Shown in pieces: positions 1 through 64,000 of a DNA stretch of 64,000 bases. Origin of the DNA: Octopus vulgaris (lineage: Eukaryota). How positions within the stretch are numbered: position 1 is the stretch's first letter; each line of letters begins with the position of its first letter. A program made the position numbers and the translations under genes. The notes beneath the pieces were generated by a model that did no database searches, was not told where the DNA came from, and saw only the letters and a list, made by a program, of their open reading frames with translations. The stretch is from positions 111,786,001-111,850,000 of the forward strand of contig OX597819.1 of NCBI GenBank assembly GCA_951406725.2, given 5' to 3'.

Positions 1-654
1 TACCATTAATCAGCAGATGAAACGGTATATCGTATAAGAAATTACAGGGTAAATGTTTTTTAAATTTTCTCCTGGTTTACGGAATTAATTTTTATTTGCG
101 GTTGAAGCTTTGGCTGTTATTTCTAGTGGGTGAATGGCCTATTATGGCCGTTCCTTGATTGTTGATGTTGAACTTAAAAATGGTCTATGACTATTTAATT
201 TTTTCCCACTAGGCCGCTGGTGGCAAAAGAATTCTACAAAATTTTTTTTGCCACCCTATATTGATTTATTATGAATTTTCTGGTTAATTCCGTAATGGAA
301 TCGACGGCTTATATTTATTTGCTGCTGATAAATTTGGCGCGAGTGCGACGATTTGAAAATTTTAGGTCAGATATAACCTTGGCAAGGTCGGAAATGCCTC
401 GTGAAAATATCTGTTCCGACTTGGGCTATTTCTTACTGAAGAATCTGAGGGCCTTTGGAAGATTGGCTTGATTTAATTTAATCAGGTTAGTTTACCATTA
501 ATCAGCAGATGAAACGGTATATCGTATAAGAAATTACAGGGTAAATGTTTTTTAAATTTTCTCCTGGTTTACGGAATTAATTTTTATTTGCGGTTGAAGC
601 TTTGGCTGTTATTTCTAGTGGGTGAATGGCCTATTATGGCCGTTCCTTGATTGT

Positions 655-658
<4 letters not shown>
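1..658 (+). mobile_element. Tandem 492-nt non-coding monomer with hammerhead (retrozyme / Penelope pLTR-like)
   Basis: 1-166 is repeated exactly at 493-658 (period 492). The unit contains a hammerhead, ends in (TA)n and is truncated by the window start. Confidence 0.8.
428..534 (+). ncRNA. Type I hammerhead ribozyme, intact core
   Basis: ATTTCTTA-CTGAAGA-ATCTG[long hairpin]CAGAT-GAAA-CGGTATATCG-TA-TAAGAAAT. Helix I is 8 bp; predicted cleavage after GUA at 526. Confidence 0.85.
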
Positions 659-695
<37 letters not shown>

Positions 696-942
696 AGTGG
701 CTGTGTGGTAACTATCATGCTTACCAACCACATGGTCTTGGGTTCAGTCCTACTGCGTGGCAACTTCGGCAAGTGTCTTCTACCATAGCCTCGAGCCAAA
801 CCAAAGCCTTGTGAATGGTCCCGGGTTGAGTCGGAGTTAACCACAGTAAATAAGGTACTCAATACATAGCAGAGTTTATGATTTCTTTTGAATGAAACAG
901 TTCTAGTCCTGTAGAAGCTCCTTCTATAAAATAAATAAATAA

Positions 943-1006
<64 letters not shown>

Positions 1007-1100
1007 AGAGTTTACGAAAAAATAAGACAAAGACAGGTGGTGTACAAAACAAAGCAAACAGATGTATTAGTATAACGCTCAGGAATAGAAAAAGTCTTTT

Positions 1101-1134
1101 CCGTTTCGAGCCTACGTTCTTCTACAGAAAGGGA
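1101..1134 (-). ncRNA. Degenerate minimal hammerhead-like motif in a (TA)n-flanked insert (~1003-1175)
   Basis: Minus strand CTTT-CTGTAGAA-GAAC gtag GCTC-GAAA-CG-GA-AAAG; several core mismatches. Confidence 0.35.
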
Positions 1135-1224
1135 CTCAGAAAAAACAAGGAGAGAAAAAAAGGAGAGAAAAAAATATATATATAAATATATATATACATA
1201 TATACACACATATATTTATATATT

Positions 1225-1281
<57 letters not shown>

Positions 1282-1330
1282 AAACAAGTCAAAAATAGAA
1301 AATGCTAAGATAATTTTATAGTAAATCTTT

Positions 1331-1368
1331 CAGTACCGGTTTCGGTCATTTTGAGACCTTTTCAACTG
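1331..1368 (-). ncRNA. Minimal type I hammerhead, U3-A8 core variant, in a (TA)n-flanked insert (~1277-1502)
   Basis: Minus strand CAG-TTGAAAA-GGTC tcaaaat GACC-GAAA-CCGG-TA-CTG; palindromic helix III ACCGGT. Confidence 0.7.
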
Positions 1369-1568
1369 TAACGATTAAATAATTAAATTTAGAAAAATTA
1401 GAAGAAAAGTTTTTTTAAAAGAATATTTCTGTAGTAGTGTTCAGATATAAGTAGCATTCTGCCTTTCTCTGACTCCCTTGTTTGCACTTGTGTGTTCGAG
1501 GTATATATATATATATATATATATATACATAAATATATAAATATATGTGTGTATATATATATATATAT

Positions 1569-1615
<47 letters not shown>

Positions 1616-1642
1616 AATATATAATTATATGTGTGTATATAT

Positions 1643-1674
<32 letters not shown>

Positions 1675-1701
1675 GTGTGTGTGTGTATATATATATTTAT
1701 G

Positions 1702-1754
<53 letters not shown>

Positions 1755-2104
1755 GTAAGTATGTATGTATGCGTGTGTGTGTGTGTATGCTTGTGTGTCT
1801 GTGTTTGTTCCTCCCCCAATATCGCTTCATAACCGGTGCTGGTGTGTTTACGTCCCCGTAACTTAGCGTTTCGGTAAAACAGAACAATAGAATAAGTACT
1901 AGGCTTAAAAAGAATAAGCTCTGGGGTCGATTTGCTCGACTAAAGCCTGTGCTCCAGCATGGCCACAGTCGAATGACTGAAACAAGTAAAAGAGTAAAAG
2001 AATATATATGTGTTTATAAATATATATATTCATGTCTGCGTTTGTCAGAGTGAGTGTGTGTGTGTGTACGTACACAGGTATAATCATTATAAATGTATTC
2101 GCAC

Positions 2105-2146
<42 letters not shown>

Positions 2147-2237
2147 CCATTCAGAGATAGTTAGGCAAAGAGACAGAGAACAAATAGATGGACGAATGGA
2201 CACATAGACAGACAGGTAGACGTTCAGACAGATAGAC

Positions 2238-2323
<86 letters not shown>

Positions 2324-3380
2324 TAACGACACATAAACAATGCTTCAAGGGAAATAACTCTAATAGTTTTACTAAGAGTAATCTCCCTTGCACTATTGTT
2401 TAATTTTGACTGAAATTTATTTTGTTCTGTTGCATTTTAGAACGATAGGTAGTTTTTGTTGTTTTTTTTTCTGTATAAACACACGCACTATATATTCGTT
2501 CTTCACTCGTTTGTTACTGTTCTTATTTTGACTCATGTCTATCGTCTGGAAATCTATCATCACACATCTATGACCTCTTCAGCAATACTTTCTGTCCTCG
2601 AGCGTGCTCCTCTTCTCTCTCTTTTTTACTCATTTACTTGTTTCAGTCATTTGACTGCGACCATGCTGGAGCACCGCCTTTAGTCGAGCAAATCGACCCC
2701 GGGACTTATTCTTTGTAAGCCCAGTACTTATTCTATCGGTCTCTTTTGCCGAACCGCTAAGTGACGGGGACGTAAACACACCAGCATCGGTTGTCAAGCA
2801 ATGCTAGGGGGACAAACACACACACAAACACACCTGAAAAATCCTTTCTGAATGTATATTTTGGGAAATTTCAAAAATTTTCTTTCCTGTTTTGCGAAAT
2901 TCTCTTTGACTAGTAGAAATAAAATGACTTTTTAACATCCGTCTCTGTTGATATATATACGTGTGTAGTGATGCGTTTACTACCATAAATCTCTAACTAC
3001 AGCAACAATTCTTCACACATTTTTCAACAGCAACAACGACAATCACCAACACCACCGCCGCCGTCACCACCACCGCCGTCACCACCACGACACAACAACT
3101 GACCCAGCGTCAGCCACCCCTTAATTCAACCCACAGTTGATGAACGGGTCAGCAGCTAATTCTGCAACAACAATTACAGCTAAAACAAACACTTTCACCA
3201 GTTCTAATTTAACCACATTTTCAAAACACTAACTACTAAATCAAAAGAAATTCAACTTATTGCATCTTTAGCGACTTCAGATATTACTTATGAGGGTGGC
3301 TAATTCTCATTCTGGGGGGTGGAGGGGCTGAGATTCTAACTAGGGGTGCTTAGCACCCCATATCTACCCCGCGCAGATAT

Positions 3381-3826
3381 GCGGCGAGCTGGCAGAAACG
3401 TGTTAGCACGCCGGGCGAAATGCGTAGCCGTATTTCGTATGCCATTACGTTCTGAGTTCAAATTCCGCCGAGGTCGACTTTGCCTTTCATCCTTTCGGAG
3501 TCGATAAATTAAGTACCAGTTACGCACCAGTGCGTAACTGGTACTTAACTTATCGATATAATCGATATAATCGACTTAATCTGTTTGTCTGTCCTTGTTT
3601 GTCCTCTCTGTGTTTAGCCCCTTGTGGGTAGTAAAGAAATAGGTATTTCGTCTGCTGCTACTTTCTGAGTTCAAATTCCGCCGAGGTCGACTTTGCCTTT
3701 CATCCTTTCGGAGTCGATAAATTAAGTACCAGTTACGCACTGGGGTCGATATAATCGACTTAATCCGTTTGTCTGTCCTTGTTTATTACCTCTGTGTTTG
3801 GCCCCTTGTAGGTAGTAAAGAAATAG
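3381..3826 (+). mobile_element. tRNA-derived SINE family B with duplicated body
   Basis: Head ggcgagctggcagaa, B-box gagttcaaattcc, central gcctttcatcctttcggagtcgataaattaagtacc (resembles the Deu/Nin domain); many copies in the window. Confidence 0.85.
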
Positions 3827-4625
3827 GCATCTGTTGTCGTTAAATTCAACGCAACAGAGCGCTCAGCCGGAATTTGTGTAGTACAGAATTCGATTTTCTG
3901 TAGCTGTTGACCACTTTTTCCCCCTATCTATAGGTGTATATTTAACTGATTTCCTAAAAGGCCATTTTCACAGCTATTCACCTGCGTTCGAGATTTCCTT
4001 AATTTCTAAAAATATCTGCATAGAGCAGTTTGGGATAGGTTTTGAATAGAGTAATTTGTCCAAGAGAAGAACCAGTTAAAAGATTCAGTTTGGGGTCCTG
4101 CAGAGTAAAGCGAGAAATTCTTGGTTTAAACGGTTCTTATCTCAATCTGTTTCTTCATTAATAAAACAGGTGTTTCCAGTTATGTCCGCCAAAGTACTTT
4201 CGCAGGTTTTTTATCCAATTACTTCATAGTCAGTTGTTTATATGTTTTCAAATCCATTCTGTAAATATGTCCGGTGTTTTTGGAGGGAAAATTTAGCATT
4301 CCGAGTTACTGAAAGAAGCTATAGTCAAATCTATCAGACTGTCTGTCTATGTGTCTGTCCGTCCCTCTGTGTGTTTGTATGTATCTATCTGTATATTCTT
4401 CCAAACGGCCGTCCGTCCGTCCGTCCGTCTATCCGTCCATTCGCCTGTCTGTCTGTCTATTTGCTTGCATGTATGTATGTATGTATGTATGTATGTATGT
4501 ATGTATGTATGTATGTATGTATGTATGTATGTATGTGTGTATGTATGTATGTATATAAAAAATACAAAATGGGACAAGAACGCAAAACAACCGGTCAGTT
4601 AGATGATACAAAAATGGGACAATCA

Positions 4626-4715
<90 letters not shown>

Positions 4716-4999
4716 GTTGCCTGCCTGTCTGTCTATCTATACGTGCGACATGAGCTCAGTTTTAAGCTGAAACAAGTTAAAGAGTTAAAAAGTTATGTGT
4801 GTATGTGTGTGTCTGTGTGTGTGTGTGTATTTGTGTATCTATCTGTAAGAACGAAACTCAAGCGTTTTCCTGTTTCTACAGTAAATATATGAACCACTAA
4901 ACGAACCTTCTTTGCAATCCCTCTCTACCTAAATAAAATAGAAGGGGGAAACAATCCCTTCAAATCAAGGTCTGTTGTTTTAGAAAGGAACAAATTGTT

Positions 5000-5416
5000 G
5001 AGTGGCTGCGTGGTAAGTAGCTTGCTAACCAACCACATGGTTCCGGGTTCAGTCCCACTGCGTGGATTCTTGGGCAAGTGTCTTCTGCTATAGCCCCGGG
5101 CCGACCAATGCCTTGTGAGTGGATTTGGTAGACGGAAACTGAAAGAAGCCTGTCGTATATATGTATATATATGTATATATGTGTATGTGTGTGTGTTTGT
5201 GTGTCTGTGTTTGTCCCCCTAGCATTGCTTGACAACCGATGCTGGTGTGTTCACGTCCCCGTCACTTAGTGGTTCGGCAAAACAGACCGATAGAATAAGT
5301 ACTGGGCTTACAAAGAATAAGTCCCGGGGTCGATTTGCTCGACTAAAGGCGGTGCTCCAGCATGGCCGCAGTCACATGACTGAAACAAGTAAAAGAGTAA
5401 AAGAGTAAAAAGAGTA
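5000..5416 (+). mobile_element. tRNA-derived SINE family A (CORE-like), full length
   Basis: gagtggctgcgtggtaag A-box, gggttcagtccc B-box, cttgggcaagt CORE-like motif, internal microsatellite, (aaaagagt)n tail. Partial copies at ~693, 1790, 2620, 5925, 36930 and 38161. Confidence 0.88.
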
Positions 5417-6297
5417 ATATATAAGAAGTTTTGACCAGGTTAGGCGTCAAAAAATGTGAAAAAAAGAAAAAAAAAAAAAGAAAAATAACTGAAAAATATA
5501 AGCATGGGAAAAATTTGGAAAGAGATTAAAACATTGTCCCATGAATGGTTGCCAAAAGTAAGAATCCAAAACTGCATTCAGAAATTTATTTGATCTACAA
5601 GCGAACGAAGACTGCTGAAGCCGAATAAGTTGAAGAATAGGGGAAGTGTGGAGATCAGCCTTATGGCGTCAGCTGGTTTCCTGTTTGAGCACCTGATAGC
5701 ACACAAAACTAATGTATTGATAGCACACAATGTATATACAATCTGATGTATTAATAATTGTAAACACGTTGTTCAGCACCCCCAGCTATCAAGATAGCAC
5801 CCGCAGTTGCAATCGGCTGGCTACGTGGCTAGGTCCTAGGCCGGGTGATAGTGCCCCTTTTGTCGAGAAGTGTGTTCGGGGAAACAGCGCTGGCAGGGTT
5901 GAGAGGAGATGTGTTCGAGAATGAGTGGAGTGGCTGTGTGGTAAGTAGCTTCCTTACCAACAACATGGTACCGAGTTCAGTCCCACTGCGTGGTACCTTG
6001 GTCAAGTGTCTTCTACTATAGCCTCAAGCCAGCAAAAGCCTTGTGAGTGGGTTTGGTAGACGGAACCTTTAAGAAACCCGTTTTGAGCTTACAAGAGAAC
6101 TCATATCTTTTATGAAAAGGACGTTATATCGGTTGCTGGATGTTTGGAAAGGTTGTGATTTTTCTTAAACAGGAAATATCTGAACGAGTTACAAATATTT
6201 GTTATGTGAATGGGACATTGTGTTATCAACGAGTCGAAACATGACTGGGAATGTGTCAAGGTCCAACATTATTTCATTATACAAGTTCACATACTCA

Positions 6298-6695
6298 GGC
6301 GGCAAGCTGGCAGAGACGTTAGCACGCCGGGCGAAGTGCTTACCGGTATTTCGCCTGTCGCTACGTTCTGAGTTCAAATTCCGCCGAGGTCGACTTTGCC
6401 TTTCATCCTCTCGGGGTCGATTAAATAAGTACCAGTTACGCACTGGGGTCGACGTAATCGACTTAATCCGTTTGTCTGTCCTTGTTTGTCCCCTCTGTGT
6501 TTAGCCCCTTGTGGGTAATAAAGAAATAGGTATTTCGCCTGTCGCTACATTCTGAGTTCAAATTCCGCCGAGGTCGACTTTGCCTTTCATCCTCTCAGGG
6601 TCGATAAATTAAGTACCAGTTATGCACTGGGGTCGATGTAATCGCCTTAATCCGTTTGTCTGTCCTTGTTTGTCCCCTCTATGTTTAGCACCTTG
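6298..6695 (+). mobile_element. SINE family B with 184-bp internal duplication
   Basis: Same family as 3381; flanked by near-identical gttcac(at/ac)actc TSD. Confidence 0.87.
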
Positions 6696-7360
6696 TTCAC
6701 ACACTCTTTATTAAATTTATTAAGAATTTAACATAACATGCACTAATCTATGCCAATAACTAAAAAGCAAAAAGTATTAATGGTCCATGCTCGATTGGAA
6801 TATTATAAGCATCCAATGAGGATGGTTACAGTAAGTCAATAAAATACTGCACAAACTTTTTATTTAAAAAAAAAAATTATTTATTTTTTTCTTTTCTTTT
6901 CTTTTTTTTTTTTTGTGTCGGTAAAACATCATTCACTGATAAAGGAGCAATGAGCTTAGAAAAGTCTGAGAACCACTGATGTAAACCACATCTGAAAAGA
7001 AAACAACATTGTACATGAAGCAACGTGCAGCACATTTGTTCGAGAAAAAAAAAAACCTTCTTAAGGGAAGTAACAAATACTATAGTATATTAGAGTTATC
7101 TCCCTTGAAATATAACTTGAAACATTTTAATTGCTTCTTTTGCTCACTATTGTTGTTCCAAATTAATGGCTTCTAATTTATTCACAAGGCCAGTAATTTT
7201 CCGGAGAGAGATATTTCGGTGCCGTCGACTCCACAAGGATGAGAAATAAACTTATCCACGACCTGACTTAAATTTAGAACGACACGAGGAGCCGGAATAA
7301 ATACGGTGTGTTTTTTTTATTTTTTTTTTTTATTCATTAATTTACTTATTTATGGCATGC

Positions 7361-7751
7361 GTGGAGACGCAATGGCCCAGTGGTTAGGGCAGCGGACTCG
7401 CGGTCATAGGATCGCGGTTTCGATTCCCAGACCGGGCGTTGTGAGTGTTTATTGAGCGAAAAAACACCTAAAAAAAAGCTCCACGAGGCTCCGGCAGGGA
7501 TGGTGGTGATCCCTGCTGTACTCTTTCACCACAACTTTCTCTCACTCTTACTTCCTGTTTCTGTTGTACCTGTATTTCAAAGAGCCGGCCTTGTCACTCT
7601 CTGTGTCACGCTGAATATCCCCGAGAACTACGTTAAGGGTACACGTGTCTGTGGAGTGCTCAGACACTTACACGTTAATTTCACGAGCAGGCTGTTCCGT
7701 TGATTCGGATCAACCGGAACCCTCGTCGTCGCAACCGACGGAGTGCTTCCA
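7361..7751 (+). mobile_element. tRNA-derived SINE family C
   Basis: tggcccagtggttagggcagcgg...ggtttcgattccc tRNA head; 10-bp TSD tatggcatgc. Confidence 0.9.
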
Positions 7752-8200
7752 TATGGCATGCAGTAGGGATCGCTAATACCCCGTCGGAATTTACGGTCTC
7801 AAATTTTTTAACAAGGCTAACAAGTTTTAGAGGAACGGTTTCGTCGATTACATTCACCCTATGACATTATTTTATCGACCCTGAAAGAATGAAAGGCGGA
7901 GTCAATCTCGGCCGCATTTCAACTCAAACCGTAAAACGCCAATACGTTTTCGACCTTCTACTGTATGCACAAGACCTGAAAATTTAGGGGAGGAGCCTAG
8001 TCGATTACATCGACTCTAGTGATTGACTGGTGCTTATTTCATCGAACGGATGAAAGGCTAAGTCGACTTCGGTGGAATTTGAACTCAGAATGTAAAGCCC
8101 GAAAACATTCCACAAAGCATTTTATTCGGCATGCTAACCATTTTGCCAGCTTGTTGCCTTTTTAAAACAATAATTGTATTTTATAGTTACAAATATATTA

Positions 8201-8585
8201 GATGGAAGCACTCCGTCGGTTACGACGATGAGGGTTCCGGTTGATCCGAATCAACGGAACAGCCTGCTCGTGAAATTAACGTGTAAGTGGCTGAGCACTC
8301 CACAGACACGTGCACCCTTAACGTAGTTCTCGGGGATATTCAGCGTGACACAGAGAGTGACAAGGCCGGCCCCTTGAAATACAGGTACAACAGAAACAGG
8401 CAGTAAGAGTGACAGAAAGTTGTGGTGAAAGAGTACAGCAGGGATCACCACCATCCCTGCCGGAGCCTCGTGGAGCTTCTAGGTGTTTTCGCTCAATAAA
8501 CACTCACAACGCCCGGTCTGGGAATCGAAACCGCGATCCTATGACCGCGAGTCCGCTGCCCTAACCACTGGGCCATTGCGCCTCC
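8201..8585 (-). mobile_element. tRNA-derived SINE family C (inverted relative to 7361)
   Basis: Reverse complement of 7361-7751; 14-bp TSD ttacaaatatatta. Confidence 0.9.
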
Positions 8586-8970
8586 TTACAAATATATTAT
8601 AGAGCACAGGACCTGCAACTTTGGGAGAGGGTGCTGGTCATTAACGTGGAACCCAATATTCAACTGCTATTTATTTTATCGACCCCAAAAAAGACAAAGG
8701 GTAAAGTTGAATTCTGTGGCACTTGAACTCAAGATAAAGCCGGAAGAAATGCCGCTAAATATTTTGTCCGTTCGCCGCATCCCCAACACTCTTTGTAATA
8801 ATGTGAAAATCTCGACCCGCAGACCCCCTCCTCCTCCTCCCTCGTTCCCAACATCTGAATATTTCAAACAATAAAAGCAAAACTGAAATATATACTGACC
8901 TATGACTCTAGTTCTATCAGTTACCAAATATATCAAGTAGCCTTGACATTCGCCCACCACAGATGCGCGG

Positions 8971-9013
<43 letters not shown>

Positions 9014-9098
9014 AGACGCATACATGTGCATGCACTTAAGTGTTTTATGTTTGGACACGATTTTTCTGGTAGATAACTAAAATATCAGTGTCATATAG

Positions 9099-9490
9099 GG
9101 CGGCGAGCTGGCAGAATCGTTAGCACGCCGGGCGAAATGCGTAGCCGTATTTCGTCTGTCTTTACGTTCTGAGTTCAAATTCCGCTGAGGTCGACTTTGC
9201 CTTTCATCCTTTCGGGGTCGATAAATCAAGTACCAGTTACGCACTGGGGTCGATGTAATCAACTTAATCAGTCTGTCTGTCCTTGTTTGTCTCCTCTGTG
9301 TTTAGCCCCTTGTGGATAGTAAAGAAATAGGTATTTCGTCTGTCTTTATGTTCTGAGTTCAAATTCCGCTGAGGTCGACTTTGCCTTTCATCGTTTCGGG
9401 GTCGATAAATAAAGTACCAGTTGCATACTGGGGTCGATCTAATCGACTTGCACCCTCCTCCAAAATTTCGGACCTTGTGCCTAGAGTAGA
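9099..9490 (+). mobile_element. SINE family B
   Basis: Family head plus 184-bp duplicated body, ending in an alternative tail (cctagagtagaaaa). Confidence 0.85.
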
Positions 9491-9704
9491 AAAATATATA
9501 TCAGTGTTATACAATCTACAATTGAAATATAGTTCAAATTAGTGAAGATGCAGTCAAGTTGCATTTTTTTTCTCCACAAAATTTGTACGGTTATCTAGAG
9601 TTTATATTCTGTAGAGAGACCTGCAATTTTTACTCTTTTGTATACAAAATTAATGCAAAAAATATTCTTTGCAGGCGTGGTTGTATGGTGAGAAGCTTGC
9701 TTCC

Positions 9705-11784
9705 ACTGTGCATGTGCGAATAATTGTGGTGTTCGGCACCAAAGAGGTGAGACATGCTTTTGAAGCCGTCTCGAATTGAAAAATTTTGAAGCTCCATTGT
9801 AAGGTAAGATTCTGTTTTTTGGGTCTAGTGGGAATTTTTGTTGAGAATTGTTTTTGTACAGGCAGGAATTCCTACTGGATTCAGAATTCTGATTCTGCCG
9901 ACATGGGGCAAATAATTTTTCTCGCTGAATTGTGAGAATTTTTGTTCGGGGGCGTATTCGTCTTCGGTTTATGTTGAGTGAATATTTTTCTCACTTAATT
10001 ATGAGAATTATTGCTTGTATTGTGCCTTTTGAAGAATTTTAATAATTGTGAGAACTGCTGTTTGGGGGAGTGTTTTGCCTCCGAAGATTGAACAATTTCT
10101 ATATCAATTTTTGTGGAAGTTGTGTTCCAGTTGTGGTGTTCCGGGTTCAACCCAGGCCGGGAGTACCGAATGGCCGGAAGATTTTTTTGCTGTGTTCCTG
10201 AGCTATTGACTTTCTTCTAAACTTTATTTGACTTTCTCCTTTTTGTTTATTGTGACTTTCTTTTGATTTCTTTTTTCTTCTCTCTTTTTAAGTTTTATTT
10301 TGAATATATTTAAAAAAAAACAAAAAAACATGGCAATGAAAAAAGACAAAATTTTGGAGTGGGAGATTATACCGCCTAAAAAGTGGTTAAAAGACCGTGA
10401 AGATAGGACAGTGGTGTTGAGAACCTACTCCAAGGCACTCGACACCATCGCCCTATTCGAAAAAACGGCAATTGAAAAGGAGCTGGCAGAGTATTTGTCA
10501 ACAATTAAATTCATTTCCTGGGGTGTCAGATATGCAACGGTGTGGTTGCTATTTGACACCCCTGAAGAGGCTCGCAAATTTGCGAGTCAACCCCTGGAGG
10601 GTAAGGAAATTTTATTTCTTCCCACATATCATGGGAAGAGGTTAACGAAAGCTTGGATCTGCGGGCTGCCACCCGGGATAAAACCCGAGTGGATAGAGGA
10701 GACTATCCGCCGGGGTCTGGGTGGCAGCGGGACCAAGCTTCTTAATGTGAAAGTTCTTCCTGCGGCTGTTTGGGTTGGGTCAAAAGCAATTTTGACCCTT
10801 TGGACCCAATCAGCCAATCTGGTTTTTCCAGATTTTTTGAAAATGGCCGGGTGCAGGTACCCGGTGATACTTGAGGGTGCCCCCCCCCCCAGGTGTCATC
10901 GGTGCCTGGAGTCCGGCCATATAAAGAAAAACTGTCCCCGGGAACAAAATAAGATCCCGGAGCAGTTAAGTGAAACCCCTGTAGAAGAGGGAATGAAGAC
11001 GGCCGAGGAAGCGGAGGACTCCTCAAACAGGAGCCGAAAGAGGAAGAAGATGAGCAACAATGGGTGCTCACCAAAGGATCCTAGGGATGAGGAGGGAAAG
11101 GCGAATCTTCCGGCCACGGAGGAGACGCACCCTCCCTCAGTTGAAAAGAAAAAAAAAGAGGAAGAGGAAGAGAAACGGGATATTGCCGGCAGTCGGTGAC
11201 ATAGTACCGGAATGTCCCGGAACTACGTCGATTGGGGTTGTGCCACCGACAGGAGAAGAAACACCGTTGGCGGGAACTGTGCCTCCAATGAAAGAATTGA
11301 ATATCCCGCCCCCGGGGAAAGACGATGTATTGATCTTCTTCCATAGAGGCGGAGAGATTGAAAAGATGATGGAAAAGCACCATAAGGGAGCACCTTCAGC
11401 CTTCACACAGGACCCCGAATGGACATGTTTAGATACGACTTGAGGGGCCCCGACCTAGAGCTGGCGCATTCCTAAGGGAAGTGTAAGCCAGGTCTGGGAG
11501 GAGGGGCTTTGTGTATTGTATTTATATTATATGTAATTATTGAACTATGTTGTTGTTTAGTCCAAAAATTGAAAAGTTGTAAAAGTTGTAAGAGGTTTAA
11601 TACCTCGTTTTGTGTTTGGTTTTAAAGAACAATGTTTTAGAGAAGCAGAAGTCGGCGGGCGCTTTTTGTCTTCTCCCATCCTTATCATCTTTCTTTCATT
11701 ATCATTCATTTCATTAATGTCCTCGTCCAGCCCGCAAAGCTACTTTACTCTATGTACTGCCTTCATGGCAAATGTAATGAAATA
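9705..11784 (+). mobile_element. ORF1-only non-LTR retroelement (Tx1/L1-related) inserted into a family A SINE
   Basis: 15-bp TSD gagaagcttgcttcc at 9690-9704 and 11785-11799; the SINE A sequence resumes after it; no RT ORF. Confidence 0.8.
10330..11199 (+). CDS. Tx1/L1-type ORF1-like protein with CCHC zinc knuckle
   Basis: Open frame from ATG 10330; CHRCLESGHIKKNC (CX2CX4HX4C); RRM-like N-terminal half; basic RSRKRKK patch. Confidence 0.75.
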   Translation: MAMKKDKILEWEIIPPKKWLKDREDRTVVLRTYSKALDTIALFEKTAIEKELAEYLSTIKFISWGVRYATVWLLFDTPEEARKFASQPLEGKEILFLPTYHGKRLTKAWICGLPPGIKPEWIEETIRRGLGGSGTKLLNVKVLPAAVWVGSKAILTLWTQSANLVFPDFLKMAGCRYPVILEGAPPPRCHRCLESGHIKKNCPREQNKIPEQLSETPVEEGMKTAEEAEDSSNRSRKRKKMSNNGCSPKDPRDEEGKANLPATEETHPPSVEKKKKEEEEEKRDIAGSR

Positions 11785-12264
11785 GAGAAGCTTGCTTCCC
11801 AATTACATACTTCTGTGTTCAGTCCCACTGTGAGGTACCTTTGGCAAGGGGCTTCCACTACAACCTCGGGTCGACCCAAACCTTTTTGAATGAATTTGAT
11901 AGACGGAAACTGAAAGAAGCCCGTGGAATATAAATGTGTGTGCGTATGTGTCTGTTTCCTCCTCGCCACCGCTTGACAGCCGGTGTTATCTCCCCGTAAG
12001 TTAGAGCGGCTTGAAAAATAATAATAAGTACTGGGATCGATTCGTTCGACTAAAATTTTTCAAACCGGTGCCCCAGCATGGACACAACCTAATGACTGAA
12101 AAAGAAAAGATGTGGCTGTGTGGTAAGAAACCTGCTTTCCAACCACATAGTTCCGGGCTCAGTCCCACCGTGTGGCACCTTGGCCAAGTGTCTTCTACTA
12201 TAGCCTCGGGCCGACTAAAGCGTTGTGAGTGGATTTGGCAGACGGAAACTGAAAGAAGCACATC

Positions 12265-12315
<51 letters not shown>

Positions 12316-12665
12316 GTACACACACACATATATATATATACACACATAGATATAGATATATATATACACACACACACACATATATATATATGTGTGTATA
12401 TATACATATATGTTTGTGTGTATGTGTGTGTGAGAGAGAGAGAGAGGGAGAGAGTTCATGAGTGTGTGTTGTCCACCCTCCGTCGCTTGACAACCGATGT
12501 TGGTGTGTTGACGTCCTCCGTAACTTAGCGGTTCGACAAAAGAGAGACCGACACAATAAGTATTACGCTTACAAAAGGTCCTGGGGTCGATTTGTTCGAC
12601 TAAAGGGGGTGCTGTAGCATGGCCGCAGTCAAATGACTGAAACAAGTAAAAGAAAATGAAAGAAA
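11785..12665 (+). mobile_element. Two tandem family A SINE copies
   Basis: Family A motifs at 11785-12110 (5' part at 9670-9704) and 12111-12665. Confidence 0.8.
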
Positions 12666-12754
12666 ATCTTCTATACGTTTTATGGACAAGGAAATGACTG
12701 GAGCCAATTTACCAAAGAAATATCGTTCTTTAACGAATTTTATTCTTTTCTACT

Positions 12755-12951
12755 CTAGGCACAAGGCCCGAAATTTGTGGAGAGGGGACCAGTCGATGAG
12801 ATCGAATCCAGTACGCAACTGGTACTTAATTTATCGACCCCGAAACGATGAAAGGCAAAGTCGACCTCGGCGGAATTTGAACTCAACGTAGCGGCAGACG
12901 AAATATGGCTACGCATTTCGCCCGGCGTGCTAACGTTTCTGCCAGCTCGCC
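12755..12951 (-). mobile_element. SINE family B, short form
   Basis: Reverse complement of the family head and central domain. Confidence 0.8.
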
Positions 12952-13583
12952 ATCTATCTATCTGCACACATGCGGGCTAACGATTCTTCCAGCTCGCCGC
13001 CTTTATTCTTTAACGAATTTTATTGGCACACCATCATGGGATATAATGCAATAATGAATATCCATACGGAAAGGCAAGGCCGTCTTCAGAATATTCAGGT
13101 AAGTTATACAGAGTTTATGGTTCCATCCAGTGCCTTATTGATAAGGGTATTAGCCTCACGACTGTAAGGTCGCGAGTTCGGTTCCCGGCGGCGCGTTCTC
13201 CTTGAGCAAAGCGCTTTATTCCATGTTGTCCCAGTCCAGTGTTCGATGAAAGATGGAAGAATGTGGTGTATAAAAGGTCCCTCGTGGATGCGAGATACGC
13301 TAAAAAAACTGAGGTCAGGGATTCGTGGGGTCCGAAAAAAACCTGCCCCACTGCATTTGTAAAAACGTCCCTTGTATTTGTTGAATCATTCGTTAATTAT
13401 ATAATCATGTTAAATTTTTAATCGACCCCAAATTGCTCTGTATCATTCGTGATTGTATTGTCATTTTCTCTGTATAGTCCTTAATGGATAATAATTAAAA
13501 GTCATAGAGCATAGTTTAAGCTATCTTTTCGTGGAAGAAGGTTTATGTTCCTATAACCTGTGTTAATTTTGTAACCCTTTAAA

Positions 13584-13970
13584 ATGGACGATAAGAAAGT
13601 TCATTTTCAGCCCTTGATCCTTTGGGAACCAGACAAGAATTGCTGCTGCTCGTCTGAGATGTGTTACCCCACCCTCCATATTCACCAGATATTGCTCCTT
13701 TGGATTTCCACTTATTCAGGCCTCTGCAGAATAGTCTTGATGGTAAAAATTTCAATACCTTGGTTGACGTAAAACGATACCTTGATGTATTCTTTGCCAT
13801 GAAACCACCTCAATTTTGGGAAGAGGACATTTTCAAGTTAAAGGAAAGATGGAGACGCATTGTGCAACAAAATGGTTCATATTTGGTTGATTAAAAATGT
13901 AATAGCAAGTGTTTATTGACCGTTTGTCGTTCCTTTAAAAATCGGTACGAACGTTCCGGACAACCCAATA
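13584..13970 (+). pseudogene. Internally deleted mariner transposase with right TIR
   Basis: N-terminus MDDKKVHF..LILWE fused to C-terminal LPHPPYSPDIAPLDFHLFRPLQNSL...ERWRRIVQQNGSYLVD*; ends ccggacaacccaa-TA. Confidence 0.85.
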
Positions 13971-14522
13971 TTTAACTGGGTGTTTCGTTACTAAACATGA
14001 TTATTAACCAGACCTCTTTAGTCCTGCTTTTATGGACTCTGAAACCTTACAGACGATTTTGTATATATATTTGTCTTTTCACTTGATGTCTTGTGACTGT
14101 ACTAAGATATTCCTGCAATCAACACCTGATCGTGATAGCGCTACATTTTACTTCTGCCTGTTCGAGCACCGCTTTTATGGGGGCGGCATTTTTGGATCTA
14201 CTATGTAAGCCAGTATATATGCTTGGGTACTCCGCCAGAGGGTGGAAAACGTAAGGACTGTCTTGGATGGAAATCTCATGGTTTGTCTCGGGCGGCAAAC
14301 ATTATAGCTTCGCCATTACTTGTTTGGCACTATTATGTGCCAATGAGAAGGCAACACAAAAGCCATGAGTGTCACAGTTAGTTAAGAACCGTGGCGCAAT
14401 GTCTGCCTGATCTACTTCATCATTATTTGTATCCAACTACTCTGACGAAATCAAGATGAAATTTTCAGGAGGATTCCAACATACAGATTCAGCAATGATC
14501 TTCCTGGCCATAGGTCTAGTCT

Positions 14523-14916
14523 TACTCTTTTACTCGTTTCAGTCATTTGACTGTGGCCGTGCTGGAGCACCGCCTTTAGTCGAGCAAATCGACCCCAGAA
14601 CTTATTCTTTGTAAGCTTAGTACTTATTCTATCGGTCTCTTTTGCCGAACCGCTAAGTTACGGGGACGTAAACACACCAGCATCGGTTGTCAAGCGATGT
14701 TCAGGGGGACAAACACAGACGCACACATACATACATATATATATACATATATACGACGGGCTTCTTTCAGTTTCCGTCTACAAAATCCACTCACAAGGCT
14801 TTGGTCGGCCCGAGGCTACAGTAGAAGATATTTGCCCAAGGTGCCACGCAGTGGGACTGAACCCGGAACCATGTGGTTCGCAAGCAAGCTACTTACCACA
14901 CTGCCACTCCTACGCC
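14523..14916 (-). mobile_element. SINE family A, full length
   Basis: Reverse complement of 5000-5416. Confidence 0.88.
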
Positions 14917-15368
14917 TGTAAAAAAATTCTTTTAGCTCTATTTTCTATTTGTTTCAGACATCGGATTTTGACCATGCTAGAGCACCGCATTGAAGGGTCT
15001 TAGCGATATAAACCCACGATGGGCAAACATGGGCACTAGCAAGCGTATTAATGCCCATTTCGACGTCTATTTGATGAGTAGTGTTGTTTATATCTTTCCT
15101 GATAAGATTGATGCATAGCTGACCATAATGCTTTCTGTCGGACATATTTTGAATCCATCGAAACATATGTAGAAGATATGGGGATATAAATGTTTTAATA
15201 ACATCCTGAGCGTTTTCAATTTTTCCTATTTTCTCCCAAATACGACTTACCTATCCCGGAATCAAATCACACACAAGTGGGATGATTGTTTCCTAGAACA
15301 TTTGAAGCAACATTTAGCTACTTTGTAATTATCTCCCTGGCTCTTTCCTATAAATTGCACAGTCATAC

Positions 15369-15454
<86 letters not shown>

Positions 15455-15860
15455 ATGTATGTATCGTCAGTAGTTCATATGTCCGAAAATGCCCACTCTA
15501 AGAGTCCACTATAAAACATTAGAGTAGTAAAAACATTAGAGTATATTTATAGAAGGTGGATTGTTATGGCCGATCAGTTCCACACCTATAGGCAACTCGC
15601 CAAACTTAGATAGCCAAAGATACATATCCAGTATATAACTGGAGGGAGAAAAACGTCATGGTAGGTTTTGTAATCAAAATATATATACATCCTGCTGGTA
15701 GCGTTTCAGGAGGGACGAGGTTATCTTACGTCGGTTCCAACAATGATTTCCGAAATTGCTGTCGTAGTTCTATTCGACGAACGGGGAATGCTAAGCTTGC
15801 AACAAGAAACGTAATGTCTTTCATAAGGGCATTGACTAAACATTTCTTTCCTGGAGATTT

Positions 15861-15904
<44 letters not shown>

Positions 15905-16089
15905 CAAGCAAAGCTTACATCGTATGTTCCCATTGATATACGACCCTGGTCGTTTGAGAGCTTCCATTTAACTATGTATAGCATGTCTCCTCTTTTAAGC
16001 GTTATGCGTAGCAGGCCAGGGACGTGATGTTGAATCACCCCAGTATCCTAAAAGAGAACTTGTGATTGCTCAGGCATTGCTTAAAGGGG

Positions 16090-16171
<82 letters not shown>

Positions 16172-16173
<2 letters not shown>

Positions 16174-16456
16174 AGGCGCAATGGCATAGTGGATAGGGCA
16201 GCGGATTCGTAGTCGCAGCATCGCGGTTTCGATTCCCAGACCGGGCGTTGTGAGTGTTTATTGAGCGAAAACACCTAAAAGCTCCACGAGGCTCCGGCAG
16301 GGGGTGGTGATCCCTGCTGTACTCTTTCACCACTCTTTCTCCCACTCTTTCTTCTGTTGGCCTGCTCGCTTAGCCAGCGGGGTGGCGTCATTCGAAGGTT
16401 AAAACAATGCGAACGCATTGTGACCAGCGATGTGTAATGTGGTCGGTTACGTGATT

Positions 16457-16460
<4 letters not shown>
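16172..16460 (+). mobile_element. SINE family C with alternative 3' tail
   Basis: Family C head and body to ~16350, then a different tail. Other family C or related copies at 19683-20030, 30468-30625 and 33120-33360. Confidence 0.8.
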
Positions 16461-16498
<38 letters not shown>

Positions 16499-18479
16499 AC
16501 GGGTTTCGACACAGTTTGCGTTTACCAAATTTACTTTCAAACCATTCGTCGACTCTCGTAGAAGCCACTTGCCCAATCTACCGCGCAGTCTTAACTCAGA
16601 AGGCCTTGTCATTTTCTTCAAGACCTGCTGACTTGGATTCCATTGAAAAGTGCTTAAACCTCAACGGAAAGCAAATATATATATATATATATATATATAT
16701 ACAAGATTATCAGTAAAGAAAACATAACACAGCATGTAAATTAATAAATTCTCTTTATGTAAACTTATTTAATGAAGTTATTGTAAAGAAATTTTCGGCT
16801 TGAAAAAAAAAAAAAAGAAGACAATCACGGAATTAGCAAAATAGCATATTGAGTACAACCGGAAGGTCATAGTTTCAATTCTCGTTAATAATATACACTA
16901 TGCATGAGAAGTAGTGTTTTGATCGTATTGAAGTCAATCTTACTGCTGGTTCCAACACATTTTTTTTATTGTTATATGGCGCCTGTATCTGTGAGATTAA
17001 CGAGTCAGAACTTATGGAGATCTAACTCAAGAAACAAAACCGCGTTCTTCCGGTTGATGATACATATATACGCACATACACATACACTCACAAACGTACG
17101 CATACATACATACATACATACATACATACATACATACATACATACATACATACATACATACATACATACATTGTGTATGTGTGCAACTGTTTATATAAGT
17201 ATATATATGTTTATGTGTATGTCTATATATATATACATGCACACAAAATGTCACACAAATATATATATATACACACACACACCTACGCATCTACATATAT
17301 GTATGTACATATATAATATAATTTACACATAAATAAATGCCTATATATATATTATATATATATGTGATGCTTTTGCAGCTTTATATATGAGTATATATAT
17401 ACATAAACACACGCACACACACACACACGTATATATATAGAGAGAGCATACTAATATATGCATACAAATGTCTATATATGTACATACATATACATATATG
17501 CACATGCATGCATGCACACATACATACATAAAGGCACACATACATACATACATACATACATACATACATACATACATACATACATACATACATACATACA
17601 TACATACATACATGCACGCATGTGTGTCTGCACATTGAACTTCCCGATAATTATTGTATAATTGTTATTTTATAAATGCATTCAGTTCTCCCTTAGTCTG
17701 TTCCCTTGGGGGTATTTTTTACGAAGTCGTACCAAATATACTAAGGATGTGTGTGTGTGTGTAGAGGGGTATTTGGAGATGTATGTGAGTGGAGTAGAAT
17801 ATCAATATGTGTGTGTATAGAAAAACATAGAGGGGAAGATTATTTAGTATCTGATATCCCATTTTATATTACAACTGCTAGTTTCCCCATTGCAGGGTTC
17901 TTCAGGCATTGTAAGGTAGAATCCACTATTCCACCTGCTAATTAAGACAAGAATAGAAGCAACTAGCTGTTTTCATAAAGAGGTATTTTTAATCGGGATG
18001 CACGCGGTTTATTGGCTGTTGCATCAATGCGTTCTTTGTGTCTATAAATATGTACTGCTTAACCAATGCCGGTTAAACAGTACGCTCGTTTTTAAGAGTT
18101 TAATGTGTTTGTGCGTGTGTGTGCGCGCATGTGTATGTAGATTTTATTTACTGGAACGTGTGTTTGTGATTGCATATGTGAAAGTGTATATCTATTGGAG
18201 GTCTTAGTGATTGTGTATGTATCTTGCATGTCTGTTAGAAATCTTGCATGTTGTGCTTTTGTGTCACTGGAAAGGCTTGTCAACCCAACCAAAAACCGAA
18301 TAAGGATAATCGTCAGAAATATCGATAAAAACTAACAACAATGCCCATGAAGTTTCTATATTTGTACATTAAGACAACAGTGCATCGGTTATGTGAAAGA
18401 TTACTCATATCACTTACAAACAACATTACACATTCAACCAAACATCAACTGCCTGGGAAATCTGTTACCACTGTCACAT

Positions 18480-18780
18480 TTAAAATTTACCGAAACGGTA
18501 TTGATTATACAGAAATGACCGCTAACCGCATTAACTATATAGAGACGCCTTTCTAAGAATAGATTTTATCAACATATGTACACATTCCGAACAATCAAAG
18601 GAATCTGGACACAAAACTAACGGCACATATCTGGTTTTAGAAAAATAACAATATGCCTTATATCATTGCATGGGAACTTTCAAGTAAAGCACAAACAAAT
18701 ATTTTATGCAATCTTTATGCTCTAGAAACGCTGCCGACTCTGAAACAGGAAACCAAAACATTCAATAAACGTTCTGTTTA
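18480..18780 (+). pseudogene. Decayed Penelope-like GIY-YIG endonuclease C-terminus
   Basis: Across frameshifts reads YTEMTAN...F.NRFYQHMYTFR...TKLTAHIW...NNMPYIIAWELSSKAQ...CNLYALE...NKRS. This follows the pattern YIGMT..FK.R...H..SF...LS.HIW.LK...W....CNLC..EK...LNKRSE of invertebrate Penelope-like elements. Confidence 0.65.
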
Positions 18781-19640
18781 TATCCTTACATTGTAAAGTA
18801 TCTCCTTAAATATAAGAGCGGCATTTCGACAGCGATAACATGAACTCTCAGTAGAATAGATTTTCTTTATCGGTTTCGTTTTTTCAAATCCCTCTTCAAA
18901 TATTATTTGCCGATCAAGCTATCAATAACGACAGAGTGATCTCACTGAAACACAAATCTTCCACGCTCAACTACACGCTCATATATTACCTCAATAGATC
19001 AGACCCTCTCTTCTTTCATACAAAGGCTGGTTTTCAGAAATTCACAATGGAAAAGGCTTTTACGACCATTTTTAATAAATCTGCGCATCAAACACAACAC
19101 CGTTTTCTCCTGACACATGAACAGACAAATGCATATCTTCTATCGGACACAAAGCAAGATACAAGCAAACGAGTATGAGTTAATACGCTCACAAAGACCC
19201 ACATACACAAGCACCCTGTAAATACAAGCACATATGGACACAAACTCTCATACACACACATGTATACACTTTATACTCTGCCAACACGCACACAAGCAGA
19301 AATTCAGAATCTTCGAACACACAGATACACGAATCCCAATAATGCAACAACCAAATAAAATGCCTGTCGCACAATTCAAACACATCACCGTACTAAAGAA
19401 AGAGACTTTCAATCTTGTCTTAAGAATCAACATATCCAGGCGTAACAATTGATCTTGCTTCACACTGCACGAAGAATAATATTATGAGGAAACTATAAGT
19501 TTTAATATAAAAGTTTATAACCAGCTTTTATTGAATAATACCCTGTTCTGCAAATCTAAACGGTGCTTTGTTTTGCTTAATTCATTTTTAGATGCGCGCG
19601 CGCGTATCTGTGTATGTTTATGTACGTATGAATGCATGTG

Positions 19641-19682
<42 letters not shown>

Positions 19683-20041
19683 ATGGCTCAGTGATTAGGG
19701 CAGCGGACTCGCGGTCATAGGATCGCGGTTTCGATTCCCAGACCGGGCGTTGTGAGTGTTTATTGAGCGTAAACATCTAAAGCTCCACGAGCCTCCGGCA
19801 GGGGTGGTGGTGGTGAACCCTACTGTGTTCTTTCGCCACACTCTTTCTTCCTGTTTCTGTTATACCTGTATTTCAAAGGGCCAGCCTTGTTACGCTGTAT
19901 CTCGCCCGAGAACTACGTTAAGGGTACACGTGTCTGTGGAGTGCTCAGCCACTTGCACGTTAATTTCACGAGCAAGCTGTTCCGTTGTTCGGATCAACTG
20001 GGACCCTCCTTGTCGTAACCGACGGAGTGCCACGATATATA

Positions 20042-20093
<52 letters not shown>

Positions 20094-20852
20094 AATGTAT
20101 ATATACATTTATATTTACATTTATATTTACATATATATTTATGCGTGTGTGCGTATGTATACTTATATATGTGTAGGGAAGGTATTGATATAAATATATG
20201 TATACACTTGTATAACAAATATGTATGTACGTATGTATATATGTACATAGACACACACACGCGCAAACAAACACATTCAAACACACACACTCACACACAC
20301 ACACACAAACTCTTGCACACTAACGCAATAGCATACACTCTGACATTGCGATGTTTCCCAGGATGCCTTCTGCAAGAAAGCTATATAGTCGGGTGCAATC
20401 TAACACACTTAATACAGCAAACCCAAAAGAAAAATTTAGAGCAACAATAAAGAGCGAAGTCCTTTATATTAATGATAATTTATTCAAACAATCAACTAAG
20501 ACAAATCCAAAATTAAAATTTCATAACAGCTAAAAGGAATTTTGTTGTGGAAAGTAAGTTTGATCTTTTGTAAGTACACGGATAACAGAAGACGTATTTC
20601 TCAGTGAAACAAAGTCGGCAACGTGGTTACCGGGTCACAGAAGGAGACGCATAACAGTTTTTGTGATTTATTCATTAATTAAACATAAATTAATTGACCT
20701 TGGAAAATTTACGTAGAGTACTTTGTTGAAAACAAAAATTATCGTTTAATGCTTATGAATGTTTTTGTTTTTGAGACGAACATAATTCAAATTAGGGTTT
20801 AAATCAATTAATCATTTTGCGTTAACTGTCTTAAGTATGTTAACCCGCAATT

Positions 20853-20898
<46 letters not shown>

Positions 20899-21229
20899 AC
20901 GCGCACGCACACACACATATACACACACATACGCTTATGCATACAAAAATACGTGTACATGGGAGTATGCAAAAAATTCGTTTCATTGTGCGTAGTTTAT
21001 ACTCATATACAGACACATACATACACATATACATACACATGCAACTTATAAAAACAAGCACACACACACACACACATGCATATTTATATTTCTGTGAATA
21101 TGAAAATGATTATTTTCTACGAGTTAGTACAAAGTACTTTATTAAAAGTTTGTGGTTCTTTCTGTTGTAAAGAATAAACACATCCTAATATATGCATAAA
21201 CACTTGCATATATGCATGCATACATATGC

Positions 21230-21287
<58 letters not shown>

Positions 21288-21397
21288 ATATATGTGAGTG
21301 TGTGCGTGTGTGTATACGTGTGTGTGTGCGTAAGGGATAATATTATTCAAGTTTTTGTTTTAATACATGCACACACACACACACGCGCGTATATAAT

Positions 21398-21452
<55 letters not shown>

Positions 21453-21471
21453 ATAGCACTTATGTACAAAC

Positions 21472-21538
<67 letters not shown>

Positions 21539-21871
21539 GTGATTGAGTGAGAGAGAGAGAAAGAAAGAAAGACAGAGATGCATGTATGTATGTATGTATG
21601 TACGTATGTATATATGTATGTAAGTATGTATATGTGTATGTATGTATGTATGCATATAAAAGTCGAGACAAGATTATGGTTATAAATGAAGAGTACAAGG
21701 CGTTTGTTTATTTTATATTGTTATTTCCCTTAATTTATTTTTGGTATTTTTTTTTCATTTGTATTGCTTTTTATTTCCGTGTTGTTCCGTGTCAATGGAG
21801 CGGTAAAGTTATCGTAAGAGTATAAAACAAAGAGAAGCTAAAGATGATATAGCAGTGCTCTGGACTCTACC

Positions 21872-21980
21872 AACCTGAAGATGTGCAGGTACACAGCTAT
21901 TCATGGAGATACAATAATGAGTATATATGTGACATTCAGCAATTATCAGTTGGTTGTAATGTGCCGAAACTGTTGTAGTG
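21872..21980 (+). ncRNA. Degenerate type I hammerhead with long helix II
   Basis: AC-CTGAAGA-tGTGCA...TGTGCc-GAAA-CTGTTG-TA-GT; helix I eroded. Confidence 0.45.
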
Positions 21981-22409
21981 ATTTAGATTAAAGCTTGTTC
22001 ATGCCATCTTCTTTTGTATGTATGTATGTATGTATTTATGTATGTATGTATGTATGTATGTATGTATGTATGTATGTATGTATGTATGTATGTATGTATG
22101 TATACACATACACACAGACACACTCTTAAGGTAGAGTCAAATAATAATATTTATTCGAAGCTAACTCAATGTGAATTCCTGGTTTTCGAGAACCGGAAAC
22201 GAAGATTCCTGAGCTGCAATTTACGCCGAATCATCCGCAAATGTATAAAGTAATGTATATTGTATGCAAATGTATATGTGTATGCATCTATGAATGAGTG
22301 AATATGTGAATGTATGTATGATGAATACATGTATGTATTTATGCAATTATCTATGTATATACATGCATGAACGAATGTATGAATGCATGTATATATATAT
22401 AAATATATG

Positions 22410-22411
22410 CA

Positions 22412-22460
<49 letters not shown>

Positions 22461-22484
22461 GTATACATATACATACATATATAC

Positions 22485-22537
<53 letters not shown>

Positions 22538-22782
22538 ATATATATATATATATACATAAATAAATAATATATATATATATATAAATATATATATATATGT
22601 TTATGTATATATATATATACATAAATAAATAATAGATATATATATATATATAAATATATAAATATATATATATATGTATATATATACATATACATACATA
22701 TATACAGATATATATATGTATATATAAATATACATATATATAAATACATATATATATGTATATATATGTATATATATAAATG

Positions 22783-22835
<53 letters not shown>

Positions 22836-22868
22836 GTATATATATATATGTATATATATATATATGTG

Positions 22869-22924
<56 letters not shown>

Positions 22925-22980
22925 GCATACATATATATATATGCATACACATACGTATGTATGTATGTATGCATGTACGC
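22410..22980. repeat. Long degenerate (TA)n/(TACA)n microsatellite, representative of dozens of arrays
   Basis: Direct inspection; source of the YIYI-type pseudo-ORFs. Confidence 0.97.
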
Positions 22981-23053
22981 ATGTGTTTAATTATTTCTCT
23001 ATAGTCACGTAACCTTTTAAAAAACGAAGAAATATTCTATATACATCATATGG

Positions 23054-23089
<36 letters not shown>

Positions 23090-23685
23090 CATATATACAC
23101 ACACGCACACACACAAATAAAAGGGGAGTATGTTCTTTAGTATAATAAAGCTATCATGATTGAAGCCATGCTTCAGCACCGCTTTTGTATATCCAATGGA
23201 GGTTTGTATTTCTTTCTTTACATACATCAACACAAAAAGATATTAAAATAAGAGTATTCACAAATACATACACACACGCACACATTCATACACACACACG
23301 CAAACACACACATAATGGTTAAAAGTTTATCAATTGAAAGCACTCGATACATTTTTTTAGTTATGAAAGTCTGTTATATATATACAGCAACTCGAGTTTC
23401 ATGTACAAGCAATGGTACTTGATTTTGTATGAAGTAAACAGGTGCCTTTAGGCTGCTTGCAGCAAAACAACCTGAGGATTAATGCATGTGTACATATATA
23501 TATAATGTATATACACTATATATATGCATATATACATACACACAAACACATAACCATATATATATATATCTATATCTATATATATGTATGTATGTGTATA
23601 TATATATGTATGTATAAATATATATATATGTTTATATATATGTATGTATGTATAAATATATATATATGTATGTAAGTATGTATTA

Positions 23686-23990
23686 TATATAAAATATAAA
23701 TTAGAGATAAAACCACTATTATGCAATTCAAACAATGATAGACATAAACCAAAACATAAATAACAAATAAAAAATATTTTTATAAAACATAACTAGATCA
23801 CAAAAAGTATAAAAATGAATAATCAATATATAATAATACTTATTATATATTGATTATTCATTTTTATACTTTTTGTGATCTAGTTATGTTTTATAAAAAT
23901 ATTTTTTATTTGTTATTTATGTTTTGGTTTATTTCTATCATTGTTTGAATTGCATAATAGTGGTTTTATCTCTAATCTATATTTTATATA
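23686..23990. repeat. 305-bp near-perfect palindrome (151-bp arms, 3-nt loop)
   Basis: ...aatcaatatataataa TAC ttattatatattgatt...; two mismatches seen; flanked by (TA)n. Confidence 0.93.
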
Positions 23991-24348
23991 TTTATATTGT
24001 GAAATTTGATTTAATACTAAATTGAATTTTTCCCTGTAAGTTTGGAGTTATACTCCTTAATATTATATATATATATCTTATATATATATATATATTATAG
24101 AATTATACAGTGCGATTTCGATTACAATTGCATGGTAAATAACCAGTATTTAGAACTCTATGTACATTCTTTTTACACCAAAAGAAAAAACTGCATGGAG
24201 AGTTTGTATATTGTAGTTTAAGTTACCATTTACTGTTTCTCTATAGTTCGAAACATCACAGAGTATATATAGAAAGAAAAGTAAAATAAGGAAATTTGTT
24301 CATAAATTATTTGGTTACGAACAAGCTCTCCCTTTTTGTCCCGATAGA

Positions 24349-24390
<42 letters not shown>

Positions 24391-25093
24391 CGTATGTATG
24401 TATTATATATGTGGATTTGTGTGTGTTTCAGTATGCTTATATATACTTGGATATATTTGTCTAAGCATATGCAAGTAGATGTGCGTTTACGTGCTATATA
24501 TATGGATGTACGTACGTGTTTGTGTATATATACATCTATTATTATACATTGTCCAACCCATGTTACCATGGAAAGCGGACGTTAAACGATGATAATGATT
24601 ATTATTATTTATATATTTGGGTGTGTTTGCGAATGTGTGTGTATGCACATGTATGCGTGTGTATGTGTGTATAACTCTAAAAATGTATATTTATATAGAA
24701 AGATAAGGGAAATTGAGGTAGAGAATACTATATACATGTTTCTGCTCTCTGTGTTCAAAGTTCAAATCCCATATAGTTCAGCTGTTCTTTTTACCTTTGC
24801 AGCCGATAAGAAAAAATAATACTAATCCAGTGCGGTGGATTAGCGGAATGTTTATATGTCCGACGTGATGCCTTGCGGTTCCGTCTCACTATGTGCGTTC
24901 TGAGTTCAAAATACAAGGCCTTTGTGGGCCTTCTGGGCTTTTCTGGGCCAGGTTTCAACGGTGATAAGCTTGGGAAACCCTTTAGTTAATATCAAAGTAT
25001 TTCAGTTGATCATATTCCATGCCAGCCACCAACTAAAAGGAGAGCCTGGAAAGAGATTTCCAGTTTTGTATACTCAAAAGTGTGACATACACT

Positions 25094-25194
<101 letters not shown>

Positions 25195-25676
25195 CATGCA
25201 TAGTACATTCATACATACATACATACATGGATACATGCATGCATACTTACAAATATGCATACGCACGTATGTACGTACATATATACATACGCAAAAACAT
25301 ACACAGGCAAACACACACACACGCATAAATAGGGTGGACCCAAGCGTCATCAATGAAACTGAGTAGACGGAAACTGTATGGAAGCCTGTCAAATGGACTG
25401 TGCTGAAATTTAAAGGTCCAGTCTTGCCATATACCGTGGCACACTGATTTGGCCAAAGGATTATGTTGAAGGTACATAAGTATGAGGGATACTCAGCCAC
25501 TTTCTCGTTATTTTGACTAGAAGACAGTTCAGTGGATTGAACAAAATGTTCATAATGAAAACCGACAGAAACTCCAAAACACTCACATATATGTACATAA
25601 ATACACGCGCACACACACACACACATATATGTATATATATACATGCATACATACATACACACATATATAATTATTC

Positions 25677-25720
<44 letters not shown>

Positions 25721-25889
25721 GTATATATATATGTATATATAAAAAGCAATAAAGATTCAAGTTAATTTAAATGAATTTACTTGAATATGGTACCTAACTT
25801 AGATGCACCAAAAAAAAACTATACTGTTTTAACAATACAATAATGTGGGGTGATTATAAGCGAGAAAGAAGCAACAAGAATGGATAGGT

Positions 25890-25980
25890 TTTTAGTACAA
25901 TCGTTTCATACAAGGACAGGCTTTATTAAAAGTTGCAAAAATTACAGCATATAAACGTGTCCTGTACTCATCAGCTAAAA
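25890..25980 (-). ncRNA. Type I hammerhead ribozyme (mirror copy of 26304-26394)
   Basis: Exact reverse complement of the plus-strand ribozyme. Confidence 0.87.
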
Positions 25981-26303
25981 TACATGTGAGTTCTCTAGAC
26001 ATCCTATTGGTTGAGGCTATACTCATGAAGTAGATAATTAAGTAACATAAACAGATTTCCAAAGTTCATTAAAGTTCTTTAAAGATGATGTACAGTCTTA
26101 TCACAGAATTTTAAAAAGTTTTAACAGCATCACAGAGAAGGTGACCTAATCCATAGTGCACATATGAATTTCCAGAGATATGATGAGGGATTACATCATC
26201 TTTAAAGAACTTTAATGAACTTTGGAAATCTGTTTATGTTACTTAATTATCTACTTCATGAGTATAGCCTCAACCAATAGGATGTCTAGAGAACTCACAT
26301 GTA

Positions 26304-26394
26304 TTTTAGCTGATGAGTACAGGACACGTTTATATGCTGTAATTTTTGCAACTTTTAATAAAGCCTGTCCTTGTATGAAACGATTGTACTAAAA
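26304..26394 (+). ncRNA. Type I hammerhead ribozyme, intact core
   Basis: TTTTAG-CTGATGA-GTACAGGAC[...]GTCCTtGTAT-GAAA-CGATTG-TA-CTAAAA; predicted cleavage after 26388. Confidence 0.87.
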
Positions 26395-26426
26395 ACCTAT
26401 CCATTCTTGTTGCTTCTTTCTCGCTG

Positions 26427-26486
<60 letters not shown>

Positions 26487-26696
26487 CACTCATATACAAA
26501 TGCATATATATGTATATGCAATAGTAATATACGTATTATATACAATATCTTATACGCTACATCCTCTCTCCCGCACATATACATACATACCTTTGTCTGG
26601 ATGTTTGTGTGACATATAGAAGGAAAGATAGGCCGTCAAGAAAGACACAAACAGCTGATATATAAATATCTAGCCGGATACAATAGACAGACACAC

Positions 26697-26771
<75 letters not shown>

Positions 26772-26866
26772 CACACGCGGATAGGCAGGCATTTAGACAT
26801 ACATACAGATAGTTACACAATCAGACATAAAATGTGAAATAGAGAAAGTCGCCATGGTAGATGGTG

Positions 26867-27063
26867 TCAGGTCTTTTTGAATTTCTGAAGAACCAAATAT
26901 GCAATGTATGCCGTAATACAGGCTGCAGCATTCAAATAGATCTTCTCCACCATACATAGCTGGTGTGCGTATGAATAACCAGTCATCATGGCCACTGCAA
27001 TGACCAGCTGGAAGTTAGAATAGGCCGCCTCTAGATTTTCAGAGAATAGAATGCCCGGTAGAC
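26867..27063 (-). CDS. UNC-93-like MFS protein, last exon (LPGILFSENLEAAYSNFQL...KFKKT*)
   Basis: ttccctccacag| acceptor, TGA at 26869-26867. Resembles UNC93A LYGVLF...EAAFANYRL...LC..KLYI. The five exons total 2196 nt (731 aa plus stop). Confidence 0.9.
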
Positions 27064-27312
27064 CTGTGGAGGGAAAAAAATTATAAGGTATAATAAATCT
27101 GCTAAAAAAAAAAAAAGCATAACATCAACTAAGGAAACAAGAACAAATATAAAAAGCGGTAAAATATCTGTAAAAACGACTCCCAAAACGCCTGGTAATG
27201 CGTCTGGCGAAAAAACAACAGGAGTAAAATCTGTTGGAAATTTGTCGAAACAGCTGTAGGCCACTAGTATAGCAAATGATAAAATTCTTCTAAAGCAGCC
27301 GGTAAAATATTG

Positions 27313-27523
27313 ATTTCAAAGTTTGGCAGAAGTTTGGCAATTTCAGAGGAAGGGATGAGTCGAATACATCGACCCCAGTACTCAACTGGTACTTATTTTA
27401 TCGACCCAGAAACGATGAAAGGCAACGTCGACCTAGGCAGAATTTGAACTCTGAATGTAAAGACGAACTAAATGCTGCTAAATATTTTGCCCGGCGTTTT
27501 AACGGTTCTGCCAGCTCGCCGCA
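27313..27523 (-). mobile_element. SINE family B, older copy
   Basis: Family motifs; flanked by a gccggtaaaatatt duplication. Confidence 0.75.
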
Positions 27524-27944
27524 TTGCTGCCGGTAAAATATTAAATGTGTTTGATATGGTTGGCATAATACATTGTAAAACAACTGATTCAACATCTAGG
27601 GTAATTGTTTGGTAAAGAATATTTGGTAAAACTGATAGAACATCGGGTGAAGTATCTGATATAATTGGGAAAATATTCGATAAATTGTCTGGTAAAACAG
27701 GTAGTGGTAGAATAACTAGCACACCATTTACCTGGTTTGCAACCGAGTCCTTTCGGGTTCAGTCTTATTGCGTTGCATCTTGGGAAAGTGTCTTCTGTTA
27801 TAGTCCCAGGCCGAGCAATGCATCGTGAGTTAAATTTTATTGATAGGGACTTTGTGGCAGTAGCACTGCGGTCACTTCGACACCTGACGTGTTATACATC
27901 ATGCATCTATTTAGGCAACGGGGATTTGACGGATTGAGCTAATG

Positions 27945-28145
27945 TACAGTTCTAGTGAAGGATTGGATCTGAAGTCTTCGAATTAGCTTTCTCCTTTCTG
28001 GTTTTGAGAAGACTAATTTCTCAGAATTGGTATTTAGACAGTGTAGTACATATCCCAGGGTCCCGATAATTACAGGTATAAACCTGAACGTGTAATCTCG
28101 ACAGAGTAACTGCAGATTTTTCACCATAGGTGTTCCCTTTTTCAT
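27945..28145 (-). pseudogene. RLE-type (R4/Dong/NeSL-like) non-LTR element C-terminal fragment
   Basis: EKGNTYG..LQLLCRDYTFRFIPVIIGTLGYV...RRLQIQS; IPVIIGALG-type motif of restriction-like endonuclease tails. Confidence 0.65.
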
Positions 28146-28296
28146 AAATGTATGCATGTATGTATGCATTTAGATATAAAGAGAATTGGGATAAAATAGA
28201 AAAGAAATCAAAGAAATCTAGTGCTATCATCCGTCAAAATGAAATTAGTAAGATTTAGAAGAAAGCACACTAGAAATATAAGAAATTGTTACTTAC

Positions 28297-28428
28297 TGTT
28301 GGTGTACGTTGTCCAAAGACCTTCCGTAACACCCAGGAATCCACTTAATACGTATACTAAAACATCATTGAAAGATGTGATCTTCCAGAATCGCATCCAA
28401 AGGAGGAGAAGCAAGTTCAATACGGTAA
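28297..28428 (-). CDS. UNC-93-like MFS protein, exon 4 (TVLNLLLLLWMRFWK...GFLGVTEGLWTTYTN)
   Basis: caacag| acceptor, A|gtaagt donor, 132 nt, phase 1/1. Resembles UNC93A GLWGVADAVWQTQNN. Not in the supplied ORF track. Confidence 0.88.
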
Positions 28429-29714
28429 CTGTTGATCAAAAACAAAGAGCATGATTTAGAAATATTATAATTTATAAATATGTTTTTAATATAATTTTAT
28501 TGTTTCTTGAAAGGGTTATAAGTCAATAATAATACACGAACAGGTTCGATTTTTCTTCTTTATTGCAAGTCAATTGATTAGATGTCCAAAGAACTACTTA
28601 ATCGATTGTTTGTTTGATGTGCTAGTTAAACAATCAAACGGTTGATTGTAGGTCAAAGCTTTTTCATTGCCATTTACAACCATTTCAGTGATTTGGTGAC
28701 TTCCCCTCTCGTTTCAAGGGTTTGAAAGGTCTGTTTTTATATAACAAGGACTGCTTTATATAACAAGGACTGCTTTATATAACAAGGACTGCTTTTTTAT
28801 ACATAACATGCGTATATTAAAGTTTAGGGTCAGTGCTACGTCACGTGGTTTACACGCACAAGAAATGGGGAGGTGAGTTACTTCAGATTGTTGTGTAATT
28901 AAGTAATAATTGAATAAAACATCCAATAATCTTTCAATAAAAACGTCTTTTGAAAAGATGTATATTCAGGCATGCATACATACATACATACATACATACA
29001 TACATACATACATACATACATACATACATACATACATACATACATACATACATACATACATACATACATACACATTATTACCAATGCGAGAGAGTTGTCT
29101 TCCAGGTAACTTCACGTGAAGCATAATGCGGTGGTCAGAACCGCCTGGATCAGGATAACAAAACAGGAAAATTCCTACAGACAAAGTTGACTTTATTGAG
29201 ACTGACAGATCAAAAGAATGTGGTGGAGAACTTAAAAATTAAAATGGTCAGCAAGTTAAAGCGCAATTGGTCAGATCTTTTTGTGTGGGACCACAAAAAA
29301 ATAAAAGATATGTTCTGATATGTTCAGTTGCCATCTGGACGCCAATGTGGGTAGAAAAATACAAGAGAAGGAGGACAACTACGGACCATCAATAAGGGGT
29401 TTACAAATCCAACACCTAAGCCAACTCGCCTGGAGCTAAATATGGCTGAACTTGGGTTCTTGGAAAGAGGACGCAAATCCTTAATTCCTGAACCGGAAGG
29501 TGCGCTGAGTTTTTGAACAAATCTCTTTATTTCACGTTGCACTGCGGTCACTTCGACACCTGACGTGGGGTACATCGTGCATCTATTTAGGCAACGGAGA
29601 TTTGACGGATTGCGCTAATGTACAGCACATGCATTTGATCATATTAAGTAATCATTTGTGTAGGTCATACAGTAAAAACTGATCACTCATATATCGTCTT
29701 CCACAGAAGATTTC

Positions 29715-29748
<34 letters not shown>

Positions 29749-29878
29749 TTCAGCAAAAATTTAGATTCAAATGAATATGGTACTTAATTTAGATGCACCA
29801 GAATTTTGTATGGTGTTATCCATAAAAATCCGTGGGGTGATTATAATCAAAATAAGCAACAAGAATGACTACGGTAAT

Positions 29879-29964
29879 TTGGTACGATCGATTCGTACTA
29901 CATCATTTTATTAAATGTTGTAAGTATTACAACAGATTTAAGATGCTGAGTACTCATCAGCCAA
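29879..29964 (-). ncRNA. Type I hammerhead with GAAA>GAAT lesion, in fold-back element 29745-30085
   Basis: Minus strand TTGG-CTGATGA-GTAC...GTAC-GAAT-CGATCG-TA-CCAA. The inverted arm (30020-30081) retains GAAACGATCGTACCAA. Flank is homologous to 25780-25880. Confidence 0.8.
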
Positions 29965-30845
29965 TCATAGAGGTTTTCCATTAAAACAAAAATTTTCAAA
30001 TTTGATTTGAAAATTTTGTAAATAATGTTGTACGAAACGATCGTACCAAATTACCGGAGTCATTCTTGTTGCTAATTTTGAGTGTATATATATATATATG
30101 TATATATATAATTTAAATAATAAGGGTGAAAAAATTGAATATTAATTTGATTAATATCAATTTAAAACCAGCGACCTAGCATATTGAAAACTTTTGATGA
30201 TTCAGAAAACTTATATTACATACATATAAGAGGGATGACCACTAAGTGGACATCCATTATGCTAGAGGTAGACCCCATATGGGTTTGTGATTAAACTTTA
30301 TAGTTTGTATCTTTTCATTTGTCTTGCTCGCTTACGTTCTAGCGTTTGCTGAATTTTCTTGAGAACAACCTTTTCTTAGTGGTCAGACCATATGTATATT
30401 TGTTTTGTTTTTGTTTTGTTTTTCCAGTTTCAGCTCTTGAGCTGTGGCCATGCTGGGGCACCGCCATTGTGGTGAAAGAGTACAGCAGGGATCACCACCC
30501 CCTGCCGGAGCCTCGTAGAGCTTTTAGGTGTTTTCGCTCAATAAACACACACAACGCCCGGTCTGAGAATCGAAACCGCGATCCTGCGACCGCGAGTCCG
30601 CTGCCCTAACCACTAGGCCATTGCCATTATATATATTGCCTATATATATATATATGAACATTTAATGTGGTTTTAAAGTTAAATTTTGGCTGCTATTTCC
30701 AGCCAGGAGGTATCTCTTAGATACCCTAAATTACAATTTTAATAATAATTATTACCTTTGAAGGCTTTTATTCCCATGTTGGCCACTTGATAAGATCGAT
30801 ATTTAAATTAACGATCTTATTCTTATTTATATAAATCTCTCTCTC

Positions 30846-30909
<64 letters not shown>

Positions 30910-31005
30910 CACACAGATACATACATTCAACACACACACTCACTCACATACACACACAAATACACACACACACACACACATACACATACGCACACACAAA
31001 TACAT

Positions 31006-31036
<31 letters not shown>

Positions 31037-33769
31037 TCAATATCTTACACCAATCTGCAAAAAATTTGCATATTTGAATTTGATGGTGGTTTTCTGGCAC
31101 TAGTTCCAAATATGACATCAGTTTTCGCTCAACGCGTGAACTTCAGTCGCTAAGTAACAAAGATCAGAATTGCGAAATTACTTTACTTTTTTTTTATTTA
31201 ATATTTCTTTCCTTTTGGGAGAAAGGGGGCACTTTACGAAAATTAACGATCGTATCAGCTCTTTGAATCAAATCATCTAAAACTAAATGAAAATCAACGA
31301 GACTTAAAAATGCCATTTAATTTCCTATAAAACCGATATCACCCAGGCATTTAGTTGCTATGCTACAGGGGAAGCATTAGAAAACAAAGATGTAAAACAA
31401 TAAGGAAATAACTGTTTATAATTTTGGCTCGTGACCAGTAATTTTGAGGGAAGGGGCCAAGTCGGTTATATCGACTCAGTATTTGACTGATATTTAATTT
31501 TATTGCCACGAAAGAGTGAAAGGCAAAGTTGACCTTTGACCTTGGTAGCATTTGGGTTCAGGATGTAAAGAGTCGTAGGAAATGCTGCCGAGTGTTTTGT
31601 TCGACACACTAACGATTCGACTAGTTCGCAATAAGGAGTTTACAATAAGGAGTTTACATAGAAGAGAAGGAAGAAGGGGAAGAGGAAGGAGAGGAGGAGG
31701 AAGAGGCAGAAAAGGAAGAAGCAGAAGAGGAGGAGGAAGCAGAAGAGGAAGAGGAGGTGGAAGTGGAAGAGGCAGAAGAGGAAGGAGAAGGAGAGGAAGA
31801 AGTGGAAGAGGAAAAAGAGAAAAAATGAGAAGGAAGAGGAAGGAAGAGGGAGAAGAGGAAGGAAGAGGGAGAAGAGGAAGGAAGATGGAGAAGAGGAAGG
31901 AAGAGGGAGAAGAGGAAGAAGTGGAAGAGGAAGGAAGAGGGAGACGAAGAAGTGGAAGAGGAAGAGTTACAATTATTTCTAATTCAAGCATAAGGGCAGC
32001 CGTTTTGAAGAGAGGAAGGAGGGAAGTCGATTGCACCGACACCAGTGCTCAGCTGGTACTTATTTCATCGACCCCTGAAATGAATGAAAAAACTAAGTTT
32101 CCCTCGGTTGCATTTGAATTGAGAAGACAGAGAACCGGACTAAAATCCTGCTAAATCATTTCCTCCTCTGTGCTGACGACTCTACCAAATCACTGTCTGG
32201 AAATAAGCTAGTAATGAGTACAGATACCAATAAAACCACGAGGCATGCAGTACATTGTCATGCTAGAAAGCATTTTCTAAATTAAGTCCCTAAACAGAGC
32301 AATTTATATAGTATTAGTTGGAAAGCAGATAGAATATCAATTGATGGTTGCTGTTAGCTGAATAACATTGTAAAGCAAGGGAATTCCTTGATATGAAGGC
32401 TTCTATCAATGAGTCGGTAATGCATTTGCTGCGGTTGTGTTTGGCTTACCGGGTATATTGGAAAAGAAGGCAATGAAACCATGAAGGCGTTTGTATAAAA
32501 GATGAGATACTTCAAACACAGTTTGGATGGTATGTGGAAATTTGGAAATGATTTGTGTACTGCATGCTTGGTTAATAATGTGATTAGATTAGATGAGAGA
32601 TAGAGAGAGGAGAGAGAGAGAGAAGGGAAATGGAGATACAGATAGGAAGAAAGACAGACAGACAGACTGAGAAGAGAAATGGAAACAGACAGGATGAGAG
32701 AGGGTGGGAGGGATAGTAAGAGATGACTAGTGCATGAGCGAAGGATGAATAGGTGTGTGAAAAGAGATGTAGAGAGTAAAAAAAAGGATCGAGAGAAGAA
32801 GAAGAAGAAGAAGAAGAAGAAGAAGAAGAAGAAGAAGAAGAAGAAGAAGAAGAAGAAAAGAGACGTAATAGTGAGCAGTGTTATATTGTGGCGGGTGGAA
32901 TGGAATACTTAGTTCCATTAGCAAATTCCATCCGTTTTATATTTATTGATGCTGATCTGTTTAAGGGACAGTTAAAAGATATCATCGAAAGAGAGAGAAA
33001 GGAATCGCTGAAAAGAAAAGACTCCCATGTTGAAAAGTAGCACAGTATGAACATGCATATACGTCTATGTGGTTAAGAAGCGCACTTTTCAACCACGCGG
33101 TCTCCAGTTCAGTCCTACTGCGGGTTCGAATCTCAGACCGGGCGATGTGTGTGTTTATGAGCGGAACACCTAAGCTCTACGCGGCTCCTGCAGAAGGTAA
33201 TGGCGAACTTCTGCTGACTCTTTCGCCACAACTTTCACTCTTTCCTCCTGCAGCTCACCTGCGACGGACCGGCGTCCCGTCCAGGTGGGGAGCCTGTACG
33301 CCAAGGAAACCGGGAAACCGGCCCTTATGAGCCAGGCGTGGCTCGAGAAGGAACAAACAAACAAACAAATCGCTTATAATATGCAGGACATATTTAAACA
33401 TATTTAAACCTGTTGTTGGAGGTGTTGGTCGTAGCGGTCAGATTGTGGTTTCGATTCCTGCATGGGGCAGCGCGTAGGGTTCTTAAGCAAAACGCTTTAT
33501 TTCACGTTACCGCAGACCTCAGTGTTCAACTGACACTTATTTTATCGACTCTGAAATCGACTCTAACAATTCTATGAGTTCGTCACCTTCAAGAAATCTG
33601 CAATTGTGGTTTCAAAATTTGGCACTGGGATCAGCAGGTTTTGAGGGAAAGGAAAGTCGATTGCATCGACCCCAGTGCTTATTTTATGGACCCCGAAAAA
33701 ATGAAAGGCAAAGTCATCTTCGGCGGAATTTGAACTCAGAACGTAACTACAGAGAAATCTGTAATAATC

Positions 33770-34380
33770 CTTTCTACTTTAAGCACAAAGTCTGAAATTT
33801 AGGGGATAGGGCTAATCGATTAGATCGAACCCAATGTTCGACTAGTACTTAATTTATCGACACCAAAAGTATGAAAGGTGAAGTCAACCTCCGCAGACTT
33901 TGAACTCAGAACGTAAAGACAGACGAAATAATGCTAAGCATTTCGCCCGGCGTGCTAACGTTTCTTATTTCTTTACTACCCACAAGGGGCTACACACAAA
34001 GGGGACAAACAAGGACAGACAAATGGATTAAGTCGATTATATCGACCCCAGTGCGTGATTAGTACTTATTTAATCGACCCCGAAAGGATGAAAGGCAAAG
34101 TCGATCTCGGCGGAATTTGAACTCAGAACGTAGCGACAGACGAAATACCTATTTCTTTACTACCCACAAGGGGCTAAACACAGAGGGGGCAAACAAGGAC
34201 AGACAAACGGATTAAGACGATTACATCGACTCCAGTGCGTAACTGGTATTTATTTAGTCGACCCCGAAAGGATGAAAGGTAAAGTCGACCTCGGCGGAAT
34301 TTGAACTCAGAACGTAACGGCAGACGAAATACGGCTAAGAATTTCGCCCGGCGTGCTAACGTTTCTGCCAGCTCGCCGCC
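33770..34380 (-). mobile_element. SINE family B multimer (three body units)
   Basis: Repeated gaatttgaactcagaacg...gacgaaata units; further copies at 36158-36567, 48480-48718 and 63170-63370. Confidence 0.85.
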
Positions 34381-35283
34381 TTACCAGGAACTATGTATTG
34401 TAAATATCCTTTTTGCACTAGGTACAAGGCCCGAAATTTTGGGGGAGGGTTCAGTCGATTAGATCGAGCCCAGTACGCAACTGGTACTTAATTTATCGAC
34501 TCCGAAAGGAACTGTGTATTGTAAATATGATGGTAAGCTGTTGTTGGTGCCTAATAAGATAAAAGAAGAGAGTTGTTATGTTCGACAGACCAAGAAAAGA
34601 AAGCGACTCCCTTAAACAGTGCATTTGCAAAACCAGCCTTGCTTTATTCTTCGTCGATATTTTCAGATTTTGATTTGATGTGAAACAGATGGAATTTGGT
34701 GGCTGGCCGATGCCTTTCTTACCAAAACATAATGGTGCTTACTATTAAGTCTTTCTCTCTTTCTTTCTTTCCCTCTCTCTCTCCATCTCTCTCTCACTTT
34801 TTCTTTTTTATCTCTGTCTCTCCCCTCTCTCTCTCTCTACATTTATTACTCTATCGTTTCCTTCATGCACTTGTCTTCACTTTGTTTCTCCTATCTTCCT
34901 TGTCTCTCTTTGTCTCTTTCACTCACTCCCCTTTTCTTTTCTCTATCTTTTATTCTCCCTTCCCCATTTACCTTCTCTCTCCCTCCCTCTCTTTCTCTCT
35001 CTCTCTCCGTTTATTACACTCTTCTTTACACTTCACACGCCTTGTTTCCCTTTCCTCCACCCGCTCGTCTTCTCTCTCTCTCTCTCTCTCCCTCCCTCTG
35101 TCCTTCTTTCTCCTCTCTCCTCTTTCTCCCTTCCTCGCTCTTTCTCTCTCCATCTCTGCTTCTCTCTCGATAACTTCATTATTCTCTTTATCATCATCAT
35201 CTCTCCTTAAATGCCTCATTCTTTCCCTCGCTCTTCTTTTCTCCCACATATACTCACACTCTCACATCATCTAAACACACATC

Positions 35284-35318
<35 letters not shown>

Positions 35319-35485
35319 TCTTATTCCCCCTTTCTTCTCGCTCATTTATCTTCTATTTCTTACCATTTCTCTTTTTCTCTTCCCTCACGCACATATCCCC
35401 ACAAAACAGACAATATTTAAATAATATATGATAATGATATGCATGAGCGTATGCTTCTGTCTGTCTGTACGTGTCTATATATTTG

Positions 35486-35898
35486 GGATCTTTTCGGTTT
35501 TCTAGCGGTGTCATATGAAATTGCCACCCATAATTATGACCCTAGTATCGATCTATTGCATTTCAATCTGTTTTAGGGCTAGGGTTAGTTAGGGTTAGGG
35601 GTGGGGGGTAGGGTATCTTCTTTTCTTCACAAATGTAAATAAAACCAATCTGTTTCTTAAACGAGGGACATATTCATACGGCACAGAATGTTGTTTACCT
35701 CAATGGACGTCATTGATTGGTTGAAATTGCAAAAATTGAAAACAGAAAAACAACAAATATCTTACAAACTATAGAATTTTCTCAATAAAGCCAAGAGAAA
35801 AAGATGTTTTATAACACATTCTACCAGTATACGAAGTTTAAAATTTTTTAGTTACCTAGAAATTATGTTAAAAACTGCCGTTCAAACCGAAAAGATCC
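35486..35898. mobile_element. Non-autonomous DNA transposon (MITE), Merlin-like
   Basis: 15-bp TIR GGATCTTTTCGGTTT and perfect 8-bp TSD TATATTTG (35478-35485, 35899-35906); GG termini with an 8-bp TSD fit Merlin; internal TTAGGG-like tract. Confidence 0.8.
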
Positions 35899-35922
35899 TA
35901 TATTTGAATGTATACAACATAC

Positions 35923-36058
35923 CTGTGGTGTATACCATTGTCCGATAGCGCATTGGCACCACATAGGTTGACATCAAAGAGGCCGCTGCGGCACACAGGC
36001 CGAAAGACGTCATTAAATATCCAAGTGCGTCGACTCCAAGAAAACAAGACATGAACGC
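35923..36058 (-). CDS. UNC-93-like MFS protein, exon 3 (AFMSCFLGVDALGYLMTSFGLC...)
   Basis: ttgcag| acceptor, G|gtatgt donor, 136 nt, phases 0/1 compatible with neighbours. Resembles the UNC93A segment YVTCALG..VGYVMICF. Confidence 0.88.
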
Positions 36059-36749
36059 CTGCAATAGAGACAGAAGACATACATAACATTACGGTTGATG
36101 ATGAGGTTGTTGTTTAGACAGAGCAATCCAGACATGACCAAACTATATATAATTTTTAACCACCCACAAGGAGCTAAACACAGAAGGGACAAACAAGGAT
36201 AGACAAACGGATTAAGTCGATTATATCGACCCCAGTGCGTAACTGGTACTTACTTTAATCGACCCCGAAAGGATGAACGGCAAAGTCGACCTCGACGGAA
36301 TTTGAACTCAGAACGTAACGACAGACGAAATACTTATTTCTTTACTGCCCACAAGGGGTTACACATACAGGGGACAAACAAGGACAGACAAACGGGTTAC
36401 GTCGATTATATCGACCCCAGTGCGCAAATGGTACTTATATTAATTGACCCCGAAAGGATGAACGGCAAAGTCGACCTCGACGGAATTTGAACTCAGAACG
36501 TAACGACAGACGAAATACCACTAAGCATTTCGCCTGGTGTGCAAACGTTTCTGCCAGCCCGCCGCCTTTGACCAACCTCTATTATTTGCAGTTAATACCC
36601 AGTACTACATAATACATAGTGCTTTTTTTCTCTTTTCTTTTTTGTTTTTGTTTCTTGTTTCTTTTCTGAAGATAGTAAGTTGGTGATGCGGTTTGGATGA
36701 AAATTTGGGTGCTTTGTCTAGCAGGTCGAGTGACCAAATTCACATGTCC

Positions 36750-36798
<49 letters not shown>

Positions 36799-38308
36799 TA
36801 TACACGTGCGCGTGCATACACACACACTTATGAGGTTTTCCCGTCCTCATAAATATATATATGTATGCGTGTGTGTCTGTGGAGGGATGTATGTATATGC
36901 GTACATACACACACACACACACACACATACTCTTTTACTCTTTTCAGTTATTTGCTGCGGCCATGCTGGAGCACCGCCTTTAATCGAACAAATCGACTCC
37001 AGGACTTCTTTCAGTTTCTGTCAACCAAATTTACTCACAAGGCTTTGGTTGGCCCGAGGCTATAGCAGAAGACACTTACATAAGTCATTGTCTCTCTTGT
37101 TCATCGGCTACTTTGTGGCAATCTCCTGTTCCTGGATTGCAAACGCATAGCCTTCAAAGTGATGTAGTGGTCTTATGTCCAAGAGAGACTGCGCTTCGTG
37201 TCAATTCTACTGTCTTCCTCAAGCTTCCGGGCAACATACCCATGCAAGGTCTTTATTTTATATTTTTTGTATGCTAAGTGCTTTGCATCCAGGTCTTCTC
37301 TTGGTTTACGAAACAGATTTGGCTGCTATTTCTAGCAAGATTGACTGACACATTGACACTCTCTCATTGGCTTGTGTAAAGGTTTCCATCACCCGTGACA
37401 ACTGTATCAGATTGAACATGCATCTCTGACATTTTGCTTATACGATATTTCAATGGACAGTATCTAATGAATTAATTATTAATTAGTTAAATGCCATTTT
37501 GTATTACATGTTGATATAATTAGTTTCTTTTGTTGGGAGTGGGGTGTTTTTCCAACAAAGTATTGCCTAGTCACGTGATATAGCGTGTTGTTAAAATTAT
37601 AATGTCAGAAAGTGTCATGAATTAAATATTAATAATATAAAATGATGAATTCATGACGCCTAAATATTTCTTTGTCATTTTAGATCAGGCGAAGGCATAG
37701 CCGTGTCCGTAAGTTAACGTAGGATGTGTGAACTACCCAGGGAGGTTATTGTATATATAAATAAAAATTAGCTAAGAGAGGCAACTGCATAACCAGTAGC
37801 TTGTATTTGAACAACATAGACAAATACAGGTATATCAAATATCATACAACATAAATCTTTGACTTATTAAAATTATATTCACCTTTAGGAGATGTATCAT
37901 AATTACTATATGATAATTAAGACCAACTCGACTTGAGAAGGGGAGATAATCTTAAGATTCAATATTTGTCCAAAACTGACATACCTTTAAAGAAAGGGAC
38001 AGGTTTATTGTCTGGAGAAAAAAGGACAGTCAGGGACATATGTTTCTAACTATGTATGTATGTATGTATGTATGTATGTATGTATGTATGTATGGATGGA
38101 TGGATGGATGGATGGATGGATAGATGGACGGATGAGATAGTGTGTGTGTATGTGTAATATAGGCGCAGGTGTGGCTGTGTGGTAACAAGCTTGTTTTCCA
38201 ACCACATGTCTCGGGGTTCAGTCCCACTGCAGAGTACCTTGGCGAAATGTCTTCTACTATAGCTTCAGGCCAACTAAAAACCTTGTGATGTAATCTGAAA
38301 GAAGCCTG

Positions 38309-38380
<72 letters not shown>

Positions 38381-39097
38381 ATGCATGCATGTATGTATGT
38401 ATGTATGTATGTATGTATGTATGTATGTATGTATCAGCATGAGAATTGATCGCCCTTGACTCAGTAGCCAAAGGACTTAGACTTATACACAAAAAATTGA
38501 GCACATTTATAGCTTAGGTAATATGCATAATTTTAACAAAAATGCGGTAAAAGAAATAACTCAGAGTGGCCAGTGGCATATATTTAAATAACATAGACAA
38601 ATACAGTTATATGAAATAGCATACGACAAAAATTCCCGATTTATTAAAACTATATTAAAACTTAGCGTGTATATCATATTTATCAAATAGCAATTAAGAT
38701 CAGCTCCACTTGAGAAGGGGAGATAACCTCACGATTCAAGAATTCTCCAAAGTTGAGATGCCATTAAGGAAAAGGACAGGTTTGGAATATTAGATAGTCA
38801 GAAATATGTATTATACAGAAAGCCTGATTAGCCCTCATTGTGTCGGTACAGAATGAAAGCCAATTTAGCTGAATTCGCGACACTTTGTTAAAAATCCGTA
38901 GTTTAATTCATAGTTTAATCCCCATATCAGCTCTGACCATTCAGACCTATGGTCAAATACGTTCCGACTGTGGCCATTCCGTTCTTTTCAATCAATTACA
39001 TTATTCAGTGCGTCTTTCGCTTCTTTCCTTTTTATTTGTTTTTTCTTGTTAACGCTAGAGGGTGATTTAAGGGTAATTTCATTGTTATTTCTAATAT

Positions 39098-39265
39098 AGG
39101 CGCTTGCGTGACTGTATGGTTAAGACACTTGCTTCGCAGCCACATGGTTTCAGTCTCACTGCGTGACACCTTCAGCAAGTATCTTCGACTGTAGCACCGA
39201 TCCAACCAATGTTTTGCGAGTGAAGTTGTTAGACGGAAACTGAACCGTGTTTCATGTGTGTGTGA

Positions 39266-39312
<47 letters not shown>

Positions 39313-40050
39313 TGAGTGGGTGTGTGCGTGTGTTTGTGTGTGTGTGTGTGTGTACTTGCGAGTGAATTTGTTAGACGGAAACTGAACCGTGTTTCTTGTA
39401 TGTGTGTGTGTGTTTGTTTGTGAGTGTGTGTGTGTGTGTGTGTGTGTGAGTGAGTGGGTGTGTGCGTGTGTTTGTGTGTACTTGCGAGTGAATTTGTTAG
39501 ACGGAAACTGAACTGTGTTTCTTGTATGTGTGTGTGTATTTGTTTGTGAGTGTGTGTGTGTGTGTGTATACTTGTGAGTGAAATTGTTAGACGGTAACTA
39601 AATCGTGTAGCATGTGTGTATGTGTGAGTGTGCGCACGTGTGTGAGTGTGCGCACGTGTGTGAGCGTGTATGTGTGAGTGTGTATGTGTGTGTGTATATA
39701 TACTTGTGAGTGAAAATGTTTGAGGAAAACTGAACCGTGTTTCATATGTGTGCGTATATATGTGTGTATGCAGGTGTGAGTGTGTGTGTGTGTGCGGGTG
39801 AGTGTGTGTGTATGTGTGCATACTTGTGAGTGAAATTGTTAGACGGAAACTGAACCATGTTTCATATGTGTGTGTATGTATGTACACACACACACACACA
39901 CACATATATATGCTCCATTCACCACTTGACAACTGGTGTGGGTTTGTTTATGTCCCCGTCAATTAGCGGTTCAACCAAAGATTCCGATGGAATAAGTACG
40001 AAACGTTTTGTTTTTTAAAGATAAGTCTTGGGTCGACATGTCCGATTAAA
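39098..40050 (+). mobile_element. Old SINE family A copy with six-fold internal amplification
   Basis: Unit ttgcgagtgaatttgttagacggaaactgaaccgtgtttc+(TG)n at about 39215, 39354, 39480, 39570, 39702 and 39822. Confidence 0.8.
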
Positions 40051-42141
40051 CCTTCCAGACAAGGCAGAAGAAATAGCTCGACCACGAAGAGGTTTGCACA
40101 TTACTTCGTGAGTTTCTTTCACAGATTTGCAACCATCGAATATATCGAACAGCATTCAACATGTATTTGTAAAGTGATAAATTTATTTATTATTGTGGTG
40201 CATAGAAGACATATTTTATCTGAGAGATGCCATGATTGATTTACATCGACTATCCTATCTGTATTGGCACTTATTCTCATCCATCCCACTTTGTTTGCGT
40301 CATATTTCCGATACGGTTTCGATTCCAAGCTTAGCGTTTAGCCGAGTCTTTACACAGAAGAATACTTTGTATGTATGTATGTATGTATGTATGTATGTAT
40401 GTATGTATGTATGTATGTATGTATGTATGTATGTATGTATGTATGTATGTTTGTACGTGTGTATGTTTGTACGCATGCATGTATGCATGCATGCATGTGT
40501 ATATGTGTGTGTATGTATGTAAGTATGTGTGTATATATGTATGTATGTCTGTACGTATGTTTGAGTCTGTGTATGTGTGTATGTATAGAGAGGGATTCGC
40601 ACGTGCATCAGTATGTGCTTGCGTGTGTATGTGTGTGTGCGTGTGTGTGTGTGTGCGTATGTGTGTGTGTGTGTGCGTGTGTGTGTGCGTGTGTATGTGT
40701 GTATTCGTGTGTACTTGTATGTGTGTAATTCTTTCTACTACATGCACAAAGGCTGAAATTTTAGAGGAGGAACCCGGTCGATCACATCAATTTCAATGTT
40801 CGACTTGTACTTTATTCTGTCAACCCTGAATGGATAAAACACAAAGTCAGCCTCTGCAGAATGTGAACCTACAACGTAGTATTTCTCCCGGCGTGCTAAC
40901 GATTCTGCCAGATCGCCGCCCTTGGTGTATGTGTGTCTAATTGTATAGATTCGTCAATATACATCAGCGAAGAATGTACACATTGGCGAGAAAGCCACGT
41001 CACTAGTGCTTAACGAACGAAGACCTTGCTATATTTGTTCTCCGGCGAGCTACAGACACTCCCTTTCGTCAGAAATGGAGTAAACCAGTGATAGCCATGT
41101 TATAGACCTGTAATCAACGATCACCCATCAGAATTCAATAAAAGAAATATTAAATCGCGGTCTTAGCGTACTCTGAACATATCCTTCGCCTTACAGCACT
41201 CGCCACGTATTTATACACAAATATATCGATTGCTTACTGTGGTGGAAAGACTACATATTTTATAGAAGAGATAATATAGTTGATTAAATCGACCATCGAA
41301 CGCATATATATATGTGTGTTTGTTTGTTTATTTATATGTGCGCGCTAAACAGAATATATATGTGTGCTTAGGAATATGTTTGCGTCTGTATTTTTGAGTG
41401 TGAATGTATATCGACTTGTGAGTGTGTTTGTGCGTATGTAGCTGTTTGTGCTGAGAAGAGTATCGAATATGAGCGCGTATGAGTATACGTAAAAGCCTGT
41501 ATGTTTGTGCGTGTATGTGTATGAATCTGTTTGTGTTTGCGTGTATGCGTGTGTATGAATGAATATACTTTTGTATGCCTGTGTGTTGAGTTGGGAGAAT
41601 ATTTATATCGCCAGTCTTATACAGTACTGCTTGCTGTTGTGATTGCTAGATATTACAGCAAGGCATGAAAATCTATGAAACCATCGGTATAAGAAAGATA
41701 CCATCTACACACAGCTCACTTACACCATTAACACGTACACACATGTGCACACTGAAATAAACACAGTCCGGTGTGCATACGCAGAGACATACACACATGC
41801 CCACACGCGCGTTTACACGTATGTATGTGTGTGTGGTGGGGAGAGGCAGTGAGAAAGATGCGTGACCAAGTGTTTAGGATGTTACAATCACGATCGCTAG
41901 ATCGTGGATTCGCTTCCCGAACAGGGCAGTGTGTTGTGTTCTTGGGCAAAACATTTCATTTCATGTAGTTTTGCGAACATTTCGACGCCTGACGTGGAGC
42001 ACACTTGTGCGCCTTAGCAGGCAAGCACAATTTGGCGGAAAGGATGAGCTCATGCACAGTACAGACATTTGATCACTATAAATAAATTATCTGTGTGGTT
42101 GTTCAGCAAGACATTGCGAAATCATCCGTCTATAGAGCTGA

Positions 42142-42623
42142 TTTAAATGTACCCTGTATTTTATATGAATAATATATAGCCTATTGACTAATTTTTCTAT
42201 ACGCTAGGCCACTGGTAGTAAAAATTTCTAAAACCTTTATTACCCTGATGTTATTAATTATGTATAATGATTTCTGGAAAATTGCTCGAAGAAATTGCCG
42301 ACATTTTTTTGCTGCCGACAAAAACTGCTCTTGCGCGTTGGATTTGAAAAATTGAAGTGTTTAAGCAAGAGGCACATGCTGAACTGACCTCGAGTTTATA
42401 TGTTTAATCTTGGCGTCCCTGTTGACGAAGACTTCGTCTGGCAAATCATTTTATTTGCTAAAAAATGACTGAAACCATGGTCCAGGAAATAGATGGTAAA
42501 TGTTTTTATATTTCATTCCCTTCGAGACTTTATCCTAAATTAGTTGTTTGGACTTTAGCTGTTCCTTCTAGCGTAAAGGAGTCCTATGATGGATACCTCT
42601 TAATATGTTTAAATGTACACTGT

Positions 42624-42632
<9 letters not shown>
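42142..42632 (+). mobile_element. ~466-nt monomer with terminal direct repeat and hammerhead (same family as 1-658)
   Basis: tttaaatgtac(c/a)ctgta(t/c)tttatat at 42142 and 42608; collinear similarity with the 492-nt unit; followed by (TA)n. Confidence 0.75.
42418..42486 (+). ncRNA. Type I hammerhead (C3U variant or lesion)
   Basis: CCTG-TTGACGA-AGAC[hairpin]GACT-GAAA-CCATGG-TC-CAGG; palindromic helix III; GUC triplet. Confidence 0.72.
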
Positions 42633-42654
<22 letters not shown>

Positions 42655-42662
42655 GAAGTACA

Positions 42663-42773
<111 letters not shown>

Positions 42774-43138
42774 GACAGAGACAGGCAAACAGACAGATAG
42801 AGAGGCAGGCAGAGATAATCACTGTATGCACATGTACGCACAGACACACAACCAAATACAAACACATATGAGACACCGGAAAGGATCATCTGCGTTGCAA
42901 TTCTCTTTGGCAGAAATAGCAGCCAAGTCTTCCCCAAAACCACTCAAAATCGTCTTTAAAATGGAAAGCCATTGTGGTAAGTGTAATTTCTAAAAGAAAA
43001 AAGGCGAGATGATCAAAGTTTAAAGATTTTGAATTTGGATCTGTTCGATCTTGGTTGACCTTGCCTAGGGTTAAACAACACTAAATATAACAAACACGAA
43101 CACACATTTAAAAAGAAGCTATAAAGAATTTGTGTTAC

Positions 43139-44624
43139 CTTGGTAACGTCGGCTGATATAAAAGAGATTAGTATCCCGCAGTAAATGATCAACGGAGTAA
43201 GTAGCAACCAGCTGGGTTCGGTCCAAAGCCGAATAGTTGAGGCAAGATCTGTGCTGAAAGAATCTTCATCAGGGTCGAATTTCCGGGATAGGTAGACAGA
43301 GTCTAAGTAGACAGCAATTAGAAGGACGGACATTAGAAGACATATACAGAAAATGGCGACCAACAGGAAGCGAATGTTAGGGCTTATGGTGAAATTGTTG
43401 TGGCTGGGCCATGTGTAATGACAGTATTTTGGCCCACAAATGTCCTCTTGGACGGAAATGAACATTTTACTGTCCACTGTTGCGTTTACCTCGGTTATTG
43501 ATGCTGTTAGTGTTGATGATGATGTTAATGCTGTTGATGATGATGTTGCAGATAATGCTGCTGCTGTTGTTGCTGCTGTAGATGATGAGGATAATGATGA
43601 AGAGGATCTTGTTATCGAATTTGACGGTGATGACGGCGGGGATGATAATGGCAGTGGTGGTGGTGGTACTGATGATGCTGATGCTGATGATGTTGTTACT
43701 GATGCTGCTGCCGTTGAAGATAATGATGATATTGATGATGAAGATGGTGATGGGGAATTTGCGGAGGCTGATACAAAATACGATGTTGATAATGATAACG
43801 ATGATGATGATGATGATGATTGTGGAGTTGATAATAATATTGCTTTTGGTGATAATGATGATGAGGGTGGCGGTGGTGGTGGTGGCACTGATGACGTCAC
43901 AGTAGAAAAGTCCAACGATGGGGCAAGCGGATCATACATGGGTGTGGCGGTTGTCGTCGTTTTGGGCGTGGTTGCGAAACTGGACGGACGATGCTGAGGG
44001 ATGCTGTAGGAACCGCTGTTTATTTGGTAGTTTGTCCAGTTACTGCTATTAAAACTACTACTATTACTACTATTGCTGCTGTCGTTGCCGCTTTTCAGAC
44101 CGGAGTTGTCAATCATCGGGGCGAATTCCATCACCACTGACGTCACCAACGAACCAACAACACGAGCAATGGCATCGAACACAAAAAACATTCCAAAATA
44201 GCGACCGATTGTGGCCTCGCTCGATTTGTTCTGTAACTGCGCTGCCACTTTAGCGATGTGGGTTAGATACGTCCCCAGGGCTGTCCACATAGCAGCCTGG
44301 CTGATCCCAGCGATCGCCGAAGCTGGCACCATAGAATAGAACGACGGGAAAGCGTTGGCCAAGGAAAAGGCGACGTGAAACAAAATGGAAGCGACCAGTG
44401 TAAATTTCGGTCCGAACCGGTGCACAATTGCCGTGGTAAACACACATCCGAAAACGAATCCTCCATAGATACAGGCCAATGAGGTGACGCCGAGACCTTT
44501 TTCGTGGTTTATGCTGCTTTGAAGGTTCCGTAAAGAGATGTAAGCTATACTGAACAACATGTGACCGATACAGACGACCAATAGATTTTTAAACGGGCGC
44601 AATGGATTGGTGTATGATTCACAT
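43139..44624 (-). CDS. UNC-93-like MFS protein, exon 2 (first TM helices, Ser/Thr/Pro-rich loop, to ...SADVTK)
   Basis: ttttcag| acceptor and AAG|gtaaca donor. UNC-93 family motifs: AYISLRNLQSSINHEKGLGVTSLACIY, FGPKFTL, AAMWTALGTYLT, YFGMFF, CGPKYC, LLLTPLIIYCG. Confidence 0.92.
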
Positions 44625-44635
44625 CTGAAAATAAA

Positions 44636-44675
<40 letters not shown>

Positions 44676-44696
44676 TAATTAATTAATTAATTAATT

Positions 44697-45068
44697 CTTT
44701 TATAAGCCACAAGGGCTTACATAAAACAACATTAAAGGATATGCAACAACATAAAAGACTGCACAAGACGAGACAAAGGGTTTTACAGGATTGTAAACAA
44801 TAAAAACAATAAAAATTAAACAATAAAGTCTCCCAGTAGGGAGAGCTGCTTTAAGGTTCTTCGTGGAAAAACCCACAAAAGACACGGGTGCCTGATCAAC
44901 AGGGCAAGAGCCCTTCCCCTTTTATTTCTTCACAGGTGTATGCTCAGAATTGGTCCCTTCACACTGGCCATTCTTCCAACGTTCACCCACCTTTCAACAA
45001 ACTTACTTGAAGGCAACACTTCCCTCTCCACTCTCACTTTCCTCGTCAAGTAAAACTTGAAGAAGTTA
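44697..45068 (-). mobile_element. Tx1/L1 LINE 3' fragment (ORF2 C-terminus plus 3' UTR)
   Basis: NFFKFYLTRKVRVEREVLPSSKFVERWVNVG..., then a T-rich UTR ending gcccttgtggcttataaaagaa; embedded in (TAA)n. Confidence 0.65.
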
Positions 45069-45135
<67 letters not shown>

Positions 45136-45201
45136 TTTGCTGGCTCAGGTGGCCGATTCAGACTGCTTTAATAATAGTAGTAATAATAATAATAACAATG
45201 A

Positions 45202-45295
<94 letters not shown>

Positions 45296-45473
45296 AAGAA
45301 GAAGAAGAAGAAGAAGAAGAAGAAACATTCTCTAGAACAACACTATGTACAGAACCAAATATATGGCACCCTAGGCATAACACCAACATGAACTTCTTAC
45401 TTGTTGTCTCTTGAGATCTTTGGGTGAGACTTCGAGCCAACTTGTACAAAGGCAAAGCAAAAGGCAAACATAA

Positions 45474-45544
<71 letters not shown>

Positions 45545-45559
45545 TAATAATAATGATAC

Positions 45560-45990
45560 TGTGGTAAATAAAGAAATAAAGGAAATCAAGATTATAGATA
45601 TTGAAATACTTGGGGATGCACGCATACGTGACAAAGAACTAGAGAAGACTATATCGTATAGACTACTAAAAGACGAAATTGCAAGAACGTGGAGTATTAG
45701 GAGAGTGCCTATCATTCCAGTAGTTGTAGGGGTACTCGGAGCACTATCAACCAAGTTTGAGAAATATATCAGGGAAATCGGAATTGATATGAGAGCAGAG
45801 CAAATCCCCTCATAACTGCTCTGCTAGTGACAGCTAGTATTTTGAGATTGGTACTTGGGTTCCGAATGTCTTCTACGATAATTAACAACCAATTATCAAA
45901 GCTTATAATGTGCGGAAGGAGACCCTGGGAAACCTCTGACAACAGGTTGCTGTTCGCTCTTACAAAATCTACCAGAGCAAACAAGACCGA
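45560..45990 (+). pseudogene. R4/Dong-like RLE non-LTR 3' fragment in (TAA)n
   Basis: IIDIEILGDARIRDKELEKTISYRLLKDEIARTW...IIPVVVGVLGAL...TALLVTASILRLVL. Confidence 0.8.
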
Positions 45991-46431
45991 GCGCTTCGAG
46001 AAGAAGAAGGAGAAGGAGAAGGAGAAGAAGAAGAAGAAGAAGAAGAAGAAGAAGAAGAAGGAGGAGAAGAAGAAGAAGAAGAAGAAGAAGAAGAAGAAGA
46101 AGAACAACAACAACAACAACAACAACAAGAACAAGGAGAACAAGGAGAAGAAGAAGAACAAGAAGAACAAGAAGAACAAGAACAAGAACAAGGAGAAGAA
46201 GGAGAAGAAGAAGAAGAAGAAGAAGAAGAAGAAGAAGAAGAAGAAGAAGAAGAAGAAGAAGAAGAAGAATGATGATAATGGTGATAATGATGGTTACTAC
46301 CGTCGATTTCGATGTATGCGTGTTTGAAGGAGAGGGTTTAAAAAAAAAGAGCAGAGAGAGAGATGATGATGATGATGGTGGTGGTAGTGGTGGTGGTGGT
46401 GGTGGTGGTGGTGGTGATGAGGATGATAGCT

Positions 46432-47335
46432 TCTTTTATTTGTCACAGGAGCATTATTTGAGAAGGACATCACCAGGACAGTTTAGAATTTGTGAAGGGT
46501 TTGGCATAAAATAATGAAAGAAAGAAAAAGAGAAGAGGCCGAAAGATTATATAAAATGATATGAATGATATAAAATGTAACATACATAGCATGCAAAATA
46601 TGAACACATGGGTGCTGCCGTCCTCCTGATACAGAAGAGCCTCTAATTACGGACAAGAAACCCACAGGCCCAGGTTTACCTTGGCCACTGAGGGCACAAA
46701 CCCTCATACAATTGTTGTTGTACTCCAGTTAACAGACGCATGCTTAGTTCCATTCGTAGTTTCATTCTCCTTAAATCCATTTCTGCTAAAACCCCCCACG
46801 TTTTCACAAATTCACTATGGAAGAGCACTTGTTTCTTTATCTTCATTTTCTTTTCTAAGTGGAACTTGATAAAATCGAAGTGGACTTGATCGTGTCTGCC
46901 CTCAATCTTTTCAACTTCGTTCACCACAGAACATCTTTCATCATAGCCACCAGAGAGAGGAACACTGTTTAACCCGCCTATTTAAAGGTTCTTTTAGTGG
47001 GGTGACATTCACAATTAACTCGGTCGATAGCCGGTTTCATCCTATACGCAACAACAGCCGCTCAAGATAAGTTCATAACTCAGCAATATTCGAACTTTGA
47101 ACGAGTGTGTGCAATACAGTTTCGTCGCTGTGCGCACTTCTAGGATAGTTCCTCCTGACGGCACTTCTGTGCCTCCCAAGTTTATCTCAAAGTAGTAGTC
47201 CGCCTCGGTAGTACCAACAGGCTAAGGATTTTCGATTACTATCTATAGTAGTCCCCGATCCGAAAGTCCTCCTAGTTCATAGTTGTTGACGCCTAGAGTT
47301 TCCCCGTAAACGTCACAACTCATACCCACCACTAG
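46432..47335 (-). mobile_element. Probable deleted Tx1-related element
   Basis: FDFIKFHLEKKMKIKKQVL..SEFVKTW resembles the 44697 ORF2 tail; 3' end gctcctgtgacaaataaaagaa. The 5' boundary is uncertain. Confidence 0.45.
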
Positions 47336-47451
47336 GACTTTATATATTGCTAAAGTGGAACAGACTACAATGTGTCCTAACTGCAGGAAGCCGCGAGCAC
47401 ATGATGAGGATGATCTTTTCGTCTTGGGTTAACTAAATCAGAATATGTACC

Positions 47452-48086
47452 GTTCTTTTATTCTTTTATTTATTTCAGCACCGCCTTTAGTCGAACACAT
47501 CGACCCCAGGACTTATTCTTTGTAAGATTAGTACGTATTCTATCGGTCTCTTTTGCAGAATCGCCAAGTTACGGGGACGTAAACACACCAACATCGGTTT
47601 CAAGCGACGGTGGGGGGACAAACACAGACACATAAACATATATATTCATACATACATACATACATGTACTCATTACTCTTTTACTCTTTTACTTGTTTCA
47701 GTCATTTGACTGTGGCCATGCTGGAGCACCGCCTTTAGTCGAGCAAATCGACCCCAGGACTTATTCTTTGGAAGCCTAGTACTTATTCCATCGGTCTCTT
47801 TTGCCGAACCGCTAAGTTACGGAGACGTAAACACACCAGCATCGGTTGTGAAGCGATGTTGGAGGAACAAACACAGACACACAAACATATACACACACAT
47901 ACATGTATATATATACATATATACGATGGACTTCTTTTAGTTTCCGTCTACCAAATCCACTCACAAGGCTTTGGTCGACCCGAGGCTTTAGTAGAAGACA
48001 GTTGCTCAAGGTGCCACTCAGTGAGACTGAACCTAGAACCATGTGGTTGGTAAGCAAGCTGCTTACCACACAGCCACTCCTACGCC
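47452..48086 (-). mobile_element. SINE family A, full copy plus an extra 3' half
   Basis: Family A reverse complement; further full copies at 49536-49980 and 52131-52550. Confidence 0.85.
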
Positions 48087-50169
48087 TCTGTAAAAATCTG
48101 AAATAAATCAACAAATGAACGAGAAATGAAGACAATGAGGTTAAAGGTATTCTAGTCAATACAACTGACACCCATTGCACGTGGCTATTACGCACAAAAT
48201 AAATTGTTTATATAATATAGGAGAGATACGTAGGCAGAAGGGGGTGAGCGTGTGAGACAAACAAAACTGGGTAGAATGAACTTTGGTTACAAACTAAATA
48301 AAATGAAACAAAAACGAGCCCTGTGAAATCAACGGATACTATATTAGTCACAGCTGGCAGAATCGCTCGCACGCCGGACAAAAATCCTTAGCAACATTTC
48401 CTCCGGCTTGACGTTCTGTGTTTACATGACCCCGAAGTCGACTTTACTTTTCATCTTTTGGAGATTAATAATATAAAATACCTATTTCTTTACTACCCAC
48501 AAGGGGCTAAACACAGAGAGGACAAACAAGGACAGACACACCGATTAAGTCGATTATATCAACCCCCAGTACGTAGCTGGTACTTATTTAATCGACCCCG
48601 AAAGGATGAAAGGCAAAGTCGACCGACCACGGCGGAATTTGAACTCAGAACTTAACGGCAGACGAAATACGGCTACGCATTTCGCCCGGCGTGCTAACGA
48701 TTCTGCCAGCTCGCCGCCTTAATAATATAAAATACCAGCTGAACACTGGGGTCGATATTGTCGACTTGACTATTTCCTTTAAAATTTTTGACCTTTCGCC
48801 AAATTTGAAACTGTTATTATATATGATTATTATCCATAAAATATATTGTTTAAATGATACATGCACTAACAGAAATAGAAGCAAATGATCAGCCGGGTCA
48901 AACAAAACGAAACGAAATTTTGAATACAGCGAAACAAAAGAAAGCAAAAAAATGATTTTCATTAAAGAACTAAAACGAAACAAACTAAAAATAGATCCTA
49001 CACTGTTTAAATGCAAATCATTTATGTTTATGGATAAATCAATCGGCAACAAAGATATAGACGCCTGAGTCAGGATCTATAATGTATTTTACAGCGCAAA
49101 TTTAAATTAAGCAAAAATAACGTGATTCAGATGCGGTATCCTTCCCCAAAAAATGTAAACGCCATACAGAAAGGCGCGTATCTCACTTCCAACATTCAAA
49201 ATAAAAACAAGATTAAAAGAGAATGTTGAAATTAATGAACTATCATATTGAAATATTCCATGCGCATTGCATTGCACATGAGCACTAAAATAGAAAGGTA
49301 TGAGCTATGGAGAAGAAATAAAAAAGGCGATGAAAATGTGACTTCGAACAGACAGGCAAATGTGCAACGATTGATAATAAATGATGACAAGAAGCCTTAT
49401 CTTGAAATAGAATAACACCATAGTGAAAATGTGCGATAAAATTAAAACAGAAGCTACTCTATATAAATAAGACGACATCTCAAACTGATGACAGTTTTAT
49501 AACAGAAACTATCACATACAAAATACCGAGGCCAATACTCTTTTACTCTCTCTTTTACTCTTTTACTTGTTTCAGTCATTTGACAGTGGCCATGCTGGAG
49601 CACCGCCTTTAGTCGAGCATATCGACCCCAGGACTTGAGAGAGTTCAAGCCTAGTACTTATTTTATCGGGATATTTTGCAGAATCGCTAAGTTACGGGGA
49701 CGTAAATACACCAGCATCGCTTGTCAAGTGATGTTGGGGGACAAACACGGACACACAAACATATACACACACATACATATATATACATACATACATATAT
49801 ACATACATACATATATACAGCGGGCTTCTTTCAGTTTCCGTCTACCAAATCCACCCACAAGGCTTTGGTCCGCCCGAGGCTACAGTAGAATACACTTGCC
49901 CAAGGTGCCACGCAGTGGGACTGAATCCGGAGCCATGTGGTTGGTAAGCAAGCTACTAACCACACAGCCACTCCCACGCCTATACCAATAACACACAACC
50001 TTACCACACAGCCACTCCTACACCAATACCAACAAAACTCAACAAAAAGGGAATTATCCGAACTGAAAGTCAGCAATAATTCTAAAAGTTTCTAAAAGCA
50101 GAAAAGACAGTCTGATTTAGCAGCACAGGATCAGTGACTGGACATAAATAATAATAGGAAAATAAAATA

Positions 50170-50570
50170 ATGAAAAAGGAGATGTTATTCCTCTCAAATG
50201 CAGACAATGCAACAAGTAAAATAAATCAATTGACTACATCGTTTCAAACTGCTCAGACCATGTTATGGCTGTGTTAATTCAGAGATACAATCAAGTCAAC
50301 AGTTATGTTCACAGTGGAATATGCTGACACATCAATGTGAAAACTACCAAGAAATGGTATAGTCATGTATTAAACACAATAAATGACAACTTGGTCTCCG
50401 TCATCTAGAAACATGTCTATACAAACTGACAACAAAATCAAGATAAACCGTCTAGATGTGATTATGAAGGACTAGAACAAAAACACCTATAACCTGATAA
50501 ACCATCTCGATCCCTTCTTACTGAGGCATTACCCCGGAGGATATAGGGAACTGTCAAAATATACGAAATT
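50170..50570 (+). pseudogene. Decayed R4/Dong-like CCHC + RLE region
   Basis: KCRQCNK*NKSIDYIVSNC...RYNQVNSYVH..IC*H...KKWYSH...QTDNKIKINRLDVIMKD, with stop codons. Confidence 0.65.
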
Positions 50571-50869
50571 CTAGTAAGGAATAAAATATGGCGGCGAACC
50601 GAACGTGTCGTTAGAGGGTTGGATAGAATATCCCCACTTTATTTGTTCTGATACTTGGCTCTCTGAGTTCAAATATCATCGAGGTAAATTTTGCATTTTA
50701 TCCTCTCTGGATCAATAAAAAAGATTTATCAGAATAAATGCCTTGTGGTATTTATTGCAGCTCTTTGCATTCTGATTTCAAGCTGAGACATAGCCTATTA
50801 AGCGGTAAACATAATCCGTCGTCCACTTTAACACCAAGGCCAAAAGTGTAAGAGGAAAAATGATAGCTG

Positions 50870-51492
50870 GTTGTGTGCAGATCCCTCCAATGTCCCCAGT
50901 GTGATACACACTAAATTTTCAGCAACTGTGATGGTTTGGGGAGGTATAAGTGACAACGATCTTGTCATGCCAACACATCTTTCCACAGACCCTTAAGATT
51001 AACGCTGCTGGATACGTTGAGCTGCTTAAAGCACTTATAAAGCCCTGTCTGGATGAGACATGCAGAAGGCCATACCGGTTTCAACAAGACTCAGCGCCTT
51101 CAGATAAAGTCTACGTAACCCAAGAATGGATCTTAGAAATCTTTACAATCATGCGACACCAAACTTGTGGCCTCTAAACTCGATAGATTTATATTCCATG
51201 GACCACTACGTTTGGAGCTTTGTTGAAAGGGAGATTCCTTGCCATTGATGCTATGCCATTGTCCAGGTGATGGCTAAAATGAAAAGGACCATTTAGTGCA
51301 AGTTTGTCAACGAATCCTGTCTCTCATTGAAGCAATCAACAAAGCTGAAGGCAGATTCATAGAATAATTTTACACGGAAACTTATCGAGAACACGTGCGC
51401 AGATTTACATTAAAATACATCCGGTTTTTGCTAGATTAGATTTATTTTATAGAATTACCAACGACACCCTCAAATACCCGTCACACATTGTA
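50870..51492 (+). pseudogene. Decayed Tc1/mariner (maT-like) transposase and right end
   Basis: TKFSATVMVWGGIS...INAAGYVELL...YRFQQDSAPS...WPLNSIDLYSMDHYVWS, frameshifted. Confidence 0.8.
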
Positions 51493-51726
51493 TGCATATG
51501 TATATATATATATATATATATAAGTAAGATCCAGGGATCGAGGTGTAAGTTGAAAGTTAGCTTCAAGCAATCCGTAGTAAATATTAAAAAAAAACAACTT
51601 TCAGGGACAATATTAGTTTCTTGAGACTGGAGGTTGTGGATTTTTTCCGTATCGAAGTACGATAAGCTGAAAAAAGTTCACGGTAGGCAACAAGAGTTGC
51701 TGGGCGTGCGAATAAGAATACAAGGG

Positions 51727-52039
51727 TTACGGAATGGAGTAGATAAGATCCGGGCCATATATGTTTCACAGCGAGCGGGACCTCGGAAATGGTAAATATC
51801 CAAGTGAGGTGTACACCGCAGGCTATCCTTCAGGCCGAGGATATCTTGATTAAATTAAATTAAAGGTTACATTGTCTGGTTGAATCTTCCAGGCGTTAAC
51901 ATTATAAACTTCATCCAATCAAGATATTCTTGGCCTGAAGAGTAGCTTGCTGAATACACCTCTCTTGGATATTTATCACTTCTGAGGTTCCGCTCACTAT
52001 GACATATGTAGCCCGGATCTTATCTACTCCATTCCGTAA
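51727..52039. mobile_element. Fold-back element (~125-bp arms) with two decayed hammerheads
   Basis: 51727-51851 is inverted at 51917-52039. Plus arm: GGC-CTGAAGA-GTAG..CTAT-GA--CATATG-TA-GCC. Minus arm: GGC-CTGAAGG-ATAG..CTGT-GAAA-CATATA-TG-GCC. Confidence 0.8.
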
Positions 52040-52062
52040 TTCATGCGAACACACACACACAT

Positions 52063-52118
<56 letters not shown>

Positions 52119-52559
52119 TAAATTTCAGGGTACTCTTTTATACTCTTTTACTTGTTTCAGTCATTTGACTTTGGCCGTGCTGGAGCACCGCCTTTAGTCG
52201 AGCAAATCGACCCCAGGACTTATTCTTTGAAAAGCCTAGTATTTATTCTATCGGGCTCTTTTACCGAACCGCTAAGTTACGGAGACGTGAACACACCAGC
52301 ATCGGTTGTCAAGTGATGTTGGGGGGACAAACACAGACACACAAACATATACACACACACATACATATACATATACATATATATATACATATATACGACG
52401 GGCTTCTTTCAGTTTCCGTCTACCAAATCCACTCACAAGGCTTTGGTCAGCCCGAGGCTATAGTAGAATACACACTTGCCCAAGGTGCCACGCAGTGGGA
52501 CTGAACCCGGAACAATGTGGTTTGTAAGCAAGCTACTTACCACACAGCCACAAAATATT

Positions 52560-52823
52560 ATTTAGAAATTTTTTACCACTGTCGCCTAGCCTTTAGAAAA
52601 ACTAGTCAATAGACTATATATTATTCATTATATATACAGTGTACATTTATACACATAAGAGATGGCTATAATTGGACATCTAAACTGCTAGAAGGAGTAG
52701 TTAAAATCAAAACTATAATTAGGGGTAATTTCGAAATTACCTCTACTTGTAGTTTGGATTTTAACTACTCCTTCTAGCGGTTTAGATGTCCGATTAATAC
52801 CATCTCTTATGTGTTTAAATGTA
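52560..52823. mobile_element. Fold-back fragment of the 466/492-nt monomer family (palindrome 52642-52823)
   Basis: Centre ggtaatttCGaaattacc; 52560-52650 is the reverse complement of 42142-42233-like sequence. Confidence 0.75.
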
Positions 52824-52825
52824 GA

Positions 52826-52861
<36 letters not shown>

Positions 52862-52879
52862 ATATCTATACGTACATAA

Positions 52880-52912
<33 letters not shown>

Positions 52913-52981
52913 TATATATACATACATAAATACATATATATATATACATACTCATACATACATATATATACATATATTTAC

Positions 52982-53026
<45 letters not shown>

Positions 53027-53079
53027 GATATACACAGATGTATATGTGGGTATGCGTGTAAATATACGTATGCCTATGC

Positions 53080-53120
<41 letters not shown>

Positions 53121-53918
53121 TATAAATAGAGTGTATATATATATGCACATATACAAGGAGAGAGACACATATGTACAATATTAATATGTGTATATATTTA
53201 TGCATAAATATAGTATGTGCGTATGTGACTGTGTACATTTGTGTGAATAACACAAGCCCCGGTGAAATACAAAAGTCGATTATAGTTGTTTTAATCGATT
53301 CTTCCGAAACAGTGTTTGGACTTTTGCCAAGCAGAAGAATTATTATCACTAAACAAAGAAAGCAACTACCAAATCACATATCTCAAATTCTTATAAAAAC
53401 TAATGACACGTTGAACAAAGTAATCCAAGATATACTTAGGCATGCGCTAAATAATCCCCATATACATTTAAGGCGGCAAATTGGTCGGCACGTTAGAGAT
53501 TAGGACACAATACCTTTAGGTATTTGTTCCTTGTCTCTAGGTTCTGATTTAGAATCCCACTGAGGCCAGCTTTGCTTTTCATTCTTTTGGAGTTGATAAA
53601 GAAAGGTACCAATCCAAGGAGGCAGATTGGCAGATTTGTTTGAATGATGGGCGAGATACCTTGCAGCATCAGTCGTCACTCACTGCATTCTAAGTACCAA
53701 TTCACCCTTTGTCAATGGCAAGCGATAACACTTCCACCAGGAGAAAACTCAGTTGAAACACAATTTACTTGGTATCGATCGGAAAGATCAACTGGCACCA
53801 TCAAAAACCCAATGTCACTACCAAATACGCTACCTTTAAGATAACGTGTTAGCGCTCATTTGTACGTAAACAAATATGCATAAATATAAAAACAAATGTA
53901 TGCTTGTGTATGTGTATG

Positions 53919-53950
<32 letters not shown>

Positions 53951-54292
53951 CATTGTATTATACTGTATTGAAATACACTGTAGTTTGCGTTTTAGTGCTG
54001 TGTTGCGGGTGGATGTACTGCGATGCGGGAATTTGGTATGCTTTTACTATATTGTCATAAAAGGTTGTTTGTTTGTTATTTTTGTTTTGTTTTCGTTTTG
54101 TTTTGTTTTGTTTTTGTTTGTTTTGTTTTTTTGTTTTTGTATATTAATATATATGTGGTATTTTTTCCAGTTTAGGAAGAATATGATATGTTTATAGCTA
54201 AACTTCTATTTCGAAAGTCAGACAATTGGCACAGAATTGAAAACTAATTATTCAGCTCAACCTAGTTTTGTAACTATTGTTTGATGTTTCAA

Positions 54293-54343
<51 letters not shown>

Positions 54344-54345
54344 GT

Positions 54346-54406
<61 letters not shown>

Positions 54407-54590
54407 ACAAGTATATATGGAGGGCAGAGATTATGAGAGATATATGTATTCAATTATGCATATGTGTGTGTGTACGTGTATATGCATGCATACATTTATT
54501 TGTATATATATTTATATATGTTTATGTATATATATATATGAGTGTATATATATATATATAGATATATATACATATACATACACACACACG

Positions 54591-54637
<47 letters not shown>

Positions 54638-54662
54638 CACACTCACACGCATACATACATAC

Positions 54663-54708
<46 letters not shown>

Positions 54709-55345
54709 TATACACGTAAGTTAATCTATATATATATATACATCTGCGTGTCTAAATGTGTGCTCACAAATAAGCAAAACCAATATTCTATCGCCGTCGC
54801 ACCGTTGATCATACCCAAAGTACAGTGATATTTAAACACGGAGACGAACTACAAACATTAAACAGAAATGAAAAAGTCGATAAAAATATAGTCTAACTCC
54901 CTCCAGAAATCTACGTAAAATCATTCATTGAAGGCTTACTTTTACCATTTATAGAACACAAAAGATACGTAGTTTTACTTTCACGTAATAGAGATGCGAG
55001 CAACAAAAGTTTGAAAGCTTTTAAACATGTTCTTCTTAATGTATTCAGTATCAGCATTTATAATCATATTGATACAACAATTCTTGCGTAAACTAGGCTC
55101 GAATTTAAAATCTATAAAATTTCTCCTCAAAACGTATTAATATTCGCAGACAAATCAATAAGCTTTTGTTTACAGAATAATCAAAGATTCTTAGAGCAAT
55201 AGTTTTTACACAATAGCATAACAAAAACCTTATAAAAAAATAACAACCTACACACGGTGAAAATTGCACAGAAGCATGCAATACTAAGCTATAAAGCAGT
55301 CGAGACAAACTTAAATGCACCGCTAAAAACTAACCTTCATCCAAT

Positions 55346-55403
<58 letters not shown>

Positions 55404-55527
55404 TTTACTTTTATTTTGGACATGACATAAGTAGTATTTAGAACTCTATCTGCATTTTTATCTATTGAAGAGGGAGAAACCTACGAAGTTCAGTCGAAAT
55501 TTTCTTTTATTGGGTTCCATAGTCAGT

Positions 55528-55609
55528 ATCCGACGAAGTGAGACTTAGTAACCTTAACTACTCTAGATTGCCTAATTCGACCATTATCTCCACTGAAACC
55601 CTGTAAGAT
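55528..55609 (+). ncRNA. Degenerate hammerhead with long helix II
   Basis: atc-(C)CGACGA-AGTGAGA...TCTCCACT-GAAA-CCCTG-TA-AGAT. Confidence 0.45.
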
Positions 55610-55719
55610 GGTGTCATTAAACTTGTGACTCTACTCTCTTATATATGTATGTATGTATATGTGTGTATGTATGTATGTACATATATGTGTCTGCGTGTGT
55701 GTTAGTGTGTGTGTGTGAT

Positions 55720-56040
55720 TTCAACAAGCTATTCAGGCGCATGAAGCTGGGTAAAGCTTTTGGGTCTTTGAGTTTTTCCCGCACGTAGATCCTGAGCTTA
55801 GAAATCATCTGATACTCCTTATCCTCAAGTTCTGGGAACGCAAAATCCCACCGAACGACTTCCGTGATGCAACTATCATCACCATCTACAAGAAGGGAGA
55901 CCGTGAGGGTTGCAGCAACTATCGGGGCATCTCACACCTGAGTATTGCAAGCAAGCTCTTCGCCCGTATCCTACTCAATCACCACCTCATCCTCGCGGGA
56001 GACGTCCTCCCTGAGTCCAAGTGTGGTTTTCGACCCTAGG
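55720..56040 (+). pseudogene. RTE-clade LINE reverse transcriptase fragment
   Basis: PNDFRDATIITIYKKGDREGCSNYRGISHLSIASKLFARILLN...VLPESKCGFRP. Confidence 0.85.
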
Positions 56041-56263
56041 AAACATCGTCTCCAGCTGCCTGAGGAACAGAAATAACCCAGAAACTGCGGTCCACAGATA
56101 TTGCTTTGTGCTGAGTGGAGATGCTAAACTCTCCTGTTCGAAAATATAAGGACACATTGTATCGTATAGTCAGCTGGGGACGATGTTTCCTGGAGCTAAA
56201 TAACAGTAACATTTGTCTCAACCGGGACTGTCACATTATCTTGGCAAATAATCTTTATCCATC

Positions 56264-56893
<630 letters not shown>

Positions 56894-56919
56894 TATAGAT
56901 ACATACATACATACATACA

Positions 56920-56999
<80 letters not shown>

Positions 57000-57010
57000 T
57001 TAATTAAATA

Positions 57011-57049
<39 letters not shown>

Positions 57050-57063
57050 TTAATTAAATAATA

Positions 57064-57108
<45 letters not shown>

Positions 57109-57119
57109 TTAATTAAATA

Positions 57120-57157
<38 letters not shown>

Positions 57158-57158
<1 letters not shown>

Positions 57159-57395
57159 CATATATGGATACAGGATGTCACCAACGGTGAAAATAACATG
57201 AAATACGTAAACAAAGGAGGGAAAAACGTAAAAAACGAGAAAAATGGAAAACAGGACAAGTCAATTGATGAAGAGTTCTTTCTCTGAGTTAACTTGTTCT
57301 GTTTTCCATTTCTTCTAGTCGTTTACGTTTTTTCTTCGTTTGTTTACGTATTTTATGCTATTTGCACCGTAGGTGACGTCCTGTGCGCATATATG
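57158..57395. repeat. Diverged fold-back (~100-bp arms) of a (TA)n-associated element family
   Basis: 57160-57261 is inverted at 57292-57395; related sequence at 58105-58220 and, inverted, 58480-58650. Confidence 0.7.
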
Positions 57396-57396
57396 C

Positions 57397-57443
<47 letters not shown>

Positions 57444-57530
57444 CCAACCGTGCTGTTTTACTGCTGTGATACTAAGGTATCGGTTAAACTTTTATTAATA
57501 TACAAGATTATTCATCTTTCTATTTCACAT

Positions 57531-57590
<60 letters not shown>

Positions 57591-57825
57591 TATGTATTAT
57601 TTATTATTTAATTGAACGCGACGCATCCATTTCCAAGTAAGTTTATCTTCCCCATTTTGATGCAACTCTCTACTCTATACGGTTTTCTTCCTCCATCCTT
57701 CTCTAATTCCCTTCTCCTCTCTTTCTCTCTCTCTCTGCCATTGCTCACACTTGACCATCGTCCATCCTTCTTTTCTTCATGTGATCATCTTTCTTTTCCT
57801 GCCCAGATGTTTAAACGAACTGACG

Positions 57826-57856
<31 letters not shown>

Positions 57857-58254
57857 TCTATCTTTTCTCTTCTCAAAAACTGTTTCTCCCAGTGTTCACT
57901 ATCTTCCTCTCGCTCTGATCTAACGACCTTCCATGTTAATTTCGTTCTGTTTCCTTGTATGTCTCCACAGTCATTTTTTCGTTCCCATCTTTGACCCTCT
58001 ATAAATCCTTTTTTTTTTTTCATTTTAGAATTTATGGAAGCAACTGTCTTTGAAGACTCATATTGTCGCTGAATGCTCGAAATGAGGAGTAGATATTCAG
58101 CCGACAACTGATGAAGGGTCCTTTCTCTGTATTTACTTGCCCAGTTTTCCATTTTTTCTCGTTGTTTACGTATTTCATGTTATCTGCACTGTTGGCGACG
58201 TCCTGTACCCATATAAGCATGTGTGTATATACTATCGCGGTAGTCAAGTTATTA

Positions 58255-58359
<105 letters not shown>

Positions 58360-59236
58360 TAGATAAAACTTGGAAAAGGATGCGTGGGGTTCAATCATAT
58401 AATAATATAAATAATATATAGATATATGCATATATACATACATATATGTACATACCTACATATATATGTATACATGCATATGGATACAGGACATTAAAAA
58501 ACGTTGAACACAATGAGAAACGAAAGCATAAAACCAAAAACATAGAAACGAAGTATTTTTCGAACACAAACAGAGAAACGAGACATACAACATAAAGAAT
58601 ATTCCCCTTCTACAGTTGTCCCTGTTTCATCTACTCCGCGTTTCGAAGAACAGTTTTGTAAGCATGGATCTTTTAACAGCTTCCCAATTCACCAAAATAT
58701 GCACGAACATCATGAAGAGCGACCATGGAGAGCGACCGGATCTTTCTTTTATAGCAAGGGTACATACAGGTCTAAGAAAGTTGAAATAGGTCATTTTGAT
58801 AGTATAGAAATCTGGAGCCCTCAGAATAAATGAACATTCAACAAACTCGGTGTAAGTATGAAAAATTGAAATGAACCTTTTAACAGCAAAGTCGCTTACA
58901 TTTAACACATCTTTGAAATCATACGAGCCTTTCAATTAACTACATATAACTCCATTCTACATTCACACACAATCTAACCACCCAACGCCATCGAATATTT
59001 ACTTTAAAAGATAGACAAAAAGAATATGAATTTCATTCTTAGTTGACATCTTTAACATGGCTACCGAGTGCTACAAGAAGGGGCTAAAAAATGACTGTTA
59101 TCAAATACAACATCAAATATTCAGCAGTAACAACTACCGCCCGACCATAGAAGCCAATAAGAGTACCGCTAAATGGTTTTCCAGCCTGTTAGAGACAGCC
59201 GCTAAATATCCTGCAATTTAACCCTATCATCTCGGC

Positions 59237-59584
59237 CAGTAGTTCTCAACCATGGTTTATATAGCCCATTAGGGTTCATAAAATATTTCTGGGGGTCCAC
59301 GCAGCAAAATAGTAAATTGGGGATCCACAATAGTATTTTAAGGGACCCTGAAAAAATTTTACTTTTGATGTATGTATTGATATGTATTGCAAGAAACAGA
59401 TTTTTCTCTAACATTTTACATAGATCAACCTATTCAAGGGAATGTGTGAAAAACAAAACAGGAATTTTGAAAGAAATTTCTATAAAACTAGTTTTTAAAT
59501 ATCGAATGGCTAAAGGATGGGGTCCACCAGAATAAAATAGTAATCAAAGGGGACCATTGATAAAAAAATGATTGAGAACCCCTG
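59237..59584. mobile_element. hAT (Charlie-like) MITE
   Basis: TIRs CAGTAGTTCTCAAC / ATTGAGAACCCCTG; right flank GTCTAGAC matches the Charlie target consensus; the left TSD is decayed. Confidence 0.7.
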
Positions 59585-60629
59585 GTCTAGACAATGTAAT
59601 TCTATGTCTGAAAAAAATAGTTATTTCTAACATCATAAACAGCAACAAATCTGCCTTAAAACACAAATAAGAGAGAAATGTAGTATGGAAACAATTTATC
59701 ATTCGACATTTATTTTAAAAGTAATGTTGCAAGAAATCCCTTCTTCTTTTCCAACAAGCATTTCCGAAACAGCCGGTTATTCTTACAGTTGGTCAACAGA
59801 AATAACGTAAAGATGTGCTTCAGCTGTATGCAAAACATGTTTGATATAACCATGTGTCACAATACCAACAAACATATTTTTAATTCACGGACGAGGCCAA
59901 AGACAATTTTGATGTCGTATACACGAACATATCAAATCCATTACTCAACTAGTACATATTTTATCGCTTCCAAAAGACATCAACGCCAAAATCGACAGCA
60001 TGATTGAATTCGAAGCGTAAAAGCACGCGACTAAATACCGCAAGGCATTCTATCCAACAACTCTACCGATTCACTAACATATGAGAACAACGAAATGTCT
60101 CTATATCTGTTCACTGCCGGGTGTTATAAATTGAAGTTTAACAACATTAAATTCATCTCAGATTTTTTAATATATGCCGACTGTATATAAAATTTTTGTT
60201 AATTATTTAATCACTCCGGTAACAAATATACAATATACAAATTGGTTAAGCATTTTCAACAATACAGGTTTATACATATATGAAGAGCATATACATCAGT
60301 AGAGTCTAACATGGTAAATATACTCATTAAAAAAAACGATATAACAGTTTATTAAAATACCCTATAATGAAAAATATTTTTTAAATAGTGTTAATGATAA
60401 CTCGTCAGTTAATAATGAGAATGGAAACAACTCCGAAATTCAACTAGATTAAAAATTGGTTGGAGGATAAGAAATGGGGAGTGCTTTGATGTGTACGAAG
60501 ACTACTCTAGACATATTTCAATCTCATTTGATCGCCTTGAAAATCATAGTTTTACTCGTAATTAACAGATCTTAGAATGACTGAAATTATATAGGGTTTT
60601 CTTGAATAAAAAGCATTCAGTGATAAAAG

Positions 60630-60635
60630 ATAGAA

Positions 60636-60688
<53 letters not shown>

Positions 60689-60711
60689 GGCAGGCAGACA
60701 GACAGACAGAC

Positions 60712-60781
<70 letters not shown>

Positions 60782-60827
60782 GCAGGCAGACAGACAGGCA
60801 GACAGACAGACAGACAGACAGATAGAC

Positions 60828-60874
<47 letters not shown>

Positions 60875-60875
60875 C

Positions 60876-60949
<74 letters not shown>

Positions 60950-60950
60950 T
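60630..60950. repeat. Compound (GATA)n/(GACA)n microsatellite
   Basis: Direct inspection; begins just inside intron 1. Confidence 0.95.
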
Positions 60951-60967
60951 ATATCGGTTTAACAGAC

Positions 60968-61212
60968 CTCATTTCATCCATATCATCACTTGTCTGGAGA
61001 AGTTCAAATCCGAGAGGGAAATGTGACATGGACTTTGATCGGTGGTCAGCTAATTCATCGTTGTTTTGAAAGCGGTGTCTTTCGGAAGAAGCGAGAAGTG
61101 GGACTGAGCGCCAGCTGCGCATGTCTGCTGAGTGTGACGACGAATCGCCAATGCTCTCGTCTAAATCGTCCGAGAGTCGATCGTACGTAAGATTGTGGCT
61201 GTCTGCTTCCAT
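60968..61212 (-). CDS. UNC-93-like MFS protein, coding exon 1 (hydrophilic N-terminus MEADSHNL...DEMR)
   Basis: ATG in gccATGG context at 61212. Open, non-repetitive frame to AG|gtctgt donor (phase 2), which matches the acceptor phase of exon 2 (AG+A=Arg). The donor is weak. A possible upstream acceptor tttacag at 61264 suggests a non-coding exon further 5'. Confidence 0.65.
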
Positions 61213-62319
61213 GGCGATGTTTATTATTATTATTATTATTATTATATATTTCCAGACAGAAATCTGTAAAATCGGTGCAAGTTAGGAATACCGTGTTAGA
61301 ATTGAAATACGATATGTTGCTCAGCCGTTGTTGCGGCTCATATAAATGACTATTCCACTTGTTTTATAAAGTATGGCCACATCAAAGCGTGTGTAGTTCT
61401 TGGTGGTAATATATGACTTGTACTGAAGCTAGGTTTCGCAACCTGACCGTCGTTATCGTCGCCACCGTTTTGAATTTTGTTTTTATTGTTGCAGCTTCTG
61501 TAAATCTTGAGGCTAATTATCTCCCTTTATTTTTTGTATCCATCCACACAGAAACGTGTGTAGCTGGACAGAGCCGTATCAGTGAATAAGATACACCTCT
61601 GTTGATGATGTTCTGGCTGATGCTGCTCTCGTCGTTGCTGCTTTTCACGCCGCTCTTTCTGCTTATTCTTGTTGCTGCTCTCAGAGTTAATTATTTCCCC
61701 TTATTTTAATTACTGTTTTATTTATTAATATTTTTGTCACTACAATACTTATTGTTGTCGTTATGAATATCACCAATGCTGTTATTGCTGGCTGCTTTTG
61801 CTATTATTGCTCTTCCTGCGGCCAATTTCTCACTTTTAATCCCTTTTATAATATTTTCTCTTGTGTATACTTGTGGTTATTACTGCTACCATAATTTTTA
61901 TTGGCATTATGGTTGTTGGTGTTGTTATTGTATAGTTATTATAGATGTTTTTGACCACTAAAGTCAAATTAACTCCCCTTTGTTTTTTTTTTAATCAGTC
62001 CCTTATTTCTCTATGTGTATTCGAGTGTGCACGTAAACTTGGTTCTCGGCGTTGTCGTTGTGTTTGTTACTGTTGTTGACGTCGTCCTTGTTGTTATATA
62101 GTTTTATTAATCAAACTTAATGTTACTTAAACTTGTTTCTATTTTCTCTGCTTCTGCTTCTCCTGTTGCTGGTATGTGGATTTTGGGATTAAAGATGGTG
62201 GTAGAAAAATGTCCTGGTAAAAAAGAAAAGACAAATTACTGACATTTACTATACAACAACTATTGGGGTTTTTAGAGCATTTATCATCATTATTTTATCC
62301 TCGTCGTATATAAGAACGT

Positions 62320-62417
<98 letters not shown>

Positions 62418-62488
62418 CAGCAGCAGTAGTAGTGGTGGTGGTGGTGGTGGTGGTGGTGGTGGTGGTGGTGGTGGTAGTAGTAGTAGTC

Positions 62489-62529
<41 letters not shown>

Positions 62530-62530
<1 letters not shown>

Positions 62531-63038
62531 TGAGAGAGCAGTACATGCCACCAAAGTGACTACTCGTCTGATTAGGGCACACCTTACTCGTTTGATTAGG
62601 TACATGCATCACAGTCATATGTGTATGTTATTGATGGCCTCATATCAAGATAAACTGTACATGACATTGCAAGTAGGGCACATAATTTTTTCTTCGGGTC
62701 GAGTAGCCCATCCCGCGCAAAAGGTCCCTGAATGAGGGTTGTTTGAGTATGATAAACGAAACACTCATGTTTCCAGAGGTGAATTATTCAAACCCCATAA
62801 GAATCCATCTCAATACATAACTATGATGCTTCCCCCTCCCCCGCTACTCCAGCTCGTGGAAAGAGATGCACGTATCGTCAGCCACTCAGGGAGATGTCCA
62901 ACTGATTTAGATCAAGCATTCGACAGGCAAATCTGAGATAATGAGCCGAATATTTGCTGTAGTCCATCTTTTACAAGTCAAAACATGTACATGAAGACAC
63001 TACCAATCAGTTAAGATCATGAAACACGATAAACTATT

Positions 63039-63082
<44 letters not shown>

Positions 63083-63103
63083 TATCATCATCCTTATCAT
63101 CAA

Positions 63104-63169
<66 letters not shown>

Positions 63170-63945
63170 GGCTGCGAACTGGCAGAATCATTAGCATGCC
63201 GGACAAAATGCTTAGCAGTATTTCGCCCGTCGCTACGTTCTGAGTTCAAATTCCGCCGAGGTCGACTTTACCTTTCATTCTTTTGGGATCGATAAAATAG
63301 GTACCAGTTGAACACTGGGATCAATGTAATCGACTCATCCTCACCTCCCCCAAGCTGCCCATGTACCAAAAAAAATTTTAATAATAATGGTAATTATTAG
63401 TATTATTATTGAGTGAGAAAGCATCGCATGCCATCAAAGTGACACTGGGGTACAATTATACGAAGCCCAATATATCCATCATGACTACCCGCCTGATAAG
63501 GGTACACCAGTCACAAGCATCACAACCACATCTGCGCTGATAAACGGTGCATAACCTTGCAGGTGGGGTCCAGTTAGAATTTTCTTGAGATTGAGTAGCC
63601 CAACCCGCTCAAAAGGGACCTGAATAAGGGTTGTTTAAGGGTGATGAACGAAACACCCGTGTTTCCAGAGGTGAATTATTCAAACTCCAAAGAATCCCTC
63701 TCAACACACGGCTATGATGCTCCCCCACTACTTCTGCTAGTGATCAGAGATGCATACATCGTCAGCTACTAAGGGATATGCTCTGCTGGTTATGGTCAAA
63801 CAACTGACAAGCAAATCTGTGGTATTGAGCAGAATATTTGCTGTAGCCCATCTTTTATACCAAGACAAAACAATGTACATGATAATATTTCCAATCAGAT
63901 AAGATTAGAATCCATGAGAGCCATTGCCTAGTACTGCATCAGAGC
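62530..63945. repeat. Two diverged copies of a ~490-bp interspersed repeat (62530-63020 and 63410-63945)
   Basis: Shared gagtagccca.cccgc.caaaagg..cctgaat and gtttccagaggtgaattattcaaac; both sit in trinucleotide arrays; class not identified. Confidence 0.7.
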
Positions 63946-63961
63946 AATTATTTTCTAGATC

Positions 63962-64000
<39 letters not shown>

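Follow-up and report, generated by a model that had tools for sequence, protein, structure and literature searches.

Metazoan non-LTR retrozymes have been described with units of 170-400 nt, and Penelope-like elements (PLEs) or LINEs were proposed as their mobiliser (Cervera and de la Pena, 2020; PMC7229834). Animal retrozymes were also presented as non-autonomous PLE derivatives (Li, Clavereau and Pollet, 2026; bioRxiv 10.64898/2026.07.22.740005). As for the PLEs, the protein of the Anolis element PAc was reported to nick and extend both strands in vitro, starting at two internal RNA sites which bound a 'tail'; ribozyme cleavage was dispensable in this system, which used mainly uncut RNA as its substrate (Frangieh et al., 2024; PMC11167929). 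A PLE tail is likewise described in Craig et al. (2021; PMC8557442) and Arkhipova et al. (2013; PMC3846280).

The locus analysed here belongs to a young family of non-coding hammerhead repeats in Octopus vulgaris, which is present in many copies and has a unit of 492 nt. It is an animal non-LTR retrozyme and thus of an already known kind. Like the retrozymes described in PMC7229834, it consists of tandem non-coding repeats with a single type I hammerhead in each unit, is low in GC, has a structured monomer and a short helix III, and occurs alongside PLEs. It differs from them in the 492-nt unit, the long helix II extension and an A-U pair at 10.1-11.1, and it is known here from DNA alone; fixed ends and inverted arms, both present in octopus, are not given in the text of PMC7229834 available to us. 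With the retrozymes of Li et al. (2026; bioRxiv 10.64898/2026.07.22.740005) it shares the class, a probable dependence on PLEs and a size within their range of 51-972 bp. The evidence in the accessible part of that preprint is co-occurrence and pLTR homology, whereas here it is an insertion footprint, and no homology to the sampled PLEs was found. Among the openly available main texts searched, none was found that describes, for a retrozyme, two fixed end sites, counts of their pairing or run-off at the cut site. The present analysis adds footprint evidence (fixed ends, pairing and cut-site stops), the PLE dependence of retrozymes having already been proposed in the accessible texts of PMC7229834 and bioRxiv 10.64898/2026.07.22.740005.

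The window is a stretch of 64,000 nt (contig OX597819.1, positions 111,786,001 to 111,850,000), and the element lies at its left edge. Unit positions q1-q492 correspond to window positions 35-526 (q = window position minus 34). The features are as follows.

About 65 nt upstream of the window: 5' half of hammerhead copy A, intact
1-42, plus strand: 3' part of hammerhead copy A (GAAA at 19-22, helix III, GTA at 32-34, 3' strand of helix I at 35-42)
35-526, plus strand: 492-nt unit between two predicted cleavage sites
35-64, plus strand: q1-30, zone of preferred first-pass 5' ends in sister insertions
166, plus strand: q132, short fixed 3' end, the presumed start site of reverse transcription, read through in this unit
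167-272, plus strand: q133-238, 106-nt 'tail' between both fixed ends
272, plus strand: q238, long fixed 3' end of the family
428-534, plus strand: complete type I hammerhead copy B, predicted cut after 526
527-658, plus strand: partial last unit, q1-132, terminating at the short fixed end
657-693, no strand assigned: (TA)n microsatellite that served as target, with AT shared between it and the element end

The original prediction, made from the letters of the window, proposed an exact repeat of period 492 with GTA triplets ending at 34 and 526; this is borne out, as positions 1-166 are identical to 493-658. It had further advised looking upstream for the 5' half of the first ribozyme, and there an intact CTGAAGA core and all helices are present. 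They belong to one more unit of 491 nt, beyond which 25 nt of a third unit follow, so that the element totals 2.3 units (1140 nt) in a single arm with a short end. No credible open reading frame had been expected, and indeed the longest stop-to-stop frame wholly within the element is 68 aa, leaving no coding capacity. Exact identity is limited to the 166-nt overlap; 4 positions distinguish the upstream unit from 35-526. Both full units carry a variant at q233 which recurs in just 1 other of the 92 loci covering that position. The idea of a recent insertion holds for the subfamily, the nearest copies among 40 scored candidates being 99.6% identical. The argument once given for it, the identity of the repeats, is weakened, since the copying mechanism would itself be expected to yield identical units and the units differ at 4 sites.

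Several other features were observed around the element. A strong 120-nt hairpin (z -8.9; L001:812-940) lies outside the window, in the stretch from about 45 to 170 nt before the 5' end of the element, and the left flank of the insertion is not (TA)n, in contrast to most family ends. Immediately 3' of the TA tract, positions 694-830 hold an abundant short repeat which is deep in all sequencing runs compared and which is probably an octopus tRNA-derived SINE. Near-perfect inverted repeats at 7476-7752/8202-8478 (97%) and 25859-26103/26181-26425 (98%) may be other head-to-head insertions of the PLE type. A loose pattern of the hammerhead core alone matched three times (17881-17905, 49485-49509 and 56060-56085; 0.63 expected). 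The repeat search over the whole window was dominated by microsatellites.

The second ribozyme, predicted to be complete with an 8-bp helix I, can be read directly at 428-534. In this copy helix I pairs 428-435 with 527-534 (8 bp), the core consists of CTGAAGA (436-442) and GAAA (511-514), and helix II pairs 443-447 with 506-510 (5 bp, first pair A-U) and carries a long hairpin extension at 456-497. Helix III (515-517/522-524) has 3 bp and a TATA loop, and the GTA ends at 526. The motif thus has the type I constitution: a CUGANGA core, GAAA, an NUH triplet and three conserved helices. Rfam gave 0 hits in the window at the gathering threshold; at E<=5, 11 hits were returned for L001:900-2200, with no hammerhead family among them. 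The long helix II extension is likely behind this absence of a match.

Conservation was assessed in 289 hammerhead spans from 98 loci, of which 288 could be parsed. The CTGA-N-GA core is retained in 286 of these 288, and changes are limited to tolerated positions; every base occurs at N7 (A 176, T 58, C 28, G 24). The cleavage triplet is GTA in 243 copies, GTC in 44 and ATA in 1. In 52 aligned spans 99.0% of cells are paired, compared with 30-46% in slid controls. One helix II pair alternates between G-C (26) and A-U (23), which represents few independent events among related copies. A G10.1-C11.1 closing pair is typical of canonical hammerheads, although not obligatory. In this family it is G-C in 0 of the 288 parsed copies, A-U in most and G-U in 23, while G-C at 10.1-11.1 is said in PMC4209133 to be highly conserved. 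The helix III loop is mainly TATA or TGCA, both palindromic; palindromic loops of this helix are given in the same paper as a feature of dimer-forming metazoan motifs (PMC4209133). The unit as a whole is structured, with a folding z of -5.8 as a linear and -4.2 as a circular molecule. However, the local minimum free energy fold is without helices I and III, and predicted folds favour helix II. In the circular fold the probability is at most 0.27 for helix I and at most 0.09 for helix III, and the active fold lies at +3.6 kcal/mol. Conservation and modelling together suggest that the hammerhead is a selected ribozyme, but probably a slow or dimer-dependent one.

A search of the 2.8 Gb genome with the unit gave at least 226 matches, from 40 of 1127 candidates scored. 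They lie on many contigs, so the duplication is not a local assembly artefact, a danger to which the original prediction had itself drawn attention. Exact patterns of the two ends running into TA were found at 241 places for q132 and at 676 for q238, with 0 for the reversed-pattern controls. The family therefore comprises at least 676 insertions; the q132 count is too low, since the exact pattern misses subfamilies which differ there. For closer study 145 loci were examined, namely the 100 first-listed q238 places (the anchored set) and 45 others chosen for their long matches or a q132 end. They are about 85-100% identical to the window unit, with a few pieces at 73-84%. The defining traits of animal non-LTR retrozymes are present: tandem repeats, a type I hammerhead in each unit, two consecutive complete motifs at the present locus and an absence of coding sequence. 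The retrozyme identity first proposed is thus upheld by tandem non-coding units, a nearly invariant core and a structured unit. Relatives at 73-76% identity (L170, L204, L121 and L203), in two cases beside younger copies, form older layers of the family. Individual loci depart from the common form: a mirror-symmetric complex array (L215:394-5223), short internal repeats of q392-140 (L116:913-2340) and an array in which q137 and the long end have been brought together by a deletion (L107:1457-2071).

In the anchored set, 81 of 100 insertions are two-armed with the arms head-to-head, 17 are single-armed and 2 are of another form. The arms terminate at two fixed 3' ends spaced 106 nt apart, the long end at q238 and the short end at q132 (short-end class, q105-143). 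The 81 two-armed anchored insertions comprise 76 with one long and one short end, 0 with two long ends and 5 with a long end and another end. Two arms are present in 37 of the 45 other loci; a long and a short end are combined in 31 of these and, as exceptions, two long ends in 1 and two short ends in 2, of which one is an internal deletion, while 3 have another or a cut-off end. A TA flank was counted in 211 of 218 cases, a figure which is partly built in because the anchored set was selected by a TA-containing pattern. At 110 arm-arm junctions the arms overlap by at least 1 nt in 59, are blunt in 5 and are separated by extra bases in 46. The filler between short arms at q1-30 junctions often consists of repeated blocks of T and A (L103, L146, L165, L173 and L177), which are like templated end-joining insertions. 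Judged by eye only, the sequences before the two retrozyme ends resemble each other and also the ends of the PLE.

Head-to-head inverted arms, a one-sided tail and an AT-rich target are the marks of PLE-mediated insertion. Features shared with PAc and other PLEs, as far as these are described in PMC11167929, PMC8557442 and PMC3846280, are a pair of fixed 3' ends, targets that are AT-rich or (TA)n, head-to-head arms and a tail on one side only. The retrozyme differs in being a non-coding passenger, in its spacing of 106 nt rather than 30-40, and in a strict pairing of one long with one short end, counted here. Moreover, it has a surplus of 5' ends at the ribozyme site, in contrast to PAc, for which the RNA-seq reported in the available text of PMC11167929 had no ends at the cut site.

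A candidate enzyme is encoded in the same genome. A search for GIY-YIG domains gave at least 148 matches, from 150 of 6136 candidates scored, and 16 of the retrieved loci contain an intact 781-aa ORF. It combines RVT_1 (below the Pfam cut-off) with GIY-YIG and bears a CxxCxxC-type linker, which is given as a mark of the Neptune/Nematis group (PMC8557442). By these sequence features the intact PLE is of Neptune type. Copies of this PLE family run into (TA)n from either of two end points spaced by 36 nt; where both ends of an inverted locus could be seen (3 of 3), one was of each type. An intact, active-looking, endonuclease-bearing PLE family sharing both target and end rule with the retrozyme is thus present in the genome. 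Its end rule matches the two-site initiation and two-strand nicking of PAc, and the retrozyme follows that rule with a spacing of 106 nt. The PLE loci concerned (L071-L086, e.g. L072:2168-6535) are young, have a 36-nt tail and, upstream, an open region which can reach about 480 codons, and contain a minimal hammerhead-like motif with a U3-A8 core variant, a variant described in PMC4209133.

No sequence link between retrozyme and PLE was found among 50 GIY-YIG/PLE loci, except for one 57-nt match, a small retrozyme piece inserted within the TA flank of an older PLE (L043). Nor does a PLE ORF abut an array in any of the 145 loci; fragments occur in 6, the nearest 443 nt away. The partner PLE is therefore a candidate, deduced from the footprint only. 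These results also bear on the suggestion that the unit is nothing but the terminal repeat (pLTR) of an unsampled autonomous PLE, the arrays being truncation stubs. The footprint is of PLE type, Xenopus retrozymes resemble pLTRs in the accessible text of bioRxiv 10.64898/2026.07.22.740005, and the examined sample covers 145 of at least 676 loci, all of which would suit it. The direct unit-to-unit junctions (exact in 316 of 318) do not, and neither does the lack of an abutting ORF in 145 loci and of DNA similarity to the 50 PLE loci beyond the 57-nt piece, which makes this suggestion very improbable. Within this sample the element does not qualify as an autonomous PLE or its pLTR, as no joined RT and GIY-YIG ORF was found in the 145 retrozyme loci and no pLTR homology in the 50 PLE loci.

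The positions at which the arms stop give evidence on the templates. The 5' ends of the arms were refined against a trimer reference; 5 arms whose 3' end falls in neither class were excluded, as were complex insertions (4 in the anchored set). After refinement 33 of 166 arms stop in q1-30, the unrefined figure of 43 of 166 being inflated by short read-through stubs called q1. On the first pass q30 is reached by 131 arms, of which 29 stop in q1-30, where stop rates elsewhere in the unit would predict 5.2% (p 3e-11), whereas on later passes 4 of 64 do so against 5.4% expected (p 0.46); the difference between passes has a Fisher p of 0.0045. It is seen in the long arms (14/66 first-pass, 3/38 later-pass) and in the short arms (15/65 and 1/26) alike. 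When the biased loci are pooled in (236 arms), the figures are 35 of 192 for the first pass and 12 of 146 for later passes, the latter against 4.2% expected (p 0.02), a mild surplus which counts against stopping on the first pass only. The best 30-nt window of the whole unit begins at q1, the predicted cut, and the counts run from 4 (q483-492) through 10, 13 and 10 (q1-30) to 3 (q31-40). The stops range over q1-27, mostly q15-27 in long arms and q1-15 in short arms, so long arms end about 10 nt farther from the cut. This surplus of insertion 5' ends just 3' of the predicted cut upholds, indirectly, the release of 35-526 as a monomer.

The pattern fits a mix of RNA with a 5' end at the cut and RNA without one. 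Partly cut linear multimers and end-to-end template jumps are disfavoured, as they would give equal stop rates on each pass. It is also conceivable that the stops mark something other than a cut. Transcription might begin near q1; or, on a template that is only circular, copying might stall during the first pass where the RNA is folded or bound by protein, and later passes would then read an RNA:DNA hybrid and meet no structure. This would accommodate the spread of stops over q1-27, with long arms at q15-27 and short arms at q1-15, rather than at q1 alone, and the q1-30 region is A/T-rich with a small predicted hairpin. However, the best 30-nt window starts exactly at q1, the counts step up there and down after q30, and stronger predicted helices elsewhere in the unit have no such peak. 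We regard this account as improbable, and it leaves the reading of two-site priming by a PLE intact.

The two arms of an insertion are coupled. In 72 insertions, stops in q1-30 occur in both arms in 10, in one arm in 7 and in neither in 55 (p 3e-7), and the cut is read through in both arms in 37, in neither in 19 and in one in 16 (p 6e-6). Partner arms differ by 0.37%, as against a median of 4.6% to other insertions. In 64 insertions the closest sequence is the partner arm in 25, a tie in 29 and, counting against this coupling, another locus in 10; private variants common to both arms number 12, in 11 of the 64, and 47 lie on one arm only. This suggests that both arms of an insertion were copied from one RNA template. 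The arrays are also homogeneous: 39 of 40 have at most 8 internal differences, against a median of 24 between loci, the unit junction is exact in all but 2 of 318 cases, and in 4 of 19 arrays every unit carries variants private to that insertion. With a median arm length of 321 nt, arms of at least 1.5 kb still make up 13 of 125 in the young identity class and 6 of 94 in the older one. Since long arms are kept across identity classes despite this median, a lengthening step is needed. Rolling-circle copying is the simplest, with local tandem expansion and uncut multimers as alternatives.

The last of these belongs to an account in which the same retrozyme and PLE operate with no circles, the templates being fully cut monomers and uncut linear multimers transcribed from existing arrays. 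Such a mix of cut and uncut RNA would likewise produce stops on the first pass only. Slow cleavage is predicted from the weak 10.1-11.1 pair and the short helix III, uncut RNA was the main substrate of the lizard PLE in vitro (PMC11167929), and long source arrays exist. Against this, copying from linear RNA, with arms of 321 nt at the median, could make arrays shorter but never longer, and long arms persist in young and older classes. Private variants which are array-wide in 4 of 19 arrays and common to both arms in 11 of 64 insertions also speak against it, although unsampled source arrays could explain them. On balance this account is unlikely, less so than the pLTR and stall alternatives. 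No run recorded as RNA contains the stretch. Contigs from 6 runs guessed, not recorded, to be RNA and from one large unlabelled run cover the unit; they were not counted as expression, and such contigs cannot separate a circle from tandem read-through, nor show ends or strand. A loose end in one contig had no match in the genome.

The retrozyme was thus probably inserted through a borrowed Neptune-type PLE, with two-site priming and with cut monomers and circles as templates. In this cycle tandem transcripts would self-cleave after GUH to give 492-nt monomers, some of which may be ligated into circles. Both strands of a (TA)n tract would be nicked by the PLE reverse transcriptase-endonuclease, and cDNA synthesis would start at q132 and q238, two fixed positions inside a single RNA. 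If this RNA is a cut linear monomer, the two cDNAs would run off near q1 and leave short mirror-image stubs; if it is a circle, they would run round it with strand displacement, and each arm could become a homogeneous array of as many as about 9 units. The 5' ends of the two cDNAs would then be joined through microhomology or filler bases. The copy in the window would have retained its short-end arm only.

The element itself is of an ordinary kind, and the footprint evidence makes the proposed cycle testable. It offers a compact test system: a template of 492 nt on which both start sites are predicted, a (TA)n target and, in the same genome, an intact candidate for the enzyme. If the cycle is as proposed, a PLE which copies small circular RNA from defined internal sites would be of interest for RNA-templated gene insertion. 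The family counts bear on three open points, namely how retrozymes re-enter genomes, what role the hammerhead has in vivo and how the inverted structures of PLEs come about. Tentatively, and at somewhat less than even confidence, the octopus genome may be a fossil record of the full retrozyme cycle, in which a PLE dimer starts on a single small RNA at two sites 106 nt apart, one for each target strand, with cut monomers leaving mirror-image stubs that end at the cut and ligated circles leaving rolling-circle arrays. If true, this would constitute genomic evidence for hammerhead cutting in the germ line, for circles as a template of retrotransposition, and for PLE inversions which arise from obligatory twin priming.
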